Source: a bacterium
Lineage (GTDB): Bacteria; UBA8248
DNA: 64,000 nt
Reading direction: 5' to 3'
Assembly: GCA_965203325.1 (NCBI GenBank)
Contig: OZ241875.1
Span: 64,001 to 128,000 of the forward strand
Shown here: piece after piece, positions 1 through 64,000 of the stretch
Layout: the number at the start of each line of letters is the position of its first letter
How positions within the stretch are numbered: the stretch's first letter is position 1
Made by a program: the position numbers and the translations under genes
The notes under the pieces: generated by a model
Databases searched by the model: none
Told to the model about the DNA's origin: nothing
What the model saw: the letters and a program-made list of their open reading frames with translations, nothing else

Positions 1-432
1 GTAGGTGAACCGAATGACGGAAAGGGCTACGTTCGTATCGAGCCGGCGGATTCTTTTTCGGTTTCATACCTTATTGATTATCCTAAACCGATTGGGAAGC
101 AAACCTACGTGTATGAGCACAAGAATGCATTGGGTTTTCAGGAAGAAATCGCACCGGCCCGTACCTTTGGTTTTGTCAATGAGTTGGAGTCGCTCGAAAA
201 AATGGGCTTGGCCGAGGGAGGTCGTTGGGATAACGTAATTCTCGTGGACAAAGCACGCGTTGTGAATACCCGATTGCGATTTCCCAATGAGTTCGTTCGC
301 CATAAAATTCTTGACGTGATCGGAGATCTGTATTTAACCGGTCGTCCTGTCCGAGGAAAAGTAACTGCTGAGAGAAGTGGACACCGGCATAATGTAGCTT
401 TGGTCAAGAAATTGATGGAAGTCCATGGCTGA
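1..432 (+). CDS. lpxC: UDP-3-O-acyl-GlcNAc deacetylase, C-terminal part (5' end outside window)
   Basis: Frame open from base 1; motifs EIAPARTFGF, LRFPNEFVRHKILDVIGDL, SGH. Confidence 0.93.
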   Translation, partial: VGEPNDGKGYVRIEPADSFSVSYLIDYPKPIGKQTYVYEHKNALGFQEEIAPARTFGFVNELESLEKMGLAEGGRWDNVILVDKARVVNTRLRFPNEFVRHKILDVIGDLYLTGRPVRGKVTAERSGHRHNVALVKKLMEVHG

Positions 433-483
433 TTTTGAGTACATCCCGAACGATTCCGCCTGCTAAATCATGGAACATCACTT

Positions 484-1539
484 TTGAATGAGGATCGTCT
501 GACATACCGCGATGCGGGCGTCGATATCGAGTTGGGCGAGGGTTTCGTTCAGGCTATCGCCCAAATTGTAAAATCCACCCATTCTAACCAAAGTGGCCGT
601 ATTCTGAAGGGGACGACGGATTTTGCAGATTTGTTCCGTCTGGGCGGGGAATATGAAGATCCTGTACTAGTTTCAGGCACCGACGGCGTCGGCACGAAAT
701 TGCTCTTGGCCCAAGAGTTCGAGCGTCATGATTCCATAGGGGTCGACTTGGTGGCCATGTGCGTCAACGATATCCTAACCATGGGGGCAGAACCGCTTTT
801 TTTTCTTGACTACATTGCGACGGGCAAGATTGATCAGAGCGTATTGAAGACAGTCGTATCCGGAATTGCGCGAGGATGCCGGGAAGCAGGATGCGCCCTC
901 CTCGGGGGTGAGACCGCCGAGATGCCTGATATGTACCAGTCGGGCGTGTATGATCTCGCCGGATTCGCCGTGGGAGTGGTTGAGCGTGAAAACCTCGACA
1001 ATAGAACGCCTGTAAAAGCAGGTGATGTTATTGCAGCTCTTCCTTCTTCAGGAATTCATAGCAACGGATATTCCTTGGTGCGAAAAATATTTAATTCAAA
1101 AGAAACACGGGATGCGACGGCGCAAAAGCTAGGCGCTCCCATTGAAGATGTTTTATTGGAGCCGACCCGGATTTACGCCAAAGGGGCCCATTCCGTTCGA
1201 AGAGAAGAGGGAATTAGCGGCATCGCGCACATCACTGGAGGCGGAATTCCGGGAAACGTAAACCGTGTCATGCCAGATGAATTGCAGGCTAAATTTTATC
1301 CTGAAAAATGGGTGGCGCCCGAGATATTCTCATTGATCCAAGAATTCGGCCCGGTTGAGAGCGCGGAGATGTATCATACTTTCAACATGGGCTTGGGTTT
1401 TGTCTTTCTCGTGAGATCGGAGCGAGCCGAGTCTTTGCTCGGATGTTTGAAAAATGCGGGAGAACAAGCCATGGTTGTTGGCGAAGTCGCCAATAAACCG
1501 AAGGGCGGCCAATCCGTCGTCATTGAGGGCGTATTTTAG
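484..1539 (+). CDS. purM: Phosphoribosylformylglycinamidine cyclo-ligase
   Basis: YRDAGVDI, GTDGVGTK, DLVAMCVND, GGETAEMP, HITGGG, TFNMG. Confidence 0.97.
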   Translation: MNEDRLTYRDAGVDIELGEGFVQAIAQIVKSTHSNQSGRILKGTTDFADLFRLGGEYEDPVLVSGTDGVGTKLLLAQEFERHDSIGVDLVAMCVNDILTMGAEPLFFLDYIATGKIDQSVLKTVVSGIARGCREAGCALLGGETAEMPDMYQSGVYDLAGFAVGVVERENLDNRTPVKAGDVIAALPSSGIHSNGYSLVRKIFNSKETRDATAQKLGAPIEDVLLEPTRIYAKGAHSVRREEGISGIAHITGGGIPGNVNRVMPDELQAKFYPEKWVAPEIFSLIQEFGPVESAEMYHTFNMGLGFVFLVRSERAESLLGCLKNAGEQAMVVGEVANKPKGGQSVVIEGVF

Positions 1540-2192
1540 TGCATTCAGGAACACGATTACGTGTGGGTGTTTTGGCTTCGGGTCGTGGGTCCAACTTGCA
1601 AGCTCTTATTGATGCCGCGCGGAACGCGAATTTCCCGGCGGAAGTTGTATTGGTGCTGAGCGACAGAAAAAATGCGTATGCGCTCGAGCGCGCCTCGATG
1701 GCCGGTATACGGACCAGACATCTGGCGCCGAAGGAGGAGGGTTTTTATCGGAAGATGGGCGATGAGATTGAAAATTACGGAATCGATCTCGTCTGTTGCG
1801 CTGGTTTCATGCGCATTTTACCGCCGGAGTTTGTCAACCGTTTCTCAGGAAGAATCATCAACATTCATCCCTCGCTTCTGCCGAGTTTCCCTGGTCTGCA
1901 TGCACAAAGAAAAGCCTTGGATGCCGGTGTGAGAGTGACCGGCTGCACGGTCCACTTTGTGGACGAGGGAGTGGATACGGGACCGATTATTTTGCAGGCC
2001 GCCGTACCGGTTCTGCCCCGTGACGATGAAGAAACCCTTTCGGAGAGGATTCTCGCTTATGAGCACCGCATCTACCCACTGGCGGTGCGACTCATCGCCG
2101 AGGGGAGCGTTCGTTGGGTTGATGGTGTTGCGGAATACATGGGCGACGCTTTTCTGGATGGCGGAGGTTTCATCTCACCTATTTCGGAGTAG
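1539..2192 (+). CDS. purN: Phosphoribosylglycinamide formyltransferase
   Basis: SGRGSNLQA, NIHPSLLP, GCTVHFVDEGVDTGPII; overlaps purM stop. Confidence 0.97.
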   Translation: MHSGTRLRVGVLASGRGSNLQALIDAARNANFPAEVVLVLSDRKNAYALERASMAGIRTRHLAPKEEGFYRKMGDEIENYGIDLVCCAGFMRILPPEFVNRFSGRIINIHPSLLPSFPGLHAQRKALDAGVRVTGCTVHFVDEGVDTGPIILQAAVPVLPRDDEETLSERILAYEHRIYPLAVRLIAEGSVRWVDGVAEYMGDAFLDGGGFISPISE

Positions 2193-2215
2193 TCATTCAT
2201 AAAGGATTAAGAGTT

Positions 2216-2944
2216 TTGCGCAAATTGAGTTTTTTCATACTGGTATTCGGTTTTTCGTTTTTCGCATTTTCGCAAGAGTACGCTCTCGCCGCGTCTATGG
2301 CGGAAGAATCGCGTCCAAAGGCGGAGAAAATAATCACCGAACTTCAGAAAAAATATGACACACTTGAATCTCTGCAAGCCTCATTCGAGCAGAAAAATGA
2401 ATTGAAGTCCCTCGGGCGAACGACCAAGTCGAGCGGAACCCTGTTGTGGAAGAAGCCCGGCAGACTGCGCATGGAGTACGTTACGCCTGAAAAGCAGCTT
2501 TTGGTTTCCGATGGCCGCACGTTTTGGCTCTACACCGCTCGCTTCAAGCAGGTGATGGTTTCCGAAGCCGGGGGCTTGGGGTTTGGCGCCACTCCTTTGT
2601 TATTTTTGTCAGGAAAGGGGAATTTGAAAAAGAATTTTCATGTAACTGTGGAAGAGGTTGGAATTGCCGAACGAAGCGGGGGGATTTGGAGGGCCGGTCA
2701 GCCCCATCGCATTCGCATGGAGCCGAAGGCTGCGAGCGCCTCGTTTCGTCGAATGTGGATCGAAGTGGAGCCTGAAAATTTTAGAATCCTCACTCTGGTT
2801 TATATTGATAACATCGGTAACAAAAGCCATCTGCGGTTTTCAAATATCAAAGAAAACGTCAGAATCAAAGCAGAGGAATTTCGATTCACCGTGCCGCCGA
2901 ACGTCGAAGTTCTGCAAATGCCGTCTCACAGTGGCCAGCGATAA
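2216..2944 (+). CDS. lolA: Outer-membrane lipoprotein carrier LolA family
   Basis: Signal peptide; ASFEQ, KKPGRLRMEY..PEKQLLVSDG..FWLY, C-terminal FRFTVPPNVEV. Confidence 0.85.
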   Translation: MRKLSFFILVFGFSFFAFSQEYALAASMAEESRPKAEKIITELQKKYDTLESLQASFEQKNELKSLGRTTKSSGTLLWKKPGRLRMEYVTPEKQLLVSDGRTFWLYTARFKQVMVSEAGGLGFGATPLLFLSGKGNLKKNFHVTVEEVGIAERSGGIWRAGQPHRIRMEPKAASASFRRMWIEVEPENFRILTLVYIDNIGNKSHLRFSNIKENVRIKAEEFRFTVPPNVEVLQMPSHSGQR

Positions 2945-2959
2945 AGGATTCTTTCGAGA

Positions 2960-4159
2960 ATGGTGATGCAAGTCATAAACTGGGTGATGGGTTTTGGGCA
3001 GACGATTTTCTGGGCCGTACTGGTTCTCGGATTGCTCATCTTTATCCATGAACTGGGCCATCATCTCGTCGCGAAATGGCTCAAAATCGGTGTTTCCACG
3101 TTTTCCTTGGGCTTCGGGCGCCGCATCTGGGGTTTTCAGCGGGGAGAGACTGAATATCGCGTGTCCCTGATCCCCTTGGGCGGTTATGTGAAGCTCGTGG
3201 GAGAAGACCCCGAAGCACAACCTGATAATCCCGATATTCCCAAAGAACCGGATGAGCCGGAGAAATCATTCTACTTGCGGCCTGTGAGTCACCGATTGGC
3301 TGTGATTTCGGCGGGGCCTTTGTTTAATGTCGCCTTGGCGATACTCCTCAGTTGGGGGTTGCACCTTGGAGGTATTCCCGTCCCCGGAACGTGGGTCGGC
3401 GGTGTTTTGCCCGATACGCCTGCACAAAAGGCGACCCTTCAAGCAGGCGATCACATCGTTGCCATCGACGGGAAGAGGATTCAGAAATGGTCCGAGCTTG
3501 TCGAAATCATACGAAGAAACGCCGACAATAAACTCGTTTTGACGGTGGAACGCGGCCGCAAATCCTTTGAAACGGCGATCATTCCGACATCGAAGAGCGC
3601 GACGGGCAAGGAGTTGGGTTATGGCCGAATCGGTATCAGTATCGGTCAAGGCACTTACACAGAGCGTTTCGGCTTTTTTGAGTCCCTGGGGAAGGGATTC
3701 GAGCAGAATTACCGCATCGCCAGCTTAACGGTCATTACGCTGTATTCGATGCTGACGAAGACCATTCCGGCGGACATTGGCGGCCCGATTCGTATTTCTG
3801 TGGTGGCCGCGGAGCAGGCGCAACGCGGGTTCCGCTATCTCATCATGTTTACGATTTTACTCAGCATTAACCTGGCGATTTTGAACTTGTTGCCAATCCC
3901 GGTTCTCGATGGCGGGCATATTTTTTTCTTGCTTATCGAAGCCTTGCGTGGCAAACCTATCAGCCTCAGGGTCCGAGAGGTGGCCATGCAGGTCGGCACC
4001 GTTCTTCTCATCGGTTTGATGATCTTTGCTACCTACAAGGACAGCGTGTATTATCTTTTTGGGAGGGACTCGGCAACAATAACGAAAAAAGAAGAGCAAA
4101 AGGGAAAAGGTAGGAGTTCAATGAAATTATCTCCTGAAAGCCAGAAAGGCGGCAAATAG
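2960..4159 (+). CDS. rseP: RIP metalloprotease RseP (M50) with PDZ domain
   Basis: HELGH, PLGGYVK, NLLPIPVLDGG. Confidence 0.95.
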   Translation: MVMQVINWVMGFGQTIFWAVLVLGLLIFIHELGHHLVAKWLKIGVSTFSLGFGRRIWGFQRGETEYRVSLIPLGGYVKLVGEDPEAQPDNPDIPKEPDEPEKSFYLRPVSHRLAVISAGPLFNVALAILLSWGLHLGGIPVPGTWVGGVLPDTPAQKATLQAGDHIVAIDGKRIQKWSELVEIIRRNADNKLVLTVERGRKSFETAIIPTSKSATGKELGYGRIGISIGQGTYTERFGFFESLGKGFEQNYRIASLTVITLYSMLTKTIPADIGGPIRISVVAAEQAQRGFRYLIMFTILLSINLAILNLLPIPVLDGGHIFFLLIEALRGKPISLRVREVAMQVGTVLLIGLMIFATYKDSVYYLFGRDSATITKKEEQKGKGRSSMKLSPESQKGGK

Positions 4160-4170
4160 GGATTTTGACC

Positions 4171-5415
4171 ATGTTTGAGCCATTTACGGACGACGTGTTT
4201 TACACGAAACCCATACCGGGAGTCGGCCTGCCCCCCAAAGAGCAGGCCGGCACCACTCTGCCGATGGTTGAAGCGGATACAACCGGCGAAGCGTTGCCTT
4301 GTGCGGATCCGTCGTTGTTCCCCCTGAATCGACGAGAAAGCTCCCAGGTCGAAGTGCGGGGCGTCAAAATCGGTGGTGGCGCTCCCATCGTCGTGCAATC
4401 GATGTGCAACACCTACACGCACGATGTGGAGGCAACCATAGCTCAAATCGAACGCCTGGAAGCCGCCGGGTGTGAAATTGTACGTTTGGCCGTTCCTGAC
4501 GAAAAATCGGCCAATGCGCTCTATGAGATCAGAAAACGCACCGAGATGCCCTTGGTGGCGGATATCCATTTCGATTATCGCTACGCCTTGATGGCGGCGG
4601 ATGCGGGGATAGATTGCTTGCGCATCAACCCCGGCAACATCAATGGAGAGGAACGGGTGAGTGAGGTGGTCGCCGCGGCGAAAGGCCACGGCCTGCCCAT
4701 TCGCGTGGGTGTGAACGCCGGTTCTTTAGAAAAGCATCTGCTCGATCGTTTTGGTGGCGCAACCCCCGAAGCTATGGTGGAAAGTGGTTTGCGTCATGTC
4801 GCCATGCTGGAGAAGCGGAACTTTTATGACACGAAAATCTCCCTGAAAGCTTCCGATGTCGCGAGGGCGGTGAAAGCCTATCGGTTGATGGCGAAACGCG
4901 TCGAGTATCCTCTTCATCTCGGCATCACGGAGAGTGGAAGCCTACAGACGGGCAGCATAAAAAGCGCTGTCGGCCTGGGCATTCTGCTCTCAGAAGGTAT
5001 TGGCGACACCATTCGCGTTTCCTTGGCCGCAGACCCGGTGGAGGAAGTGCGCGTGGGCTACGAAATTCTGAAAAGCCTCAAGTTGCGCCAAAAGGGCGTG
5101 AATGTTGTCGCATGTCCATCATGCGGGCGTGTCCAGATTGACGTGGATAAGCTCACCATGGAGATAGAACAAGAGCTGGCCCACATCAATGCTCCCATCA
5201 CGGTGGCCGTCATGGGTTGTGAGGTGAACGGTCCCGGAGAGGCGAAAGACGCAGACATCGGCGTGGCCGGCGGCCACAAACGAGCTCTGATTTTCATGAA
5301 AGGTGAAAAATCGGGCTTGGTGTCCTATGAGGATATCAAGAAAAATTTGGTTGAGCGTGTAGAGCAACTTGCAGAGCAATATGAGCGAGGTCAATTCGAG
5401 ATAGCTCACTCCTGA
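4171..5415 (+). CDS. ispG: HMBPP synthase, with N-terminal extension
   Basis: IVVQSM, LVADIHF, RINPGN, GVNAGSL, CPSCGR, MGCEVNGPGEA; start ATG 4171 or TTG 4165. Confidence 0.96.
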   Translation: MFEPFTDDVFYTKPIPGVGLPPKEQAGTTLPMVEADTTGEALPCADPSLFPLNRRESSQVEVRGVKIGGGAPIVVQSMCNTYTHDVEATIAQIERLEAAGCEIVRLAVPDEKSANALYEIRKRTEMPLVADIHFDYRYALMAADAGIDCLRINPGNINGEERVSEVVAAAKGHGLPIRVGVNAGSLEKHLLDRFGGATPEAMVESGLRHVAMLEKRNFYDTKISLKASDVARAVKAYRLMAKRVEYPLHLGITESGSLQTGSIKSAVGLGILLSEGIGDTIRVSLAADPVEEVRVGYEILKSLKLRQKGVNVVACPSCGRVQIDVDKLTMEIEQELAHINAPITVAVMGCEVNGPGEAKDADIGVAGGHKRALIFMKGEKSGLVSYEDIKKNLVERVEQLAEQYERGQFEIAHS

Positions 5416-5428
5416 GAAAATCTGATTC

Positions 5429-7141
5429 ATGCGATTCTCACGAGGGTTTTTACCCACATTAAAAGAAGCGCCCGCTGATGCGGAAGTCGTCAGCCATAAA
5501 CTTATGGTGCGGTCGGGCATGATTCGTCGCTTGGCGGCCGGGGTATACACGCTTTTGCCCCTCGGCGTGCGCGTGCAGCGCAAAGTCGAACAGATTTTGC
5601 GCGAGGAGTTGAATCGTGCAGGCGCACAAGAGGTTTTCCTGCCAACGCTGAATCCCGCAGAGCTTTGGCGAAAAACGGGACGGTGGGAAGTGTACGGCAA
5701 AGAATTGCTCCGCCTGAAAGATCGCCATGAGCGTGATTTTTGTCTGGGACCCACACACGAGGAGGTAATCACCGATCTGGTGGCGCGCGAAGTGAGGAGT
5801 TATCGGGAACTGCCTCTCAACCTGTATCAGATTCAAACGAAATTCAGAGATGAGATAAGGCCCCGCTTCGGCGTCATGCGAGGGCGGGAGTTTACGATGA
5901 AGGACGGCTACAGCTTTGATCGAGACGAGGCGGGCGCGGAGCAAAGCTATGAAGAAATGGTGCAAGCCTATACCCGGATATTTCGGCGCTGTGGTTTGAA
6001 GTTCAGCGCTGTGGAAGCGGATTCAGGTGCTATTGGCGGGAGTTTTTCGCATGAGTTCATGGTCATGGCTGATACAGGTGAGGAAGCGATTACCGTTTGT
6101 GATACGTGCGGGTACGCAGCGAACGTCGAAAAATCGCCGGTATCTTTGAAGTTGCCCAAGAGCGAAGAAAGCGAACTTGAAAAAGTTCATACTCCTGGCG
6201 CCCATACGATAGAGGAGGTTGCCGAGTTTTTTTCTTTGCCTCCATATCGCATGGTGAAAACTCTTTTGTATGTTGCGGATGGTGAGCCGGTGGCGGCAAT
6301 GATTCCAGGCCACAGGGATTTGAATGAAATCAAACTGAAGAATGCGCTTGATGCGGTGGATATAGAGCTTGCTGATGCCGAGACGGTAGAGGAGCTCACC
6401 AATTCCGAAGTGGGTTTCGCAGGCCCTGTAGGCTTGTCGAATGTCCGACTCGTCGCTGATTACGCCATTGAAAATAGAGGCGGACTCATTTTCGGGGCGA
6501 ATCAAACAGACTATCACTACACGGGCGCGCGCGAGGGTCGTGATTTTGAGGCAAGTGAATTTGCAGACCTTACCGTTGCCCAGGAGGGAGATGCTTGTCC
6601 CAGTTGTGAAGCGGAACTCAGCATCAGACGCGGGATCGAAGTGGGGCATGTCTTCAAACTGGGTTGTAAGTATTCCGAATCCCTGGATGCTACCTATCAG
6701 GATGAGAGCGGCGAGACGCACACCATCGTCATGGGTTGTTACGGCATTGGCGTGGGTCGCACCGTGGCCGCAGCCATAGAGCAGAACCATGATGAGGACG
6801 GCATTATCTGGCCGACTCCCATCGCTCCATATCATGTGGACATCATTCCGGTGAGAGTGGATGATGAAACCATGAAAGTTTGCGATGGCATATACGATTC
6901 GCTCGAGTCCGCAGGGCTGGATGTCGCGCTTGATGACAGGGATGAGCGCCCGGGCGTGAAATTCAAGGATGCCGACCTTATCGGTTTTCCCTACAAGATA
7001 GTCGTCGGACCAAAGGGGCTCAAGGAAGGCAAAATCGAGTTGAAATCGAGGAAAACAGGGGATACACAATTTGTGGCGATAAACGAGGCTGCATCTTTTC
7101 TCAAAAATCTGATTTCCGAAGAAATGGATTCCGTCGGATAA
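5429..7141 (+). CDS. proS: Proline--tRNA ligase (bacterial type with editing insert)
   Basis: LGPTHEE, KFRDEIRPRFGVMRGREF, GIEVGHVFKLG, MGCYGIG. Confidence 0.98.
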   Translation: MRFSRGFLPTLKEAPADAEVVSHKLMVRSGMIRRLAAGVYTLLPLGVRVQRKVEQILREELNRAGAQEVFLPTLNPAELWRKTGRWEVYGKELLRLKDRHERDFCLGPTHEEVITDLVAREVRSYRELPLNLYQIQTKFRDEIRPRFGVMRGREFTMKDGYSFDRDEAGAEQSYEEMVQAYTRIFRRCGLKFSAVEADSGAIGGSFSHEFMVMADTGEEAITVCDTCGYAANVEKSPVSLKLPKSEESELEKVHTPGAHTIEEVAEFFSLPPYRMVKTLLYVADGEPVAAMIPGHRDLNEIKLKNALDAVDIELADAETVEELTNSEVGFAGPVGLSNVRLVADYAIENRGGLIFGANQTDYHYTGAREGRDFEASEFADLTVAQEGDACPSCEAELSIRRGIEVGHVFKLGCKYSESLDATYQDESGETHTIVMGCYGIGVGRTVAAAIEQNHDEDGIIWPTPIAPYHVDIIPVRVDDETMKVCDGIYDSLESAGLDVALDDRDERPGVKFKDADLIGFPYKIVVGPKGLKEGKIELKSRKTGDTQFVAINEAASFLKNLISEEMDSVG

Positions 7142-7244
7142 TTTTGAGGTTCTCGGATTCTTCTTCGAAAAGATTTTTGGATTTCCTTATCAAACGTTGG
7201 TCGGGTCCGGGGTTTAGGGCGAGGGAAAAGCAAAAATAGAAAAC

Positions 7245-7274
7245 TTGACGTTTTCGGGCCCGTGCATTTATATT
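7245..7274 (+). promoter_or_regulatory. Putative sigma70 promoter for small-protein/tRNA/tilS unit
   Basis: TTGACG-18 bp-TATATT with A-rich upstream tract. Confidence 0.5.
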
Positions 7275-7317
7275 CTGCTCCTGTAGCGAGGCGAGTTTTG
7301 GAAGGAGATAGTCGAGC

Positions 7318-7509
7318 GTGGCCTACCAGGGAGTTCGCGAGTGTGCAGTTTGCGCTTGGCGAGAGGGTTGCCGCCTGAAGTATCGCAATGAACCGAACGG
7401 AGCGATTTTTTGTCCGGAATTTTCTCCGGATTTGAGGATACAACAAACCGAATCGAGGGAAATGCCGCCTTCGCCCGAAGGCCTGGAACGGGGAGCAAAT
7501 GACAAATGA
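7318..7509 (+). CDS. Small Cys-rich hypothetical protein (CxxCAWRxxC...C)
   Basis: GTG start after AAGGAG RBS; four Cys; stop overlaps next ATG. Confidence 0.7.
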   Translation: MAYQGVRECAVCAWREGCRLKYRNEPNGAIFCPEFSPDLRIQQTESREMPPSPEGLERGANDK

Positions 7510-7661
7510 GACGTGAAATCGAGATTCTTATTTTGCTCTTTTTGGGGTACCTGTGCTTGATGGTAGGCTTTCGCATGGAAGACATTGGCATACAGGTTTT
7601 TTGCTATATTCTCTCGGCCATGTTTTTTTTCGCCATATTCCGACCCAAGCAGTCTCCCTGA
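7506..7661 (+). CDS. 51-aa two-TM small membrane protein (not in ORF track)
   Basis: ATGA overlap with previous ORF; MRREIEILILLFLGYLCLMVGFRMEDIGIQVFCYILSAMFFFAIFRPKQSP. Confidence 0.6.
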   Translation: MRREIEILILLFLGYLCLMVGFRMEDIGIQVFCYILSAMFFFAIFRPKQSP

Positions 7662-7674
7662 CGGGGGGCATTCT

Positions 7675-7751
7675 GGCGGCGTAGCTCAACCGGTTAGAGC
7701 ATACGGCTCATATCCGTAGTGTTGGGGGTTCAAGTCCCTCCGCCGCTACCA
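7675..7751 (+). tRNA. tRNA with CAT anticodon, most likely elongator tRNA-Met
   Basis: 77-nt cloverleaf GGCGGCG...CGCCGCTACCA, anticodon arm TACGG-CTCATAT-CCGTA; not initiator-like. Confidence 0.93.
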
Positions 7752-7779
7752 TTCCTCGCCACCAGGGGAGGAACTCCCG

Positions 7780-9267
7780 ATGACCTCGGACACCTCGCAA
7801 ACAAATCCACTTAAAATAAAAAAACGATTTGAAGCCAAGGTGAGAAAAGGCCTCCAGAAATCGGCTTATGCGGCCGAGTCTGCCCCTTTGATGGTCGGTT
7901 TTTCCGGTGGCGCAGATTCCACGGCTCTTTTGTTGTCCTTGAAGTCGATCCTGCCGGAATCACAACTCCTGTGTGCCGTTCATATCGAACATGGACTCCG
8001 TGGCGGTCTTTCAAAAAAAGATGCGGAGCATGCTGAGCAGGTGTGCTTGCGACACGATATCGATTTTCGTTGTGAGCACGTTCATGTGTCTCGAACAGCG
8101 CAACTGGGTCTTGAAGGAGCTGCCCGCGAATCAAGGCGCTCGGCCTTCCTGGCGATTGGGAGGGAGATAGGCTCCGATACCATTGCGTTGGCCCACAACA
8201 GGGATGATCAAGCCGAAACCGTGCTCATGCGTTTGTTTGAAGGGGCAGGCGTCAGGGGGATGGGAGGCATAAAGTGGAGGACCCCGCTTTCGTCGAAAGG
8301 AGAAGATGCGTTCCACATCATCCGGCCTTTACTGGATTTGTCGCGTGAAGAGATTTTGGAGTACTTGGAGATACTGGGCATCTCCTGGGTCGAGGATGAA
8401 ACGAACCTGGACGAGAGTCGCCTCAGAAATCGGATACGCAAAAAAATTATGCCGATGGTTCGGGAGCACTTGGGGGATGCGGCCATTAGCGGAATCGCCA
8501 AGAGTGCGGAGATATCGGCCCCGCTTGTTTTCCTGATGGATGAGATGTCCAAGGAATTGACGGTGAAATTCATCCATAAAGACAACGGGAAACTCGTTGT
8601 TTCTCCTTTAGGGGCAGTGAAGGAACTCGCTCAATCGCTTAGAGCGGAGGTTTGGCGTGCGGCACTTGCAATGCTCAGAGGCGAATCGCCCGCCCAAACC
8701 GGCAGACGCGCTCTCCGGGAATGGATTGAAGGCCTGGACCGCCTGGCAATGGGAGATAAACCCTCGGGTGTGTTGAGTTTGCCGGGCGACCTGGAAGCGA
8801 GAAAGGAATATGACCGCCTTATCTTCGGGAGTTCCCTTGTTGATTCGAAGTTGCTTGAGGAGAAAAAACTGCGGGTTCCAGGAAAGACGGTTCATCATTC
8901 ACTAGGCCTTGCGATAGAAGCGTCATGTCATTTTACACATCGTTCAAACGGCGCATGGGAGGTGTGTCTCGACCTGGAAAAGCTGGGGGCGGATGCCTGT
9001 ATCCGAACCCGGCGTGATGGAGATCGGTTCCATCCATTGGGACGAACAAAAGCGAAGAAACTCAAGGATTACCTCATAAAGCGGAAAATACCGAAATCCG
9101 TAAGGAATCGAATACCTCTCCTGGCCGTAGGAGATAAGGTGGCATGGATCATAGGTCATCAGGTTTCAGCGGAATTCGTGCTTGATGGGAATGAGAAGAG
9201 GGGGGTTACCCTTAAAGCGTTGCTGGAGAATAAAGACAGTAAGCTCTTAAGTTCTTTGGGTTATTGA
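7780..9267 (+). CDS. tilS: tRNA(Ile)-lysidine synthase
   Basis: SGGADS, HGLR, AHNRDDQAETVLMRL, IRPLL, RNRIR, C-terminal KKLKD..KIP. Confidence 0.95.
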   Translation: MTSDTSQTNPLKIKKRFEAKVRKGLQKSAYAAESAPLMVGFSGGADSTALLLSLKSILPESQLLCAVHIEHGLRGGLSKKDAEHAEQVCLRHDIDFRCEHVHVSRTAQLGLEGAARESRRSAFLAIGREIGSDTIALAHNRDDQAETVLMRLFEGAGVRGMGGIKWRTPLSSKGEDAFHIIRPLLDLSREEILEYLEILGISWVEDETNLDESRLRNRIRKKIMPMVREHLGDAAISGIAKSAEISAPLVFLMDEMSKELTVKFIHKDNGKLVVSPLGAVKELAQSLRAEVWRAALAMLRGESPAQTGRRALREWIEGLDRLAMGDKPSGVLSLPGDLEARKEYDRLIFGSSLVDSKLLEEKKLRVPGKTVHHSLGLAIEASCHFTHRSNGAWEVCLDLEKLGADACIRTRRDGDRFHPLGRTKAKKLKDYLIKRKIPKSVRNRIPLLAVGDKVAWIIGHQVSAEFVLDGNEKRGVTLKALLENKDSKLLSSLGY

Positions 9268-9358
9268 TTTGGAGTTTAGCTCGTAGACGGATGGGAAAAA
9301 TCCTGATAACGTGTTTTCAGGGTATAGAGAGCCGCTTACGCGAAAAAAGGAAGGCATT

Positions 9359-11278
9359 TTGAATCAATTTTACAAGAATTTGGCGCTTTGGCTGATTATC
9401 GGGTTGATAATGGTTGGTTTGTTTCAAGCCTTCAATAGCCCGCGCTCAACCGACCGAACGGTTGTCTACAGCGATTTCCTGCAAGCGGTATCTGATGGAC
9501 AGGTGACCGAAGTGATCGTCCAGGGAGACAATATTCGGGGTCGCTACCTGAGCGGTAGGTCCTTTCACACCCACGCTCCCAAAGACCCGAAGCTGATCGA
9601 CACACTTAGAGCCAAGGGCGTTCGCATCACGGCGCAGCCCGTAGAACAAAACTCCTGGTATATGAACATGCTGTTGAGTTGGCTGCCTATGCTGGTGATG
9701 CTGGGCGTTTGGATTTTCTTCATGCGCCAGATGCAAATGGGCGGCTCCAAAGCGCTGTCGTTCGGAAAAAGCAAAGCGCGAATGATGCCCGAATCCGCGA
9801 AGAAAAAAATTACGTTCGCAGATGTGGCCGGCATCGAGGAAGCCAAGGAAGAACTTGAAGAACTCGTTGATTTTCTCCGCGACCCGCAGAAGTTCACGCG
9901 CCTGGGCGCACGTATTCCCAAGGGTGTCCTCATGGTTGGTCCTCCGGGCACGGGCAAAACCTTGCTGGCGCGGGCCATCGCGGGCGAAGCGGACGTGCCG
10001 TTTTTCTCGATAAGCGGGTCGAGTTTTGTGGAGATGTTTGTCGGAGTCGGGGCGTCGAGAGTCCGGGATTTGTTCGAGCAGGGCAAAGCAAATGCGCCTT
10101 GCATCATTTTCATCGATGAGATTGATGCCGTCGGGCGACACAGAGGCGCCGGCCTGGGGGGTGGTCACGATGAGCGTGAGCAAACGCTCAATCAACTTCT
10201 CGTCGAGATGGATGGTTTTGAGTCGAATGACGGGGTCATCCTGATGGCAGCGACGAACCGGCCGGACGTGCTGGACCCGGCTCTGCTCAGGCCTGGCCGC
10301 TTTGACCGCCAGATTGTCGTTTCCTTGCCCGATATTAAAGGGCGCTTGGCCATTTTGAAGGTGCATGCCGTAAAAGTGCCGCTCGATGAATCCGTCGATT
10401 TGAGTCTCATAGCACGCGGAACCCCGCGATTTGCGGGCGCTGACTTGGCGAATCTTTTGAACGAATCCGCACTTCTCGCGGCGCGCCGGGGAAAACAGTC
10501 CGTGGAAAATGAAGACTTGATGGAAGCGAAGGATAAAGTCTTGATGGGCAAGGAGCGGCGCAGCATGGCGCTCAGTGAAAAAGAGAAGAAAAACACGGCC
10601 TACCACGAAGCGGGGCACGCCCTTGTTTCATTACTGATACCCGGGACGGACCCGGTAGAGAAGGTGACGATCATCCCGCGTGGTTTTTCGTTGGGAAGTA
10701 CATGGTCCTCTCCTCTTGAAGATCGTTACAGCAACGACAAGACATTTTTGACGAACCAGCTTGCCTGCCTGATGGGTGGACGTGCGGCGGAGATGCTGGT
10801 CTTTGAAGAATTGACGACAGGGGCGAAAGCCGATATCCAGACGGCGACCGACTTGGCGCGAAGCATGGTTTGTGAATGGGGGATGAGCGAAAAACTCGGC
10901 CCCTTGGCATATGGAAAAAAACATGAGCAAATCTTTTTGGGCCGTGAAATCTCCCAGCACAGGGATTATAGCGACCAGGTGGCCTTGGAAATTGATAACG
11001 AAGTGAAGGATATGGTCTCGTCGAGTTATGAGAGAGCGTATAAGCTACTCGAGGAAAATCGGGACAAGCTCGATTTGCTCGCCAATGCGCTACTCGAGTA
11101 TGAAACCATCGATCTCAAAGACATCGAGTCTTTGATGGAAACCGGGGAGATTTCCAGGAGTCGCAAGCGAAAAGACGGGGTTGGTGAAGGAAAGACCCCT
11201 GTCTCTTCTGAACCGGAGGAAAAACCTCGAGAGGATCCGCAAGGGTCACCGACGGACCTGGCGCCCGGCCAAGCCTAG
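9359..11278 (+). CDS. ftsH: ATP-dependent zinc metalloprotease FtsH
   Basis: Two TMs, [31 protein letters not shown] start after AAGGAAGG. Confidence 0.98.
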
Positions 11279-11391
11279 TTTCTCCTTAAATTTCAATTTA
11301 TGATAGAGCATAGGAGTGCCACTGAATTTCGGCATTTGGGAGACGAACGTCCAAATAGCATCGTGTTGCAGGTGTGGTGTTGAGGGATGAG

Positions 11392-12120
11392 ATGGCCAAG
11401 CTTTGTGTGAATGTGGACCACGTTGCCACCATCCGTGAAGCGCGGAAGACGAACGAACCCGACCCGGTGGCGGCCGCGCTTATTGCTGAGCGTGCGGGTG
11501 CGATAGGCATCACCATTCACCTGCGTGAAGACAGGAGGCATATACAGGACAGGGATTTGAAATTGATGCGCCAAGTGGTTCGAGGCAAGCTCAACCTGGA
11601 GATGGCGCCTGTACCCGAGATGCAGGGCATCGCACTTGATGTGAAGCCGGAACAAGTCACCTTGGTTCCGGAGCGACGTGAAGAGATAACGACCGAGGGC
11701 GGCTTGGACGTGGCAGGCAACATCGAGCAAATAGCCGGCTTGATGAAGCCGTTGCGAGAAGCGGGGCTTCTCTTGAGTCTTTTTATCGACCCGCATCCCG
11801 AGCAGATTGAAGCCGCCAAGGAGTTAAACGCAGATTTCGTGGAATTGAACACGGCGGCATATTCTGAAGCCAAAGGGCAGGTGTCCCAGAAAGAAGAGTT
11901 GACATCACTCCGCAATGCTTCTTTACAGACCCACGGACTCGGCATTGGGGTACACGCCGGCCACGGCCTTACTTATCTCAATGTGGAAGCCGTGGCCTCT
12001 CTGCCCCACCTGCAGGAACTGAATATTGGACACAGCATTGTCTCGCATTCTGTTTTTGTCGGCTTTGAGAGAGCTGTGCGCGAGATGTCGGATATCATCG
12101 AGCGAGCAGGCCCCGCCTGA
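11392..12120 (+). CDS. pdxJ: Pyridoxine 5'-phosphate synthase
   Basis: [39 protein letters not shown]. Confidence 0.97.
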
Positions 12121-12122
12121 AC

Positions 12123-13697
12123 ATGCCGATTCCCGTCGTTACAGCCCAGGAAATGTCGAATATCGACAATCGGGCGATTCAAGAATATGGAATTCCCTCC
12201 ACGTGCCTGATGGAAACGGCAGGCGCAAAATCCGCCCAAAATATATGGGAAACATATGGCAGAAATGATTTCCGTGTCCTGATTGTTTGCGGGAAAGGGA
12301 ACAACGGCGGGGATGGCTTCGTCATTGCCAGGCATTTGTTCAATGCCGGGGCCGATGTTGATGTCGCGATTTTGTTCCCGCGGAATGAAGCCAAAGGTGA
12401 CCCAGCCGTTTTCTTGAAGTCTCTTGAAAAGATGAAAATTTCCATCATCGAAGTGGAGGAGGAAAATACCTCACGTTTCGAAGCTTTGATGAAAAATGCG
12501 GACCTGATAGTAGATGCCATTCTGGGAACCGGGTTTCAGCCGCCTGCCCGTGGCCTTCCGGAGAAAGTGATCCGCATCCTTTCCGCTAACGAGACCCCGA
12601 TAATAGCTATCGATATACCATCCGGGCTCGACGGCACTACAGGTGGGGCCGAACTTCCTTATATCCATGCGAAAACCACCTTGGCGCTGGGCGGTCTCAA
12701 GCGGGGACATCTTCTCATGCCGGCCGCTGAGCATGTGGGTGAGGTGATATCTCTTGATATCGGGATTCCGAACGAGTGTCTGAAAGAAGAAAACATTTTA
12801 CTCCACGTCACGGAACCTTCCGACGTAGCTGCGAATTTGCCTGAAAGACGCCCCGATGCGCATAAAGGGGATGCCGGCCATCTTTTGTTGATAGCCGGCG
12901 CGCCCGGTATGTCGGGAGCCGCATTGATGACGGCCATGTCGGCCCTTCGCACGGGCGCAGGCCGGGTAACGCTTGCGGTGCCTGAAAGTATTTCTCCTCT
13001 GGTGGAGAGCAGATACCCGGAAGTCATGACGTTGTCTTTGCCGGCCACCGAGTCTGGAGCTGTTGATGCTTCGGCGTTCGATTTTCTCGTTGAACGTTCA
13101 GAAGACATGAGTGCTTTGGTGATAGGACCCGGGCTTCTGACGAACCCGAGAACGATTGAGCTTGTCCATTTACTCATCCAACACATTGGCGCACCCGTCG
13201 TCCTCGATGCCGATGCCCTGAATGCGCTTGCTCAGGATTTGACTATCTTGGACGGCAGACTCGCTCAACTGATCCTGACGCCACACCCTGGAGAAATGGC
13301 GAGGCTCCTTGGGATCTCGACGAGAGAAGTACAAGAAGACCGCATTACACACGCAAGCTCTTTTGCCTCACAGCATCATCTTGACATCGCCTTAAAGGGC
13401 TGGGGAACAATTGTCGCCACATCGGACGGGGAAATCTGGTACAACCCCACCGGAAATTCCAATATGGCCACCGCAGGCAGTGGAGACATATTGGCGGGCG
13501 TTATTGGCGCTTTCCTCGCCCAGGGGCTTTCCCGAAAATGGTCTTTGATATGCGGGGTTTATTTGCATGGCTTATCTGGTGAATTGGCATCCTTGGAAGT
13601 GGGCGGGCTCGGAATCACGGCAACCGATATTTTGCAAGCCCTTCCCAAGGCGAGAAGAGAAGTGTTCATGGAAGTAGGAGATTCTGAAACTGCTTGA
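12123..13697 (+). CDS. nnr: Bifunctional NAD(P)H-hydrate epimerase/dehydratase
   Basis: GKGNNGGDG, DIPSG, HKG..G, LDADAL, TPHPGE, TAGSGD. Confidence 0.95.
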   Translation: MPIPVVTAQEMSNIDNRAIQEYGIPSTCLMETAGAKSAQNIWETYGRNDFRVLIVCGKGNNGGDGFVIARHLFNAGADVDVAILFPRNEAKGDPAVFLKSLEKMKISIIEVEEENTSRFEALMKNADLIVDAILGTGFQPPARGLPEKVIRILSANETPIIAIDIPSGLDGTTGGAELPYIHAKTTLALGGLKRGHLLMPAAEHVGEVISLDIGIPNECLKEENILLHVTEPSDVAANLPERRPDAHKGDAGHLLLIAGAPGMSGAALMTAMSALRTGAGRVTLAVPESISPLVESRYPEVMTLSLPATESGAVDASAFDFLVERSEDMSALVIGPGLLTNPRTIELVHLLIQHIGAPVVLDADALNALAQDLTILDGRLAQLILTPHPGEMARLLGISTREVQEDRITHASSFASQHHLDIALKGWGTIVATSDGEIWYNPTGNSNMATAGSGDILAGVIGAFLAQGLSRKWSLICGVYLHGLSGELASLEVGGLGITATDILQALPKARREVFMEVGDSETA

Positions 13698-13710
13698 ATT
13701 CCCCTTTGAG

Positions 13711-14124
13711 ATGCGAAGTGATTCGTTAGAGCAAACGGTCGAACTGGGTGCTCGCTTGGCTGAAGTATCGAGACCCGGCGAGGTCGTTTTGCTCGATGGT
13801 GACTTAGGCGCAGGGAAAACTGCATTCGCAAAGGGTTTTATCGCATCGATGCCGGGGGGAGAAGGACAGACCATCAGAAGCCCCACGTTTGTCTATATTC
13901 ACCACTATCCAACCTTGCCGCCTACCCACCACATCGATTTGTACCGGCTTCCAAAAGGTTCAGACCTCATGGAAATAGGTTTGTGGGATCATATAGGTGA
14001 GAGCGATATTGTATTGATCGAGTGGCCTAACCATGTGGAGAAATGGCGTTTCCCTGTATCGACACACGTGAAGTTTGAGGTTGTGGGAGATGGAAGTCGG
14101 CACCTGTACTTTTTCCGGCCGTGA
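13711..14124 (+). CDS. tsaE: t6A biosynthesis ATPase TsaE
   Basis: GDLGAGKT, SPTF, HIDLYRL, IEW. Confidence 0.95.
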   Translation: MRSDSLEQTVELGARLAEVSRPGEVVLLDGDLGAGKTAFAKGFIASMPGGEGQTIRSPTFVYIHHYPTLPPTHHIDLYRLPKGSDLMEIGLWDHIGESDIVLIEWPNHVEKWRFPVSTHVKFEVVGDGSRHLYFFRP

Positions 14125-14313
14125 GATATTTCTTCTTTACAAAGAAACGAAAGGGTGGCACTCTTACAGGGCATTGTTTTTGCTTATCTTCTTGATGTAA
14201 CAGATGTGAACGGTACGAGAAAATAAATTTCATGGTTCTGGAGGGATGAGTTTCTTATCGCAGATATGACATGTGCTGTCGTTGAATACCGCCTGTGCTT
14301 CAGAAGGTTTGCG

Positions 14314-14925
14314 ATGCTTTTCCGTAAGATGCTGAGAACGGTATTGCTGGGCTTTCTGCTCGTGATGGGCGGTACGATTGCCTATTTCATCTTGGGCTCT
14401 GCAAATCATCAACTCAATTTAGGGGGAATTTCGCTCACAGACTCGGATGCGGACTTTAGCATAGATAAAATGCATGTCGTCCAAAACACAAAAGGTGTCA
14501 GGGAATGGGAGTTGTGGGCCGACTCCGCCAAGGTGTACCGCCAAAAAGGCTTCACCATTCTCAAGAACCTGAAGCTTCGGTTTTATCCGAAAGAAGGTGA
14601 GCCTGCGCACGTGACTGCTCAAGAGGGAACCATGCAGAATGAGAGTCGGAACATTCGAATCAGCGGCAATGTCACCATCTTGGCTTCTAATGGCGTTTCG
14701 ATGAAAACGGATTCTTTGTATTTTCGCTCAAAAGAGAAACGCATTGATTCGGATTCGCGGGTTTTGATGGAAGGGGCTCGTTTTCGTCTGGTCGGTACCG
14801 GGCTACAGGGGCGAACCGATACTGGGAAATACAAACTGAAGGAGAAAGTGAGCGCTACGATATACGGTGCGAGCGAGTATTCCCTCAAGGAGGAAAGAGG
14901 AAATAAGCTAACTCGCGCCAACTAA
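14314..14925 (+). CDS. lptC: LPS export protein LptC
   Basis: N-terminal TM, beta-jellyroll-like sequence, position before lptA-lptB-rpoN. Confidence 0.8.
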   Translation: MLFRKMLRTVLLGFLLVMGGTIAYFILGSANHQLNLGGISLTDSDADFSIDKMHVVQNTKGVREWELWADSAKVYRQKGFTILKNLKLRFYPKEGEPAHVTAQEGTMQNESRNIRISGNVTILASNGVSMKTDSLYFRSKEKRIDSDSRVLMEGARFRLVGTGLQGRTDTGKYKLKEKVSATIYGASEYSLKEERGNKLTRAN

Positions 14926-14962
14926 AGGGGCACATACGGCCAATCCCTGTTGGAGGGCTGTT

Positions 14963-15556
14963 TTGAAACCGAAAAACTACCGCCTGAAACGTCTTACCCT
15001 CATTGGCCTGGGAATATGCTTAGGCTTTTTGGTGTGGGGCAATACTAACTTATCCGCCCAGGAAAAAACCAAGAAAAGTCACTTAAACCGCAAGGCGCAG
15101 ATCCACATTGTCTCCGATAAAATGGAAGTAAACAGTCGGAAGAATCTCATCGTGTTCATCGGGAATGTGGAAGCGAACCAGGGGAAGATGAGACTAAAGG
15201 CGAATCGCCTCGAAATATATACGCTGGAAAACAGACAATTCGGCTCGAAGCGAAGGCCAACTCCCAAGGACAGGGCAGGGGAAATCGATAAAATCGTGGC
15301 CATTGGAAACGTAGAGATGGATCAGGCAAAACGAAGGTTCGCCACTGCTGCCCGGCTCGAATATCAAGAATCCACCGGCATCGCCGTTTTGACGGGAAAC
15401 CCTCGCGTATGGGAAGGCAAAAATCGCTTAGTCGGCGCTGAAATAAAGTTGAATTTGAAAGAAGACAAAACGATAGTTCATGGTTCGAAGCGCCAAAGAG
15501 TCAGCGTTACCCTATTTCCTTCCAGCGAGACACCCCGCCGCAAAAAATCAAACTAG
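14963..15556 (+). CDS. lptA: LPS transport periplasmic protein LptA
   Basis: Signal peptide; [25 protein letters not shown]. Confidence 0.88.
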
Positions 15557-15560
15557 ACTC

Positions 15561-16325
15561 ATGTCAACCCGAACCGATGGCACTGCTGTACGCGGTGAAG
15601 GCGCTGTTTCCGTTCACGCCACCAAGTTAACAAAAAGCTATTCCGGTCGAACGGTTGTCTCCGGCGTGGAGTTCGAAGTGCATCCTGGCGAAATCGTCGG
15701 TTTGCTTGGACCAAACGGGGCCGGTAAGACGACGATATTTTATATGATTGTCGGACTGATCGCTCCGGATGCGGGAAAAATTTTCTTGAATGGCAGGGAA
15801 ATCACCGGCCAGCCCATGCATATGCGCGCCAAGAGGGGAATCAGCTATCTTCCTCAGGAAGCGTCTGTGTTTCGCCGCCTTTCGGTAAGGCAAAACATCA
15901 TGGCGGTGCTTGAATTGGTTTTGCGTGCTCCGGACCAGCGCGAGCGGCGATTAAACGAGATTCTAGAGGACTTGGATATCCAGCACATTCAATCCTTGAA
16001 GGGATATGCTCTCTCCGGCGGTGAACGGAGGCGTGTAGAAATTGCCCGGGCATTGGCCACTGATCCCGCTTTTATGCTCCTTGATGAGCCTTTCGCCGGC
16101 ATTGACCCCATCGTGGTTCACGACATTCAGGAGATAGTGACGGGCTTAAAGGCTCGTGGAATTGGAGTCATCATTACAGACCACAACGTGCGCGAGGCCC
16201 TTCAGATATCCGACAGGGCGTACATCATCAATGAGGGGCGTATACTGGAGTCCGGTACCCCGGAAGAAATTGCCGTAAGCGATAAAGCCCGGAATGTTTA
16301 TCTGGGCGAAAAATTTCGTTTTTGA
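15561..16325 (+). CDS. lptB: LPS export ABC ATPase LptB
   Basis: [43 protein letters not shown]. Confidence 0.97.
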
Positions 16326-16341
16326 GGTGAGGGAAATCCAC

Positions 16342-17784
16342 GTGGCCTTGCAACATAAGATGGCAATGAGGGCGGAGCAGCGTCTCGTCATGACCGCCAT
16401 GATGCGGCAGGCGATTGGCCTTTTGCCGCTGAGCCGCATGGAAATGCAGCAAGCCGTTCAGCAGGAAATGTTGAATAATCCCTTGTTGGAAGAAATTCAG
16501 GATGAAGAAAAAGAAGTAGTTGACGGTGAGATGCCGGAATTGAGAATCGATGTCCCCGAGAATCAAAACGATGAAAGAGGTGAGGTGGAGATTGATTGGG
16601 AAAACATCGCGCAGGACAATCTTGATGATTTCTCGCCTTCAGCCCCCGTTGATGATTTTCCCTCTTATGAGCAGACCTTGGCGCGACCCGATACGTTGTA
16701 TGAACACCTGGAGTGGCAATTGAGTCTTTCGGTGGTTCCTGAACCGATAGCAAGGATTGCCGGGCAAATTATCTGGAATGTAAATGAGGAGGGTTATCTC
16801 GAGGCCGACGTGGAAGAGTTGGCAGCCAACGCGGGCCTTGGGTCTCGCGAAGCTCATAGGGCGTTGGCCTTGGTGCAGGGTTTCAATCCGCCCGGCGTTG
16901 CTGCGAGAACACTTCAAGAATGCCTTCTCATACAGTTGAAAAATAATGAATTGTCAATGAGCGACAATAGTTCTATCGTGGATTTGGCGAGAGTCCTGGT
17001 GCGAAAGAATATGGAGAAGATAGGTGAGCCTCCATATGCGAAACTCGCCAAGGCCAACGACGTCGATGTGGAAGACATTGTTCAGGCCGTCGACCTCATT
17101 CGGAGCCTCGACCCGCGTCCAGGGTTGCGTTTTTCCGATCGAAGAGTGGAGATAGTGGTCCCGGATGTGAGCGTCGCCAAAAGAGGAGATGAATATGAGG
17201 TGACACTCAATGACGATGACTTGCCACTCCTGCACGTCAACTCTAAATATGCGGCCATGGCGGTCGACAAAGCGGGAATCTCGCCCGACACGCGGAAGTA
17301 TCTGGAGGAAAAGTTAAGGGCAGCTGCCTGGTTTGTGAAAAGTATAGAGCAAAGAAAACGGACGATTCTGAAAGTTTGCCGAAGCATTGTGCGCTTCCAG
17401 AAAGATTTTCTGGATTATGGCGTGAGTCATATAAAGCCCCTCATCTTGAGGGATGTGGCGCAAGATATCGGGATGCACGAATCGACCGTGAGTCGTGTTA
17501 CGACGGACAAGTATATGGATACCCCGCAGGGTGTTTTAAGCTTTAAGTATTTTTTTCACAGTGGGTTGGAATCAAGTGCGGGGGAGAGTGCCTCTTCCGT
17601 GGCCGTAAAGGAAATCATCAAGAAAATGGTGGCGCAGGAAAACCCTGAGAAGCCGCTCACCGACCAGCAAATTTCGGATAGGCTCAAGCAGGACAACGTG
17701 GCGATAGCAAGGCGAACGGTGACGAAATACCGTAAGGAGCTCCGCATCTCGCCCACCAGCAAAAGACGCAAAATACGTCAATAA
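16342..17784 (+). CDS. rpoN: RNA polymerase sigma-54 factor
   Basis: NPLLE, HESTVSR, RpoN box ARRTVTKYR. Confidence 0.97.
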   Translation: MALQHKMAMRAEQRLVMTAMMRQAIGLLPLSRMEMQQAVQQEMLNNPLLEEIQDEEKEVVDGEMPELRIDVPENQNDERGEVEIDWENIAQDNLDDFSPSAPVDDFPSYEQTLARPDTLYEHLEWQLSLSVVPEPIARIAGQIIWNVNEEGYLEADVEELAANAGLGSREAHRALALVQGFNPPGVAARTLQECLLIQLKNNELSMSDNSSIVDLARVLVRKNMEKIGEPPYAKLAKANDVDVEDIVQAVDLIRSLDPRPGLRFSDRRVEIVVPDVSVAKRGDEYEVTLNDDDLPLLHVNSKYAAMAVDKAGISPDTRKYLEEKLRAAAWFVKSIEQRKRTILKVCRSIVRFQKDFLDYGVSHIKPLILRDVAQDIGMHESTVSRVTTDKYMDTPQGVLSFKYFFHSGLESSAGESASSVAVKEIIKKMVAQENPEKPLTDQQISDRLKQDNVAIARRTVTKYRKELRISPTSKRRKIRQ

Positions 17785-18038
17785 CATCTAAGCGCGGTTT
17801 GCTCATGGGCATATAATTCTCACCTGCGTACCCTGTGGTTCGCAGGGGCGACTCAGGAAGATCCCCGGGTCCGTGGTTTATCTGAAAAAAAGAAAAATAT
17901 TTGTTATTATTCGCATAGGTGGACGTTCCATTTTCTGGTGTGCAGCATGGCGTCTCAATGGTTTCGTATCGGAGATTTAGTTGGATCTCCCAGAACGGAC
18001 ATTGAAGCCCTTGGGTGTGTAGAGCATCGAGGAACATA

Positions 18039-18977
18039 ATGAGCAAGCTCTCGGTATCTCAATTGTATGCAGATCTGCGGGAAGAGCTGAAGCTCTCCGT
18101 AGTTTCGGGCGAGTCCGGCATGAGCCGCCAGATCAATCATACGCACTTTCAAAAAAATGGTTTGCCACTCGCCGGTTTTCTGAAAGCCGTACATCCCGAC
18201 AGGGTTCAGGTATGGGGCAGCACGGAGGTTCGTTTTCTCGAGGACCTCGATGAGGAGAGGCGGATCGAGGCCGTGCGCAAATATTTTCGCCTGCCCTTGT
18301 GCGCGGTGCTGGTCACAGGTGGGAAAGATATCTTCCCGAGCATCCGGGAAGCGTCTGATGAGTCCAACGTGCCGATTATCATCTCGGGATTGCCCGGCAA
18401 GGAATTGATGCCGAGATTGTCGGGATATCTCGAGGAGCACCTCTCTCTTCATGCGCGGCTGCACGGCGTCCTCGTTGATTTGTACGGTGTGGGGGTGCTC
18501 ATTCAAGGCAAGAGCGGTATCGGGAAAAGCGAATGCGCTCTTCATTTGGTCACGCGGGGGCACCGGCTCGTCGCCGATGACGTGGTGGACATCCAGTTGC
18601 GTGGGAATGAGTTAGTCGGAAAAAGCACCGAATTGCTCAAACACCATATAGAGGTGAGGGGACTTGGAATACTGAACCTGAAAGACCTTTTCGGCGTCGT
18701 GGCGATTCGATACGAAAAAAATGTCGAGATGATCGTCGAGTTGATTCCCTTGACCCCGGATTTGCCTTTCGAGCGTCTGGGAATCGACATCGAGACCCAA
18801 AATATCCTGGACAAGTGCCTGCCGCACGTGAAAATACCCGTTGCTCCCGGGAGGAATATCCCCACGCTCATTGAGGTGGCGGCCAGGAACCTGTTGCTGC
18901 AAAGAATGGGTTATTTCTCCGCGGAGGAGTTCAGTCGCACACTTTCCGCTCAAATTGCTCTCGGGACGACGAGTTAG
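18039..18977 (+). CDS. hprK: HPr kinase/phosphorylase
   Basis: GKSGIGKSE, RGHRLVADD, EVRGLGI, PVAPGRN. Confidence 0.96.
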   Translation: MSKLSVSQLYADLREELKLSVVSGESGMSRQINHTHFQKNGLPLAGFLKAVHPDRVQVWGSTEVRFLEDLDEERRIEAVRKYFRLPLCAVLVTGGKDIFPSIREASDESNVPIIISGLPGKELMPRLSGYLEEHLSLHARLHGVLVDLYGVGVLIQGKSGIGKSECALHLVTRGHRLVADDVVDIQLRGNELVGKSTELLKHHIEVRGLGILNLKDLFGVVAIRYEKNVEMIVELIPLTPDLPFERLGIDIETQNILDKCLPHVKIPVAPGRNIPTLIEVAARNLLLQRMGYFSAEEFSRTLSAQIALGTTS

Positions 18978-19008
18978 CCGGGAAGAGGGAAAGAAGAGGT
19001 TTCACCGC

Positions 19009-19431
19009 ATGATTGGTTTGGTGATCGTCGGCCATGGAGACTATCCGGATGCGCTGTTGAGTGCGGCCGAGTCCGTCTTGTCCGGAGCAGCCCAAATGAA
19101 AGCCCTTTCCCTGCGGCCTGACGCCGATCCCGCCGGATTCACGGAAAAAATCGAAAAGGCGGTCATGGAGGTGGATGCGGGCGAGGGCGTGATTATCATG
19201 ACGGATATGATGGGAGGCGCTCCTACGAATGCGGCGCTCGCAATGCTGAACCATTCCGGGGTAGAGGTTGTGACGGGAGTGAATTTGCCGATGCTCTTGA
19301 AATTGTCATTTATCAAGGGAAAGACCGTCTCCGAAGCGGCGCGTTTTCTGGTGGAGTACGGGAGGCGGAATCTGGCCCAGCCGAGCGAAATGATCAATTC
19401 CGTGAAACAACGCCCAGCCAAGGAGGAATAA
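19009..19431 (+). CDS. PTS EIIA, mannose/fructose type
   Basis: MIGLVIVGHG, TDMMGG.P.N, TGVNLPML. Confidence 0.9.
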   Translation: MIGLVIVGHGDYPDALLSAAESVLSGAAQMKALSLRPDADPAGFTEKIEKAVMEVDAGEGVIIMTDMMGGAPTNAALAMLNHSGVEVVTGVNLPMLLKLSFIKGKTVSEAARFLVEYGRRNLAQPSEMINSVKQRPAKEE

Positions 19432-19440
19432 ACGCCCATC

Positions 19441-19710
19441 ATGGCGGAACAAAGAGTCAGCATCAGCAATCAAATGGGGCTTCACGCCAGAGCAGCGGCC
19501 AAATTCGTGAGACTGTCGAGTACATTCGAGAGCGAAATTCTTGTTCGGTTCCGCGATATGGAAGTGGACGGAAAGAGCATTATGGGTGTCATGATGCTTG
19601 CCGCGACCCCCGGCTCGGAGCTCCTGATAAGCGCGTGTGGTTCAGATGAAAATGCCGCCGTTGCGGAATTGGCGGATATGGTTCGAACCGGCTTTGGAGA
19701 AATTGCATAG
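19441..19710 (+). CDS. ptsH: Phosphocarrier protein HPr
   Basis: GLHARAAA, DGKSIMGVMML. Confidence 0.95.
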   Translation: MAEQRVSISNQMGLHARAAAKFVRLSSTFESEILVRFRDMEVDGKSIMGVMMLAATPGSELLISACGSDENAAVAELADMVRTGFGEIA

Positions 19711-20007
19711 GGTTTCGTGTTGCCACGCGGGAGATTGAAAGGCCATGTATTCATACAGACTCTACAAAAAGATGTTTAACTTATTGATAGATATATGATT
19801 AAAAAAACTAACCCGAACGATAGTTTTCGCCTGTCCGCCCCGCATTCAGAAGCTTTCTCACAGGCAGTTTGACGAAAAAACAACATTTTTCCCGCGCGCT
19901 TCCGTCTAAATTCAAGAAATGATAAAAGACGCCGGAAAACACATCCAGTATAGTGAGGCGTTCTATTGGATTTGATGACAACCTCCAATTTCTGTAGGAG
20001 ATTTTAG

Positions 20008-21186
20008 ATGGGTTCCAATCATGGGGGAAATTACATTTTCACTTCTGAATCCGTCTCGGAAGGGCATCCCGACAAAATGGCCGACCAGATAAGCGATTCC
20101 GTTTTAGACGCCATTTTTCGTGAAGACCCCGACGGCCGCGTTGCTTGTGAAACGCTTATCACGACGGGAATCGTATTCGTAGCCGGCGAGATTACCACGG
20201 CGGCAAATTACGATGCGCGTGAAATTGCGCGCGAGACGATTCGACACATCGGCTACGACAATTCGGCATACGGATTTGATTGCAATACATGTTCGGTCGT
20301 TACGGCGATTGATAGACAGTCGCCCAACATCGATCAAGGGGTCTCGGAGGGACAAGGTCTTTTCCATGAACAAGGGGCGGGCGATCAGGGGATGATGTTT
20401 GGATTCGCCTGCCGGGAATCCGAAGAATTGATGCCTCTGCCCATCATGTTGGCCCACAAGCTGGTTCGCAGGACCACGGACATGAGGCGAAAAGGGGTCT
20501 TGGACTACCTCCGCCCCGACAGCAAAAGCCAGGTATCCATTCGCTATGAAGGTGACGAACCCGTGGCTATCGACAATGTCGTCATTTCTGCTCAGCATTC
20601 CGAGGACGTCAGTCTCGAACAGATACGTGAAGACATCATTCGTGAAGTTATACGCCCCGTCCTCCCGGAAAACATGACGACACAAAACACCGAATTTTAT
20701 GTGAACCCGACCGGGCTTTTCGTCATTGGGGGACCCATGTGTGACACGGGACTCACGGGTCGAAAGATTATCGTGGACACATACGGCGGATACAGCAGGC
20801 ACGGCGGCGGCGCATTTTCCGGCAAAGACCCCTCGAAGGTGGATCGCTCAGCCGCCTATATGGGGAGATACATCGCCAAAAATATCGTTGCTGCGGGGCT
20901 CGCGGATAAAGCGGAAGTGCAACTCGCCTACGCCATCGGCGTGGCGGACCCCGTTTCCGTTTTGGTTGAGGATTTCGGGACGGGCCACGTAGATTCAAAT
21001 CTCCTCTCGGGGGCCGTCCGCGAAGTATTCGGCCTCAAGCCCAGAGAAATTATCGACCACCTCGACTTGCGCCGCCCCATCTTCAAGAACACGGCGGCTT
21101 ATGGACACTTTGGCCGGAGTGAACCTGAGTTCACCTGGGAGAAAACGGACAAGACATCCGATCTGAAGACCGCTGTCGGGGCGTAG
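20008..21186 (+). CDS. metK: S-adenosylmethionine synthetase
   Basis: [35 protein letters not shown]. Confidence 0.98.
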
Positions 21187-21239
21187 AATTCAGTGAGGCC
21201 GAACGACCGGTTTTAATCGCGGGAAATTTTGGAGAGTAA

Positions 21240-22496
<1,257 letters not shown>

Positions 22497-22541
22497 AGTT
22501 TCTCCGCATCCGATACGCCGCCCGCCACGGGAGAGTTTTCT

Positions 22542-23834
22542 GTGGCTGGAAATTTATTCGCCGCGTCACGCCAGAAAAAAAAGACAAAACGGCTGTTGGG
22601 GAATTCATTTCTCATCCTTGGTTTTTTTCTCGTTTTCTGGGCACAAGAGGGGGGGAACGCCTTTGGCGCGCGGGGATTGGACGCAAGAGTTCTCGGAGTT
22701 CGGGAATTCTCCACCCCGGATTATGCGCGGATAGTCTTCATTTTGAACCGCAAAACGTTTGATTTCAAATCGGGCATCTTGAAAAAGCCCACGCGGATTT
22801 TTATTGACATCCCTCGCGGGCGCATCGAGCGGAACGCTCGAATTCCGAAATTTTCTCCAGGAAGCAGCATCGTCTCTCGCCTCAGGTTCGGCAACCCGAG
22901 GAAAGGCAGGCTGCGCCTCGTGATTGATATAGCGAAAAAACATGATGCCAAATACCGAATTTTCACCCTCTCGAATCCGCAACGCATCGTGGTTGACGTA
23001 TGGGCCAAAAGCACGAGCATCCTGAAACACCCCCAAAGGGGAGGGCGCAAGCGCCCGAAACCCGGCAAGTCCCCCCGCGCGCTCAAGACGCCCCCGCGCC
23101 GGAAAAAGCTGACTCGCCGCGAGATGAATCTCGTTCAAAGATTTCGCCACGGTCTGGGTAGAATCGTCCTGGACCCAGGACATGGAGGCAAGGACCCGGG
23201 CGCCATCGGTTTATCCGGTTTGAGAGAAAAACGAGTTGCCCTCGACATCGCACTTAGAACCAGGCGGGTGTTGAGGCGTATCTTGCCCGGTAACAGGGTC
23301 TATCTCACTCGAACGACTGACAGATACATTTCCCTGTCTCGTAGAACATCGTTCGCCAATGAACATGATGCGGACATATTCATCTCGATTCATGCGAACA
23401 GCGCGCATTCGCGGCGCATCCACGGAATCGAAACCTATCTGCTGAGCGAGGCGTCATCGGCCAGAGCGCTCAGGTTGGCAGCCAGAGAAAGCGGGACGAC
23501 CCTGGAACGCATGAGCGATTTGCAAAAAATCCTGAATGATCTGGGATTGAGGTCGAAAGTCACGGAGTCTCAACAACTGGCCCGGCGGGTTCAGCAAGCG
23601 ATGCTCTCTCGTCTGAGGCCCGGTTATCGCGGAATCCGCGATCTGGGTGTCAAGCGTGGGCCGTTCTATGTGCTGCTCGGCGCCCGGATGCCGAGCATAC
23701 TGGTCGAGGTCGCCTTCATCTCGAATCAACGGGAAGCGCGGCGGATGAGAAGCTCCAAATACCGTCAGGCGCTTGCGGAAGGAATTGCAAGAGGTATCAT
23801 GCAGTTTGTGCGCCGGCCCCCGAGGAGCCGATAA
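22542..23834 (+). CDS. N-acetylmuramoyl-L-alanine amidase (AMIN + Amidase_3, AmiC-like); start uncertain
   Basis: RIVVD AMIN motif; LDPGHGGKDPGA, FISIHANS, PSILVEVAFISN. Confidence 0.92.
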   Translation: MAGNLFAASRQKKKTKRLLGNSFLILGFFLVFWAQEGGNAFGARGLDARVLGVREFSTPDYARIVFILNRKTFDFKSGILKKPTRIFIDIPRGRIERNARIPKFSPGSSIVSRLRFGNPRKGRLRLVIDIAKKHDAKYRIFTLSNPQRIVVDVWAKSTSILKHPQRGGRKRPKPGKSPRALKTPPRRKKLTRREMNLVQRFRHGLGRIVLDPGHGGKDPGAIGLSGLREKRVALDIALRTRRVLRRILPGNRVYLTRTTDRYISLSRRTSFANEHDADIFISIHANSAHSRRIHGIETYLLSEASSARALRLAARESGTTLERMSDLQKILNDLGLRSKVTESQQLARRVQQAMLSRLRPGYRGIRDLGVKRGPFYVLLGARMPSILVEVAFISNQREARRMRSSKYRQALAEGIARGIMQFVRRPPRSR

Positions 23835-23880
23835 AAGCGCCTTGAGACGCTAAATCCCGCATTTTTCTGGAAACGCTTCC

Positions 23881-25248
23881 ATGCCTTCTCTCGTATTCGT
23901 AATCGTAGGGCGACCGAATGTGGGGAAATCTACGTTCTTCAATCGTCTCACCGGCAGACGGGACGCCATTGTCCGTGCGGAACCGGGAGTGACCCGGGAC
24001 AGGCGCTACGGCGAGGGGGAATGGGAAGGCAGTAAATTTCTCGCCGTCGATACGGGCGGCATTGCCGCATTGGAAAGCGACCCTTTTTTGCCGAAAATTC
24101 AGGAACAGACGGCAGCCGCCATCGCGGAGAGTGATGTGGTTTTATTTCTTGTCGATGGAATCGAGGGCCTCCTTCCCGGGGATCACGAAATCGCGCAAAT
24201 GCTCCGCGTCTCGAAGAAACCGGTGCTGCTCATCCTGAATAAATCAGATTCCAAGCGCGCACGAGAGGCGGAATGGGATTTTTACCAACTGGGCCTTGGG
24301 GATGTTTGGCCCGTTTCGGCGGAGCATGGTTCAGGCGTGTCCGAGGTGATGGATGAGGCGGTTCGCGTCGCTTCGGGTGAGCTTGGAAGCGAAGAGACTG
24401 GGGATACGGATGAGCATCGGGTCGCCGTCGTCGGCCGCCCGAATGTGGGGAAATCCTCTTTCGTGAATCAACTCCTGGGAAGCGAACGCTCTCTGGTGAG
24501 TCCAGTCCCGGGCACAACACGAGACCCGGTGGATTCCCTGTGTTTGAGAGAGGGAAAATCTTACCGTCTCGTGGATACAGCCGGCATCAGGAGAAGAGGA
24601 AAGATCGGAAAGCGCCAGGTCGAGGCGGTGAGCATGATTATGGCCTATCGAAGCATCGAACGCGCACAGATCGCTTTGCTGCTCATCGACGCGACCGAAG
24701 GTCCGAAAACGATGGATGCGCAGATAGCCCGCCACATCAAAGAATCCGGCCGCGCCTGCGCGATTTTGTTGAATAAATGGGACCTTGTCGAGAAGGAAAG
24801 CAAGACGTTCGATGAGACAGTGCGCGAAATCAGGGACAAACTGGTTCACATCCAATTCGCGCCGGTTCTCTCCGTCTCCGCTTTGACGGGGCAGAGGTGC
24901 GAGCGGGTATTCGACGTAACAGACAAGATTCTTGAGTCTCATTTCAGGCGTGTGCCCACCGGACAATTGAACCGGGCAATCGCGGAAATCGTTAATGCGC
25001 ACCCCCCGCCCACAGTTTCGGGAGGGCGGCGTCCCAAAGTGTATTACGCTACGCAAAGCGGCGTTTCTCCGCCTCATGTCATTCTCTTCGCAAGTCTCGC
25101 AAGCCAAATCCCTGTGGAGCAATATGGGAGGTACGTGGAAAACAGGTTGAGAGAGCGCTTTGATTTTGAGGGTACGCCGCTCAGGGTGAGCTTCCGCCAA
25201 AGAGGGGCGAGCACCCCGCGAAGACGAAGGGGAAAAGCAAGGCGATAA
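23881..25248 (+). CDS. der: Ribosome biogenesis GTPase Der
   Basis: Two GRPNVGKS P-loops, GVTRD/GTTRD, C-terminal FEGTP. Confidence 0.97.
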   Translation: MPSLVFVIVGRPNVGKSTFFNRLTGRRDAIVRAEPGVTRDRRYGEGEWEGSKFLAVDTGGIAALESDPFLPKIQEQTAAAIAESDVVLFLVDGIEGLLPGDHEIAQMLRVSKKPVLLILNKSDSKRAREAEWDFYQLGLGDVWPVSAEHGSGVSEVMDEAVRVASGELGSEETGDTDEHRVAVVGRPNVGKSSFVNQLLGSERSLVSPVPGTTRDPVDSLCLREGKSYRLVDTAGIRRRGKIGKRQVEAVSMIMAYRSIERAQIALLLIDATEGPKTMDAQIARHIKESGRACAILLNKWDLVEKESKTFDETVREIRDKLVHIQFAPVLSVSALTGQRCERVFDVTDKILESHFRRVPTGQLNRAIAEIVNAHPPPTVSGGRRPKVYYATQSGVSPPHVILFASLASQIPVEQYGRYVENRLRERFDFEGTPLRVSFRQRGASTPRRRRGKARR

Positions 25249-25337
25249 CTTCAAGAATTTTCGAGAGTTTGGCGCAAGCGCACAACCTTATAGTTCATAC
25301 CCAGCTTTAATGATGCCCCGCAAGTAATTCAATCTGA

Positions 25338-25366
25338 TTGACAAAACGAACCTTGGATGGCACGAT
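25338..25366 (+). promoter_or_regulatory. Putative sigma70 promoter of EF-G2 gene
   Basis: TTGACA-17 bp-CACGAT with extended TG. Confidence 0.45.
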
Positions 25367-25465
25367 TTGAGGCATATTTATTTTCGTATTCATCACCGAG
25401 TCGGGCGCGAGGCTCTTTCTAAACGTCGCGTTGCCAAAGGACTGATATCAGAGGAGTTGAGGTAA

Positions 25466-27553
25466 ATGGCGGCGCACGAAACAGACAAAATTCGAAACGT
25501 AGCTTTCGTGGGGGAGGGAGGAAACGGGAAAACTTCCCTTGTGGAGGCCTGCCTTTTCACCGCTGGAAGTACGGACAGGCAGGGAAAGGTAGATGCAGGC
25601 AACACGATACTTGACTCGGAACCCGAAGAAGTGAAAAGAAACTCCTCCATCCTGGGCGCGGTGGCCTACGCCGATTGGAACAGGCATCGTATCAATCTTC
25701 TCGACACACCCGGATATTCGAATTTCATATCGGATACCGTCGCAGCCATTTGCGCATGTGACAACGCCGTCGTCGTGCTGAATTCTCATTCAGAACCCAA
25801 GGTGATTACCGAAAAAGTTTTGGGTTGGGCCGAGGAAGAAGGCTTGTGTCAATTCATATTTCTGAACCAGATGGATCATGAACAAGCCGATTTGAGCCGC
25901 GCGATGGAATTTGCGGAAAAGACGATTGATAAACGTCTTGTGGTATTGCAGGTGCCGATGAACCCGGGCGCCGGTTTCAATGGGGTTGTCGATCTCATCT
26001 CGGGCAAAGCTTTCACCTATCAAGTCGAGGGGAATGGAAAGGGTGTGGAGAGCGATATTCCCGCAGAACTGGCCGATGCCTGCGAAGAGTATCGCGGGCA
26101 ACTCATCGAGTTCGCGGCAGAGGCCAATGAAGAGGTTCTCGAGAAGTATCTGGAAGGAGAGGAGCTTTCGCCGGATGAGATCGTCCAGGGATTGCGCCAG
26201 GGGATTCATGAAGGTTCCTTTATGCCGGTTTTGTGTGGTTGCGGATTGAAAAACATAGGCACGGACCTGTTACTCCAGGCTATAGAGGAGTTCGGCGCCT
26301 CGCCCTCGGCGCGTGAATTCAAAGCGAATAACGCGAATGGCGAGGAAGTGAGCATCAAAGCGGACTCAGGCGAACCTTTCCGCGCCCTGGTGTTCAAAAC
26401 GGTAGTAGATGCTTTCGCAGGCAAGTTGAATTATTTCCGGGTGGTCTCGGGCGAGGTTTCTTCCGACACCGCCGTTCTGAACACCACGCAATCGGAGAAA
26501 GAGAGAATCGGTTCCTTGCTCTTCATCCAGGGCAAAGGACAGTCTCCCGTCTCCGACAAACTGGTGCCGGGAGATATCGCCGCGCTCGCCAAGCTGAAAA
26601 CCACGAGAACCGGGGATACGCTCTGCGACGATGCCGGCGCCGTCGTGTTCGAACCCATCAGCTTCCCCTCGCCCGTCATCTCCTATGCCGTGGAGCCCAA
26701 GAGCAAGGGTGATGAGGAAAAACTCAGCACGGCTCTCGCGCGTTTGCGCGATGAAGACCCGGCACTCACCGTCAGCCGTGATTCCCAAACGAAAGAGATG
26801 CTTCTCTCGGGCCTGGGCGTTCTGCACATTGAGGTGATAGTCGAGCGCATCAAGCGCAAATATGGCGTGGAAGTGGAGATGAAGACTCCGCGCGTGCCCT
26901 ACAAGGAAACGATTAAGGGCAGAACCAAGGTGCAGGGCCGCTACAAGAAACAAACCGGTGGGCGAGGACAGTTTGGAGACACCTGGCTTGAGATCGAGCC
27001 GCTACAGCGTGGCGGCGGGTTCGAGTTCGTGGATAAAATCGTGGGTGGCGCGATTCCCAAGACGTTCATTCCGGCCGTGGAAAAGGGGATCGTGGAAGCG
27101 ATGGATGCTGGAACCCTGGCGGGCTATCCCGTGACGGATCTGAAAATCACGCTTTATGACGGCAGTTTTCACAACGTCGACAGTTCCGAAATGGCCTTCA
27201 AGATTGCCGGCTCTCTTGGATTCAAGAAAGGGGTTCAGGAATGCAGGCCGACTCTTCTCGAGCCGATTATGAACATGCAAATCGTTGTGCCGGAAGAATA
27301 TATGGGCGACATCATCGGCGACATGAATTCACGCAGGGGCAGGGTGCTCGGCATGGACCCGGGCATCAGTGGCAAGCAGGTCATCAAATCTCAAGTTCCC
27401 ATGGCGGAGGTGTTGAACTATGCGCCCGCGCTGCGCTCGCTGACCGCAGATCGGGGTGATTTCTCGATGGAATTTTCTCACTATGAGGAAGTGCCGGGGC
27501 AAATTTCCGAGAAAATCATATCTGAAGCGGCGACTGCCCGTGAGAGCGAGTAA
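25466..27553 (+). CDS. fusA: Elongation factor G-like protein (EF-G2)
   Basis: Full EF-G domain layout, KKQTGGRGQFG, DGSFHNVDSSEMAF; divergent switch I (KRNSSI) and G4 (NQMD); not in str operon. Confidence 0.92.
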   Translation: MAAHETDKIRNVAFVGEGGNGKTSLVEACLFTAGSTDRQGKVDAGNTILDSEPEEVKRNSSILGAVAYADWNRHRINLLDTPGYSNFISDTVAAICACDNAVVVLNSHSEPKVITEKVLGWAEEEGLCQFIFLNQMDHEQADLSRAMEFAEKTIDKRLVVLQVPMNPGAGFNGVVDLISGKAFTYQVEGNGKGVESDIPAELADACEEYRGQLIEFAAEANEEVLEKYLEGEELSPDEIVQGLRQGIHEGSFMPVLCGCGLKNIGTDLLLQAIEEFGASPSAREFKANNANGEEVSIKADSGEPFRALVFKTVVDAFAGKLNYFRVVSGEVSSDTAVLNTTQSEKERIGSLLFIQGKGQSPVSDKLVPGDIAALAKLKTTRTGDTLCDDAGAVVFEPISFPSPVISYAVEPKSKGDEEKLSTALARLRDEDPALTVSRDSQTKEMLLSGLGVLHIEVIVERIKRKYGVEVEMKTPRVPYKETIKGRTKVQGRYKKQTGGRGQFGDTWLEIEPLQRGGGFEFVDKIVGGAIPKTFIPAVEKGIVEAMDAGTLAGYPVTDLKITLYDGSFHNVDSSEMAFKIAGSLGFKKGVQECRPTLLEPIMNMQIVVPEEYMGDIIGDMNSRRGRVLGMDPGISGKQVIKSQVPMAEVLNYAPALRSLTADRGDFSMEFSHYEEVPGQISEKIISEAATARESE

Positions 27554-27586
27554 TTCGCATATATATAGAGGTAGAGGGTTCTTATC

Positions 27587-28816
27587 ATGGCGAGAAAAGG
27601 GGTGAATCTTCTCGAAGGCGATGATGAGGAAAGGGAAGGGGACTCGGACGGGGACTCCGGGGACGACGGAGGAAATTACGAGCGCCGAAGAGGCGGTTTC
27701 GTCGACGTCTTGATGGTCATCCTGTTCGTGTGTGTCATGCTGGGGGGAGTGGCTTGGGCGGGGTATCAATTTTGGTGGCTTCCCAAAGTGAAAAAAGAGG
27801 CGCAACTCGAAAAAGCCCGTATGAAGCAAGAACAGCAAAGAAAAATGCTTTTGGCGAACAGGCAAGGTGCGCAACGAGTTCCCGAACGGGTTCCTCCGGC
27901 GGCGGCGCCGCCGCAAAGAGCTATGGGTGCAACAGGTCGAAGGGTACAGCCTAACCGCCCCACACCTCCGCAGTCGGCTGAAAAAAAGGCGATGCCACGA
28001 AAATCCCCTCCCCGAAGCCCGGCTGAAAAGGCACCGCCCGCCACTTCTGCAGCGATGAAAAAAACCGCCACTCCGCCGAAGATGAAAGACAAGCCGAGGC
28101 GCGAGCCGGCGATGGTCATTCAAATCCCCGAGAAGAAGACTTCGGTTCCTAAAACCGGGCCCGCTCGCTCGATTCTCCGCAAAAAACAGGTTGCCGAGAA
28201 GAAGCCGGAAGCGCCGAAAGCGAAAATTCAAAGTGCACCAAGCGCCCGAAAGTCGACTCGGGGTTTTTACTATAGCGTTCAGGTGGCTTCCTGCAGGACC
28301 GAGCGTTGTGCGGACTCGTTTTCAAAACGCTTGAAGAGCAAGGGGTTTTCCGCCTTCAGGGTGGCAAGCACAAGCCGCGCGACCACCAGAAGCCGTGCGA
28401 CAAGCACAAGCCGTGCGAGGCGTCGCAGTGGTCAGCAGATCACAGAGGTGCGCCTCGGTTCGTTTTCGAGTCTGTCTAAGGCCCGGGCCCTTGCGAGCAG
28501 GGCGAAGAAGAACAAGATCGAGGCCAGGGTATACCGCTCCGATAAGCATTGGAGGGTGGCGGCAGGAAGGTTCAGGAATCTGGAAGATGCGGCCCTTCTT
28601 CTGGACCGCGCGGAAGATGCCGGATTTCGCGGTGAGCTCGCCTCCCGGCTTCAAAATGGGAGGACTTCCCGGCCTCAAAGTGGAAAGACGAGGAAGCTGT
28701 ACAGGATACGAACCGGGAAATTCGAAACCCTCCGTAAGGCGATGGCGTTCAGGAAGAAAATCCGCCTTGCCGGGTTTTCCGATGCCATTGTAGTTCGCCG
28801 CAGATCGAGAAAATAG
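27587..28816 (+). CDS. Bitopic SPOR-domain protein (FtsN/DedD-like architecture)
   Basis: Acidic N-tail, one TM, Pro/Lys/Ala linker, SPOR repeats ([29 protein letters not shown]). Confidence 0.8.
28365..28418 (+). repeat. 3 x 18-bp imperfect coding tandem repeat
   Basis: caagcacaagccgcgcga / ccaccagaagccgtgcga / caagcacaagccgtgcga. Confidence 0.8.
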
Positions 28817-28826
28817 GGAGTTGACC

Positions 28827-29249
28827 ATGGCCCAGAACGCCCAGAATCAACACATACCCGACAAGTTGTTTTTCAAGATCGGTGAAGTGGCGGAATTGAC
28901 GGGTACAAAGCCCCATGTGCTGCGTTATTGGGAGAGTGAATTCCGAATGCTCCGCCCGGCGAAAGGGGATTCCGGGCAACGCATATATCGCCGGAAAGAC
29001 GTGGAACTCGTTTTCTCGATCAAGCAATTGTTGTACGAAGAGAACTTCACCATTGCCGGAGCCAAGAAACAGCTTCAAAAACAAAGAGCAGCGAGAGCTG
29101 AAGCAAACAAGGCGAAAAAACCTGCTGAAGACAAGCCGGACACTACTCCTGTGTTGCCGTTTGAAAGTTCCGGCCGGGAAAACCTCGATCTGACGTGGGT
29201 TCGCAAAGAACTCAGGGAAATACTAGGGATACTTGATAAGGGCCGTTGA
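28827..29249 (+). CDS. MerR-family transcriptional regulator (ihfA-associated type)
   Basis: [39 protein letters not shown]. Confidence 0.92.
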
Positions 29250-29302
29250 GACTCGCCTGGATTTGATTTGCTGATTCTGCCGGTCTGCATTTCCAGAAGC
29301 TA

Positions 29303-29331
29303 TTGACGGCTCAGCCCGTTCCGCTTATTGT
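29303..29331 (+). promoter_or_regulatory. Putative sigma70 promoter
   Basis: TTGACG-17 bp-TATTGT, about 135 nt before the TPR gene. Confidence 0.55.
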
Positions 29332-29466
29332 GCCGCCCGCTCAATTCTAAACACGGAAATCGCGCCAGAGGCAATGAACGTAGTGAGCCGATAAGAGAAT
29401 TGTCCATATGTTCCGATAGAGCCGGTGGCGCTGGTCCGGAGCTCAACACTAAAGGATCATGGTTAG

Positions 29467-30141
29467 ATGGCCAGAACTTTCAGAAAAGAAATCCGGCAGC
29501 CCGACGCGTTGCAAACCCATGGAAGAAAAGCAGTTCTTTGGTTTGTAGAGAATCAAAAGTATTTCTACCTGGGGCTTGGCGTTGTTATTTTGGTGGCGGC
29601 CGTTTTTGTGGGCTACCGCATGTGGGATGAGCGCGCGCGCGAAAAAGCGTTCCTGGCTTATGGCTTGGCCAATATCGCTTCTCTGGATAGCAAGAGCGGC
29701 GAAGCGGTGGAAACCGCCTTCCAAAAGGTGGCCGACGACTACCCGCGTTCGCGTCCGGGTCTTCTGGCGCGCTTGCGACTCGCGGCCCTGCTGCGCGAGA
29801 GGAAACAATATCAAGGCGCGCGGGCGCAATATGAGCTTGTGGCGAAGAGCAGCGTATCCTCAGAGACCGACAAGGAATTGGCGAAGCGCGGAATCGCCTC
29901 CGTATTGATGCTTGAGGGAGCCTGCGCGGAAGCCGTCCCGATATGGAAGTCGATTCTTGAAAAAGGGAGTCTTTTCACGTCCGAAGATCTGTATATCTCG
30001 ATTGCCGATTGTCAGGAGAAGCTTGGACGATTCGAGGATGCGCGCAAGACTTATGAAGAGTTGAGCAAAAAGCACCCGGAGAGTCCGTTTCTGACAGAAC
30101 GAATCCGTGCGAAGTTGGGCGGCGAAAAGCCCGTCAAATAA
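29467..30141 (+). CDS. Membrane-anchored TPR protein (YfgM-like)
   Basis: N-terminal TM then TPR helices (F..VADDYP.S, ARLRLA, HPESPF). Confidence 0.8.
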   Translation: MARTFRKEIRQPDALQTHGRKAVLWFVENQKYFYLGLGVVILVAAVFVGYRMWDERAREKAFLAYGLANIASLDSKSGEAVETAFQKVADDYPRSRPGLLARLRLAALLRERKQYQGARAQYELVAKSSVSSETDKELAKRGIASVLMLEGACAEAVPIWKSILEKGSLFTSEDLYISIADCQEKLGRFEDARKTYEELSKKHPESPFLTERIRAKLGGEKPVK

Positions 30142-30171
30142 AGTCCATTCCGAAAATTCACTGCATACCGC

Positions 30172-30199
30172 AATGTCGATAAGATATGTTATGTAAAAT
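30172..30199 (+). other. dif: Chromosomal dif site (XerC/XerD recombination site)
   Basis: AATGTCGATAA-GATATG-TTATGTAAAAT, 11-6-11 layout with canonical XerD arm; intergenic; KOPS and gene strand bias flip here. Confidence 0.88.
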
Positions 30200-30242
30200 T
30201 ATATCCCGGGCCGTTGCCTGCGCTTTCGTCTGACTCCCCTGC

Positions 30243-31481
30243 GTGATAGACTGGGCCATGAAGCCACCCGCTCAAGGAAAACCCCTTGCCGTTCGTGGAC
30301 ATCCCGTGGATGAAGGCGCCCTTCGCCAGATTGAGTGCTGTCTCGCCGATGATGAAGCGCGGGCAGGCGCTTTGTGCGCCGACCACCACCTGGGATATTC
30401 CATGCCCATCGGCGGCATTATCGCCTACGAGAATGCCGTATCGCCGAGCGGTGTGGGCTATGACATCGCTTGCGGGAACAAGGCCGTCAAAACGGACCTG
30501 AAGGCCTCGGACGTGCGCCCTGAACTATCTGGCATCATGGACGAGATATTTCGCGACCTCGAATTCGGCATGGGCCGGAAAAATCCCGAACCTGTCGACG
30601 ACCCGCTTTTCGATGATCCCGCGTGGAAGTTGTCGCCCGAATTCGAGGATTTGAAACCGCTAGCGCGCTCGCAGTTGGGCACCATCGGCGCGGGCAATCA
30701 CTATGTCGATTTATTCGTCGAAGAGGCGAACGACGCGCTTTGGGTCGGGATTCACTTCGGCTCGAGAGGCTTTGGCCACAAAACATGCACCGGATTCTTG
30801 AATCTGGCGAAAAACCGCAAATTCGGCGCCCCTCCTGCCCGTGAGGAGATGCACTCTCCAGCCACCGTCTTTTCTCTCGCCTCCCCCTTGGGAGAAGACT
30901 ATTTCGCCGCCATGAAACTGGCCGGGCGCTACGCCTATGCCGGAAGGGATTATGTCGGGGCCCGGGTACTGGACATCCTAGGAGCCCGCTCAGAATGGGA
31001 AGTGCACAACCACCACAATTTCGCGTGGGAGGAAGAGCACGACGGTGTGCGCTGTATCGTGGTTCGCAAGGGCGCCACGCCGGCCTGGCCGGGCCAGAAA
31101 TGTTTTATCGGCGGGAGCATGGGAGATCTCTCCGTCATCGCCGAAGGCGTGGAGACGCCGGGGTCGAAATCTCTGCTCTACTCCACGGTTCATGGTGCGG
31201 GCCGTGTAATGAGTAGAACCAAGGCGGCCGGGCGAAAAAGATGGCGCAAGGGCCGTCTGATCCGCAAGGGCGGCGCTATCACGCGCGAGAAAATGAACGA
31301 GTGGGTCGAGGACATCGGCGTCGTGCTTCGCGGAGCGGATACGGACGAGGCGCCACAGGCGTACAAACGACTTGAAGAAGTATTGAAACTCCATGACGAC
31401 GCACTTCGCATTTTGCACGTGCTCAGGCCCATTGGAGTGGCGATGGCGGGCCCCGATGTCCAGGATGAATTCAGGGACTAG
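30243..31481 (+). CDS. rtcB: RtcB-family RNA ligase (start 30243 or 30258)
   Basis: DHHLGY..PIG, VGYDIACG, GNHY, HHN, RKGATPA, HGAGR, DEAPQAYK. Confidence 0.93.
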   Translation: MIDWAMKPPAQGKPLAVRGHPVDEGALRQIECCLADDEARAGALCADHHLGYSMPIGGIIAYENAVSPSGVGYDIACGNKAVKTDLKASDVRPELSGIMDEIFRDLEFGMGRKNPEPVDDPLFDDPAWKLSPEFEDLKPLARSQLGTIGAGNHYVDLFVEEANDALWVGIHFGSRGFGHKTCTGFLNLAKNRKFGAPPAREEMHSPATVFSLASPLGEDYFAAMKLAGRYAYAGRDYVGARVLDILGARSEWEVHNHHNFAWEEEHDGVRCIVVRKGATPAWPGQKCFIGGSMGDLSVIAEGVETPGSKSLLYSTVHGAGRVMSRTKAAGRKRWRKGRLIRKGGAITREKMNEWVEDIGVVLRGADTDEAPQAYKRLEEVLKLHDDALRILHVLRPIGVAMAGPDVQDEFRD

Positions 31482-31622
31482 CTTGGGGTCTATACCATAA
31501 TGCAATTTATCAAGTTCTACATCATAAATATCTATAAATAATTTATTTGAAGGTTTTTCATCATGTTCCTGCAAACGCGAATTCCGAAAGACACACTTCC
31601 CGGTTGAATGCCTTGTTTATTA

Positions 31623-32618
31623 TCACGAAAAAACCGGGTCGGTCCGGCCCTCCACGTCGAGTTCGAATCCCGCGTCATGTATCATTCGATGGGCCACGGC
31701 CGACTCCTGGCCGGATGTGGTGAGGTAGCCGTCCACGAAAATCGAGTTGGCGGTATAGAGGGCCAGAGGCTGCAATTCCCTGAGTTGGACTTCCCTTCCC
31801 CCGGCGACGCGAATTTCAGAGCGGGGGTTGTAGAAGCGCATCAGGCAGAGCAGCTTGAGGCAGAAGATCGGCCCGAGTAACGGCCTACCTTCGAGCGGCG
31901 TGCCGCCGATCGGATTGAGGAAGTTTACCGGTATGGATTCGGGCGCGAGCGTGCTCAACGCCTCACACACGTCGATGATGTCCTCAGCGCTCTCCCCTTG
32001 CCCGAAAATGACGCCCGAGCATAATTCGAGACCGGCGCCGCGCGCCGCACTCAAAGTATCCATGCGGTCGTCATAGGTGTGGGTGGAGCAGATTTGCGGA
32101 TAATAGCGCTCGCTCGTGTTGAGGTTGTGGTTGAAACGATCGACGCCCGCCTCGCTGAGTCTGGCGGCCTGGGAGGCTTCCACCAGACCGAGAGAACAGC
32201 ACACGGAAAGACCATGGCGTGATTTTATCTCGGCGACGGCCCGACAGAGTCTTTCGATTTCCGCGTCCGATGGCCCCCGCGCGCTGATGACGATGCAGTA
32301 GCGCCTCGAACCGGCCGCCTCGGCCTGTGAGGCACCCTCCAGGAGTTGTTCCTCATCCACCAGTTCGTATCTGTCGATCTGAGCGCCGGAGACGGCGGAT
32401 TGAGAGCAATAGCCGCAATCCTCAGGACAGATGCCGCTCTTGGCGTTGATGAGGTAGTGAATCTGCACTTTCTTTCCGAAATAGGCGCGGCGGACTGTGA
32501 AGGCGGCGTCGAGAAGCTGAAGAAGCTCTTCGTCGGGCGCATTGATGACGGAGAGCGCCTCTTCTCGTCCGGGTCTTGCATCTTCCAGGGCGCGCCGCGC
32601 CAGTTGATGGTAGTTCAA
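31623..32618 (-). CDS. bioB: Biotin synthase
   Basis: CPEDCGYCSQS, NHNLNTS, SIPVNFL, IRVAGGRE, ANSIF..YLTT; TTG start after AGAAGGA. Confidence 0.96.
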   Translation of the reverse strand: MNYHQLARRALEDARPGREEALSVINAPDEELLQLLDAAFTVRRAYFGKKVQIHYLINAKSGICPEDCGYCSQSAVSGAQIDRYELVDEEQLLEGASQAEAAGSRRYCIVISARGPSDAEIERLCRAVAEIKSRHGLSVCCSLGLVEASQAARLSEAGVDRFNHNLNTSERYYPQICSTHTYDDRMDTLSAARGAGLELCSGVIFGQGESAEDIIDVCEALSTLAPESIPVNFLNPIGGTPLEGRPLLGPIFCLKLLCLMRFYNPRSEIRVAGGREVQLRELQPLALYTANSIFVDGYLTTSGQESAVAHRMIHDAGFELDVEGRTDPVFS

Positions 32619-32823
32619 AGAGCGATTCCTTCTGCTTGGGCGTCTGACCCGAAACTTTACGCGCCGCCCCACTCTTTGGCAAACGAGTGTGGCGAAGAGA
32701 GCGCAAAGGGGAGATGTTCCCTTGTCTGCGCTGCTCGCGTGACTTATGATGAATCCGGTTTTCAACACTTAAGGCAATCCATAATAATTTACCATTATAC
32801 CCTTAAATTCAATGAGGTATTTG

Positions 32824-35712
32824 ATGGAAGTTATTGCAACACTTGAGGAGGAATTGCGCGCAGCCATTGATGGCGAAGTACGCTTCGATGCGTATACGAG
32901 AAAAATATACAGCACCGATGCGAGCATGTACGAGATAGAACCCGTGGGCCTCGTATTGCCGAAAACGAACGACGACGTGCAAAAAACGCTTCGAATCGCC
33001 CAAAGACACAACGTCGCCATCCTGCCCCGTGGCGGCGGAACCAGCCTCGCCGGCCAGACCGTGGGCGAAGCGTTGATCCTCGATTTTTCCAAATACATGA
33101 ACCGGGTGCTTGAGGTGAACGCCGATGCGGAATGGGCGCGCATCCAACCCGGGCTGGTGCAGGATCATTTCAACGATTACCTGAGCCCGCACGGATTCGT
33201 CTTCGGCCCCAACACCTCGACGAGCAGCCGCGCCACCATCGGCGGCATGCTGGGGAACAACTCCTCGGGTTCGCGCTCCATCGTCTATGGGAAGACGGTG
33301 GATCACGTCATCGAAGTCTCCGGCTATTTCGCAGACGGAGAGCCTTTCTCTTTCGGGCCTCTGGATGCGGCGTCTCTCGAAGAACTCATGCGCGAGGATT
33401 CGCGAACAGGCGAGTTCCACAAGGCGCTCAAGGACATCGTGGACGAGCAGCGGGTGGAGATCGAGGACCGCTATCCCAACATCATGCGCCGCGTGAGCGG
33501 GTACAACCTCGATGAACTCGCCAGGGAGACGCAACCCTTCAACCTCGCCAAGCTCATGGTGGGCGCCGAGGGCACGCTGGCCGTGGTCACCGAAGCCAAG
33601 GTGCGCGTGTGTCCCAAGCCCAAGGCGCTCGGCGTCCTGGTAGTGCATTTCCACAGCATTGAGGAGGCCCTCGCCGCGAGCACCACCATTCTGGCCCACG
33701 ACGTGGCGGCGATAGAGATCATCGACCGTGTGATCATCGAACTCGCCAAGCAGAACCTCGAAGCGCAGCGCCTCATGGACAGCTTCGTCGTGGGCGATCC
33801 GGATTCTTTCCTGACAATCGAGTTTTTCGCCAAAAACGACGATGAAGCCAGGGAGAAAGTAATGCGCCTGCACGATGAACTCGAAGCGAAGAACATCGGC
33901 TACGCGCGCGTTCCGCTGGACGACCCCGCCCACAAGCAGGATTGCCTGAACATGCGCAAGGCGGGCCTGGGCTTTCTCCTCGGGCGCCGTGGCGACTGGA
34001 AGCCCTGCGCCTTCGTGGAAGACTGCGCGGTGGCCCCCGAACACCTCCTGGATTATTACCGGCATTTCGAAGCCATCATGAAGAAGTACAATACGGAAAC
34101 CTCCTACTACGGCCACACGAGCGTGGGCCTTCTGCATTTGCGCCCGCTCATCAACCTCAAAGAAGACGAGGAGATCGGGAAAATGGCCGCCATCGCCGAG
34201 GAGGTCGCAGACCTCGTGCTCGAATACGGTGGCGCCATGAGCGGAGAGCACGGCGACGGTCTGGCGAGAAGCCAGTGGGTGCCCAAGTTCTTCGGCGAGA
34301 AACTCTATGGGGCGTTCGTCGAGGTGAAGCGGCTCTTCGACCCCGAGAACCGGATGAACCCCGGCAAGATCGTGAACGCCCTCCCCTTCACCGAAAACCT
34401 TCGATTCGACGGCTCCTATAAGACGCCCGAAATACCGACCATCATGGATTTCTCGAGCGACGGCGGCTTCGCGCGCGCGATCGAGCTTTGCAACGGCGTG
34501 GGCGCGTGCCGCAAGCGAGACGGCACGATGTGCCCCTCCTACCAAGCGACGATGGAAGAAGAACATTCCACGCGCGGGCGGGCGAACGCGCTCAGAGAAG
34601 TCATCGCGAACGGAATCCCCGGCGAGGATCTAGGCAGCGAGCGGCTCTATGAGGTGCTGGACCTTTGCATCTCGTGCAAGGGCTGCAAGGCGGAGTGTCC
34701 CTCCAGCGTGGACATGGCGAAGATCAAGGCCGAGGTGCTCCAGGCCTACTACGACAAGAACGGCGTGCCCCTGCGCGTGCGGATGATGGGCCAAATCGCG
34801 CGCATCAACCGCCTGAGTATGCCCATGGCGCCGATCGTGAACTGGACGCAGGGGAACCGCTTCGTGCGTTCCCTGCTGGACAGGTTCTTGGGGGTCGACA
34901 AGCGAAGGAGGCTCCCTCCCCTCGTGACGCCCACCTTCGAGGAGTGGTTTAAGGGGCGGCCTTCCGCGCGAAACGGGGCCGGCGCGCGCGGAAAAATTTT
35001 GTTCTTAAACGATACGTTCACGAACTTCAATTACCCCGAAATCGGAAAAGCCGCCGTCAAGGTGCTGGAGGCGGCCGGCTTCGAGGTCGGGCTGGCGGAG
35101 ACGGGCTGCTGCGGACGCCCCATGATATCGCACGGCCTGTTGCGCGAGGGCCAGAAGCTGGCGGAGGAGAACATCACGAGGCTCTCCCCCGCCATAGAGG
35201 CGGGGCTTCCGATCATCGGCGTCGAGCCGAGTTGCCTGCTGACTTTTAGAGACGAATACCCGGACCTCGTCGCGGGCGATGCGGCCGGGCGTCTGGCGGA
35301 GAATTCCTGGATGCTGGAAGAATTCCTGCAAAGCCTGCATGAAAAAGGCGAACTCGACCTGAAATTCAAGACTCCGCAACAGCAAAAAGCCCTCTTCCAC
35401 GGGCACTGTCACCAGAAAGCGCTGGTGGGCACAGGGCCTTCCCTGGCGATGCTGGACATGATCCCCGATTTGGAGGTAACGCAGATACCTTCAGGCTGCT
35501 GCGGGATGGCCGGTTCGTTCGGCTACGAGAAGGAACACTTCGACATCTCTCTCGCCATCGGCGAGACGAAGCTCTTTCCCGCCCTGAGAGCAGGCGCAGA
35601 AGACGCGGCGACCATCGCCAACGGCGTCTCCTGCCGACAACAAATCGCTACCGGCGTCGGCAAGAAGGCTCTCCACATCGCCGAGGTGCTGGCCGACGCG
35701 CTGGATGAATAG
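32824..35712 (+). CDS. FAD-linked oxidase fused to Fe-S/CCG domains (GlcD-GlcF/YdiJ-like 2-hydroxyacid dehydrogenase)
   Basis: PRGGGTSLAGQ, SGEHGDG, CNGVGAC, CISCKGC, GCCG, HGHCH. Confidence 0.9.
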   Translation: MEVIATLEEELRAAIDGEVRFDAYTRKIYSTDASMYEIEPVGLVLPKTNDDVQKTLRIAQRHNVAILPRGGGTSLAGQTVGEALILDFSKYMNRVLEVNADAEWARIQPGLVQDHFNDYLSPHGFVFGPNTSTSSRATIGGMLGNNSSGSRSIVYGKTVDHVIEVSGYFADGEPFSFGPLDAASLEELMREDSRTGEFHKALKDIVDEQRVEIEDRYPNIMRRVSGYNLDELARETQPFNLAKLMVGAEGTLAVVTEAKVRVCPKPKALGVLVVHFHSIEEALAASTTILAHDVAAIEIIDRVIIELAKQNLEAQRLMDSFVVGDPDSFLTIEFFAKNDDEAREKVMRLHDELEAKNIGYARVPLDDPAHKQDCLNMRKAGLGFLLGRRGDWKPCAFVEDCAVAPEHLLDYYRHFEAIMKKYNTETSYYGHTSVGLLHLRPLINLKEDEEIGKMAAIAEEVADLVLEYGGAMSGEHGDGLARSQWVPKFFGEKLYGAFVEVKRLFDPENRMNPGKIVNALPFTENLRFDGSYKTPEIPTIMDFSSDGGFARAIELCNGVGACRKRDGTMCPSYQATMEEEHSTRGRANALREVIANGIPGEDLGSERLYEVLDLCISCKGCKAECPSSVDMAKIKAEVLQAYYDKNGVPLRVRMMGQIARINRLSMPMAPIVNWTQGNRFVRSLLDRFLGVDKRRRLPPLVTPTFEEWFKGRPSARNGAGARGKILFLNDTFTNFNYPEIGKAAVKVLEAAGFEVGLAETGCCGRPMISHGLLREGQKLAEENITRLSPAIEAGLPIIGVEPSCLLTFRDEYPDLVAGDAAGRLAENSWMLEEFLQSLHEKGELDLKFKTPQQQKALFHGHCHQKALVGTGPSLAMLDMIPDLEVTQIPSGCCGMAGSFGYEKEHFDISLAIGETKLFPALRAGAEDAATIANGVSCRQQIATGVGKKALHIAEVLADALDE

Positions 35713-35735
35713 ATTCTAAGCTATAAAACTAAATT

Positions 35736-35777
35736 ATAAACAATAAGATGAAAGAATATCTTCAAGTTATTGTTTAT
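35736..35777. terminator. AT-rich hairpin between convergent genes (possible bidirectional terminator)
   Basis: ATAAACAATAA ... TTATTGTTTAT perfect 11-bp inverted repeat. Confidence 0.4.
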
Positions 35778-35782
35778 GGTCC

Positions 35783-36877
35783 TTAGTCCGGGTTCCTTAT
35801 GACGGAACGCAGGGTTTCGCCGCGTTCCATCGCCTCGAAAGCGGGCTCCACGTCTTCCAGACCGATGACTTTCGTGACCATGCGGTCGAGGTCCAACTCC
35901 CCTTTTTCGTACCAGTCGGCGAGAAGCGGGAAATCCCTCGACGGCAGACAGTCCCCGTACCAGGAGACGCGCAGCGCGCCGCCCAGTCCGAAGAACTGGA
36001 GCATGGGCAATTCCATCATCATGTCGGGGGCCGGCACGCCGATGAGGGTGCAGGTTCCAGCGAGATCGCGCGACCACATCGCCTGCAGAAGCGTCTGGGG
36101 CGTTCCCACGGCTTCGAAGGAATAATCGACGCCGTTCCCGCCCGTGAGTTCCTTGATCGCTTCCACCGGGTCGGTTTCAGAGGCGTTGACGACGTCGGTG
36201 GCGCCGAATTCCCTGGCCCAGTCGAGCTTGTTATCGGCGATGTCGACGCCGATGATCTTCGCTGCGCGCGACATTTTAGCGCCCATGATGACGCTGCAGC
36301 CCACGCCGCCGCATCCATACACCGCCACGCTGCTCCCGCGCCGCACCTGCGCCGTATAAAGACAGGCGCCCACGCCCGTCATGACGCCGCAGCCGATAAG
36401 GCAGGCCTGCTCCGGCGTGCAGACGGTGGGCACTTTCACCGCCTGTTTCGCGGCAACGAGGGTGTGCGTGCAGAACGTGCCGATGCCGAGAGAAGGACTC
36501 ATAGGCCGGCCGTCTTTTTTCGCGTACATCTTCGAAGTCGCGTTCAGGCTGGCGGCGCATAGGTTGGGCTGGCCGATGGCGCAGAACCGGCAAAGGCCGC
36601 AGGGAGCGCGCCAAGCCAGAACGACGTAATCGCCCACGGCCAGGTCGGAGACGCCCTCCCCCACTTCCTGAACGATGCCGGAGCCTTCATGGCCGAGGAG
36701 GTAGGGAAATTCATCCCCGATTTTCCCGAGCTTGTAGTGCAAGTCCGTGTGGCAGACGCCGCTGGCCTGTATTTTCACCAGCACCTCGCCGGGACCCGGG
36801 GAGGCGAGTTCGATTTCCTCCACTTCCGTGCGTTCGCCCGCTGCTCTTGAAATCACGCCATGGCCGATGATGCTCAT
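35783..36877 (-). CDS. Zn-dependent dehydrogenase, S-(hydroxymethyl)mycothiol dehydrogenase (MscR)-like
   Basis: GVCHTD, GHEG, CxxCxxC, RDLAGT, SWYGDCLP.RDFP motifs typical of MscR. Confidence 0.85.
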   Translation of the reverse strand: MSIIGHGVISRAAGERTEVEEIELASPGPGEVLVKIQASGVCHTDLHYKLGKIGDEFPYLLGHEGSGIVQEVGEGVSDLAVGDYVVLAWRAPCGLCRFCAIGQPNLCAASLNATSKMYAKKDGRPMSPSLGIGTFCTHTLVAAKQAVKVPTVCTPEQACLIGCGVMTGVGACLYTAQVRRGSSVAVYGCGGVGCSVIMGAKMSRAAKIIGVDIADNKLDWAREFGATDVVNASETDPVEAIKELTGGNGVDYSFEAVGTPQTLLQAMWSRDLAGTCTLIGVPAPDMMMELPMLQFFGLGGALRVSWYGDCLPSRDFPLLADWYEKGELDLDRMVTKVIGLEDVEPAFEAMERGETLRSVIRNPD

Positions 36878-36995
36878 ACGCTTCCTCCCCGGTCGTATAT
36901 TCTCGGCGCGCCCGCTATAATGCGCCACGCAAACTGAAAATTTCCGTTAACGACTTTATTTTCTCCCACGAGGGATGATTGCGCAAGGAGACGAT

Positions 36996-38186
36996 ATGTC
37001 CGAAGAATGGTACCCGCGTTTTTCCGAGGCAGAAATGAGCAGGCGTCATGCGGCGGCGAAGGGCCTGATGGAAGATGAAGGGCTTGATGCGCTTCTGTTC
37101 TTCGGCATGGGCGGCACGAACCGGAACGCCCAGGCGAACATCTACTGGCTCTCGTGCTACCGGGATTTCAACCACTGCTATCTGATCTTCCCGAAAGACG
37201 GCCCCCCTTCCCTATTCACGGGCCTGTACAACCACCTGCACAACGCGCAGATGCAGTGCATCTTCGAGGACGTGCGCCACGGAGCGTACGGCAACCCCGA
37301 ACGCATGGCGGATCAGCTCGACGCCCTGGGGCTGGGGAACGCACGGGTCGGGCTGGTGGGAATCAACCCCCGCTTCAAGATACTGCTGCCCTTCGAGCAC
37401 ATGGACTACCTGTCAGAGCGCTTCCCCGAAGCGGAGTGGGTGGACGTGAGCGCCAGATTCCGGGACCTGCGGCTGATAAAGAGCGACGAGGAAATCGAAT
37501 GGCTGACCGAGGCGGCGCGGCTCACCGACCTCGCCATGGAAGCGGCCCGAATCCATGCGAAACCGGGGATTCCCGAGATCGAACTATCGGGCCGGATGGC
37601 CGCGGCGTTCCGGGAACAGGGCGGCGAGCAGATGGTGCAGTTCGTGACGGCCACGCCGATGGCGAATCCCCGCACGCCCGTTCCCTGGCAGAACCCCACG
37701 CTGAGAAAGCTCGAGGCGGGCGACGTGCTCATCATGGAGATCAGCGCTGCGTATTATGGCTATGCGGGCCAGAGCCTGCGCACCTTCACCATCGGAGCGG
37801 ACCCGACGCCGCCCTATCAGGCGCTGCTCGACGCCGCCGTCGAGGTGTACGAGGGCGTGGGCAAAACGATGAAGGCGGGCAACTCCGCCCAGGCCGTTTT
37901 CGAGGCCACCGACCCGCTGCCCGAACGGGGTTTCCAGATCTACGATTCACTCGCGCACGGTTTCGGCACGGACCTGCTGCAGCCTTCCATCGGCATCAGG
38001 GGCTCGAACTACCTCGCACCGCCGGCCGACTTCAAGTACCGCGAGAACATGGTGATGGTGATTCAGCCCAACCCCATGGACTCGGAAGGCCGCGGCGTGC
38101 AGATGGGCGATATGGGTATCGTCACCAGCGAGGGGTTCCGCTCCCTGCACACCTTCCCTATGCAGGCGTTCCGCTGCGACGGGTGA
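36996..38186 (+). CDS. M24/creatinase-fold hydrolase lacking most metal ligands
   Basis: Creatinase-like N-domain, RLIKSDEEI, GYAGQSLRT, HGFG, VIQPN. Confidence 0.8.
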   Translation: MSEEWYPRFSEAEMSRRHAAAKGLMEDEGLDALLFFGMGGTNRNAQANIYWLSCYRDFNHCYLIFPKDGPPSLFTGLYNHLHNAQMQCIFEDVRHGAYGNPERMADQLDALGLGNARVGLVGINPRFKILLPFEHMDYLSERFPEAEWVDVSARFRDLRLIKSDEEIEWLTEAARLTDLAMEAARIHAKPGIPEIELSGRMAAAFREQGGEQMVQFVTATPMANPRTPVPWQNPTLRKLEAGDVLIMEISAAYYGYAGQSLRTFTIGADPTPPYQALLDAAVEVYEGVGKTMKAGNSAQAVFEATDPLPERGFQIYDSLAHGFGTDLLQPSIGIRGSNYLAPPADFKYRENMVMVIQPNPMDSEGRGVQMGDMGIVTSEGFRSLHTFPMQAFRCDG

Positions 38187-38266
38187 TGATGCCTGTAGGA
38201 ATTGTGGAAAAATCTAGCATGCGACCACTACCGAACTCTCTCTCCACCAAGGAGAATTTCAAGTCC

Positions 38267-38287
38267 ACTCCCCCCTTGAGGGGGAGT
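38267..38287. repeat. Palindromic repeat ACTCCCCC-CTTGA-GGGGGAGT (partial copy at 42402-42416)
   Basis: 8-bp perfect stem; 15 bp shared with 42402-42416. Confidence 0.6.
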
Positions 38288-38350
38288 AGACCTTTCTCTT
38301 TCATCGGTCTCGTCAAACCCTCGTAAATCAAGGCTTTTCCAACGCCTCCT

Positions 38351-38815
38351 TCACTCTTCCTCGTAATACGCCCCGCTTCTGGTGCCGTCCACGGCATCGC
38401 CGGCCACGAAGTAGGTGGTGTCCTTCGAGGCGAAGTACAGGCAATCCTCATCGCCCGTGGTGACGCAATAGTGCTCCGCACCGGCCGGAATGTGGATCAC
38501 CTGCCCTGCCTCGGCGACTCCCTCCACGTCGCGCACCCGGTATTTGAGTTTCCCCTTGATCACATAGTTGAACTGCTCGTTCGCGTGGGTGTGGAGCCTC
38601 GACCCGGTGCCTTTCGGCTTGTTCACCAGCACCACCTGAAGCTTCTCTCCCCGCACGGCGCTGCCGACAGAAGACGAATAGTGAGGCCCTATCATGAACT
38701 GGTCCATCTCCTGCATGTTGAACAGGTAGTTTCCGGGCGTCGCCCTCACTACCTTCTCATGGGTCTCCTCGTGAATGTTCGCGTATTTCTTTTCATTTTC
38801 CGCTGCTTCGCTCAT
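38351..38815 (-). CDS. Cupin-domain protein (paralog 1)
   Basis: GTGSRLHTHANEQFN, IHIPAGAEH. Confidence 0.85.
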   Translation of the reverse strand: MSEAAENEKKYANIHEETHEKVVRATPGNYLFNMQEMDQFMIGPHYSSSVGSAVRGEKLQVVLVNKPKGTGSRLHTHANEQFNYVIKGKLKYRVRDVEGVAEAGQVIHIPAGAEHYCVTTGDEDCLYFASKDTTYFVAGDAVDGTRSGAYYEEE

Positions 38816-38853
38816 CGCGTAACTCCCGATCCAGAAAAAGAACGATCTGATTA

Positions 38854-39300
38854 TCACTCGATTGGTTCATGGCCCGCCTCGAAATGAGGGCCTGAATTCT
38901 CGCCGTCCACGGGTTCGCCGTACATGGCGTGCGAGGTGTCCTTTACCGCGTAGTATTCCGCGTCTCCCTTCCCGGTGGCGTAGGTGTAGTGCTCGACGTT
39001 CGCCGGAAAGTGAATCAAGGTTCCGGGGCCGGCCAGGCCCTCTACGTCGCCCACCCTGACTTGCAGTTCTCCTTTGATGACGAAGTTGAACTGCTCGTTC
39101 GGGTGCGTGTGAAGCCTCGACCCGGTGCCCGGCTTTTTCCGCACGAGGGCCACCTGCACGCGCTCGCCCTCCACGATGCCGCCGTGTCCTGATGAGTAGT
39201 GCCCGCCGATGGGCAGTTGCTCCATATCGGCGAGGTCATAGACGTAGCGCTCCTCTTCCGCCTTCACGGCGTGAATGCTATCTCCTTCCTGACGACTCAT
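38854..39300 (-). CDS. Cupin-domain protein (paralog 2)
   Basis: GTGSRLHTHPNEQFN, IHFPANVEH. Confidence 0.85.
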   Translation of the reverse strand: MSRQEGDSIHAVKAEEERYVYDLADMEQLPIGGHYSSGHGGIVEGERVQVALVRKKPGTGSRLHTHPNEQFNFVIKGELQVRVGDVEGLAGPGTLIHFPANVEHYTYATGKGDAEYYAVKDTSHAMYGEPVDGENSGPHFEAGHEPIE

Positions 39301-39499
39301 GCCTTTCCCCTTTCCCTGAAAAACGGTAATCCCTGTATTGCTTATGTCTGGATGGCTTACTTTAACGATGGCTGGGAAAACGCGCCACCCGTTTCGCCCG
39401 TTGCGGCACGGCGCATCCACGCATAGAATCCGGGCGTCTCAACTGCCACTTGAGATTACACAACAGACTTTTATTTCTTTTCATGCGAAGGAAAAATTC

Positions 39500-40114
39500 A
39501 TGGAATTCGTCATCAAGATTTACGACAGGCCGGAGGCGGCCGCATTGAGGGATGTCCACCGCAAGGCGCACCTGGATTACCTGAAGAGCTTCGACGACGC
39601 CACCCGCTTCGCCGGTCCGTTCCTGACCGACGACGGGAAGCTCGAACTGGGCAGCTTCCGCATCCTGGATTTGCCCGACCGCGCCGCCGCCGAAGAACAC
39701 GTGGCGAACGAGCCGTTCATCATCGAGGGGATTCAGGAGCGGCCCTCGGTTCACCGCTGGCGCGCCACCGTGCCCCATTCCTGGCGCGACTGTCCGAGAA
39801 AAGAAGGGAACCTCCAGTTCTACGTCCATGCGCTGGACAAGGCGGACGGGGGTGCGATTCGCAAGACCCTGCATGAAGAGCACGTGGCCTACCTGACCGA
39901 GCACGGCGATTCGGTGATGGTGCGCGGCCCCCTGGTCACCGATGACGGCGAGACCAGAAACGGCAGCGTGCTGCTGCTCGATTTCCCCGGCATTGAGGCG
40001 GCGCGGGCGTTCTGGGCGAAGGAGCCCTACAACCGCGCGGGCCTGTATGAGAGCGTGGAGTTCTACGCCTGGCGCTTCGGGCGGGTGTTCGACAGATTCA
40101 AGACGCCCGCGTGA
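39500..40114 (+). CDS. Tandem double YciI-domain protein
   Basis: Two repeats of R...H..H..YL / GP..TDDG...GS / EP(F/Y). Confidence 0.85.
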   Translation: MEFVIKIYDRPEAAALRDVHRKAHLDYLKSFDDATRFAGPFLTDDGKLELGSFRILDLPDRAAAEEHVANEPFIIEGIQERPSVHRWRATVPHSWRDCPRKEGNLQFYVHALDKADGGAIRKTLHEEHVAYLTEHGDSVMVRGPLVTDDGETRNGSVLLLDFPGIEAARAFWAKEPYNRAGLYESVEFYAWRFGRVFDRFKTPA

Positions 40115-40284
40115 GGGTATTGAAAAGCCTGGAGAGGGAAAATTTGTTTGTGTGTAGGGGCCGCACATAGGCTTTTGAAAAAGCACTGAGCGGCGACTGT
40201 AGGGACAGGCCTCTGTGCCTGTCCGAAACTCTGACAAAGGACAACCACGGAGGGTTGTCCCTACGGGGCTTTTTCACCAACCCC
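40114..40284. mobile_element. MITE-like element with degenerate TIRs carrying GTAG REP hairpins
   Basis: AGGGTATTGAAAAGCC...GGCTTTTTCACCAACCCC; left end shared with 51928; REPs at 40199-40224 and 40239-40264. Confidence 0.7.
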
Positions 40285-40296
40285 GTATCGTAATTC

Positions 40297-41757
40297 TCAC
40301 AGAATCTCGCCGGTGAACTCCGCTCGTACCCGCTCTTTGAGCGAGCGAACCGCCTTGAGCGACATCTTGAGGACCTGTTTCTCCCTTCTCGAGACAGCCG
40401 ACTTCCTCACGTAGCGCGTCGCTTTTTTGATGCGCCTGAAATCCCGGAGTTGCTGGCGCAGGAGCAAATAGGTCAGATGCTCCAGGGCGGCGTTGTAATC
40501 ATCGAACTCATCGTTGTTGAAAACCCCCGCCTTGTGGAGCAGACGGATGCGCTCGTAAGTGGAGGTCGCCTCCATGCCCTCTTTCAGGGCGAGCAGCCGG
40601 ACAGCCCCGACCAGGGGGAGGATGCCCCCGTGTTTCAGGTTCACGCCGGGGGGAAGGCCCTCCCCGACTTTCTCGGTGCGCAGCATGCCGAACAGGCCGA
40701 GGGCGACGTGCCTGTCGTCCTCGGTCTGGAACATCGCCTGGAGCACGGCGGGCTCTTTTTGCACGAAGGTCGTGGTGTGATCGCGCAATTCCCGCCCCAG
40801 GGAGATATCCCCGCAGGCGGTGTCGAAGTCGAAGAAGACGTCGCTCAACTGAACCTGGAACGTGCTTCTCTTCTGGAACCAGCGCAGGGTCTGGTGCTTC
40901 CACTCGGAGATCGATTTGCGCCAAAGCGGGTTCGTGGCCATCACGTTGCCGTCGCACAGGGGGAAGCCGATGGCTTCGAGATTCCAGGTCAGCAGTTCCG
41001 AGAACTGCATGAAGTAGTCGTTGACTTCGTTGTGCCGCTCCACGGGGTAGTCTTCGAGGATGATGCCGTTGTCCTGATCGGGGTTGATGAAGTTCTCGCC
41101 CCGTCCGCTCGAGCCCATGACGATCACGGCGAAGCGGACGGGCGGCGCGCCTCCGCCCGCCTTTTCGATGGTCTCCGTCACCTTTTCGGCCACGCGGCTG
41201 TAGATGTCGTTGTTCACGTGCGTGAGCAGCGCCTGGATTTCGGGCGCGGGGAGGTTGTCTTCGAGGAGTTCCTGCGCCACGACAGCCTGCACGGCTTTGA
41301 TCTCCTGCAAGCCGTAGAGCTCGGGGACCTGCGTGAGCGCGTCGATGTGCTCCACCACATGCGCGGCCGCTACGGCCATGGCGTCCTCTAAGTCGAGCAG
41401 GCCCAAGGGGCGGTTCGCCTCATCGACCACGGGCATGTGACGGTGGCCGAGGCGGCGCATGCGAGCGATGGTGTGGTAGAGGTAGTCCCCCTGTTTTGCG
41501 GAATAAACGCGGGGCGTCATCACCTGCTCTATCGTCTCCGTCCCGTCGCACCGCAGGGCGACGCGGCGCGTCACGTCTTTTTCCGTAAAGATGCCGGAGA
41601 GGGCTTTTTTCTCATCCGTCACGAGAACGCACGTAGCGCCCGTCTCCGCCATCCGGGAGATGACAATCCCGATATTCTCCGAAGCCGGGACGATGAGCGA
41701 TTCGGGTTTGAGGAAATCATCCACAAGGCAGGAGAAAATTCTCGTCTGGGATTTCAT
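40297..41757 (-). CDS. CBS-pair + DUF294 nucleotidyltransferase-like protein
   Basis: GIFTEKD, RHMPVVD, MGSSGRGE..PDQDNGI, CDGNVMATNPLW, NLKHGG. Confidence 0.9.
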   Translation of the reverse strand: MKSQTRIFSCLVDDFLKPESLIVPASENIGIVISRMAETGATCVLVTDEKKALSGIFTEKDVTRRVALRCDGTETIEQVMTPRVYSAKQGDYLYHTIARMRRLGHRHMPVVDEANRPLGLLDLEDAMAVAAAHVVEHIDALTQVPELYGLQEIKAVQAVVAQELLEDNLPAPEIQALLTHVNNDIYSRVAEKVTETIEKAGGGAPPVRFAVIVMGSSGRGENFINPDQDNGIILEDYPVERHNEVNDYFMQFSELLTWNLEAIGFPLCDGNVMATNPLWRKSISEWKHQTLRWFQKRSTFQVQLSDVFFDFDTACGDISLGRELRDHTTTFVQKEPAVLQAMFQTEDDRHVALGLFGMLRTEKVGEGLPPGVNLKHGGILPLVGAVRLLALKEGMEATSTYERIRLLHKAGVFNNDEFDDYNAALEHLTYLLLRQQLRDFRRIKKATRYVRKSAVSRREKQVLKMSLKAVRSLKERVRAEFTGEIL

Positions 41758-42020
41758 GGGTTTAGGTGCCCGTCTTTGCGGCGGATGTCCGGTGACGCCT
41801 TGGGGCTCACGGCGCGTAATGAGCCCATAGTATAGCTTAGTTCTTCATGTATTTGTCCAGGTAGGCGATGCGCATCTCTATCGCCGCCACGCAGGCGCGC
41901 GAGCCGTTCCAGCCACGGAAATAATCCAGTGCGTTTCGCCTCCTCCTCTAGTGTGAGAGAATCCCGTCTCCGGGAAGAAAGCTCCCTTGCCGCTCATCAG
42001 TTTGAGCAGAAGGAACGAAC

Positions 42021-42302
42021 ATGACCGAAAGTAAATGCCCTGAGGACGGGGCTGAAACGTCCGGCGCCGACGCCTGCCCCGAATGCGACGAAGCGCCGGT
42101 GGAAAAGCCCGCAGACGAGCGGTCCCTGAACGTCATCGACGCCAAGGCGATCGTCGTGAAAGTCATGTGGGGCACGGGCGCGTTGATGCTCTGCGGCGGC
42201 CTGGGCGCGCTCTCCATCGGCGCTGCGAAACCCGCCGTCGGCCTACTGGGCCTGGGCGGCCTCCTCTTCGCCGGTTCCTACGCGGTGGATTGGTGGACTT
42301 GA
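42021..42302 (+). CDS. Small hypothetical membrane protein (N-terminal CPEC, two TMs)
   Basis: AGAAGGA RBS, GC3-rich codons, two hydrophobic segments. Confidence 0.6.
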   Translation: MTESKCPEDGAETSGADACPECDEAPVEKPADERSLNVIDAKAIVVKVMWGTGALMLCGGLGALSIGAAKPAVGLLGLGGLLFAGSYAVDWWT

Positions 42303-42445
42303 GGGTTTGGATTTCAGACTGCTACCTGAAGATTTGGGATTGAATCGCAACTATTCGGATATTCCCTTCGAGTTGTTGCAGACCGAGGAGATAGGAAATT
42401 CACTCCCCCCTTGAGGTGTGTTGGCCGACCCTTGAGATTACTAAC

Positions 42446-42522
42446 CGTCATTCCGGCAAAAGCCGGAATGACGTGCAAAACCGCACCGCCTCTTGTAGGG
42501 ACAGGTCGCGACCTGTCCCTAC
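42446..42522. repeat. CGTCATTCC-type palindrome (42446-42473) and GTAG REP palindrome (42495-42522)
   Basis: CGTCATTCCGGC-AAAA-GCCGGAATGACG; GTAGGGACAGGTCGCGACCTGTCCCTAC. Confidence 0.85.
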
Positions 42523-42645
42523 GGACTGGAATTCTCCCCGGTGGGGAACGATCTTGGTAGAGGACTTATGCCGAGCTTACAACAAACCCGCCCTGCAGCG
42601 GCATCAACTCCGTCCATGACGCGGCAAACGGACAGCTTTTCGGTT

Positions 42646-42722
42646 TGGTACCCCCGGCAGGATTCGAACCTGCGGCCTACGGATTAGGAATCCGGCGCTC
42701 TATCCTGCTGAGCTACGGGGGC
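42646..42722 (-). tRNA. tRNA-Arg(CCT)
   Basis: 77-nt cloverleaf GCCCCCG...CGGGGGTACCA, anticodon loop TTCCTAA. Confidence 0.95.
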
Positions 42723-42725
42723 GTT

Positions 42726-43253
42726 TCAATCGTATGTTATCAAAGAGCGCACGGCGTGTGGAGCGAGGCGCTCGCGCCCGTTCAGGAACGCGAGTTCGAT
42801 GAGGAAAGAAAAGCCGTGGATGCTCCCGCCTAGGGATTCCACGAGCGAGATGCAGGCGGAGGCGGTGCCGCCGGTGGCGAGCACGTCGTCGGCGATGAGC
42901 ACCTTTGCGCCGGGTGCGACGGCGTCCTTGTGGATTTCGAGCGTGTCCGTGCCGTATTCGAGGTCGTAAGTCGCCTGGGTCTTCTCCCAGGGGAGTTTCC
43001 CCGCTTTTCTCACCAGCGCGAAGCCCGCGCCGAGCTTATAGGCGATGGGCGCGCCGATGATGAAGCCGCGCGCCTCGACGCCCAGGACGACGTCGATGCC
43101 CTCGCCCACCAAAGGCTCCGCCGCCAGGTCCACCGCCTTTTGAAAGGCCTCGGCGTTCTGGAACATCGGCGTGATGTCCTTGAACAGGATTCCTTCTTTG
43201 GGGAAATCGGGCACGTCGCGAATGTGCGCCAGAAGCTGGCTGATGTCCGACAT
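42726..43253 (-). CDS. apt: Adenine phosphoribosyltransferase
   Basis: [39 protein letters not shown]. Confidence 0.97.
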
Positions 43254-43424
43254 GAAAGCTACCTCTCGTGGGTGATGAAGTTTCGGCCTCGTATGGCGTT
43301 CATCTGTTCAAATAAAAATCTAGATAGCATTCTCTTCGGGGCGTGTCATCACGGCGTGCGCATAAAATTTCTCTCAAGCGGATGAGCGGACTGTCGCCGA
43401 GCCGCCACCTGTCCGCAACCGGCC

Positions 43425-44324
43425 CTACGGCAGGTAGGACAACGGGTTCTTAGGCCGCGTGCGATGGCGGATCTCGAAATGAAGGCGCGCGGTCTTGAAG
43501 CGCGGCGTGCGGCCCGCGCGGGCGATGGGCGTACCGCGCGAGACGTTCTGCCCCTTGCGCACGAGGTTCTCGGCGACGTTGGCGTAGATGGAGTGATACT
43601 CGCCCCCGTGGTGTCGCAGGATGATGAGGCGCCCCAGGTTGCCGGGGCCGATATCGGAAAAAATGACGCGGCCGGGAGCAGCGGCGCGGATCTGGGCGCG
43701 CTCGCGGGCGGCGATGAGGATGCCGTCCGTCTTGTGGCGGCCGCTCCTCTTGAAGCGGCGGATCAGGCGTCCATGCAGGGGCCAGGAGAACCGGGGCCTC
43801 TTGCCGTACGATTTGCGGTGCGTCGTCCTCCGATTCTCCGGGCGGCGCGTTCGAACCGTGTTCTTCGACTTCCCGGATGACTTCCGAATCGGTTTCGCAT
43901 ACGCCTTTCGGCGCGGCGGCGATTTGGGGGGCCGAGGCGCCGCCCAGCGCGGGCGGCGTTCGGGCGGTTTGGCGCTGACGTTCTTCCGTATGAGGCGCGT
44001 CGTTCTGGCGCCCGGGATGAAGAGCCGCTGGCCGATTTCCAGGCGGTCGGGATTGTCGATGCCGTTCAGGACGGCGATCTGCTCGACCTCCACCCCGTAG
44101 GCGCGCCCGATGCGCCAGAGGTTCTCGCCGCGCTTTACGGTGTGGCGGATGCCCCCAGTCTCGCGGCTGCTCTTCGGCGGCGTCGGCAAGGGCGGTGCGA
44201 CGAGCGCGCAGCCGGTGAGCAGACAGAGAAACACGACACAGCCCCTGCGCCGCATCGCGCGCCATCTCCGGGACCCTGATGCGGGCGAAACCTTTGATAT
44301 GGGCAGATCCATGTCGTCCCTCAT
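43425..44324 (-). CDS. nlpD: LysM + degenerate M23 lipoprotein, NlpD-like (start may be 44255)
   Basis: Lipobox LLTGC, HTVKRGENLWRI LysM, WPLHG, LHFEIR; Zn ligands absent. Confidence 0.8.
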   Translation of the reverse strand: MRDDMDLPISKVSPASGSRRWRAMRRRGCVVFLCLLTGCALVAPPLPTPPKSSRETGGIRHTVKRGENLWRIGRAYGVEVEQIAVLNGIDNPDRLEIGQRLFIPGARTTRLIRKNVSAKPPERRPRWAAPRPPKSPPRRKAYAKPIRKSSGKSKNTVRTRRPENRRTTHRKSYGKRPRFSWPLHGRLIRRFKRSGRHKTDGILIAARERAQIRAAAPGRVIFSDIGPGNLGRLIILRHHGGEYHSIYANVAENLVRKGQNVSRGTPIARAGRTPRFKTARLHFEIRHRTRPKNPLSYLP

Positions 44325-44770
44325 GAAGATTCGAGCGCCATCCGCACGGCCTCGCGCGCGCCGGATGCCGGGACGACTCCCGCAGGGCTTGCGTCGCGTC
44401 CCAGGGAGACGACCCGCTTGCCCAGCTTGAGTCCGATGGCGATCTCGGAGAGGGTACCGTGCGCGCCCGACATGGCGATGAGCGCGTGGGCCGTCGCCGC
44501 GATGATGACGTTCCGGGCGTGGCCCATGCCCGTGGCGACGGGAATGTCGATGAACGGGTTGGCGGATTTCGCATCATAGGTGGGCAGGACGCCCACCGTG
44601 AGGCCGCCCGCCTCTTTCGCTCCCTTTGCTGCGGCCTGCATGACGCCGCCCAGACCGCCGCACACGAGCACGGCCCCCGCGCGCGCGATCTCGGCGCCCG
44701 CCTCTTCTGCCAGAGCGGCCGTTTGCGGGTCCGGATCGGAATCGCCGATGACGCCGATGATGGTTTGCAT
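44321..44770 (-). CDS. TIGR00725/LOG-like Rossmann-fold protein
   Basis: IGVIG, CGGLGGVM.AAAKGA, TGMGHARN, GTLSEI. Confidence 0.88.
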   Translation of the reverse strand: MQTIIGVIGDSDPDPQTAALAEEAGAEIARAGAVLVCGGLGGVMQAAAKGAKEAGGLTVGVLPTYDAKSANPFIDIPVATGMGHARNVIIAATAHALIAMSGAHGTLSEIAIGLKLGKRVVSLGRDASPAGVVPASGAREAVRMALESS

Positions 44771-44925
44771 CAGAAAATCCCGGGGCGGAATTTATACTTC
44801 CTGATTTTATCGGGCGCGCGGCTCTCGTCAAGTCGCGATGGAAGCCTTCGTCATCGAAGCTCCTGTTTCAGGGAGCGTCGCCTCGCTGCTGCGCCCTGCT
44901 CTCCCGCCGTTCCAGCGCCTGCAAC

Positions 44926-46113
44926 TTATCCCCCCTCGGGGACGATCACCCTCTTGTTGTGATCCGCCGGAAGGCCGTTATTCAGCGAGTCCAGCATCCA
45001 GTCGGCGATGGCGGGGTACATGTCCGCCGCGACCTCGCCCATGGGATGGAAGACGCCCTCATAGAGCCAGAGCTCGCGCGGGCACGTCAAGTGATCGAAG
45101 AACACGTCGATGTCGTCCGGCGTGCAGAGCTCGTCCATGTCGCCCGCCACGAGCAGGTAGTTCGACTTCATCTTCCCCACCAGGGGCAGCCAGATGCTGT
45201 CGCGCTCCTCGACGAACTCGTCGAACGCATCCTCATCGAGAATGTTCGTCATGTACATGTAGATGCGCTTGAAGTTTGGCTGTGCCTGGTCGAAGATGAT
45301 GTCCGAAGGCCCCACGTTCGCCATCTGCCCGACGACGGTGTTCACGCGCTCGTCCTGAGCGGCGATCTCCACCGTCCAGCGGCTGCCCATGCTCATGCCC
45401 ATGATGCCGATTTTCGACGAATCCACCTCATCGCGTTCGGTGAGCCAGTCGATGACCTTGCTCCCCGCGCGTGCGTAGTTGTGGTGGTCCACCCACACCC
45501 CGTTGATGTTGCACTCACCCTGCCCCGGCCCGTCCATGATGGCGAAGTTCATGCCGCGCGCGTGGAACCAGTTGTTGTAGGGCAGAAGGCCGTCTTCCTT
45601 GATCATGTCCATCCCGGGGATGAGAAGCACGGTCGGCTTGGGCTCGCCACCCTCCTGGGGCCAGTAATAGAAATACGCGTTCTTGCCGGGCTCGAACTCC
45701 ACCTGGTGTTTCTGGATGTCGCCGCCCCTCATCTCGCGCATCTTGTCGAAACAGCGCGAGACACCCGCGTAGTATTCCTTCTTGCGGGGATGGCCGTCCA
45801 CGGGGATGAGGTGCTGGCCGCGACCGTAGCAAAGGCCCGCACGGTTGTAGTGCATGGCGGCGGTCACGCGGTTGCCCGCCTCCTCGGCCGCTTTCGCCTT
45901 TTTCTCCTGAAGAGCAGCCTGCTTGCCCCACAGGAGCGGGATGGAGCGTCTCCCGGAAACTTTCGAGTAGACCGCCTCGAGATCCTGGTGTCTGAAACCC
46001 CGCTCATAGCGCGTGCCCATGATGCCGGGGTGGAGGACGTCCTCGTTGTCGGAAAGCTTGAGGAAATTATCGAAAATCCAGTTCTGATTCGCGCGCGATG
46101 CCTGTCGTCTCAT
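44926..46113 (-). CDS. Alpha/beta hydrolase (FrsA / 2,6-dihydroxypseudooxynicotine hydrolase-like)
   Basis: GMD..KE, DGPGQGE, GMSMG nucleophile elbow, Asp and His triad candidates. Confidence 0.8.
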   Translation of the reverse strand: MRRQASRANQNWIFDNFLKLSDNEDVLHPGIMGTRYERGFRHQDLEAVYSKVSGRRSIPLLWGKQAALQEKKAKAAEEAGNRVTAAMHYNRAGLCYGRGQHLIPVDGHPRKKEYYAGVSRCFDKMREMRGGDIQKHQVEFEPGKNAYFYYWPQEGGEPKPTVLLIPGMDMIKEDGLLPYNNWFHARGMNFAIMDGPGQGECNINGVWVDHHNYARAGSKVIDWLTERDEVDSSKIGIMGMSMGSRWTVEIAAQDERVNTVVGQMANVGPSDIIFDQAQPNFKRIYMYMTNILDEDAFDEFVEERDSIWLPLVGKMKSNYLLVAGDMDELCTPDDIDVFFDHLTCPRELWLYEGVFHPMGEVAADMYPAIADWMLDSLNNGLPADHNKRVIVPEGG

Positions 46114-46406
46114 GCCGCTACCTTCTCCTTTCGTATAGGTGATGGGGCGAGTTTTTCCCCGCCGCTTTCAAGCAGATATGACGCCGGATTCAGCGGGCTA
46201 TCTTCGGGCCAGTAGCCGTTTCAGGTCAACCGCTTCAGGCGGTTCCCGCCAAAGTGATTTTTATCCGCGATTGTATTTGCCGAATCCATTGATTTTGTGT
46301 AGATTCGGCGCTTTGTATTTCCAGAGTGGCGCCGGGAATCGACGCCCGGAGAGAGGCATCGCCTTTACTGCACATCTTTTTCTCGTTACGAAAGAGGGTT
46401 TTGGAA

Positions 46407-47711
46407 ATGACAGTGGAAACAGAGTTGGAACTCAACAACAACGAAACAATCGTCCTGCACGCCGGATACCGCAATGACTCCGCCACGAACGCCGTGGCCG
46501 TACCGATCTATCAGACGTCCTCCTACCAGTTCGACAGCACGGAGCACGCGGCCAATCTTTTCGCGCTGAAGGAGCTCGGCAACATCTACACCCGAATCAT
46601 GAACCCCACCAACGACGTGCTCGAGAAACGGCTGGCGGCGCTTGAGGGCGGCGTCGGCGGCCTCGCCGTGTCCTCGGGCCAGTCGGCCTCGATGATGGCC
46701 GTGATGAACGTGGCGCGCGCAGGGGACAACATCGTGAGTTCGACGGACCTCTACGGCGGCACGTGGAACCTCTTCGCCAACCAGCTGGACGACATCGGCA
46801 TCGAGTGCCGTTTCGTGGATCCGGAAGACCCGGAGAATTTCGTCCGGGCGACGGACGAGAAGACGCGCGCCTACTACGCCGAGACGCTCCCCAACCCCAA
46901 GCTCCACGTTTTCCCGATCCGGGAAGTTTCGGATCTCGGTCGCGAATTGGGGATTCCCCTCATCATGGACAACACGGCGGCCCACGGTCTCTGCAAACCC
47001 TTCGAGCACGGCGCGGACGTCATCGCCTCCTCGTGCACGAAATACATCGGCGGGCACGGCAACTCCATCGGCGGCATCATCATCGATAGCGGAAACTTCG
47101 ACTGGGAGGCGCACCCCGAAAGGCAGCCCTACCTCAACCAGCCCGACCCGAGCTATCACGGCGCCGTGTGGGCCGAGGCCGTCAAGCCGCTCGGCCCCAT
47201 CGCCTACATCATCAAGGCGCGCGTCACGCTCCTGCGCGACTCCGGCCAGGCGATGAGCCCCTTCAACACCTTCCTCTTCCTGCAAGGCCTCGAAACCCTG
47301 CCCCTGCGGATGGAGCGTCACTGCGAAAACGCCGCCGCCGTGGCGGATTACCTGAATGCGCATCCCAAGGTGAACACCACGATTTTCCCCGGTCTCATGG
47401 ACGGAGAATTCCGCCGCCGCGCCGACACGTATCTCAAGGGCGGCTACGGCGGTTTGGTCGGAATCGACCTCACCGGCGGATACGAGGCGGGCCAGAACTT
47501 CATCAACGCGCTCAAGATGTTCTACCATGTGGCGAACATCGGCGATGCGAGGAGCCTCGCCATTCACCCGGCGAGCACCACGCACTCCCAGCTCAGCCCC
47601 GAGGAGCAGGAGCATACGGGCGTGACGCCGGGCTACGTGCGGCTTTCGATCGGCATCGAGCACATCGACGACATCATCGCCGATCTCGAACAGGCCCTGG
47701 ACGCCGCATAG
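46407..47711 (+). CDS. metY: O-acetylhomoserine aminocarboxypropyltransferase (copy 1)
   Basis: [43 protein letters not shown]. Confidence 0.93.
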   Translation: MTVETELELNNNETIVLHAGYRNDSATNAVAVPIYQTSSYQFDSTEHAANLFALKELGNIYTRIMNPTNDVLEKRLAALEGGVGGLAVSSGQSASMMAVMNVARAGDNIVSSTDLYGGTWNLFANQLDDIGIECRFVDPEDPENFVRATDEKTRAYYAETLPNPKLHVFPIREVSDLGRELGIPLIMDNTAAHGLCKPFEHGADVIASSCTKYIGGHGNSIGGIIIDSGNFDWEAHPERQPYLNQPDPSYHGAVWAEAVKPLGPIAYIIKARVTLLRDSGQAMSPFNTFLFLQGLETLPLRMERHCENAAAVADYLNAHPKVNTTIFPGLMDGEFRRRADTYLKGGYGGLVGIDLTGGYEAGQNFINALKMFYHVANIGDARSLAIHPASTTHSQLSPEEQEHTGVTPGYVRLSIGIEHIDDIIADLEQALDAA

Positions 47712-47730
47712 CGCATCGCACGGGAAAACG

Positions 47731-47767
47731 AAAAGGAGGCGCTCCTCTCGGGGCGCCTCCTTTTTTT
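47731..47767 (+). terminator. Rho-independent terminator of metY copy 1
   Basis: AAAAGGAGGCGCTCC-TCTC-GGGGCGCCTCCTTTTTTT. Confidence 0.9.
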
Positions 47768-47856
47768 GTACGGGGCACTTTCCCCCTGTGAGGAGGTTAT
47801 CACCTCCTGTCGAAGTGAAAGAATTCACTCTCTGCTTGGTCGGGGGAGAGCACCAC

Positions 47857-47883
47857 CGTCATTCCGGCGGAAGCCGGAATCCA
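47857..47883. repeat. CGTCATTCC-type palindromic repeat
   Basis: CGTCATTCCGGC-GGAA-GCCGGAATCCA. Confidence 0.8.
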
Positions 47884-48054
47884 ATATAAAGTGAATTATC
47901 AGATATTTTGCGCAACCCACGAAAATAATTGATGAAAACCATGACTTAAAGTGTTCCGTGAGGTATTTCCGGGGCTTGGTCATCCCCGAGGCAGGTTTGA
48001 ACGGGACAAGGCGCAACAAATCCCGGGAAGCTGTTGATGCCGCACAATATGAAA

Positions 48055-48131
<77 letters not shown>

Positions 48132-48165
48132 ACACAAGCCGCGAGACGGCGGGTTCGACGCCCGC

Positions 48166-48846
48166 CTATGGTTTCTCCCAGCCGTATTTTCCCACCAGCT
48201 TCACAAAAACGCAGTTCACCAACTCCTCGGGCGCGAGCATTCGGCCCGACTCCGAGACGCGGTATCTCACGAGGGTCTGCTTCTCCCCCTCGCCCAGCGG
48301 CATGACAATGCGCCCGCCTGACGCAATCTGCCGCTTCCAGGGATCCGGCACCTGCGGCGCCGACGCCGCGCTCACGATGACGTCGAAGGGCGCCTCTTCC
48401 GGCCAGCCGTAGGTGCCGTCCGCCGTCCAGAGCATATAATTCGTCAGGCCGAAAGAATCAAGCCGCTCCCGGGCTCTCACCGCCAGTTCAGGCACCCGCT
48501 CGATGGCGCGCACGGAACCCGCGAGCCTCCCCAAAAGCGCGGTAAGGTAACCCGAGCCCGCTCCGATCTCAAGCACCTTCTCCCCGCCTCTGAGCGCCAG
48601 GGCCTCGAGCGTGGCGGCCACCATATAGGGCTGTGAGATCGTCTGCCCGTGTCCGATGGGCAGCGCCTTGTCGGCGTAGGCGGTTTCCAGGAAGATATCG
48701 GGCGCGAAATGGTGCCTCGGCACCTCGCGCAAGGCCTCGATGACGCGGGCGTCCGTGATTCCGCGGGCGATGATTTGCCCCTCTACCATCTGCTCGCGCG
48801 CGCGCCGCCGACGGTCCTCCCGGTTGCCGTTTAATGAAAACGCCAA
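48166..48846 (-). CDS. pcm: Protein-L-isoaspartate O-methyltransferase
   Basis: [35 protein letters not shown]. Confidence 0.96.
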
Positions 48847-49586
48847 GATTCCAGCCCTTTCATCGCGTCGTAGTCCGTGAGATCGAGCCGCAGGGGCGTG
48901 ATGGAAACCTGGTGGTTCGAGATCGCCTCGAAGTCGGTATCGGGTTCATCCTCCCACCTGAGGCTGCCTCCCCCTATCCAGTAATATTCACGCCCGCGCG
49001 GGTCGATTTTCTCGACGATGGCCTCTTCGTAGATTCGCTTGCCCTGGCGGGTGATTCTCTCTCCCCGGCAATGTTGCGGAGGAACGTTCGGGACGTTGAT
49101 GTTCAGCAGAACGCCCGGCGCCAGTCCCCTGGATAATACTTCCCTCGCGCCGGCGCGCGCAACTTTTTGCGCCAAGTCGTAGATGAGCTTCTCGCCATCC
49201 TCGTGGGCGAGGGAGACTGCCACCGCCGGGAGCCCGAGCAACGTGGCCTCCATCGCGGCGGCCACGGTTCCCGAATAGGTGATGTCTTCTCCCAAGTTTC
49301 CACCCTTGTTGATGCCGGAGACGAGCATGTCGGGGCGCTCGTTCTTGAACAGGCCGTTCAGGGCGAGATTCACGCAGTCGGTGGGGGTGCCGTCCACGGC
49401 GAACCAGTTATGCGCCACCTCGTTGATGCGGAGGGGGCGATGCAGGCTCAGGGAATGTCCCGCCGCGCTCTGCTCCCTGTCCGGGGCCACGACGATCGAC
49501 TCCCCCAGCGGGGCGAGCGCCGCGTAGAGGGCGCGCAATCCTTCCGAGTCGATGCCGTCATCGTTGCAGAGAAGTATTCGGGCCAT
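48831..49586 (-). CDS. surE: 5'/3'-nucleotidase SurE
   Basis: ILLCNDDGI, DGTPTDCV, SGINKGGNLG, YSGTVAAAME. Confidence 0.97.
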   Translation of the reverse strand: MARILLCNDDGIDSEGLRALYAALAPLGESIVVAPDREQSAAGHSLSLHRPLRINEVAHNWFAVDGTPTDCVNLALNGLFKNERPDMLVSGINKGGNLGEDITYSGTVAAAMEATLLGLPAVAVSLAHEDGEKLIYDLAQKVARAGAREVLSRGLAPGVLLNINVPNVPPQHCRGERITRQGKRIYEEAIVEKIDPRGREYYWIGGGSLRWEDEPDTDFEAISNHQVSITPLRLDLTDYDAMKGLESWRFH

Positions 49587-49688
49587 GATCTTTTCACATA
49601 ACGTGCCGGGCGGGTGCATCGCAACGAGTAAGGATTATGGTGCAGCCGGAGCATGAGATCAACGCCGCCGGAGGTTTCGGCTATGGAG

Positions 49689-49996
49689 GGGGCGTTGAAA
49701 AATCCTTCCCGGGCGGGTTCGACTCCGGAACGACGGAGCAATGTCTTGTTCTCCGTAGGGGCCGTTCGCGAACGGCCCCTACAAGTTCGTTTCGATACGC
49801 GAAATGTGCGTAGGGGCGACCCCCTGTGGTCGCCCTGCCCCCGCGCACCTCCTGACGAAGGACAACCACAGGGGGTTGTCCCTACGGCGCGTGCTCATCC
49901 CCGCCGATACGCGGGAACCCTGGCGAAAGGTAAAAGGCGTAAAAATGGATTCCGTCAAACCCTCCTGCATCGGTCGGTTCCGAAACCGGAATGACG
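49689..49996. repeat. Repeat cluster: TIR-like end, GTAG REPs (49755-49782, 49810-49835, 49860-49885), GGAATGACG element (49949-49996)
   Basis: GTAGGGGCCGTTCGCGAACGGCCCCTAC perfect palindrome; GGACAACCAC..GGGTTGTCCCTAC shared with 40239. Confidence 0.85.
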
Positions 49997-50130
49997 GCGG
50001 TGGCCAATTCCGAGCGAGGATGATTATTTCAACGCCCTTCCGTTGGATGCTTTCCATTTGGGCCGCCGCTTGATTTAATGAATCTCAACGATTACAAAGC
50101 CGGAACCATGCCATTTTTCGAGGAGCGCAC

Positions 50131-51450
50131 ATGAACGAGGAATCCCGGCCCGAGGAAACGGCCCCGAGAACATTTCACTTCGAAACCAATGCCCTCCATG
50201 CGGGCGCGCGGCCCGACCCCGCCACCGGCGCCAGAGCCGTGCCGATCTACCAATCCACGGGTTTTGTTTTCGACGACGACGAACATGCCGCGGGCCTTTT
50301 CGCCCTGCAGGATTACGGATACGTCTACACGCGCATCGGAAACCCCACCACGAGCGTATTCGAGGAGCGCATCGCCGCGCTGGAGGGAGGCGTCGGCGGG
50401 CTGGCGACGGCCTCGGGTCAGGCCGCCCAGTTCGTCGCGCTGTTCACGCTGACGAACCCGGGGGATGAAATCGTTTCCTCCGCCGCCCTCTACGGGGGCA
50501 CCTACACGCAGTTCGACATCACGCTCAGGAAACTCGGCATCCACACGACATTCGTCGACCCGACGCGACCGGAGGATTTTCAGGCCGCCGTGACGGAGAA
50601 GACGCGCGTGATCTACTGCGAGACGATAGGGAATCCGGCCACCAACATCGCCGATCTGGAAGCCCTCGCGAAAATTGCGGAAGATGCGGGCGTTCCCCTC
50701 GTCGTGGACAACACCTTCGCCACCCCCTACCTCTGCCGCCCCATCGAATGGGGGGCGGACATCGTTTTGCATTCGGCCACGAAATTCATCGACGGGCACG
50801 GCACGAGCATCGGCGGCGTCATGGTGGATTCGGGGCGCTTCGACTGGGCGAACGGGAAGTTTCCCGGCATGGTCGACCCCTCGCCGGGCTATCATGGGCT
50901 GCGGTTTTTCGAAACCTTCGGCGAACTGGGTTTCCTCATGAAGGCGCGCGCGGAGAGCCTGCGCGACATCGGGTCGTGCCTGGGCCCGTTCAACGGTTTC
51001 CTGTTCGCCCAGGGTCTGGAGACCCTGCCCCTGCGGATGGAGCGTCACTGCGCGAACGCGCAGAAGGTGGCCGAGTTCCTCGCACAGGATTCGCGCGTCA
51101 GTTTCGTGAGCTATCCCGGATTGCCGGACAGCCCCGAATACGAAAGAGCGCAAAAGTATCTGCCGAACGGACAGGGTGCCGTTTTTTCCTTCGGCGTCCG
51201 GGGCGGATTCGACCCGGCCGTTCGCTTCATCAACGCCCTTCAGCTGCACAGCCATCTGGCGAACGTCGGCGACGCCAAAAGCCTCATCATCCACCCGGCT
51301 TCGACGACGCACGCCCAGTTGAGCGAGGAGGACTTGAAGGCAGGAAACATCACGCCCGACCTCATCCGGATTTCGGTGGGTCTCGAACATATCGACGACA
51401 TTATCTGGGACCTCGACCAGGCCCTCGATGAGGCGACGAAGAGCGCGTGA
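50131..51450 (+). CDS. metY: O-acetylhomoserine aminocarboxypropyltransferase (copy 2)
   Basis: [44 protein letters not shown]. Confidence 0.92.
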
Positions 51451-51929
51451 TGAAATTTCCCGCATACCAAAACCCGCGCACGATTCGCCGCATCCTGCGG
51501 AATCACCGCCGCGTGGCGATGGTGGGGCTTTCGGCGAACGAATCGAGACCCAGCTATTTCGTGGGCTATTACCTCCAGAGAATGGGTTACGAAGTCATCC
51601 CGGTGAACCCGAGGTACGAGCGGATACTGGGCCGGAAATCCTACCCCGACGTCGCATCGATACCCAAGGCGCCCGACGTGGTGGACGTGTTTCGCAGGCC
51701 GGATGAAATATCGGGAGTGGTCGACGAGGCGATTGAGGTCGGCGCGAAATCGCTGTGGCTTCAATTCGAAGTGGTGAACGAGACCGAAGCCGCCCGCGCG
51801 CAGGCCGCGGGCCTTCTCGTCGTCATGGACAGGTGCATGAAGATCGAACATGGCCGCCTGAGGGGCGGTTTGCATACGGCCGGCATGAGGACCGGCGTCA
51901 TCACCAACCGCCGAGATCCGCTCATTTAG
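51450..51929 (+). CDS. CoA-binding protein (YccU-like)
   Basis: VAMVGLS...RPS, PVNP, DVVDVFR, WLQ, MDRCMKIEH; coupled to metY stop. Confidence 0.9.
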   Translation: MKFPAYQNPRTIRRILRNHRRVAMVGLSANESRPSYFVGYYLQRMGYEVIPVNPRYERILGRKSYPDVASIPKAPDVVDVFRRPDEISGVVDEAIEVGAKSLWLQFEVVNETEAARAQAAGLLVVMDRCMKIEHGRLRGGLHTAGMRTGVITNRRDPLI

Positions 51930-52303
51930 GGGTTGTTGAAAAGCCGGAGAGAGGAAATTTGTTTGTGTGTAGGGGTCGCATACATGCGACCCAAGCGGAC
52001 GAAGCAAAACCACGTCCGTTGGCCATTTTCCCGCCCGAATTGCGTCCAGCACCCAAGCGGGGGGACATAAGTTCGCGGGCCGCATATATGCGGCCCCTAC
52101 AAGAAACCAAACCTTCGCTTCGATTCGTCATTCCGGCAAACCCTTCCGCATTCGTCGGGCCTGAAACCGGAATGACGAACAAAACTTCATCCCCTCGTAG
52201 GGGCGGTTCGCGAACCGCCCCTACAATCCCATCGCGTCAGACCTCCCTCCCCAGCCAGATCCATCCACCGCACCACAACGTCGGGGCTTTCTCAACAACC
52301 CCT
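51928..52303. mobile_element. Composite MITE-like element with TIRs enclosing REP and CGTCATTCC palindromes
   Basis: AGGGGTTGTTGAAAAGCC...GGCTTTCTCAACAACCCCT; internal palindromes at 51969, 52077, 52126-52177, 52197-52224. Confidence 0.8.
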
Positions 52304-52421
52304 GGCCCGAACATCGGGATGTGGTTTCTTTTCCGTCAGTTAGCCAACTTGCAAAAGCCGGAAAAATCCTTTACAAAATTCTGAGAGGTCTGCCGCTAAG
52401 CCGTTTCTCCACGGGGATGAC

Positions 52422-53108
52422 ATGAAAAGACTCAAGATCCTGATTCTCGGGATGCATCTGTTGCCCCTCTGCGTAGTCACATCCGCCGCCCCCGAAGAAA
52501 GATTTCTCGTCGAAATGAGGGCAATATCCGGTCAGCCCCACATCGTTTTCTCGCGCGGCAGAAAAGTTTTCCTGAGAGGCAAACGCTCAATGCTCCCCGG
52601 CGACCACATCGTCACGAGCGCGAGCTCGCGGGCGCTCGTTCATTTTCGGCGGCGTCCGGGTTGCGAGCTCGTGGTGGAGCCGAACACTTCCTTCGAGTTA
52701 GTGGGCATGAAGCGGGGCGGCGCGTATGCCGCGAGACTGAACAGGGGCACGGTGAAGTGCGGTAAAGCGTCCTGCGGGCTGAGCTTGAGCGTAATGACGC
52801 CCGCGGGAGTGGTACGCGGCAAGGGGGTAGAGTTCGCCCTGAAAGCCTACAGGCACTTCACCACCGTGACCCTCAAAAAAGGGCGAATGCGCCTGCTGGT
52901 CGGCGGACAAGCCGTCCCGTTGCGCGAGATGACGCGCACAACGGTTTCAAGAACAGGGGGGCACCGCATCGCCACGATATACGGCGGCCCCCCCCGGGTA
53001 CCCAGCCTCTTCTCCCCCCTTCCCCTTCCCGGAATTTCCCCCGCTCATACGAAACGCCGTTTCCGAGACAAATACATTTCCCCGGCATCGGTGACGCGAA
53101 GCCCTTGA
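52422..53108 (+). CDS. Secreted FecR-domain-like protein
   Basis: Signal peptide; PGDHIVT, LNRG, VMTPAGVVRGKGVEF, VTLKKG. Confidence 0.65.
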   Translation: MKRLKILILGMHLLPLCVVTSAAPEERFLVEMRAISGQPHIVFSRGRKVFLRGKRSMLPGDHIVTSASSRALVHFRRRPGCELVVEPNTSFELVGMKRGGAYAARLNRGTVKCGKASCGLSLSVMTPAGVVRGKGVEFALKAYRHFTTVTLKKGRMRLLVGGQAVPLREMTRTTVSRTGGHRIATIYGGPPRVPSLFSPLPLPGISPAHTKRRFRDKYISPASVTRSP

Positions 53109-53229
53109 CGAAAGCAACGCTTAAGCCTTACTACATAGCCTGACATATTTCTTTCGCCGAGAACCCGGCGCGGTTCGGCCTGCTCGCCCGGACGCGACCG
53201 GGCCTTTTGCGCGAAACATTTCTTTCGGT

Positions 53230-53306
<77 letters not shown>

Positions 53307-53357
53307 TTTTTACCCATCACCGATGTTCGGATGGCGCATCCGGCGAGGAGGCGAGAG

Positions 53358-54266
53358 GTGGAGCTTGGTTTCATTGGCCTGGGAAGGATGGGAAGCGAAA
53401 TTTGCGCCCATCTCATTCGCGCCGGTCATGAAGTAACAGCTTACGACGTCCGGGAAGAAGCCACGCTGGAGGCCGAGAACAAAGGCGCGCGCCCGGGACG
53501 CAGCCCGGCGGACGTGGCTTCGCGCTCGGAAATCGTTTTCACGTCCTTGCCGCACCCGAACATATCGCGCGAGGTGATTCTGGGTGAGGAGGGAATTCTG
53601 GCGGGTGCGCGCGAAGGCGCGCTTCTGGCGGAGACGAGCACCGTCTCCCCTTCCCTCATTCAGGAACTCGCCCCGGTGGTGAAAGCGCAAGGGGCCGAAT
53701 TGATGGATGCCGCCGTGAGCGGCGGCGTACAGGGGGCGCAGGCGGGCACCCTCACCCTCATGGTGGGCGGCGGCGAGGAGGGCTTCGAGAGGCTCAAGCC
53801 CCTGCTCGCGCATTTCGGAAAGAACATCTTTCACTGCGGCGGGTCCGGCATGGGCATGTTGTTCAAGGTCGTGAACAACATGCTCTCGCACGTGAACCTC
53901 GCGGCGCTGACCGAGGCCATGGCCCTGGGCGTCGCGGCGGGGGCCGACCCCGATTTGCTCTGCGACGTCATCGCCGTCAGTTCGGGCCGCAGCCGCCAGG
54001 TGGAGGACAGGCTCAGAAAGCACATCCTGCCGGGGGAGTTCACGCCCGGCATGACGACCGACCTCGCGACGAAAGACTCCGACCTGTGCCTCGAGCTGGC
54101 CCGCGAGCTTCGCGTTCCCACCTTCATCGCAAGCGCGACGCACCACGTCTATGAAATGGCGATTCAGAGAGGATACGGGGCCGAAGAATACGCCTCGCTC
54201 ATCAAACTCTGGGAGGAATGGCTGGACATCGAGGTGCGCTCTCCCGGCGCCGGGAGGGATTCCTGA
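53358..54266 (+). CDS. Beta-hydroxyacid dehydrogenase (3-hydroxyisobutyrate DH family)
   Basis: GFIGLGRMG, DAAVSGG, LTLMVGG, KVVNN, KD. Confidence 0.9.
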   Translation: MELGFIGLGRMGSEICAHLIRAGHEVTAYDVREEATLEAENKGARPGRSPADVASRSEIVFTSLPHPNISREVILGEEGILAGAREGALLAETSTVSPSLIQELAPVVKAQGAELMDAAVSGGVQGAQAGTLTLMVGGGEEGFERLKPLLAHFGKNIFHCGGSGMGMLFKVVNNMLSHVNLAALTEAMALGVAAGADPDLLCDVIAVSSGRSRQVEDRLRKHILPGEFTPGMTTDLATKDSDLCLELARELRVPTFIASATHHVYEMAIQRGYGAEEYASLIKLWEEWLDIEVRSPGAGRDS

Positions 54267-54328
54267 AATTCGCCGCAGAAGCCTCCCGTGAGATTCACAA
54301 GCCCTCGCCCGCCGCAACGTAAAGGACG

Positions 54329-54889
54329 ATGAAAATGACGCCAGAAGAGATGTTCGATGAGGCTTTCGATTCGGCTTTCGAGGACAGGAAAAACCTGATC
54401 GCCTTTCTGGAGGGAATAGACACCGTCCACGTGCACTGGCAGCCTCCCGACGGCGAATGGTCCCTGCACCAGAATCTCGAGCACATCCTTTTGACGGACG
54501 CGTATTACGCGCGCTTCATCGAGAAAAGGCTCGCCGAAGCGGCGGAGTCCGGCTCGTGGGATACGGCGCCCGACAACCCCGAGAAGATGAGCCGCGAGGC
54601 GCTCAGACGCCGGGAGCAGGGATATGTTCCGGCGCCCGACTTTTTAATCCCGAAGGGCGAAGGCGATTTCCGCGAGATGATCACCAAACTCACCCCCAAC
54701 AGGGAGGCGGTTCACCGGATGATGCTCCCCCACCGTAGCACCGACATGAGCCGCTATATGCATGAGCATTTCCGCTACGGCGACCTCAATATCTACGACC
54801 GCATCGTCTACTCGGGCACGCACGACTATCTCCACCAGGACCAGATGACGCGCGTCCTCAAGGCGCCGGGCTATCCGGGAAGCGGATGA
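54329..54889 (+). CDS. DinB-superfamily protein
   Basis: P..GEWS....LEH, C-terminal HDYLHQDQ His motif. Confidence 0.8.
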   Translation: MKMTPEEMFDEAFDSAFEDRKNLIAFLEGIDTVHVHWQPPDGEWSLHQNLEHILLTDAYYARFIEKRLAEAAESGSWDTAPDNPEKMSREALRRREQGYVPAPDFLIPKGEGDFREMITKLTPNREAVHRMMLPHRSTDMSRYMHEHFRYGDLNIYDRIVYSGTHDYLHQDQMTRVLKAPGYPGSG

Positions 54890-54923
54890 TAAGGCCACCC
54901 TCAACATCTCCCGGAATCCGTCG

Positions 54924-56324
54924 ATGAGCGACTGGACGATTACGTCGCTGCGTGACGCCTACCGCGCCGGTGAAGTTTCTCCCGTCGAAGTCGTCGACGA
55001 CGCCCTCGCCCTCATCAAAAAATGGAACCTCAAGCTTCGGGCCTATCTGCACGTCAGCGAAAGGGAGATGCGCCGGGCGGCACGGGAATCCGAGCGAAGG
55101 TTCCGCTTCGGCGATGAACTCGGGCCCCTCGACGGGATTCCCGTGGCCTACAAGGACCTCTGCCATATCCCGGAAACGCCCACGACTTGCGGAAGCGTGA
55201 TGTTCGAAGACGATCCGCCCGCCGATGCGGTATCGAGCGTCTGGAAGCGCCTCGACGAAGCCGGAACCGTCAACATGGGGAAACTCAACATGGCGGAACT
55301 CGCCATGGGGCCGACGGGACGCAACAAACATTTCGGCGACCCGCAGAATCCCTGGAAACAGGGTTACGTTACGGGCGGTTCGAGCAGCGGGTCGGGATGC
55401 GCGGTGGCCGCAGGAGTGTCGCTGGCCGCAATCGGCACGGACACGGGCGGCTCCATCCGGCTGCCGGCGGCGTTTTGCGGCGTGGTGGGCATGAAGCCCA
55501 CGAACGGCCGCGTGAGCAGACACGGGGGGATGCCGCTCTCGTGGACGCTCGACACCTTCGGCCCGCTCACGCGAACGGTGGCGGACAACGCGCTGGTGCT
55601 CACAGCCATTGCGGGTGCGGACCCCTTGGACGCGAGCGCGAGCACGCGGCCCGTTCCCGATTACACCCAGGTGCTCGGCGAGAGCATATCGGGCGCTCGC
55701 GTGGGCGTTTTGGAAGGCGCGGCGTTGGGCGGCGTTTCCGAGGAGGTGCGGACGGCTTATGAGGATGTGTGCAATGCGCTCGAACGCCTGGGTGCTTCTC
55801 TCGTCCCGATGCCACCTCCCCGGGCGGAAGAGCTCGAAGAACTCGCCAACACGATCTTCAAGTACGAGGCGCTGATGATACACGGCGAGCGTCTGGAGAA
55901 ATACGCGGATAAGGTGACGCTGGAAATTTTAGCGCGCCTGGAAGCCGGGCGCGGGGTTCATTCTGCCGAATACCGCGCCGCGCTCGCGAGGCGAGAGGAG
56001 TTGATCCGCCATTACGCACGCGAGGTGTTCTCCGCCGTGGACGTTCTGGCCGGCCCGACGACGCCCGTGCCCGCGCCCTCGCACGCGCAGGCGCGCACCG
56101 AAGCCGAGGGGCTGATCGCCTCCCTCACGCGCTTCACGCGCTGGGTCAACACCCTCGGCGCGCCCGCCATATCCCTGCCCTGGGGGTTTTCGGGAGACGG
56201 ACTGCCGCTCGCAGTCCAGTTCGTCGGTCCTCACTTCAGCGAAGGCACGCTCTACAGAATCGCCCACGCCCTGGAGGGGGAAAGCGGGGGGTGGTCGAGG
56301 TCTCCTGATTTCAAGTCTTTTTGA
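54924..56324 (+). CDS. Amidase-signature family amidase
   Basis: GPLDGIPVAYKD, GGSSSGS, GTDTGGSIRLPA. Confidence 0.93.
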   Translation: MSDWTITSLRDAYRAGEVSPVEVVDDALALIKKWNLKLRAYLHVSEREMRRAARESERRFRFGDELGPLDGIPVAYKDLCHIPETPTTCGSVMFEDDPPADAVSSVWKRLDEAGTVNMGKLNMAELAMGPTGRNKHFGDPQNPWKQGYVTGGSSSGSGCAVAAGVSLAAIGTDTGGSIRLPAAFCGVVGMKPTNGRVSRHGGMPLSWTLDTFGPLTRTVADNALVLTAIAGADPLDASASTRPVPDYTQVLGESISGARVGVLEGAALGGVSEEVRTAYEDVCNALERLGASLVPMPPPRAEELEELANTIFKYEALMIHGERLEKYADKVTLEILARLEAGRGVHSAEYRAALARREELIRHYAREVFSAVDVLAGPTTPVPAPSHAQARTEAEGLIASLTRFTRWVNTLGAPAISLPWGFSGDGLPLAVQFVGPHFSEGTLYRIAHALEGESGGWSRSPDFKSF

Positions 56325-56536
56325 TCTGGCTTGAGCGCATCGCTAGATGCGTCATGGCGGGGCGCAAGGACCGGTTGGATTCGTACACCGCCGGTTTGCT
56401 CGCGCCCCGGGAGTGGGCGCGCTCTCCTCGTCCTACCCAGCCGCGCATCGACCTCACCCCAAGTAGTGTTCCCCTTCCCTCACCCTGAGTAGCGGCCCCT
56501 CGACTTCACTCGGGACAGGGCTCCGCCCTCCACTTT

Positions 56537-56695
56537 CCTCATCCTGAGTAGCCGCCGAAGGCGGCGTATCGAAGGATGCCTCTCGCACGCCGGAGAGATG
56601 CGCCTTTTGACCCTCCCTCCTCGGTCGGATCAAACCTTCGATACAAACGCTCCTTCATCAGTCGCGCTTGACCTACGCGCCTACTCAGGATGAGG
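56537..56695. mobile_element. MITE-like hairpin element with 15-bp perfect TIRs
   Basis: CCTCATCCTGAGTAG...CTACTCAGGATGAGG; inner GTATCGAAGG/CCTTCGATAC; partial copy at ~56478. Confidence 0.8.
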
Positions 56696-57274
56696 GTGTC
56701 AGGACTTCTGCGAAGCCTGCTGCCGTAACCGGGTTTTTCAACAGCCCCGCACATGCGTCCCTTTGCTTTTGATCGTCATTCCGGCAAACACTCCTGATTG
56801 CGGGAAGGATCAACAACCCCGCGAGGGGCTTTTCAACCCGAAAAGCGAGAGTTTCAGGGCGCATTTGCCCGTATTTGCGGGACGCGCACAGGAGGGGATT
56901 TCGGTATGATGGCGAAGCCGCTCGCTTCGTCCGGGAATATGGAATTTCCGAAAAATTCGATAAAATCAGATAAATTCACGGTGTTTTTCGATAAATTGCT
57001 GAAAATTTTCGAGGGGAAATGCGGGGCGCTGCGGGGAAATGCGGGGGTGAAAATCTCCCGCCCGCAGAAACACCGTGAGGATAACACGGTCCGGCGGGCG
57101 CGTGCGCAACGGCAAATGCGGGGAATTGCGCCGCGGAACTTATGTGGGCTTTATCTAATTCGGATTCCAGGAATCATGCTCTAAATAATTGATATGAAAG
57201 GCTTACATGTATATTCGGAGGGGAATGCGTTTGCTAGAGATGTCAGGTCCAGACGCCCGGCGAGAAAATGAATC

Positions 57275-59137
57275 CTATGAGGTCCCCTCTTCGGTTTGCT
57301 TCTCTTTCTCCCAATCTTTCAGTGACTTGGGCAGCTTGTCCTCATTCCATTTCCTTGTGATTCGGTAGACCTTCCCGCCTTCCCTCAGGTAGAAGAACTC
57401 AGAGCCCGCCTTCTCCGCGAAGCGATACGGGCCCCACGCGCCGTGGCGTACGTCCTTTCCCGAGAGCTCGACGATAAAGTCTTTGAAATCAGGTGCTTCG
57501 CCGGGTTTCGCCTCTCCTTCCCTCTCGAAATCCCTGAGTGCGCCGATGAGGTCTTCCACGTTGCCCGACTCCGCTTCCATCCCCTCGGGGGAGACGAAGC
57601 GCCAGGCTTCGCCGAAGCGCTCGAGTTTCATGGAGGTATTGTTCGGAAAACGCGCCGTAACTTCTGTAATTTCAGTATCTTTCGCGTACCTGAGCAAGCG
57701 CCGCTCGCTCAGGAAATAGGGCGTCTTCGTAATCTTGTCATAATCTTCTTTCTTGAGGGCGAATATGCGTTTTTCTCCCCGGATTCGGCCGTACGCTCTT
57801 TTCTCCCCCTCGAGGAAGCGCCCGATAATCAAGGACTTATCCTCAAGCGGCCCGTCTTCTTTCTTCTTCAGCCAGAGGGTGTAGCGAAGCGGCGCTCCCT
57901 CCCCGTCCGCTCGCGCCAAGCCGTATTTCGACAAGTCGTCTCCGGGGTCATCCACGTAGTCAATCGAATTGATCCACTTGATGTCCCACATGAGGTCATC
58001 CACGTGCTTGTGGCGGCCGATGAGATTTTCCTCCTTCCCATCCGCACCTCTGACGTGGAGGTCCCACTTCTTTTTCGCCTTTCGGAGGATGTCTAGTTTT
58101 TGAGCGTCCGATTCAATCAAGATGCGCTTGACGTGGTCGACGTCATAATCGATGACGGTTTTGTGCCGTAAGGAAAATACGGATTTCGGCAAGTCCTTGA
58201 CCGTTTTTTCATTGATGAGCATTACGGGGCCGCCGGAGAGCCTCCTGGCGTAATAATACGCTTTTGGTTTTTTTTGGCCGCTCTTCGGCCCGGGCGCCTC
58301 TACTTTTCTGTCGCCCAGGATGACGCCGTCTGCGGGTTTTTGCTTGTCTTCGGTGAAAATACGCACAGTGAGTCCTGGTTTATCCAGACCGTAAGGAGCG
58401 AGATTCTTCGGCTTTTCCTCAACGAATCTTTGCACCTTGTCCCATCTGAGAGTAGATACGATGCCCTCCGAATCAATGGCGTCGGCCCTGTCCTCGATGG
58501 GCTTGACCAGCGCCCACTTGTCTTTGCTCTTGCGGACGACGGTGAAACCGCTGCCGCCTTGAGGCTCGACAATCACCTTTTGCGCGCTTTCGGGCATCAC
58601 GGGAACGATCGATCTATCCCGAATGCTGAATACCGTTTTATCGAATTCGGCGATGTCGGAAAGCTGGAGGGTAAAGATTTCCGGGACCTTCGCCAGAGCG
58701 GCATACCGGAACTCGCGCGTGGGGGTTCTGTCCCCAATCTCGACGGAAATATCGTCCTTGTCTTTCAGCCCAAACGTAATTTTCATCCTGGGCTTGTCCA
58801 TTCCAAACTCCGCTCTGTCTTTTACGTCTCCGATGCGCCGACGTTCGCGGAGTTTCGTCGCCGCTTCCAGGAGTTTTTCGAGCGCATCGGAATCGACGGC
58901 AGCGTCAACGGGTTTAACGAAACGCCACCCTTTCTCCGTCCGGATAATCTGGTATGGTTCTTCTTCTCTCGTTACGTCGATTCTTATCAGCGCCTTCTCG
59001 TCAATTCCTTTCAGGAGCTTGACCTTGCGCTCCTCGGCCTCGCGCTCCTCGGCCGCCCATTTCACGTCGTAGACGTAGTACGCGCCACCCAGGACCACCA
59101 AAACCAATAGTAATATGAGATTTTTCTTGGGGTTCAC
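57275..59137 (-). CDS. Multi-DUF4340-like periplasmic membrane-anchored protein
   Basis: N-terminal TM, repeated W..VKP..AD / (F/Y)GLDKP / IG motifs; last gene of Gld-type ABC operon. Confidence 0.8.
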   Translation of the reverse strand: MNPKKNLILLLVLVVLGGAYYVYDVKWAAEEREAEERKVKLLKGIDEKALIRIDVTREEEPYQIIRTEKGWRFVKPVDAAVDSDALEKLLEAATKLRERRRIGDVKDRAEFGMDKPRMKITFGLKDKDDISVEIGDRTPTREFRYAALAKVPEIFTLQLSDIAEFDKTVFSIRDRSIVPVMPESAQKVIVEPQGGSGFTVVRKSKDKWALVKPIEDRADAIDSEGIVSTLRWDKVQRFVEEKPKNLAPYGLDKPGLTVRIFTEDKQKPADGVILGDRKVEAPGPKSGQKKPKAYYYARRLSGGPVMLINEKTVKDLPKSVFSLRHKTVIDYDVDHVKRILIESDAQKLDILRKAKKKWDLHVRGADGKEENLIGRHKHVDDLMWDIKWINSIDYVDDPGDDLSKYGLARADGEGAPLRYTLWLKKKEDGPLEDKSLIIGRFLEGEKRAYGRIRGEKRIFALKKEDYDKITKTPYFLSERRLLRYAKDTEITEVTARFPNNTSMKLERFGEAWRFVSPEGMEAESGNVEDLIGALRDFEREGEAKPGEAPDFKDFIVELSGKDVRHGAWGPYRFAEKAGSEFFYLREGGKVYRITRKWNEDKLPKSLKDWEKEKQTEEGTS

Positions 59138-60822
59138 CGCAGTTGCCTTCTCCTGACGTAGACGGCGGCTCCGATGAGGATGATGAACAACGGCATGACC
59201 CAGACGGTGAACAAGTGAACGAACCGCCCTTCCCCGCCGGCCAATACGAGAGGTTCGCCCGTACGGCTTTTGGGACGAATGCTGATCAGGTCTTTCTCGC
59301 CGCCGAGCCAGTTCACGGTGTTGAGCACGAGATTTACATTGCCCTGGGTGCCGATGAAAGCATCACTCGCAAAATCGGCATCCCCGAACACGACAATCCG
59401 GGCTTCGTTCTTATCGTTGGTTTTCTTATTGGAGACAGGTGTTTTCGAATCATCGGGAGAGCCCTGCCCCTGCGCAAGCTTGTAAAGATCGAGCGTGACG
59501 GTGACGGCGGCTCCTACCGGCACAGGGCCATCTTTCCTGGTTTTCGGATCGAAGTGAAGTTGCCCGTTTTGGATGCCGACGCTCTCGACAGTAAAGCTCC
59601 CGGCGCCCGTTTTGACCAACTCTTCGGAATGAAGCCCCGCCTTGGGCATACCCTTGGCGGAGACCTTTCTCACCGTTGGAAATACAGTAGCGAAACCCTT
59701 CAATTGCCTGGTGATTTCGTGCAGTCCGTAGTTAACGGCGAACGGCGTGATGATATTTCCACCCGCCAATTCAAAGCGAACGGATTCAGGGTCGACGACG
59801 AAAGATTGGGGAATTTCGAACCCGTATCTCTCCAGGAGCGCAGTCAGACGCCCCGGCTGCATATCGGGCTCCAGTAAAACGAGGAGTCTTCCGCCGGATT
59901 TGATGTAATCGTCGATATACTTGATCTCGGTTTCTTCCAACTCTTTTTTGGGGGCCGCGATAATCAACATGCTGGCGTTATCGGGCACGCCCTTTTTTCT
60001 GAGCAGCAGGAGTTCCTCCACCTGGTAGTTGTCATCCCGCATGCCGATGGCCAGCGCCCTCATCGCCTCGCGCCCCTGCCCTGTGAACAGGCGTTCTCCA
60101 TGGCCTGTGAGGTAATATACGCGTTTTTGCTCGGATTGGATCGTTTTCAGTATCGCATTGGCGATCGCGTTTTCTGAAAGGTCGAATATCTTCTCCGATC
60201 GGAAGGTCGGTTTCTTCTCCTGTCCAGCGGAATTCGATTTGTTCTGTTTCTCGGCTTCTTCTTTGTTGAAATGGTGAACCACGACCAATGTGCCATAGGC
60301 GTCTACTTCATACTTCTTGGCGGTTCGCGGGGAGGCGTCCAGGTCCAGAAACCGGAAAGAGACTTGTTGCGATGTCCGGGTATATTGCTCCAAAATTTCC
60401 GTTATCGCAGGTTCTTCAAGTTTGCGGGTGAAGGCGATGATTTCGATCCGCCTTTTTTCTCTATCGAGTTTGTTCAACAGGTTCATGGTTTTCGCGGACA
60501 AGCTGTAGAAATTTCCAGGCGTGACGTCCCAACGCTTGAAGTGTTTTACGCTCACCAGTTCAACGACAACCAAAATAGCTGTCACCACAACGACCATGAG
60601 CGCGACCTGTATGCCCGTTCTGGTCGAGCGGAGCCGAATGCCGCCTTGGAGCTCGCGGCGTGAAATCCACACCGTATACGCGAAACAAACGATTCCCAGG
60701 GCGATGGTAGCGTACGCCCATCGGGGAGGATCGGAAAACTGGTCATGCCCGGCCCAGCCGGATATGCCAATCAGCAATAAGGCGGCTGAGGCGATGAACA
60801 AGTAAAGATTTCTGTTTTCCAT
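59134..60822 (-). CDS. GldG-like ABC transporter auxiliary component
   Basis: RWDVT....YSLS..T, YYLTGHGE, GGRLLVLL, RIVVFGDADF, N.VNWL, C-terminal TM. Confidence 0.88.
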   Translation of the reverse strand: MENRNLYLFIASAALLLIGISGWAGHDQFSDPPRWAYATIALGIVCFAYTVWISRRELQGGIRLRSTRTGIQVALMVVVVTAILVVVELVSVKHFKRWDVTPGNFYSLSAKTMNLLNKLDREKRRIEIIAFTRKLEEPAITEILEQYTRTSQQVSFRFLDLDASPRTAKKYEVDAYGTLVVVHHFNKEEAEKQNKSNSAGQEKKPTFRSEKIFDLSENAIANAILKTIQSEQKRVYYLTGHGERLFTGQGREAMRALAIGMRDDNYQVEELLLLRKKGVPDNASMLIIAAPKKELEETEIKYIDDYIKSGGRLLVLLEPDMQPGRLTALLERYGFEIPQSFVVDPESVRFELAGGNIITPFAVNYGLHEITRQLKGFATVFPTVRKVSAKGMPKAGLHSEELVKTGAGSFTVESVGIQNGQLHFDPKTRKDGPVPVGAAVTVTLDLYKLAQGQGSPDDSKTPVSNKKTNDKNEARIVVFGDADFASDAFIGTQGNVNLVLNTVNWLGGEKDLISIRPKSRTGEPLVLAGGEGRFVHLFTVWVMPLFIILIGAAVYVRRRQLR

Positions 60823-60826
60823 GTTC

Positions 60827-61603
60827 CTAGCCTCTCCACCTGTAGTATTCAAGCGATCTGAGCACGAGGAAACCACATAGGAGGTTGATGTTGACGAGAT
60901 AAATAATGTCGCGCGTGTCAATGATGCCCCGAATGAAATTTCGCAAGTGCATGCCCAACGAAAGATGCCTGAGAATCGAAGACAAGGGCTCGCTGGCCGC
61001 TATCGCGAGAGCTTCCACCAGGAAAGTTGCGAGAAGTATCATGAAGGCAATCATGGCCGCGACGATCTGGTTCGAAGTCCATGAACTGGCCAAAAGGCCA
61101 ACCGAAAGGAACGCCATGCCCGTCAATACCGTCCCCAGATAGGCCGAGGACACGATGGTCCAATCCACCTTGACGAAAGCACTCAGAATAATCGGATATA
61201 CAAGAGTAATCGCCAGCATTATCAAATAAATGAACAAAACGGAGAGGTATTTCCCGGCGAACAATTGTCCGTTACGCAGCGGGAGGGTGAGCATCAACTC
61301 CAAGGTGCCCTGCTTTTTCTCTTCACTGAAAAGGCGCATTGAAAGCAACGGAGCGACGAACAAGAGAATCACGGTGACGCTGGAAAAAACCGGTTCCAGA
61401 ACAGCTGAAGTCGGCGTGATGTTGTACTGTGCGGCCGCCTGGGGGTTTCTGGCCAATTGCATTGAAACGGTGGCATAGGACAGAAAAGCGCCGGAATAAA
61501 AGAAACCCATCAACACCGTCCATGCAGCGAGAATCACATAAGCGATAGGCGAGAAGAAAAACGAGGCGAGTTCGCGTCGGCATATAAAAAAGGTGTTATG
61601 CAT
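60827..61603 (-). CDS. GldF-like ABC-2 permease
   Basis: RELASFFFSPIAYV, MRLFSEEKKQGTLEL, TSNQIVA, RGIIDTRD. Confidence 0.9.
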   Translation of the reverse strand: MHNTFFICRRELASFFFSPIAYVILAAWTVLMGFFYSGAFLSYATVSMQLARNPQAAAQYNITPTSAVLEPVFSSVTVILLFVAPLLSMRLFSEEKKQGTLELMLTLPLRNGQLFAGKYLSVLFIYLIMLAITLVYPIILSAFVKVDWTIVSSAYLGTVLTGMAFLSVGLLASSWTSNQIVAAMIAFMILLATFLVEALAIAASEPLSSILRHLSLGMHLRNFIRGIIDTRDIIYLVNINLLCGFLVLRSLEYYRWRG

Positions 61604-62561
61604 TTACAGTTTCCTCATCGTGCTCCTGCTCCCCGCTCACGATACGAACAAAAAGGTCTTCCAGCGTCAGTCTCATCTGACGGATTTCCGTGAGCTTTCC
61701 CTCCGCCGCGTATACGGCGGCTACCAGGTCGGAGCGAATGTCATCACCGCTTTTTGCGTGCACTTCGAAATGCAATTCTTCCCCTGTGGACGTGCCGAGT
61801 CGTTCTACGCGCGAAACTCCTGGTACAGTTTTCAGTTTATCGGATAGCGTACCGGCGACCCCGGTTGCCGAAAGACGTATAGTGGAGTCCGCTTGCAAGT
61901 TCGCCGCCAAGGCGTCGAGTGCTCCCTCGGCTGCCACTCTGCCCTGATGAATAATCACAACGCGGTCACACACCATATTCACCTCAGGAAGAATATGCGT
62001 GCTCAGAATGAGGGTTCGGTTGCCTTTGAGTTCCGAAATTAAATTCCGGATCTCCACAATCTGAGCCGGGTCAAGGCCTGACGTGGGCTCGTCAAGAATC
62101 AACACCGGCGGATCGCTCACCATTGCCTGCGCCAAACCGACACGTTGACGATATCCTTTGGAGAGATTGCCGATGAGACGGTGGGCGACATCCTCGAGTC
62201 CGCAACTCCCGACCACCCTTTGAATGCCGGCGTCTTTTTCCGCGCCGCTCATTCCTTTCATAGAGGCCACAAAATTCAAATAAGCTCTTACCGTCATCTC
62301 TCTGTACAACGGGTTGTTTTCCGGGAGGTATCCGAGGTTTTTCTGGGCTTCCAGCGGTGATTCCGAGACATTGATGTCCGCCACCCAGGCGGAGCCGGAG
62401 TTTGGCGGCATATACCCCGTCAGAATGCGCATAGTCGTGGATTTTCCGGCGCCATTGGGCCCAAGAAACCCAAGCACCTCACCTTCTTCGACCCGGAAGG
62501 ATATATCTTCCACACCACGCAGGTTGCCGTAATACTTCGTGAGGTTTTCAACCCGTATCAA
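61596..62561 (-). CDS. GldA-like ABC ATP-binding protein
   Basis: GPNGAGKSTT, YLPENNPLY, LSKGYRQRVGLAQA, DEPTSGLDP; TTG start after GGGGAG. Confidence 0.93.
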   Translation of the reverse strand: MIRVENLTKYYGNLRGVEDISFRVEEGEVLGFLGPNGAGKSTTMRILTGYMPPNSGSAWVADINVSESPLEAQKNLGYLPENNPLYREMTVRAYLNFVASMKGMSGAEKDAGIQRVVGSCGLEDVAHRLIGNLSKGYRQRVGLAQAMVSDPPVLILDEPTSGLDPAQIVEIRNLISELKGNRTLILSTHILPEVNMVCDRVVIIHQGRVAAEGALDALAANLQADSTIRLSATGVAGTLSDKLKTVPGVSRVERLGTSTGEELHFEVHAKSGDDIRSDLVAAVYAAEGKLTEIRQMRLTLEDLFVRIVSGEQEHDEETVNA

Positions 62562-62720
62562 CGAAGAACTCCCCAAAAGAATCTATGCAAAATTATTCGC
62601 CGGCATCCAAGCCGCCCTGCTCTTCTTTATCAATCTGAGCGATTCATTTGTGTGATTAAAACATCCCGAAAACTTCTGAGGTGAACAGGAAAACCAATTA
62701 AATTCTTTATTATCAATACA

Positions 62721-62747
62721 TTGGCACTCGATTGCCTTGAGTGCTAA
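62721..62747 (-). promoter_or_regulatory. CIRCE element (HrcA operator)
   Basis: TTGGCACTC-GATTGCCTT-GAGTGCTAA, 17/18 match to TTAGCACTC-N9-GAGTGCTAA. Confidence 0.92.
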
Positions 62748-62750
62748 GAT

Positions 62751-62779
62751 AAAATAATCGCTTGGACTCTTTTTGTCAA
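62751..62779 (-). promoter_or_regulatory. Sigma70 promoter of the Gld-type ABC operon
   Basis: Minus strand TTGACA-17 bp-TATTTT ending 3 bp before CIRCE. Confidence 0.8.
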
Positions 62780-62833
62780 CCATATTCGAATATATTTCTG
62801 CCTCTCGCACGAATTACGGGGATGTCATCCTCG

Positions 62834-63838
62834 TCATTTCCCCATTTGCAAATCGCCTCGGATAGCGGCTTTCTTCAAAATGGCGGGAACATTCAGTATC
62901 CACGGCCCATCGAGTCGAAGCGATATCTCTATCTCTTCTCCTTTATTGAGCAAGTATTCCCGCTCCCCGTCAAAAGCCAACACGCGAGTATCCGGTGCTC
63001 GGTATTTTACAGTTTCTCCTGGTTTGACGACCTCGTGTTCCATCACCGGGGCGGCAGCAATCTGCCCGGGTCCAATCGGCGAAATGACGTGGTGGTTGGA
63101 TTTGCTCTTCGCCCCCAACTTCAACCACAGCCCCACGGCTTCGTCTGCATCTATCGGACGCAAACTCGCACCTAATGAAGAAAGTCCCAAACGCCCAGGC
63201 TCACTTCTCGTCAGCGCCAGCGAATCCACACGCCCTACATCCCAGATTGCACGCGCCCCATAGAACGATTCCTTGATAATGGCGATATCTATCAAGGCAC
63301 TTTCGAAATCGCCATCAAGGTTTACATGGAGCTGTTTCGACACCTTTTTCTCGCTTCTATAAACTCTTGGATAAAGGGCATATAAAGCCGCCGCCATACC
63401 GGCCACAGTCCCTTCCCAGGAAAAGGGGAAGGCATTGTTCGTTCCAGTCGACAAGGGGATCAAGGGAATTTCGTTACATCCTTTGGAGACAGCACGGCAG
63501 GTACCATCGCCTCCGAGAACAACGATGCACCGAACGCCCAGTTCATCGAGTTTGTGAGCCGCTTTGGTGGAGTCGGCCGTCTCTCCCCTGGCGTCCACTT
63601 CAAAGAGTTTTACGTTGGAGTTCTTGTTCTCATGACGAAAGCCATCCACTGCGACTGCGCCCAAGGAACCGAGATCGTTGAACATCAGGATATTATCCAG
63701 GCCCATCGCGGAAATACCCGCCATTACGCGGCGAAGCATCAATACCTTTTCGTTGTTGCTGAAAGAACTTGCCAACGCCACCAACCTGCGGATGTCTTTG
63801 CCTGATTGCGGGTTGGCTATGATTCCGACACTCGCCAC
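62834..63838 (-). CDS. AcoX-like NAD-kinase-family protein
   Basis: VGIIANPQSGKDIRRLVA, LGGDGT.R, STGTNNAFP, AFDGERE. Confidence 0.85.
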   Translation of the reverse strand: MASVGIIANPQSGKDIRRLVALASSFSNNEKVLMLRRVMAGISAMGLDNILMFNDLGSLGAVAVDGFRHENKNSNVKLFEVDARGETADSTKAAHKLDELGVRCIVVLGGDGTCRAVSKGCNEIPLIPLSTGTNNAFPFSWEGTVAGMAAALYALYPRVYRSEKKVSKQLHVNLDGDFESALIDIAIIKESFYGARAIWDVGRVDSLALTRSEPGRLGLSSLGASLRPIDADEAVGLWLKLGAKSKSNHHVISPIGPGQIAAAPVMEHEVVKPGETVKYRAPDTRVLAFDGEREYLLNKGEEIEISLRLDGPWILNVPAILKKAAIRGDLQMGK

Positions 63839-64000
63839 CTCTTCTCCTTTGCTTTTTGCCAAGAAAGAATTTCTGGATTCCTGTAGAATCAAGATTACAT
63901 CGAATCAACGCAAAGGGCGAAGCATCACCCGTGTTCCATTTCTCTGCTCAATGAAATGACTCGCGATATGCAATCAAAACATCGAAGATCCCTCAAGAGA

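Follow-up and report, generated by a model that had tools for sequence, protein, structure and literature searches.

HrcA is a GroE-dependent repressor that acts at the CIRCE operator. In deltaproteobacteria, its CIRCE-associated targets are groESL, hrcA-grpE-dnaK-dnaJ and rpoH, as listed in excerpts of PMC545781. For the Gld-type ABC system of Flavobacterium, the accessible text describes the GldAFG substrate as unknown and its loss as destabilising for envelope lipoproteins: two lipoproteins, GldJ and GldK, depended for their stability on the ATPase activity of GldA, which has the signature LSKGYRQR (review, in extract; PMC9127263), and GldJ was lost in a gldG mutant (excerpt of PMC5682007). 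A DUF4340 protein of SAR11 was predicted as a subunit of an ABC_transp_aux-type complex, with no regulator, stress link or function given in the sections of that report at hand (PMC13712998). In the literature covered, to which most subscription papers did not belong, no report connected ABC genes of the Gld type with HrcA, with CIRCE or with operons for chaperones.

The locus described here was analysed within a stretch of 64,000 nucleotides (the window). With the HrcA/CIRCE regulon it shares a consensus 9-9-9 operator, a sigma70-type promoter, an hrcA gene and groESL and hrcA sites in the same genome; it differs in that a membrane ABC operon, with a predicted operator to itself, takes the place of a chaperone operon as the putative target, and in that the CIRCE operon of a sister family also contains degP and a DAC-domain gene. 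As in Flavobacterium, an ATPase carrying LSKGYRQR, a six-helix permease and a GIFT-domain auxiliary protein are encoded in the same order, whereas a fourth gene for a four-repeat DUF4340 protein and the CIRCE element are additional here. The module gldA-gldF-gldG-DUF4340 is the same as in other PF09822/PF14238 operons and is coupled in one operon, and it is accompanied by a CIRCE and a chaperone neighbourhood, unlike in the SAR11 report.

The promoter and operator proposed by the first-pass annotation, TTGACA-17-TATTTT (62779-62751) followed 3 bp on by a 17/18 CIRCE, matched base for base. The sigma70-type -35 hexamer TTGACA (62774..62779, minus strand) was identical in 24/24 genus rows, which were anchored on this hexamer itself, and was also found in the other genera aligned; the -10 hexamer TATTTT (62751..62756, minus strand), 17 nt past the -35 hexamer, had a mean column identity of 0.95 over the 24 rows. 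Together they formed the top sigma70-like site within 56300-63000 with a score of 10/12, such sites by themselves being frequent (shuffle mean 4.3). CIRCE (62721..62747) starts 3 nt after TATTTT and, by consensus, overlaps or abuts the promoter. On the minus strand (62747-62721), it reads TTAGCACTC-aaggcaatc-GAGTGCCAA, with one mismatch to the test pattern TTAGCACTC-N9-GAGTGCTAA (17/18). This agreement was beyond chance: no other stretch of the window came within 3 mismatches of the pattern, against a mean of 0.01 by chance, and a single mismatch was reached in 1/100 shuffles. The +1 is predicted near 62744, inside the left arm, so that the putative HrcA site would cover it. The downstream arm is overlapped by an IHF-like motif (62711..62723, minus strand) conforming to YAA-N4-TTGATW, which we take to be the IHF-like consensus; in slightly relaxed form the motif occurred in 15/24 genus rows, and its strict form was found 99 times in the genome. 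The predicted 5' leader of ~183 nt (62562..62744, minus strand) showed no unusual structure, its folding being no better than that of shuffles (z = -0.01). A HAIR scan gave no site at the gld operon and one 1-mismatch site elsewhere.

An hrcA gene, whose presence the first-pass annotation had wanted confirmed, was found in this genome (PF01628, E 1.6e-65, no stops), as in all genomes of the class searched. At ≤3 mismatches the genome contained three CIRCEs, located at gldA (1 mismatch), groESL (2) and hrcA (2), with the gldA site closest to consensus; the main dnaK cluster had none. Conservation of the element upstream of orthologues, likewise put forward for checking, was borne out in the genus, where it occupied the same place in 19/23 genomes and was eroded or altered in 4/23, and to a limited extent beyond it (4/16 other-genus genomes of the family). 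Over the 24 genus rows, column identity was 0.89/0.98 in the arms, 0.57 in the spacer and 0.69-0.79 in the flanks. The element was kept in three genomes of two other genera at ~60% GldG identity, and a third other genus had a CIRCE with 4 mismatches. In 12/16 assessable other-genus genomes of the family the gld CIRCE was absent, and all 12 retained hrcA and other CIRCEs. No CIRCE near gld was detected at 80 genome loci outside the class or at 76 metagenome loci; in 26 genomes of subfamily II the part of the contig around gld also had none, with CIRCEs elsewhere in 18/26, and no site at ≤4 mismatches was present at the seven chaperone-linked loci, G022 and G020 after extension. The link between CIRCE and gld is confined to the class, and several genera have lost it while retaining hrcA.

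The tightly coupled operon that had been described downstream was recovered as four coupled ORFs supported by Pfam. The ATPase and permease genes overlap by 8 bp, the permease and gldG genes are separated by 4 bp, and gldG and the DUF4340 gene overlap by 4 bp. No AsmA-like gene lies behind the DUF4340 gene, the long ORF that comes next being a convergent amidase gene. The GldA-like ABC ATPase (61596..62561, minus strand; PF00005; TIGR03522, 320 bits) contains Walker A (GPNGAGKS), signature (LSKGYRQR), Walker B (LILDEP) and H-loop motifs. Its start is most likely the TTG at 62561 behind GGGAG, giving a product of 321 aa and the leader of ~183 nt. The GldF-like ABC-2 permease (60827..61603, minus strand; 258 aa; PF12679; TIGR03518, 131 bits) has six hydrophobic segments by hydropathy, so that intact ATPase motifs and a six-helix ABC-2 permease, the features of an ABC-2 transporter, are both present. 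The GldG-like auxiliary protein (59134..60822, minus strand; 562 aa; PF09822, PF23355, PF23357), with its start placed at ATG 60822, comprises three N-terminal hydrophobic helices, DUF7088, a GIFT/ABC_transp_aux domain and a C-terminal hydrophobic helix, the helices being judged from hydropathy. Its AF2 model had a pLDDT of 83.9, and searches of PDB sequences returned only weak matches to IFT52 (E 0.024) and thioredoxin.

The DUF4340 protein (57275..59137, minus strand; 620 aa; PF14238) has an N-terminal membrane anchor, lacks cysteines and consists of four tandem alpha/beta repeats of ~140 aa, of which Pfam counts three stretches; the repeats matched each other with hhalign probabilities of 99.5-99.9, and the AF2 model reached a pLDDT of 92.3. 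Its profile gave 0 matches to PDB sequences. A fold search with the whole 620-aa model yielded no chaperone fold and no match with Z ≥8, the best being a clostridial lipoprotein of unknown function (Z 6.6, rmsd 3.9, 103 aligned), and no LolA or other beta-groove protein was among the 50 fold matches listed for this model; an Atlas search returned only DUF4340 or unnamed clusters. Pair prediction of GldG with DUF4340 residues 1-340 gave a score of 0.44, the best control scoring 0.00; runs agreed to at least 73% and the pLDDT of the partners was at least 78. In the benchmark of this score the mark was passed, at ≤0.60, by 18/157 solved pairs and by both mismatched pairs that passed. The prediction weakly suggests that GldG may bind residues 1-340 of the DUF4340 protein.

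In relatives, the operon was repeatedly found beside chaperone and protease genes. In the sister family, 5/5 genomes from three genera had the order CIRCE-degP-ORF-dacZ-groEL-gldA-F-G-DUF4340, and a sixth genome showed this order (degP-ORF-dacZ-groEL-gldAFG-DUF4340) without CIRCE. Counting families of the class besides the present one, groEL lies upstream of gldA in three; it directly precedes gldA in G019, and a groEL-like remnant does so in G020 (C-terminal part, E 0.001). Among 80 gldG loci outside the class, seven had dnaK, dnaJ, grpE or groEL on the same strand, where own-genome windows led one to expect ~0.9 (P ~3e-5), and 73/80 were without a core chaperone neighbour. In an unbiased ranking, limited to genes that have own-genome relatives, the commonest non-gld neighbours at these loci were dnaJ (5), dnaK (4), MoxR (4) and htpX (3). 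Four further outside loci lay inside moxR-DUF58-Bat clusters, and one locus had the order degP-dnaJ-gldAFG-DUF4340-dnaK-htpX-DUF1844-degP (L117). The chaperone-linked loci all belonged to the subfamily that holds the present operon (7/26 vs 0/52), with a Fisher p = 2.5e-4 that is descriptive only because the division into subfamilies came to notice once the loci had been labelled. Of the eight metagenome loci linked to dnaJ, seven appear to have one rpoZ-ORF-dnaJ block in common, although rpoZ was not seen on one short contig; this block may be a single inherited arrangement.

Since a conserved CIRCE overlaps the sigma70-type promoter ahead of the operon, HrcA likely represses it, and we consider the operon very probably HrcA-regulated. 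The initial claim of HrcA/CIRCE control gains support at the sequence level from the presence of hrcA, the retention of CIRCE in the genus and the CIRCE-degP-groEL operon of the sister family. In the model we propose, HrcA would repress the gld operon together with groESL and hrcA through CIRCE, and protein-folding stress would release this repression and switch the operon on. The four products probably form one complex, which would reside in the inner membrane, with GldA and GldF as the putative ATP-driven core and with the GIFT domain of GldG and the four DUF4340 repeats presumably facing the periplasm and contacting client proteins. The core would serve as a motor acting on periplasmic or lipoprotein clients together with proteases of the DegP/HtpX type, rather than as a small-solute pump, and the complex would spend ATP on assisting the folding, transfer or removal of envelope proteins.

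LolCDE and MacB-type ABC motors are ATP-driven handlers of envelope components, and the principle suggested here, cytoplasmic ATP hydrolysis driving work on periplasmic clients, would be alike; unlike them, the present system has a permease of the ABC-2 family, and its periplasmic parts gave no sequence or fold match. The HrcA signature and the relatives found in chaperone and protease clusters point to a likely role in folding or clearing envelope proteins under stress. As a whole, the assignment to envelope protein quality control appears about evenly poised: the first-pass suggestion that the transporter handles misfolded envelope proteins is backed by the gene neighbourhood and the published Flavobacterium mutant phenotype, and not by a substrate. 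Stress-related reports on cyanobacterial homologues were set aside as support: A2528, a DUF4340 gene induced by stress in Synechococcus, measures 552 bp and lies between aroQ and hisH (excerpt of PMC12789804), and a cyanobacterial GldG was not differentially expressed in the one comparison row at hand. A GldG gene appearing in a table in the accessible part of PMC12053348 was likewise not used.

The main rival to protein quality control accepts HrcA control but has the machine transport lipids or glycolipids of the envelope, with heat induction serving to keep the membrane intact. We regard this as unlikely, although the permease belongs to the ABC-2 exporters by type, a CDP-alcohol phosphatidyltransferase gene follows the operon at two loci (L041, L228), a Kdo-transferase domain precedes it at a third (L230), GT2 genes follow it at two more (L246, L250), and DUF4340 is essential in Verrucomicrobium according to an extract of PMC12283558; no lipid gene was among the neighbours present at ≥3/80 loci, in a ranking limited to own-genome relatives. 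Quite improbable, in our estimate, is that the operon once stood behind groEL, so that CIRCE would be a decaying promoter relic and the chaperone neighbours an inherited order without function. The groEL genes ahead of gldA in three other families, the remnant in G020, the single clade for the operons of the whole class that was not rejected (p-AU 0.79) and the absence or alteration of CIRCE in 12/16 other-genus and 4/23 genus genomes would fit such a history. Against it, the arms of CIRCE are kept while its 9-nt spacer is scrambled, the element survives across genera at ~60% protein identity and at the tip of a branch 0.48 changes/column long, and the gldA site is nearer to consensus than those of groESL and hrcA; the partner chaperones, moreover, vary by lineage (groEL, dnaK, grpE-dnaJ, hrcA, clp, MoxR) and sit upstream or downstream.

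A role as an accessory of gliding motility or type IX secretion, as in Flavobacterium, is very improbable. The best NCBIfam matches are indeed GldA, GldF and GldG, and the ATPase signature is identical, but all three proteins scored below the equivalog cut-offs (TIGR03522, 320 < 402.6; TIGR03518, 131 < 288.5; TIGR03521, 71.5 < 389.85), in line with the earlier view that the system does not serve gliding. The GldM and GldL models had 0 matches here and none in the control genomes either, and GldJ reached 33 bits against a cut-off of 458. The GldG family was matched in 184/251 diverse genomes, far wider than gliding in the Bacteroidota. That the inverted repeat arose by chance or serves another gene is scarcely credible and is largely refuted by its conservation. 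In favour of this reading, a reversed-pattern control gave 0-2 matches per genome at 3 mismatches; against it, the chance mean was 0.01 per window and the same position was occupied in 19 genomes; furthermore, there is no divergent gene, the NAD-kinase-like ORF upstream lying on the same strand as gldA and ending at 62834.

The preferred reading, envelope protein quality control under HrcA, would bring a membrane machine into a regulon that is normally restricted to chaperones. The GldAFG-type module is very widespread, and CIRCE, the degP-groEL operon and the dnaK/dnaJ/htpX/MoxR clusters give it a concrete, testable job. If right, this would also bear on the route by which energy from ATP gets to folding proteins in a periplasm devoid of ATP. 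A bolder and more doubtful possibility is that GldAFG-DUF4340 represents a so far unrecognised machine for envelope proteostasis, powered by ATP and facing the periplasm as a counterpart of DnaK/GroEL. Energy for folding or triage would then be supplied beyond the cytoplasm, in a compartment lacking ATP, and the 'gliding' role in Flavobacterium would only reflect the need for maturing GldJ and GldK.

On the minus strand of the window, a -35 hexamer TTGACA (62779-62774, direct sequence reading) is followed after 17 nt by a -10 hexamer TATTTT (62756-62751) and, 3 nt further on, by the CIRCE element TTAGCACTC-N9-GAGTGCCAA (62747-62721, minus-strand reading), the sole match in the window at ≤3 mismatches (chance mean 0.01). 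Four coupled ORFs lie downstream. They encode, in order, an ABC-type ATPase, a permease of the ABC-2 class containing six hydrophobic segments, a GldG-like protein (PF09822/GIFT) and a membrane-anchored DUF4340 protein. Both this promoter-operator arrangement and the coupled GldA-GldF-GldG-DUF4340 operon had been proposed in the first-pass annotation and were borne out, with GldA, GldF and GldG as the best NCBIfam matches of the first three products, each below its equivalog cut-off. An NAD-kinase-like ORF (PF01513; 62834-63892, minus), which we take to resemble acoX of acetoin operons, lies upstream of the promoter. It recurs ahead of the gld promoter in all 16 loci from other genera of the family for which sequence on that side is available, with or without a retained CIRCE.

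The hrcA gene, whose presence the annotation had left to be confirmed, was found intact in the 4.39-Mb genome. CIRCE sites at ≤3 mismatches are located at gldA (1 mismatch), groES-groEL (2) and hrcA (2); no recognisable heat-shock gene was found behind any of three further CIRCE-like sites with 4 mismatches, and a search of the genome for paralogues of gldF, gldG and the DUF4340 gene returned none. The clpB-dnaK-dnaJ-MerR-like-htpX-grpE-dnaJ cluster (G000:C1:3518782-3528678, plus strand) carries no CIRCE and no HAIR at ≤1 mismatch, and its MerR gene is presumably HspR-like, so that a second heat-shock regulator with a different operator may act there. HrcA stays active only with GroE and leaves CIRCE once GroE is occupied by unfolded proteins. 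Since the operator covers the predicted start, release of HrcA under these conditions would induce the gld operon together with groESL.

Within the genus, 19 of 23 genomes carry CIRCE (≤3 mismatches, by coordinates) a short distance upstream of gldA. The exceptions are a copy with 4 mismatches (G008), two eroded copies (G009, G015) and, in G006 (locus L043), an operator whose symmetric changes form a perfect inverted repeat around a spacer of 10 nt; G006 has a single CIRCE at ≤3 mismatches genome-wide. Over 24 genus rows, which are kin and not independent, the CIRCE arms had a mean column identity of 0.89 and 0.98 and the -10 one of 0.95, with the spacer at 0.57 and the flanks at 0.69-0.79. 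The family further comprised 19 genomes of other genera, 16 with sequence upstream of gldA; among these, three (G033, G034, G040) have CIRCE in the same geometry, one (G039) has a copy with 4 mismatches that sits just before the -35, and 12 have no gldA CIRCE. All 23 genomes of the set screened for both contain hrcA plus at least one CIRCE. Conservation of the operator upstream of orthologues held in the genus but failed in most other-genus genomes and in 80 loci outside the class. Genomes that lost the site keep hrcA, and the predicted HrcA regulation of gld is therefore under selection in some lineages and dispensable elsewhere.

In a sister family of the same class (f4; five genomes, three genera), CIRCE, a -35/-10 pair, degP, an ORF, a DacZ-type DAC gene, groEL and gldA-F-G-DUF4340 lie on one strand. 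This order is kept without CIRCE in G022; groEL stands immediately 5' of gldA in G019, with the promoter beyond the contig end, and gldG was not found in G021. A 75-codon groEL-like remnant, seemingly retaining just the groEL start and end, lies immediately 5' of gldA in G020 (L038, about 7600-7830, minus). Grouping of the f4-type operons with that of the window's family was not rejected in a GldA+GldF tree (p-AU 0.79). Most simply, CIRCE...groEL-gld would have been a single operon in the ancestor, and the gld genes of this family would have split off, with an operator kept or regained. DacZ-type diadenylate-cyclase-domain genes (PF02457 + PF21755), under CIRCE in f4, accompany degP/groEL or dnaK/dnaJ/htpX clusters (L032-L037; L228:4497-5363; G000:C1:1920719-1923387), possibly linking c-di-AMP signalling to heat shock. 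A DsbA-like thioredoxin gene directly precedes gldA at L041:7458-8156 (G028).

PF09822 matches were obtained in 184/251 genomes and, by subtraction, in 136 of the 202 genomes outside the class. About 16 kb around one match per genome was inspected in 80 outside genomes, chosen among the matches listed (150 rows; 112 further rows unlisted) and hence biased to high scores. Of these 80 loci, none carried CIRCE, and seven had core chaperone genes on the same strand: gld-dnaK (L224), dnaK-dnaJ-htpX-clp-gld-degP (L225), gld-hrcA-grpE-dnaJ (L227), clpB-dnaK-dnaJ-dacZ-htpX-rpoZ-gld (L228), gld-grpE-dnaJ (L242), the looser DUF4340...dnaJ-degP...gldAFG (L244) and dnaK-htpX-groES-groEL-gld (L245). Some derive from Tectomicrobia, Nitrospinota, Nitrospirota and Ca. 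Alcyoniella, by source name. From windows drawn at random in the own genome, with scaling to 3.3 Mb, ~0.9 such loci would be expected (P ~3e-5; 0.002 ignoring strand). When all neighbours in the 80 loci were assigned by best match in the own genome, dnaJ (5), dnaK and MoxR (4 each) and rho, response regulator and htpX (3 each) ranked highest, and 115 genes occurred once. A 114-row tree (L182 and L200, without gldA, excluded) split into two subfamilies; in a post hoc comparison of the outside loci, chaperone linkage was found in 7/26 loci of the window operon's subfamily vs 0/52 of the other, which had clp and degP-like matches on the opposite strand only, plus two ftsH-like matches. In four more of the 26 genomes, moxR-DUF58-Bat clusters enclose gld, and a genome-wide search of all 26 yielded no CIRCE close to gld. 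The operon lies within or adjoins moxR-DUF58-vWA (Bat) clusters at L216, L229, L238, L239, L104 and L171. Eight of 76 loci from metagenomes, where contigs were often short, have dnaJ on the same strand, and seven of these appear to have a common rpoZ-ORF-dnaJ block; L117 reads degP-dnaJ-gld-dnaK-htpX-DUF1844-degP. DUF1844 genes recur at the ends of chaperone-gld clusters (L224:13829-14401 and L117:13461-13949, both Pfam-confirmed; L225:274-588), and c-type cytochrome genes precede gld in one metagenome group (L099, L100, L122, L124, L126, L135, L137).

The DUF4340 protein is built of four ~140-aa repeats (AF2 model, pLDDT 92.3), and a fold search with this model gave no functional clue. Many DUF4340 proteins (P0069-P0213) are as long as 1200-1700 aa, with up to nine stretches matched; the number of repeats therefore differs widely among them. 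GldG and the DUF4340 protein combine membrane anchors with large soluble domains, which would face the periplasm. Their predicted binding (DUF4340 residues 1-340) scored 0.44 vs 0.00 for the best control, giving weak support (runs agreed to ≥73%, partner pLDDT ≥78). A GldF-GldG fusion of 844 aa in some close relatives (P0242, P0243, P0245) is consistent with a single complex, and the accessible text of PMC13712998 predicts a similar one in SAR11. In F. johnsoniae, stability of GldJ and GldK depends on GldA ATPase activity (review, accessible part of PMC9127263), and GldJ is lost in a gldG mutant, with molecular function called unknown in the accessible part of that report (PMC5682007). By analogy with these data, and given the periplasmic and membrane protease neighbours, the most likely job of the system is to fold, hand over or clear envelope proteins at the expense of ATP.

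Movement of lipids or glycolipids is a possible though doubtful alternative, for which lipid-gene neighbours speak; these are scattered among loci and absent from the window's operon. It is rather unlikely that CIRCE is a relic operator amid chaperone neighbourhoods that reflect inherited gene order, as neither the arm-specific conservation nor the variety of chaperone partners fits, whereas the operator losses do. Gliding is highly improbable, the GldA/GldF/GldG equivalog cut-offs not being reached; searches for gldL and gldM were blank, but no control genome gave a match either. That the inverted repeat arose by chance or serves another gene is scarcely credible.

Envelope-protein handling under HrcA control would extend the known regulon: the deltaproteobacterial HrcA/CIRCE table (PMC545781) lists only groESL, hrcA-grpE-dnaK-dnaJ and rpoH, whereas here a membrane ABC operon is a predicted addition. 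No report joining a Gld-type ABC operon to HrcA/CIRCE or chaperone operons was found in the open literature; subscription papers and curated regulon databases could hold one. CIRCE control and the gld-type ABC module are each known, and their union is probably new. Judged from sequence, gldAFG-DUF4340 is likely a new HrcA target, and comparison across genomes gives a strong lead to what this very common, uncharacterised ABC machine does.
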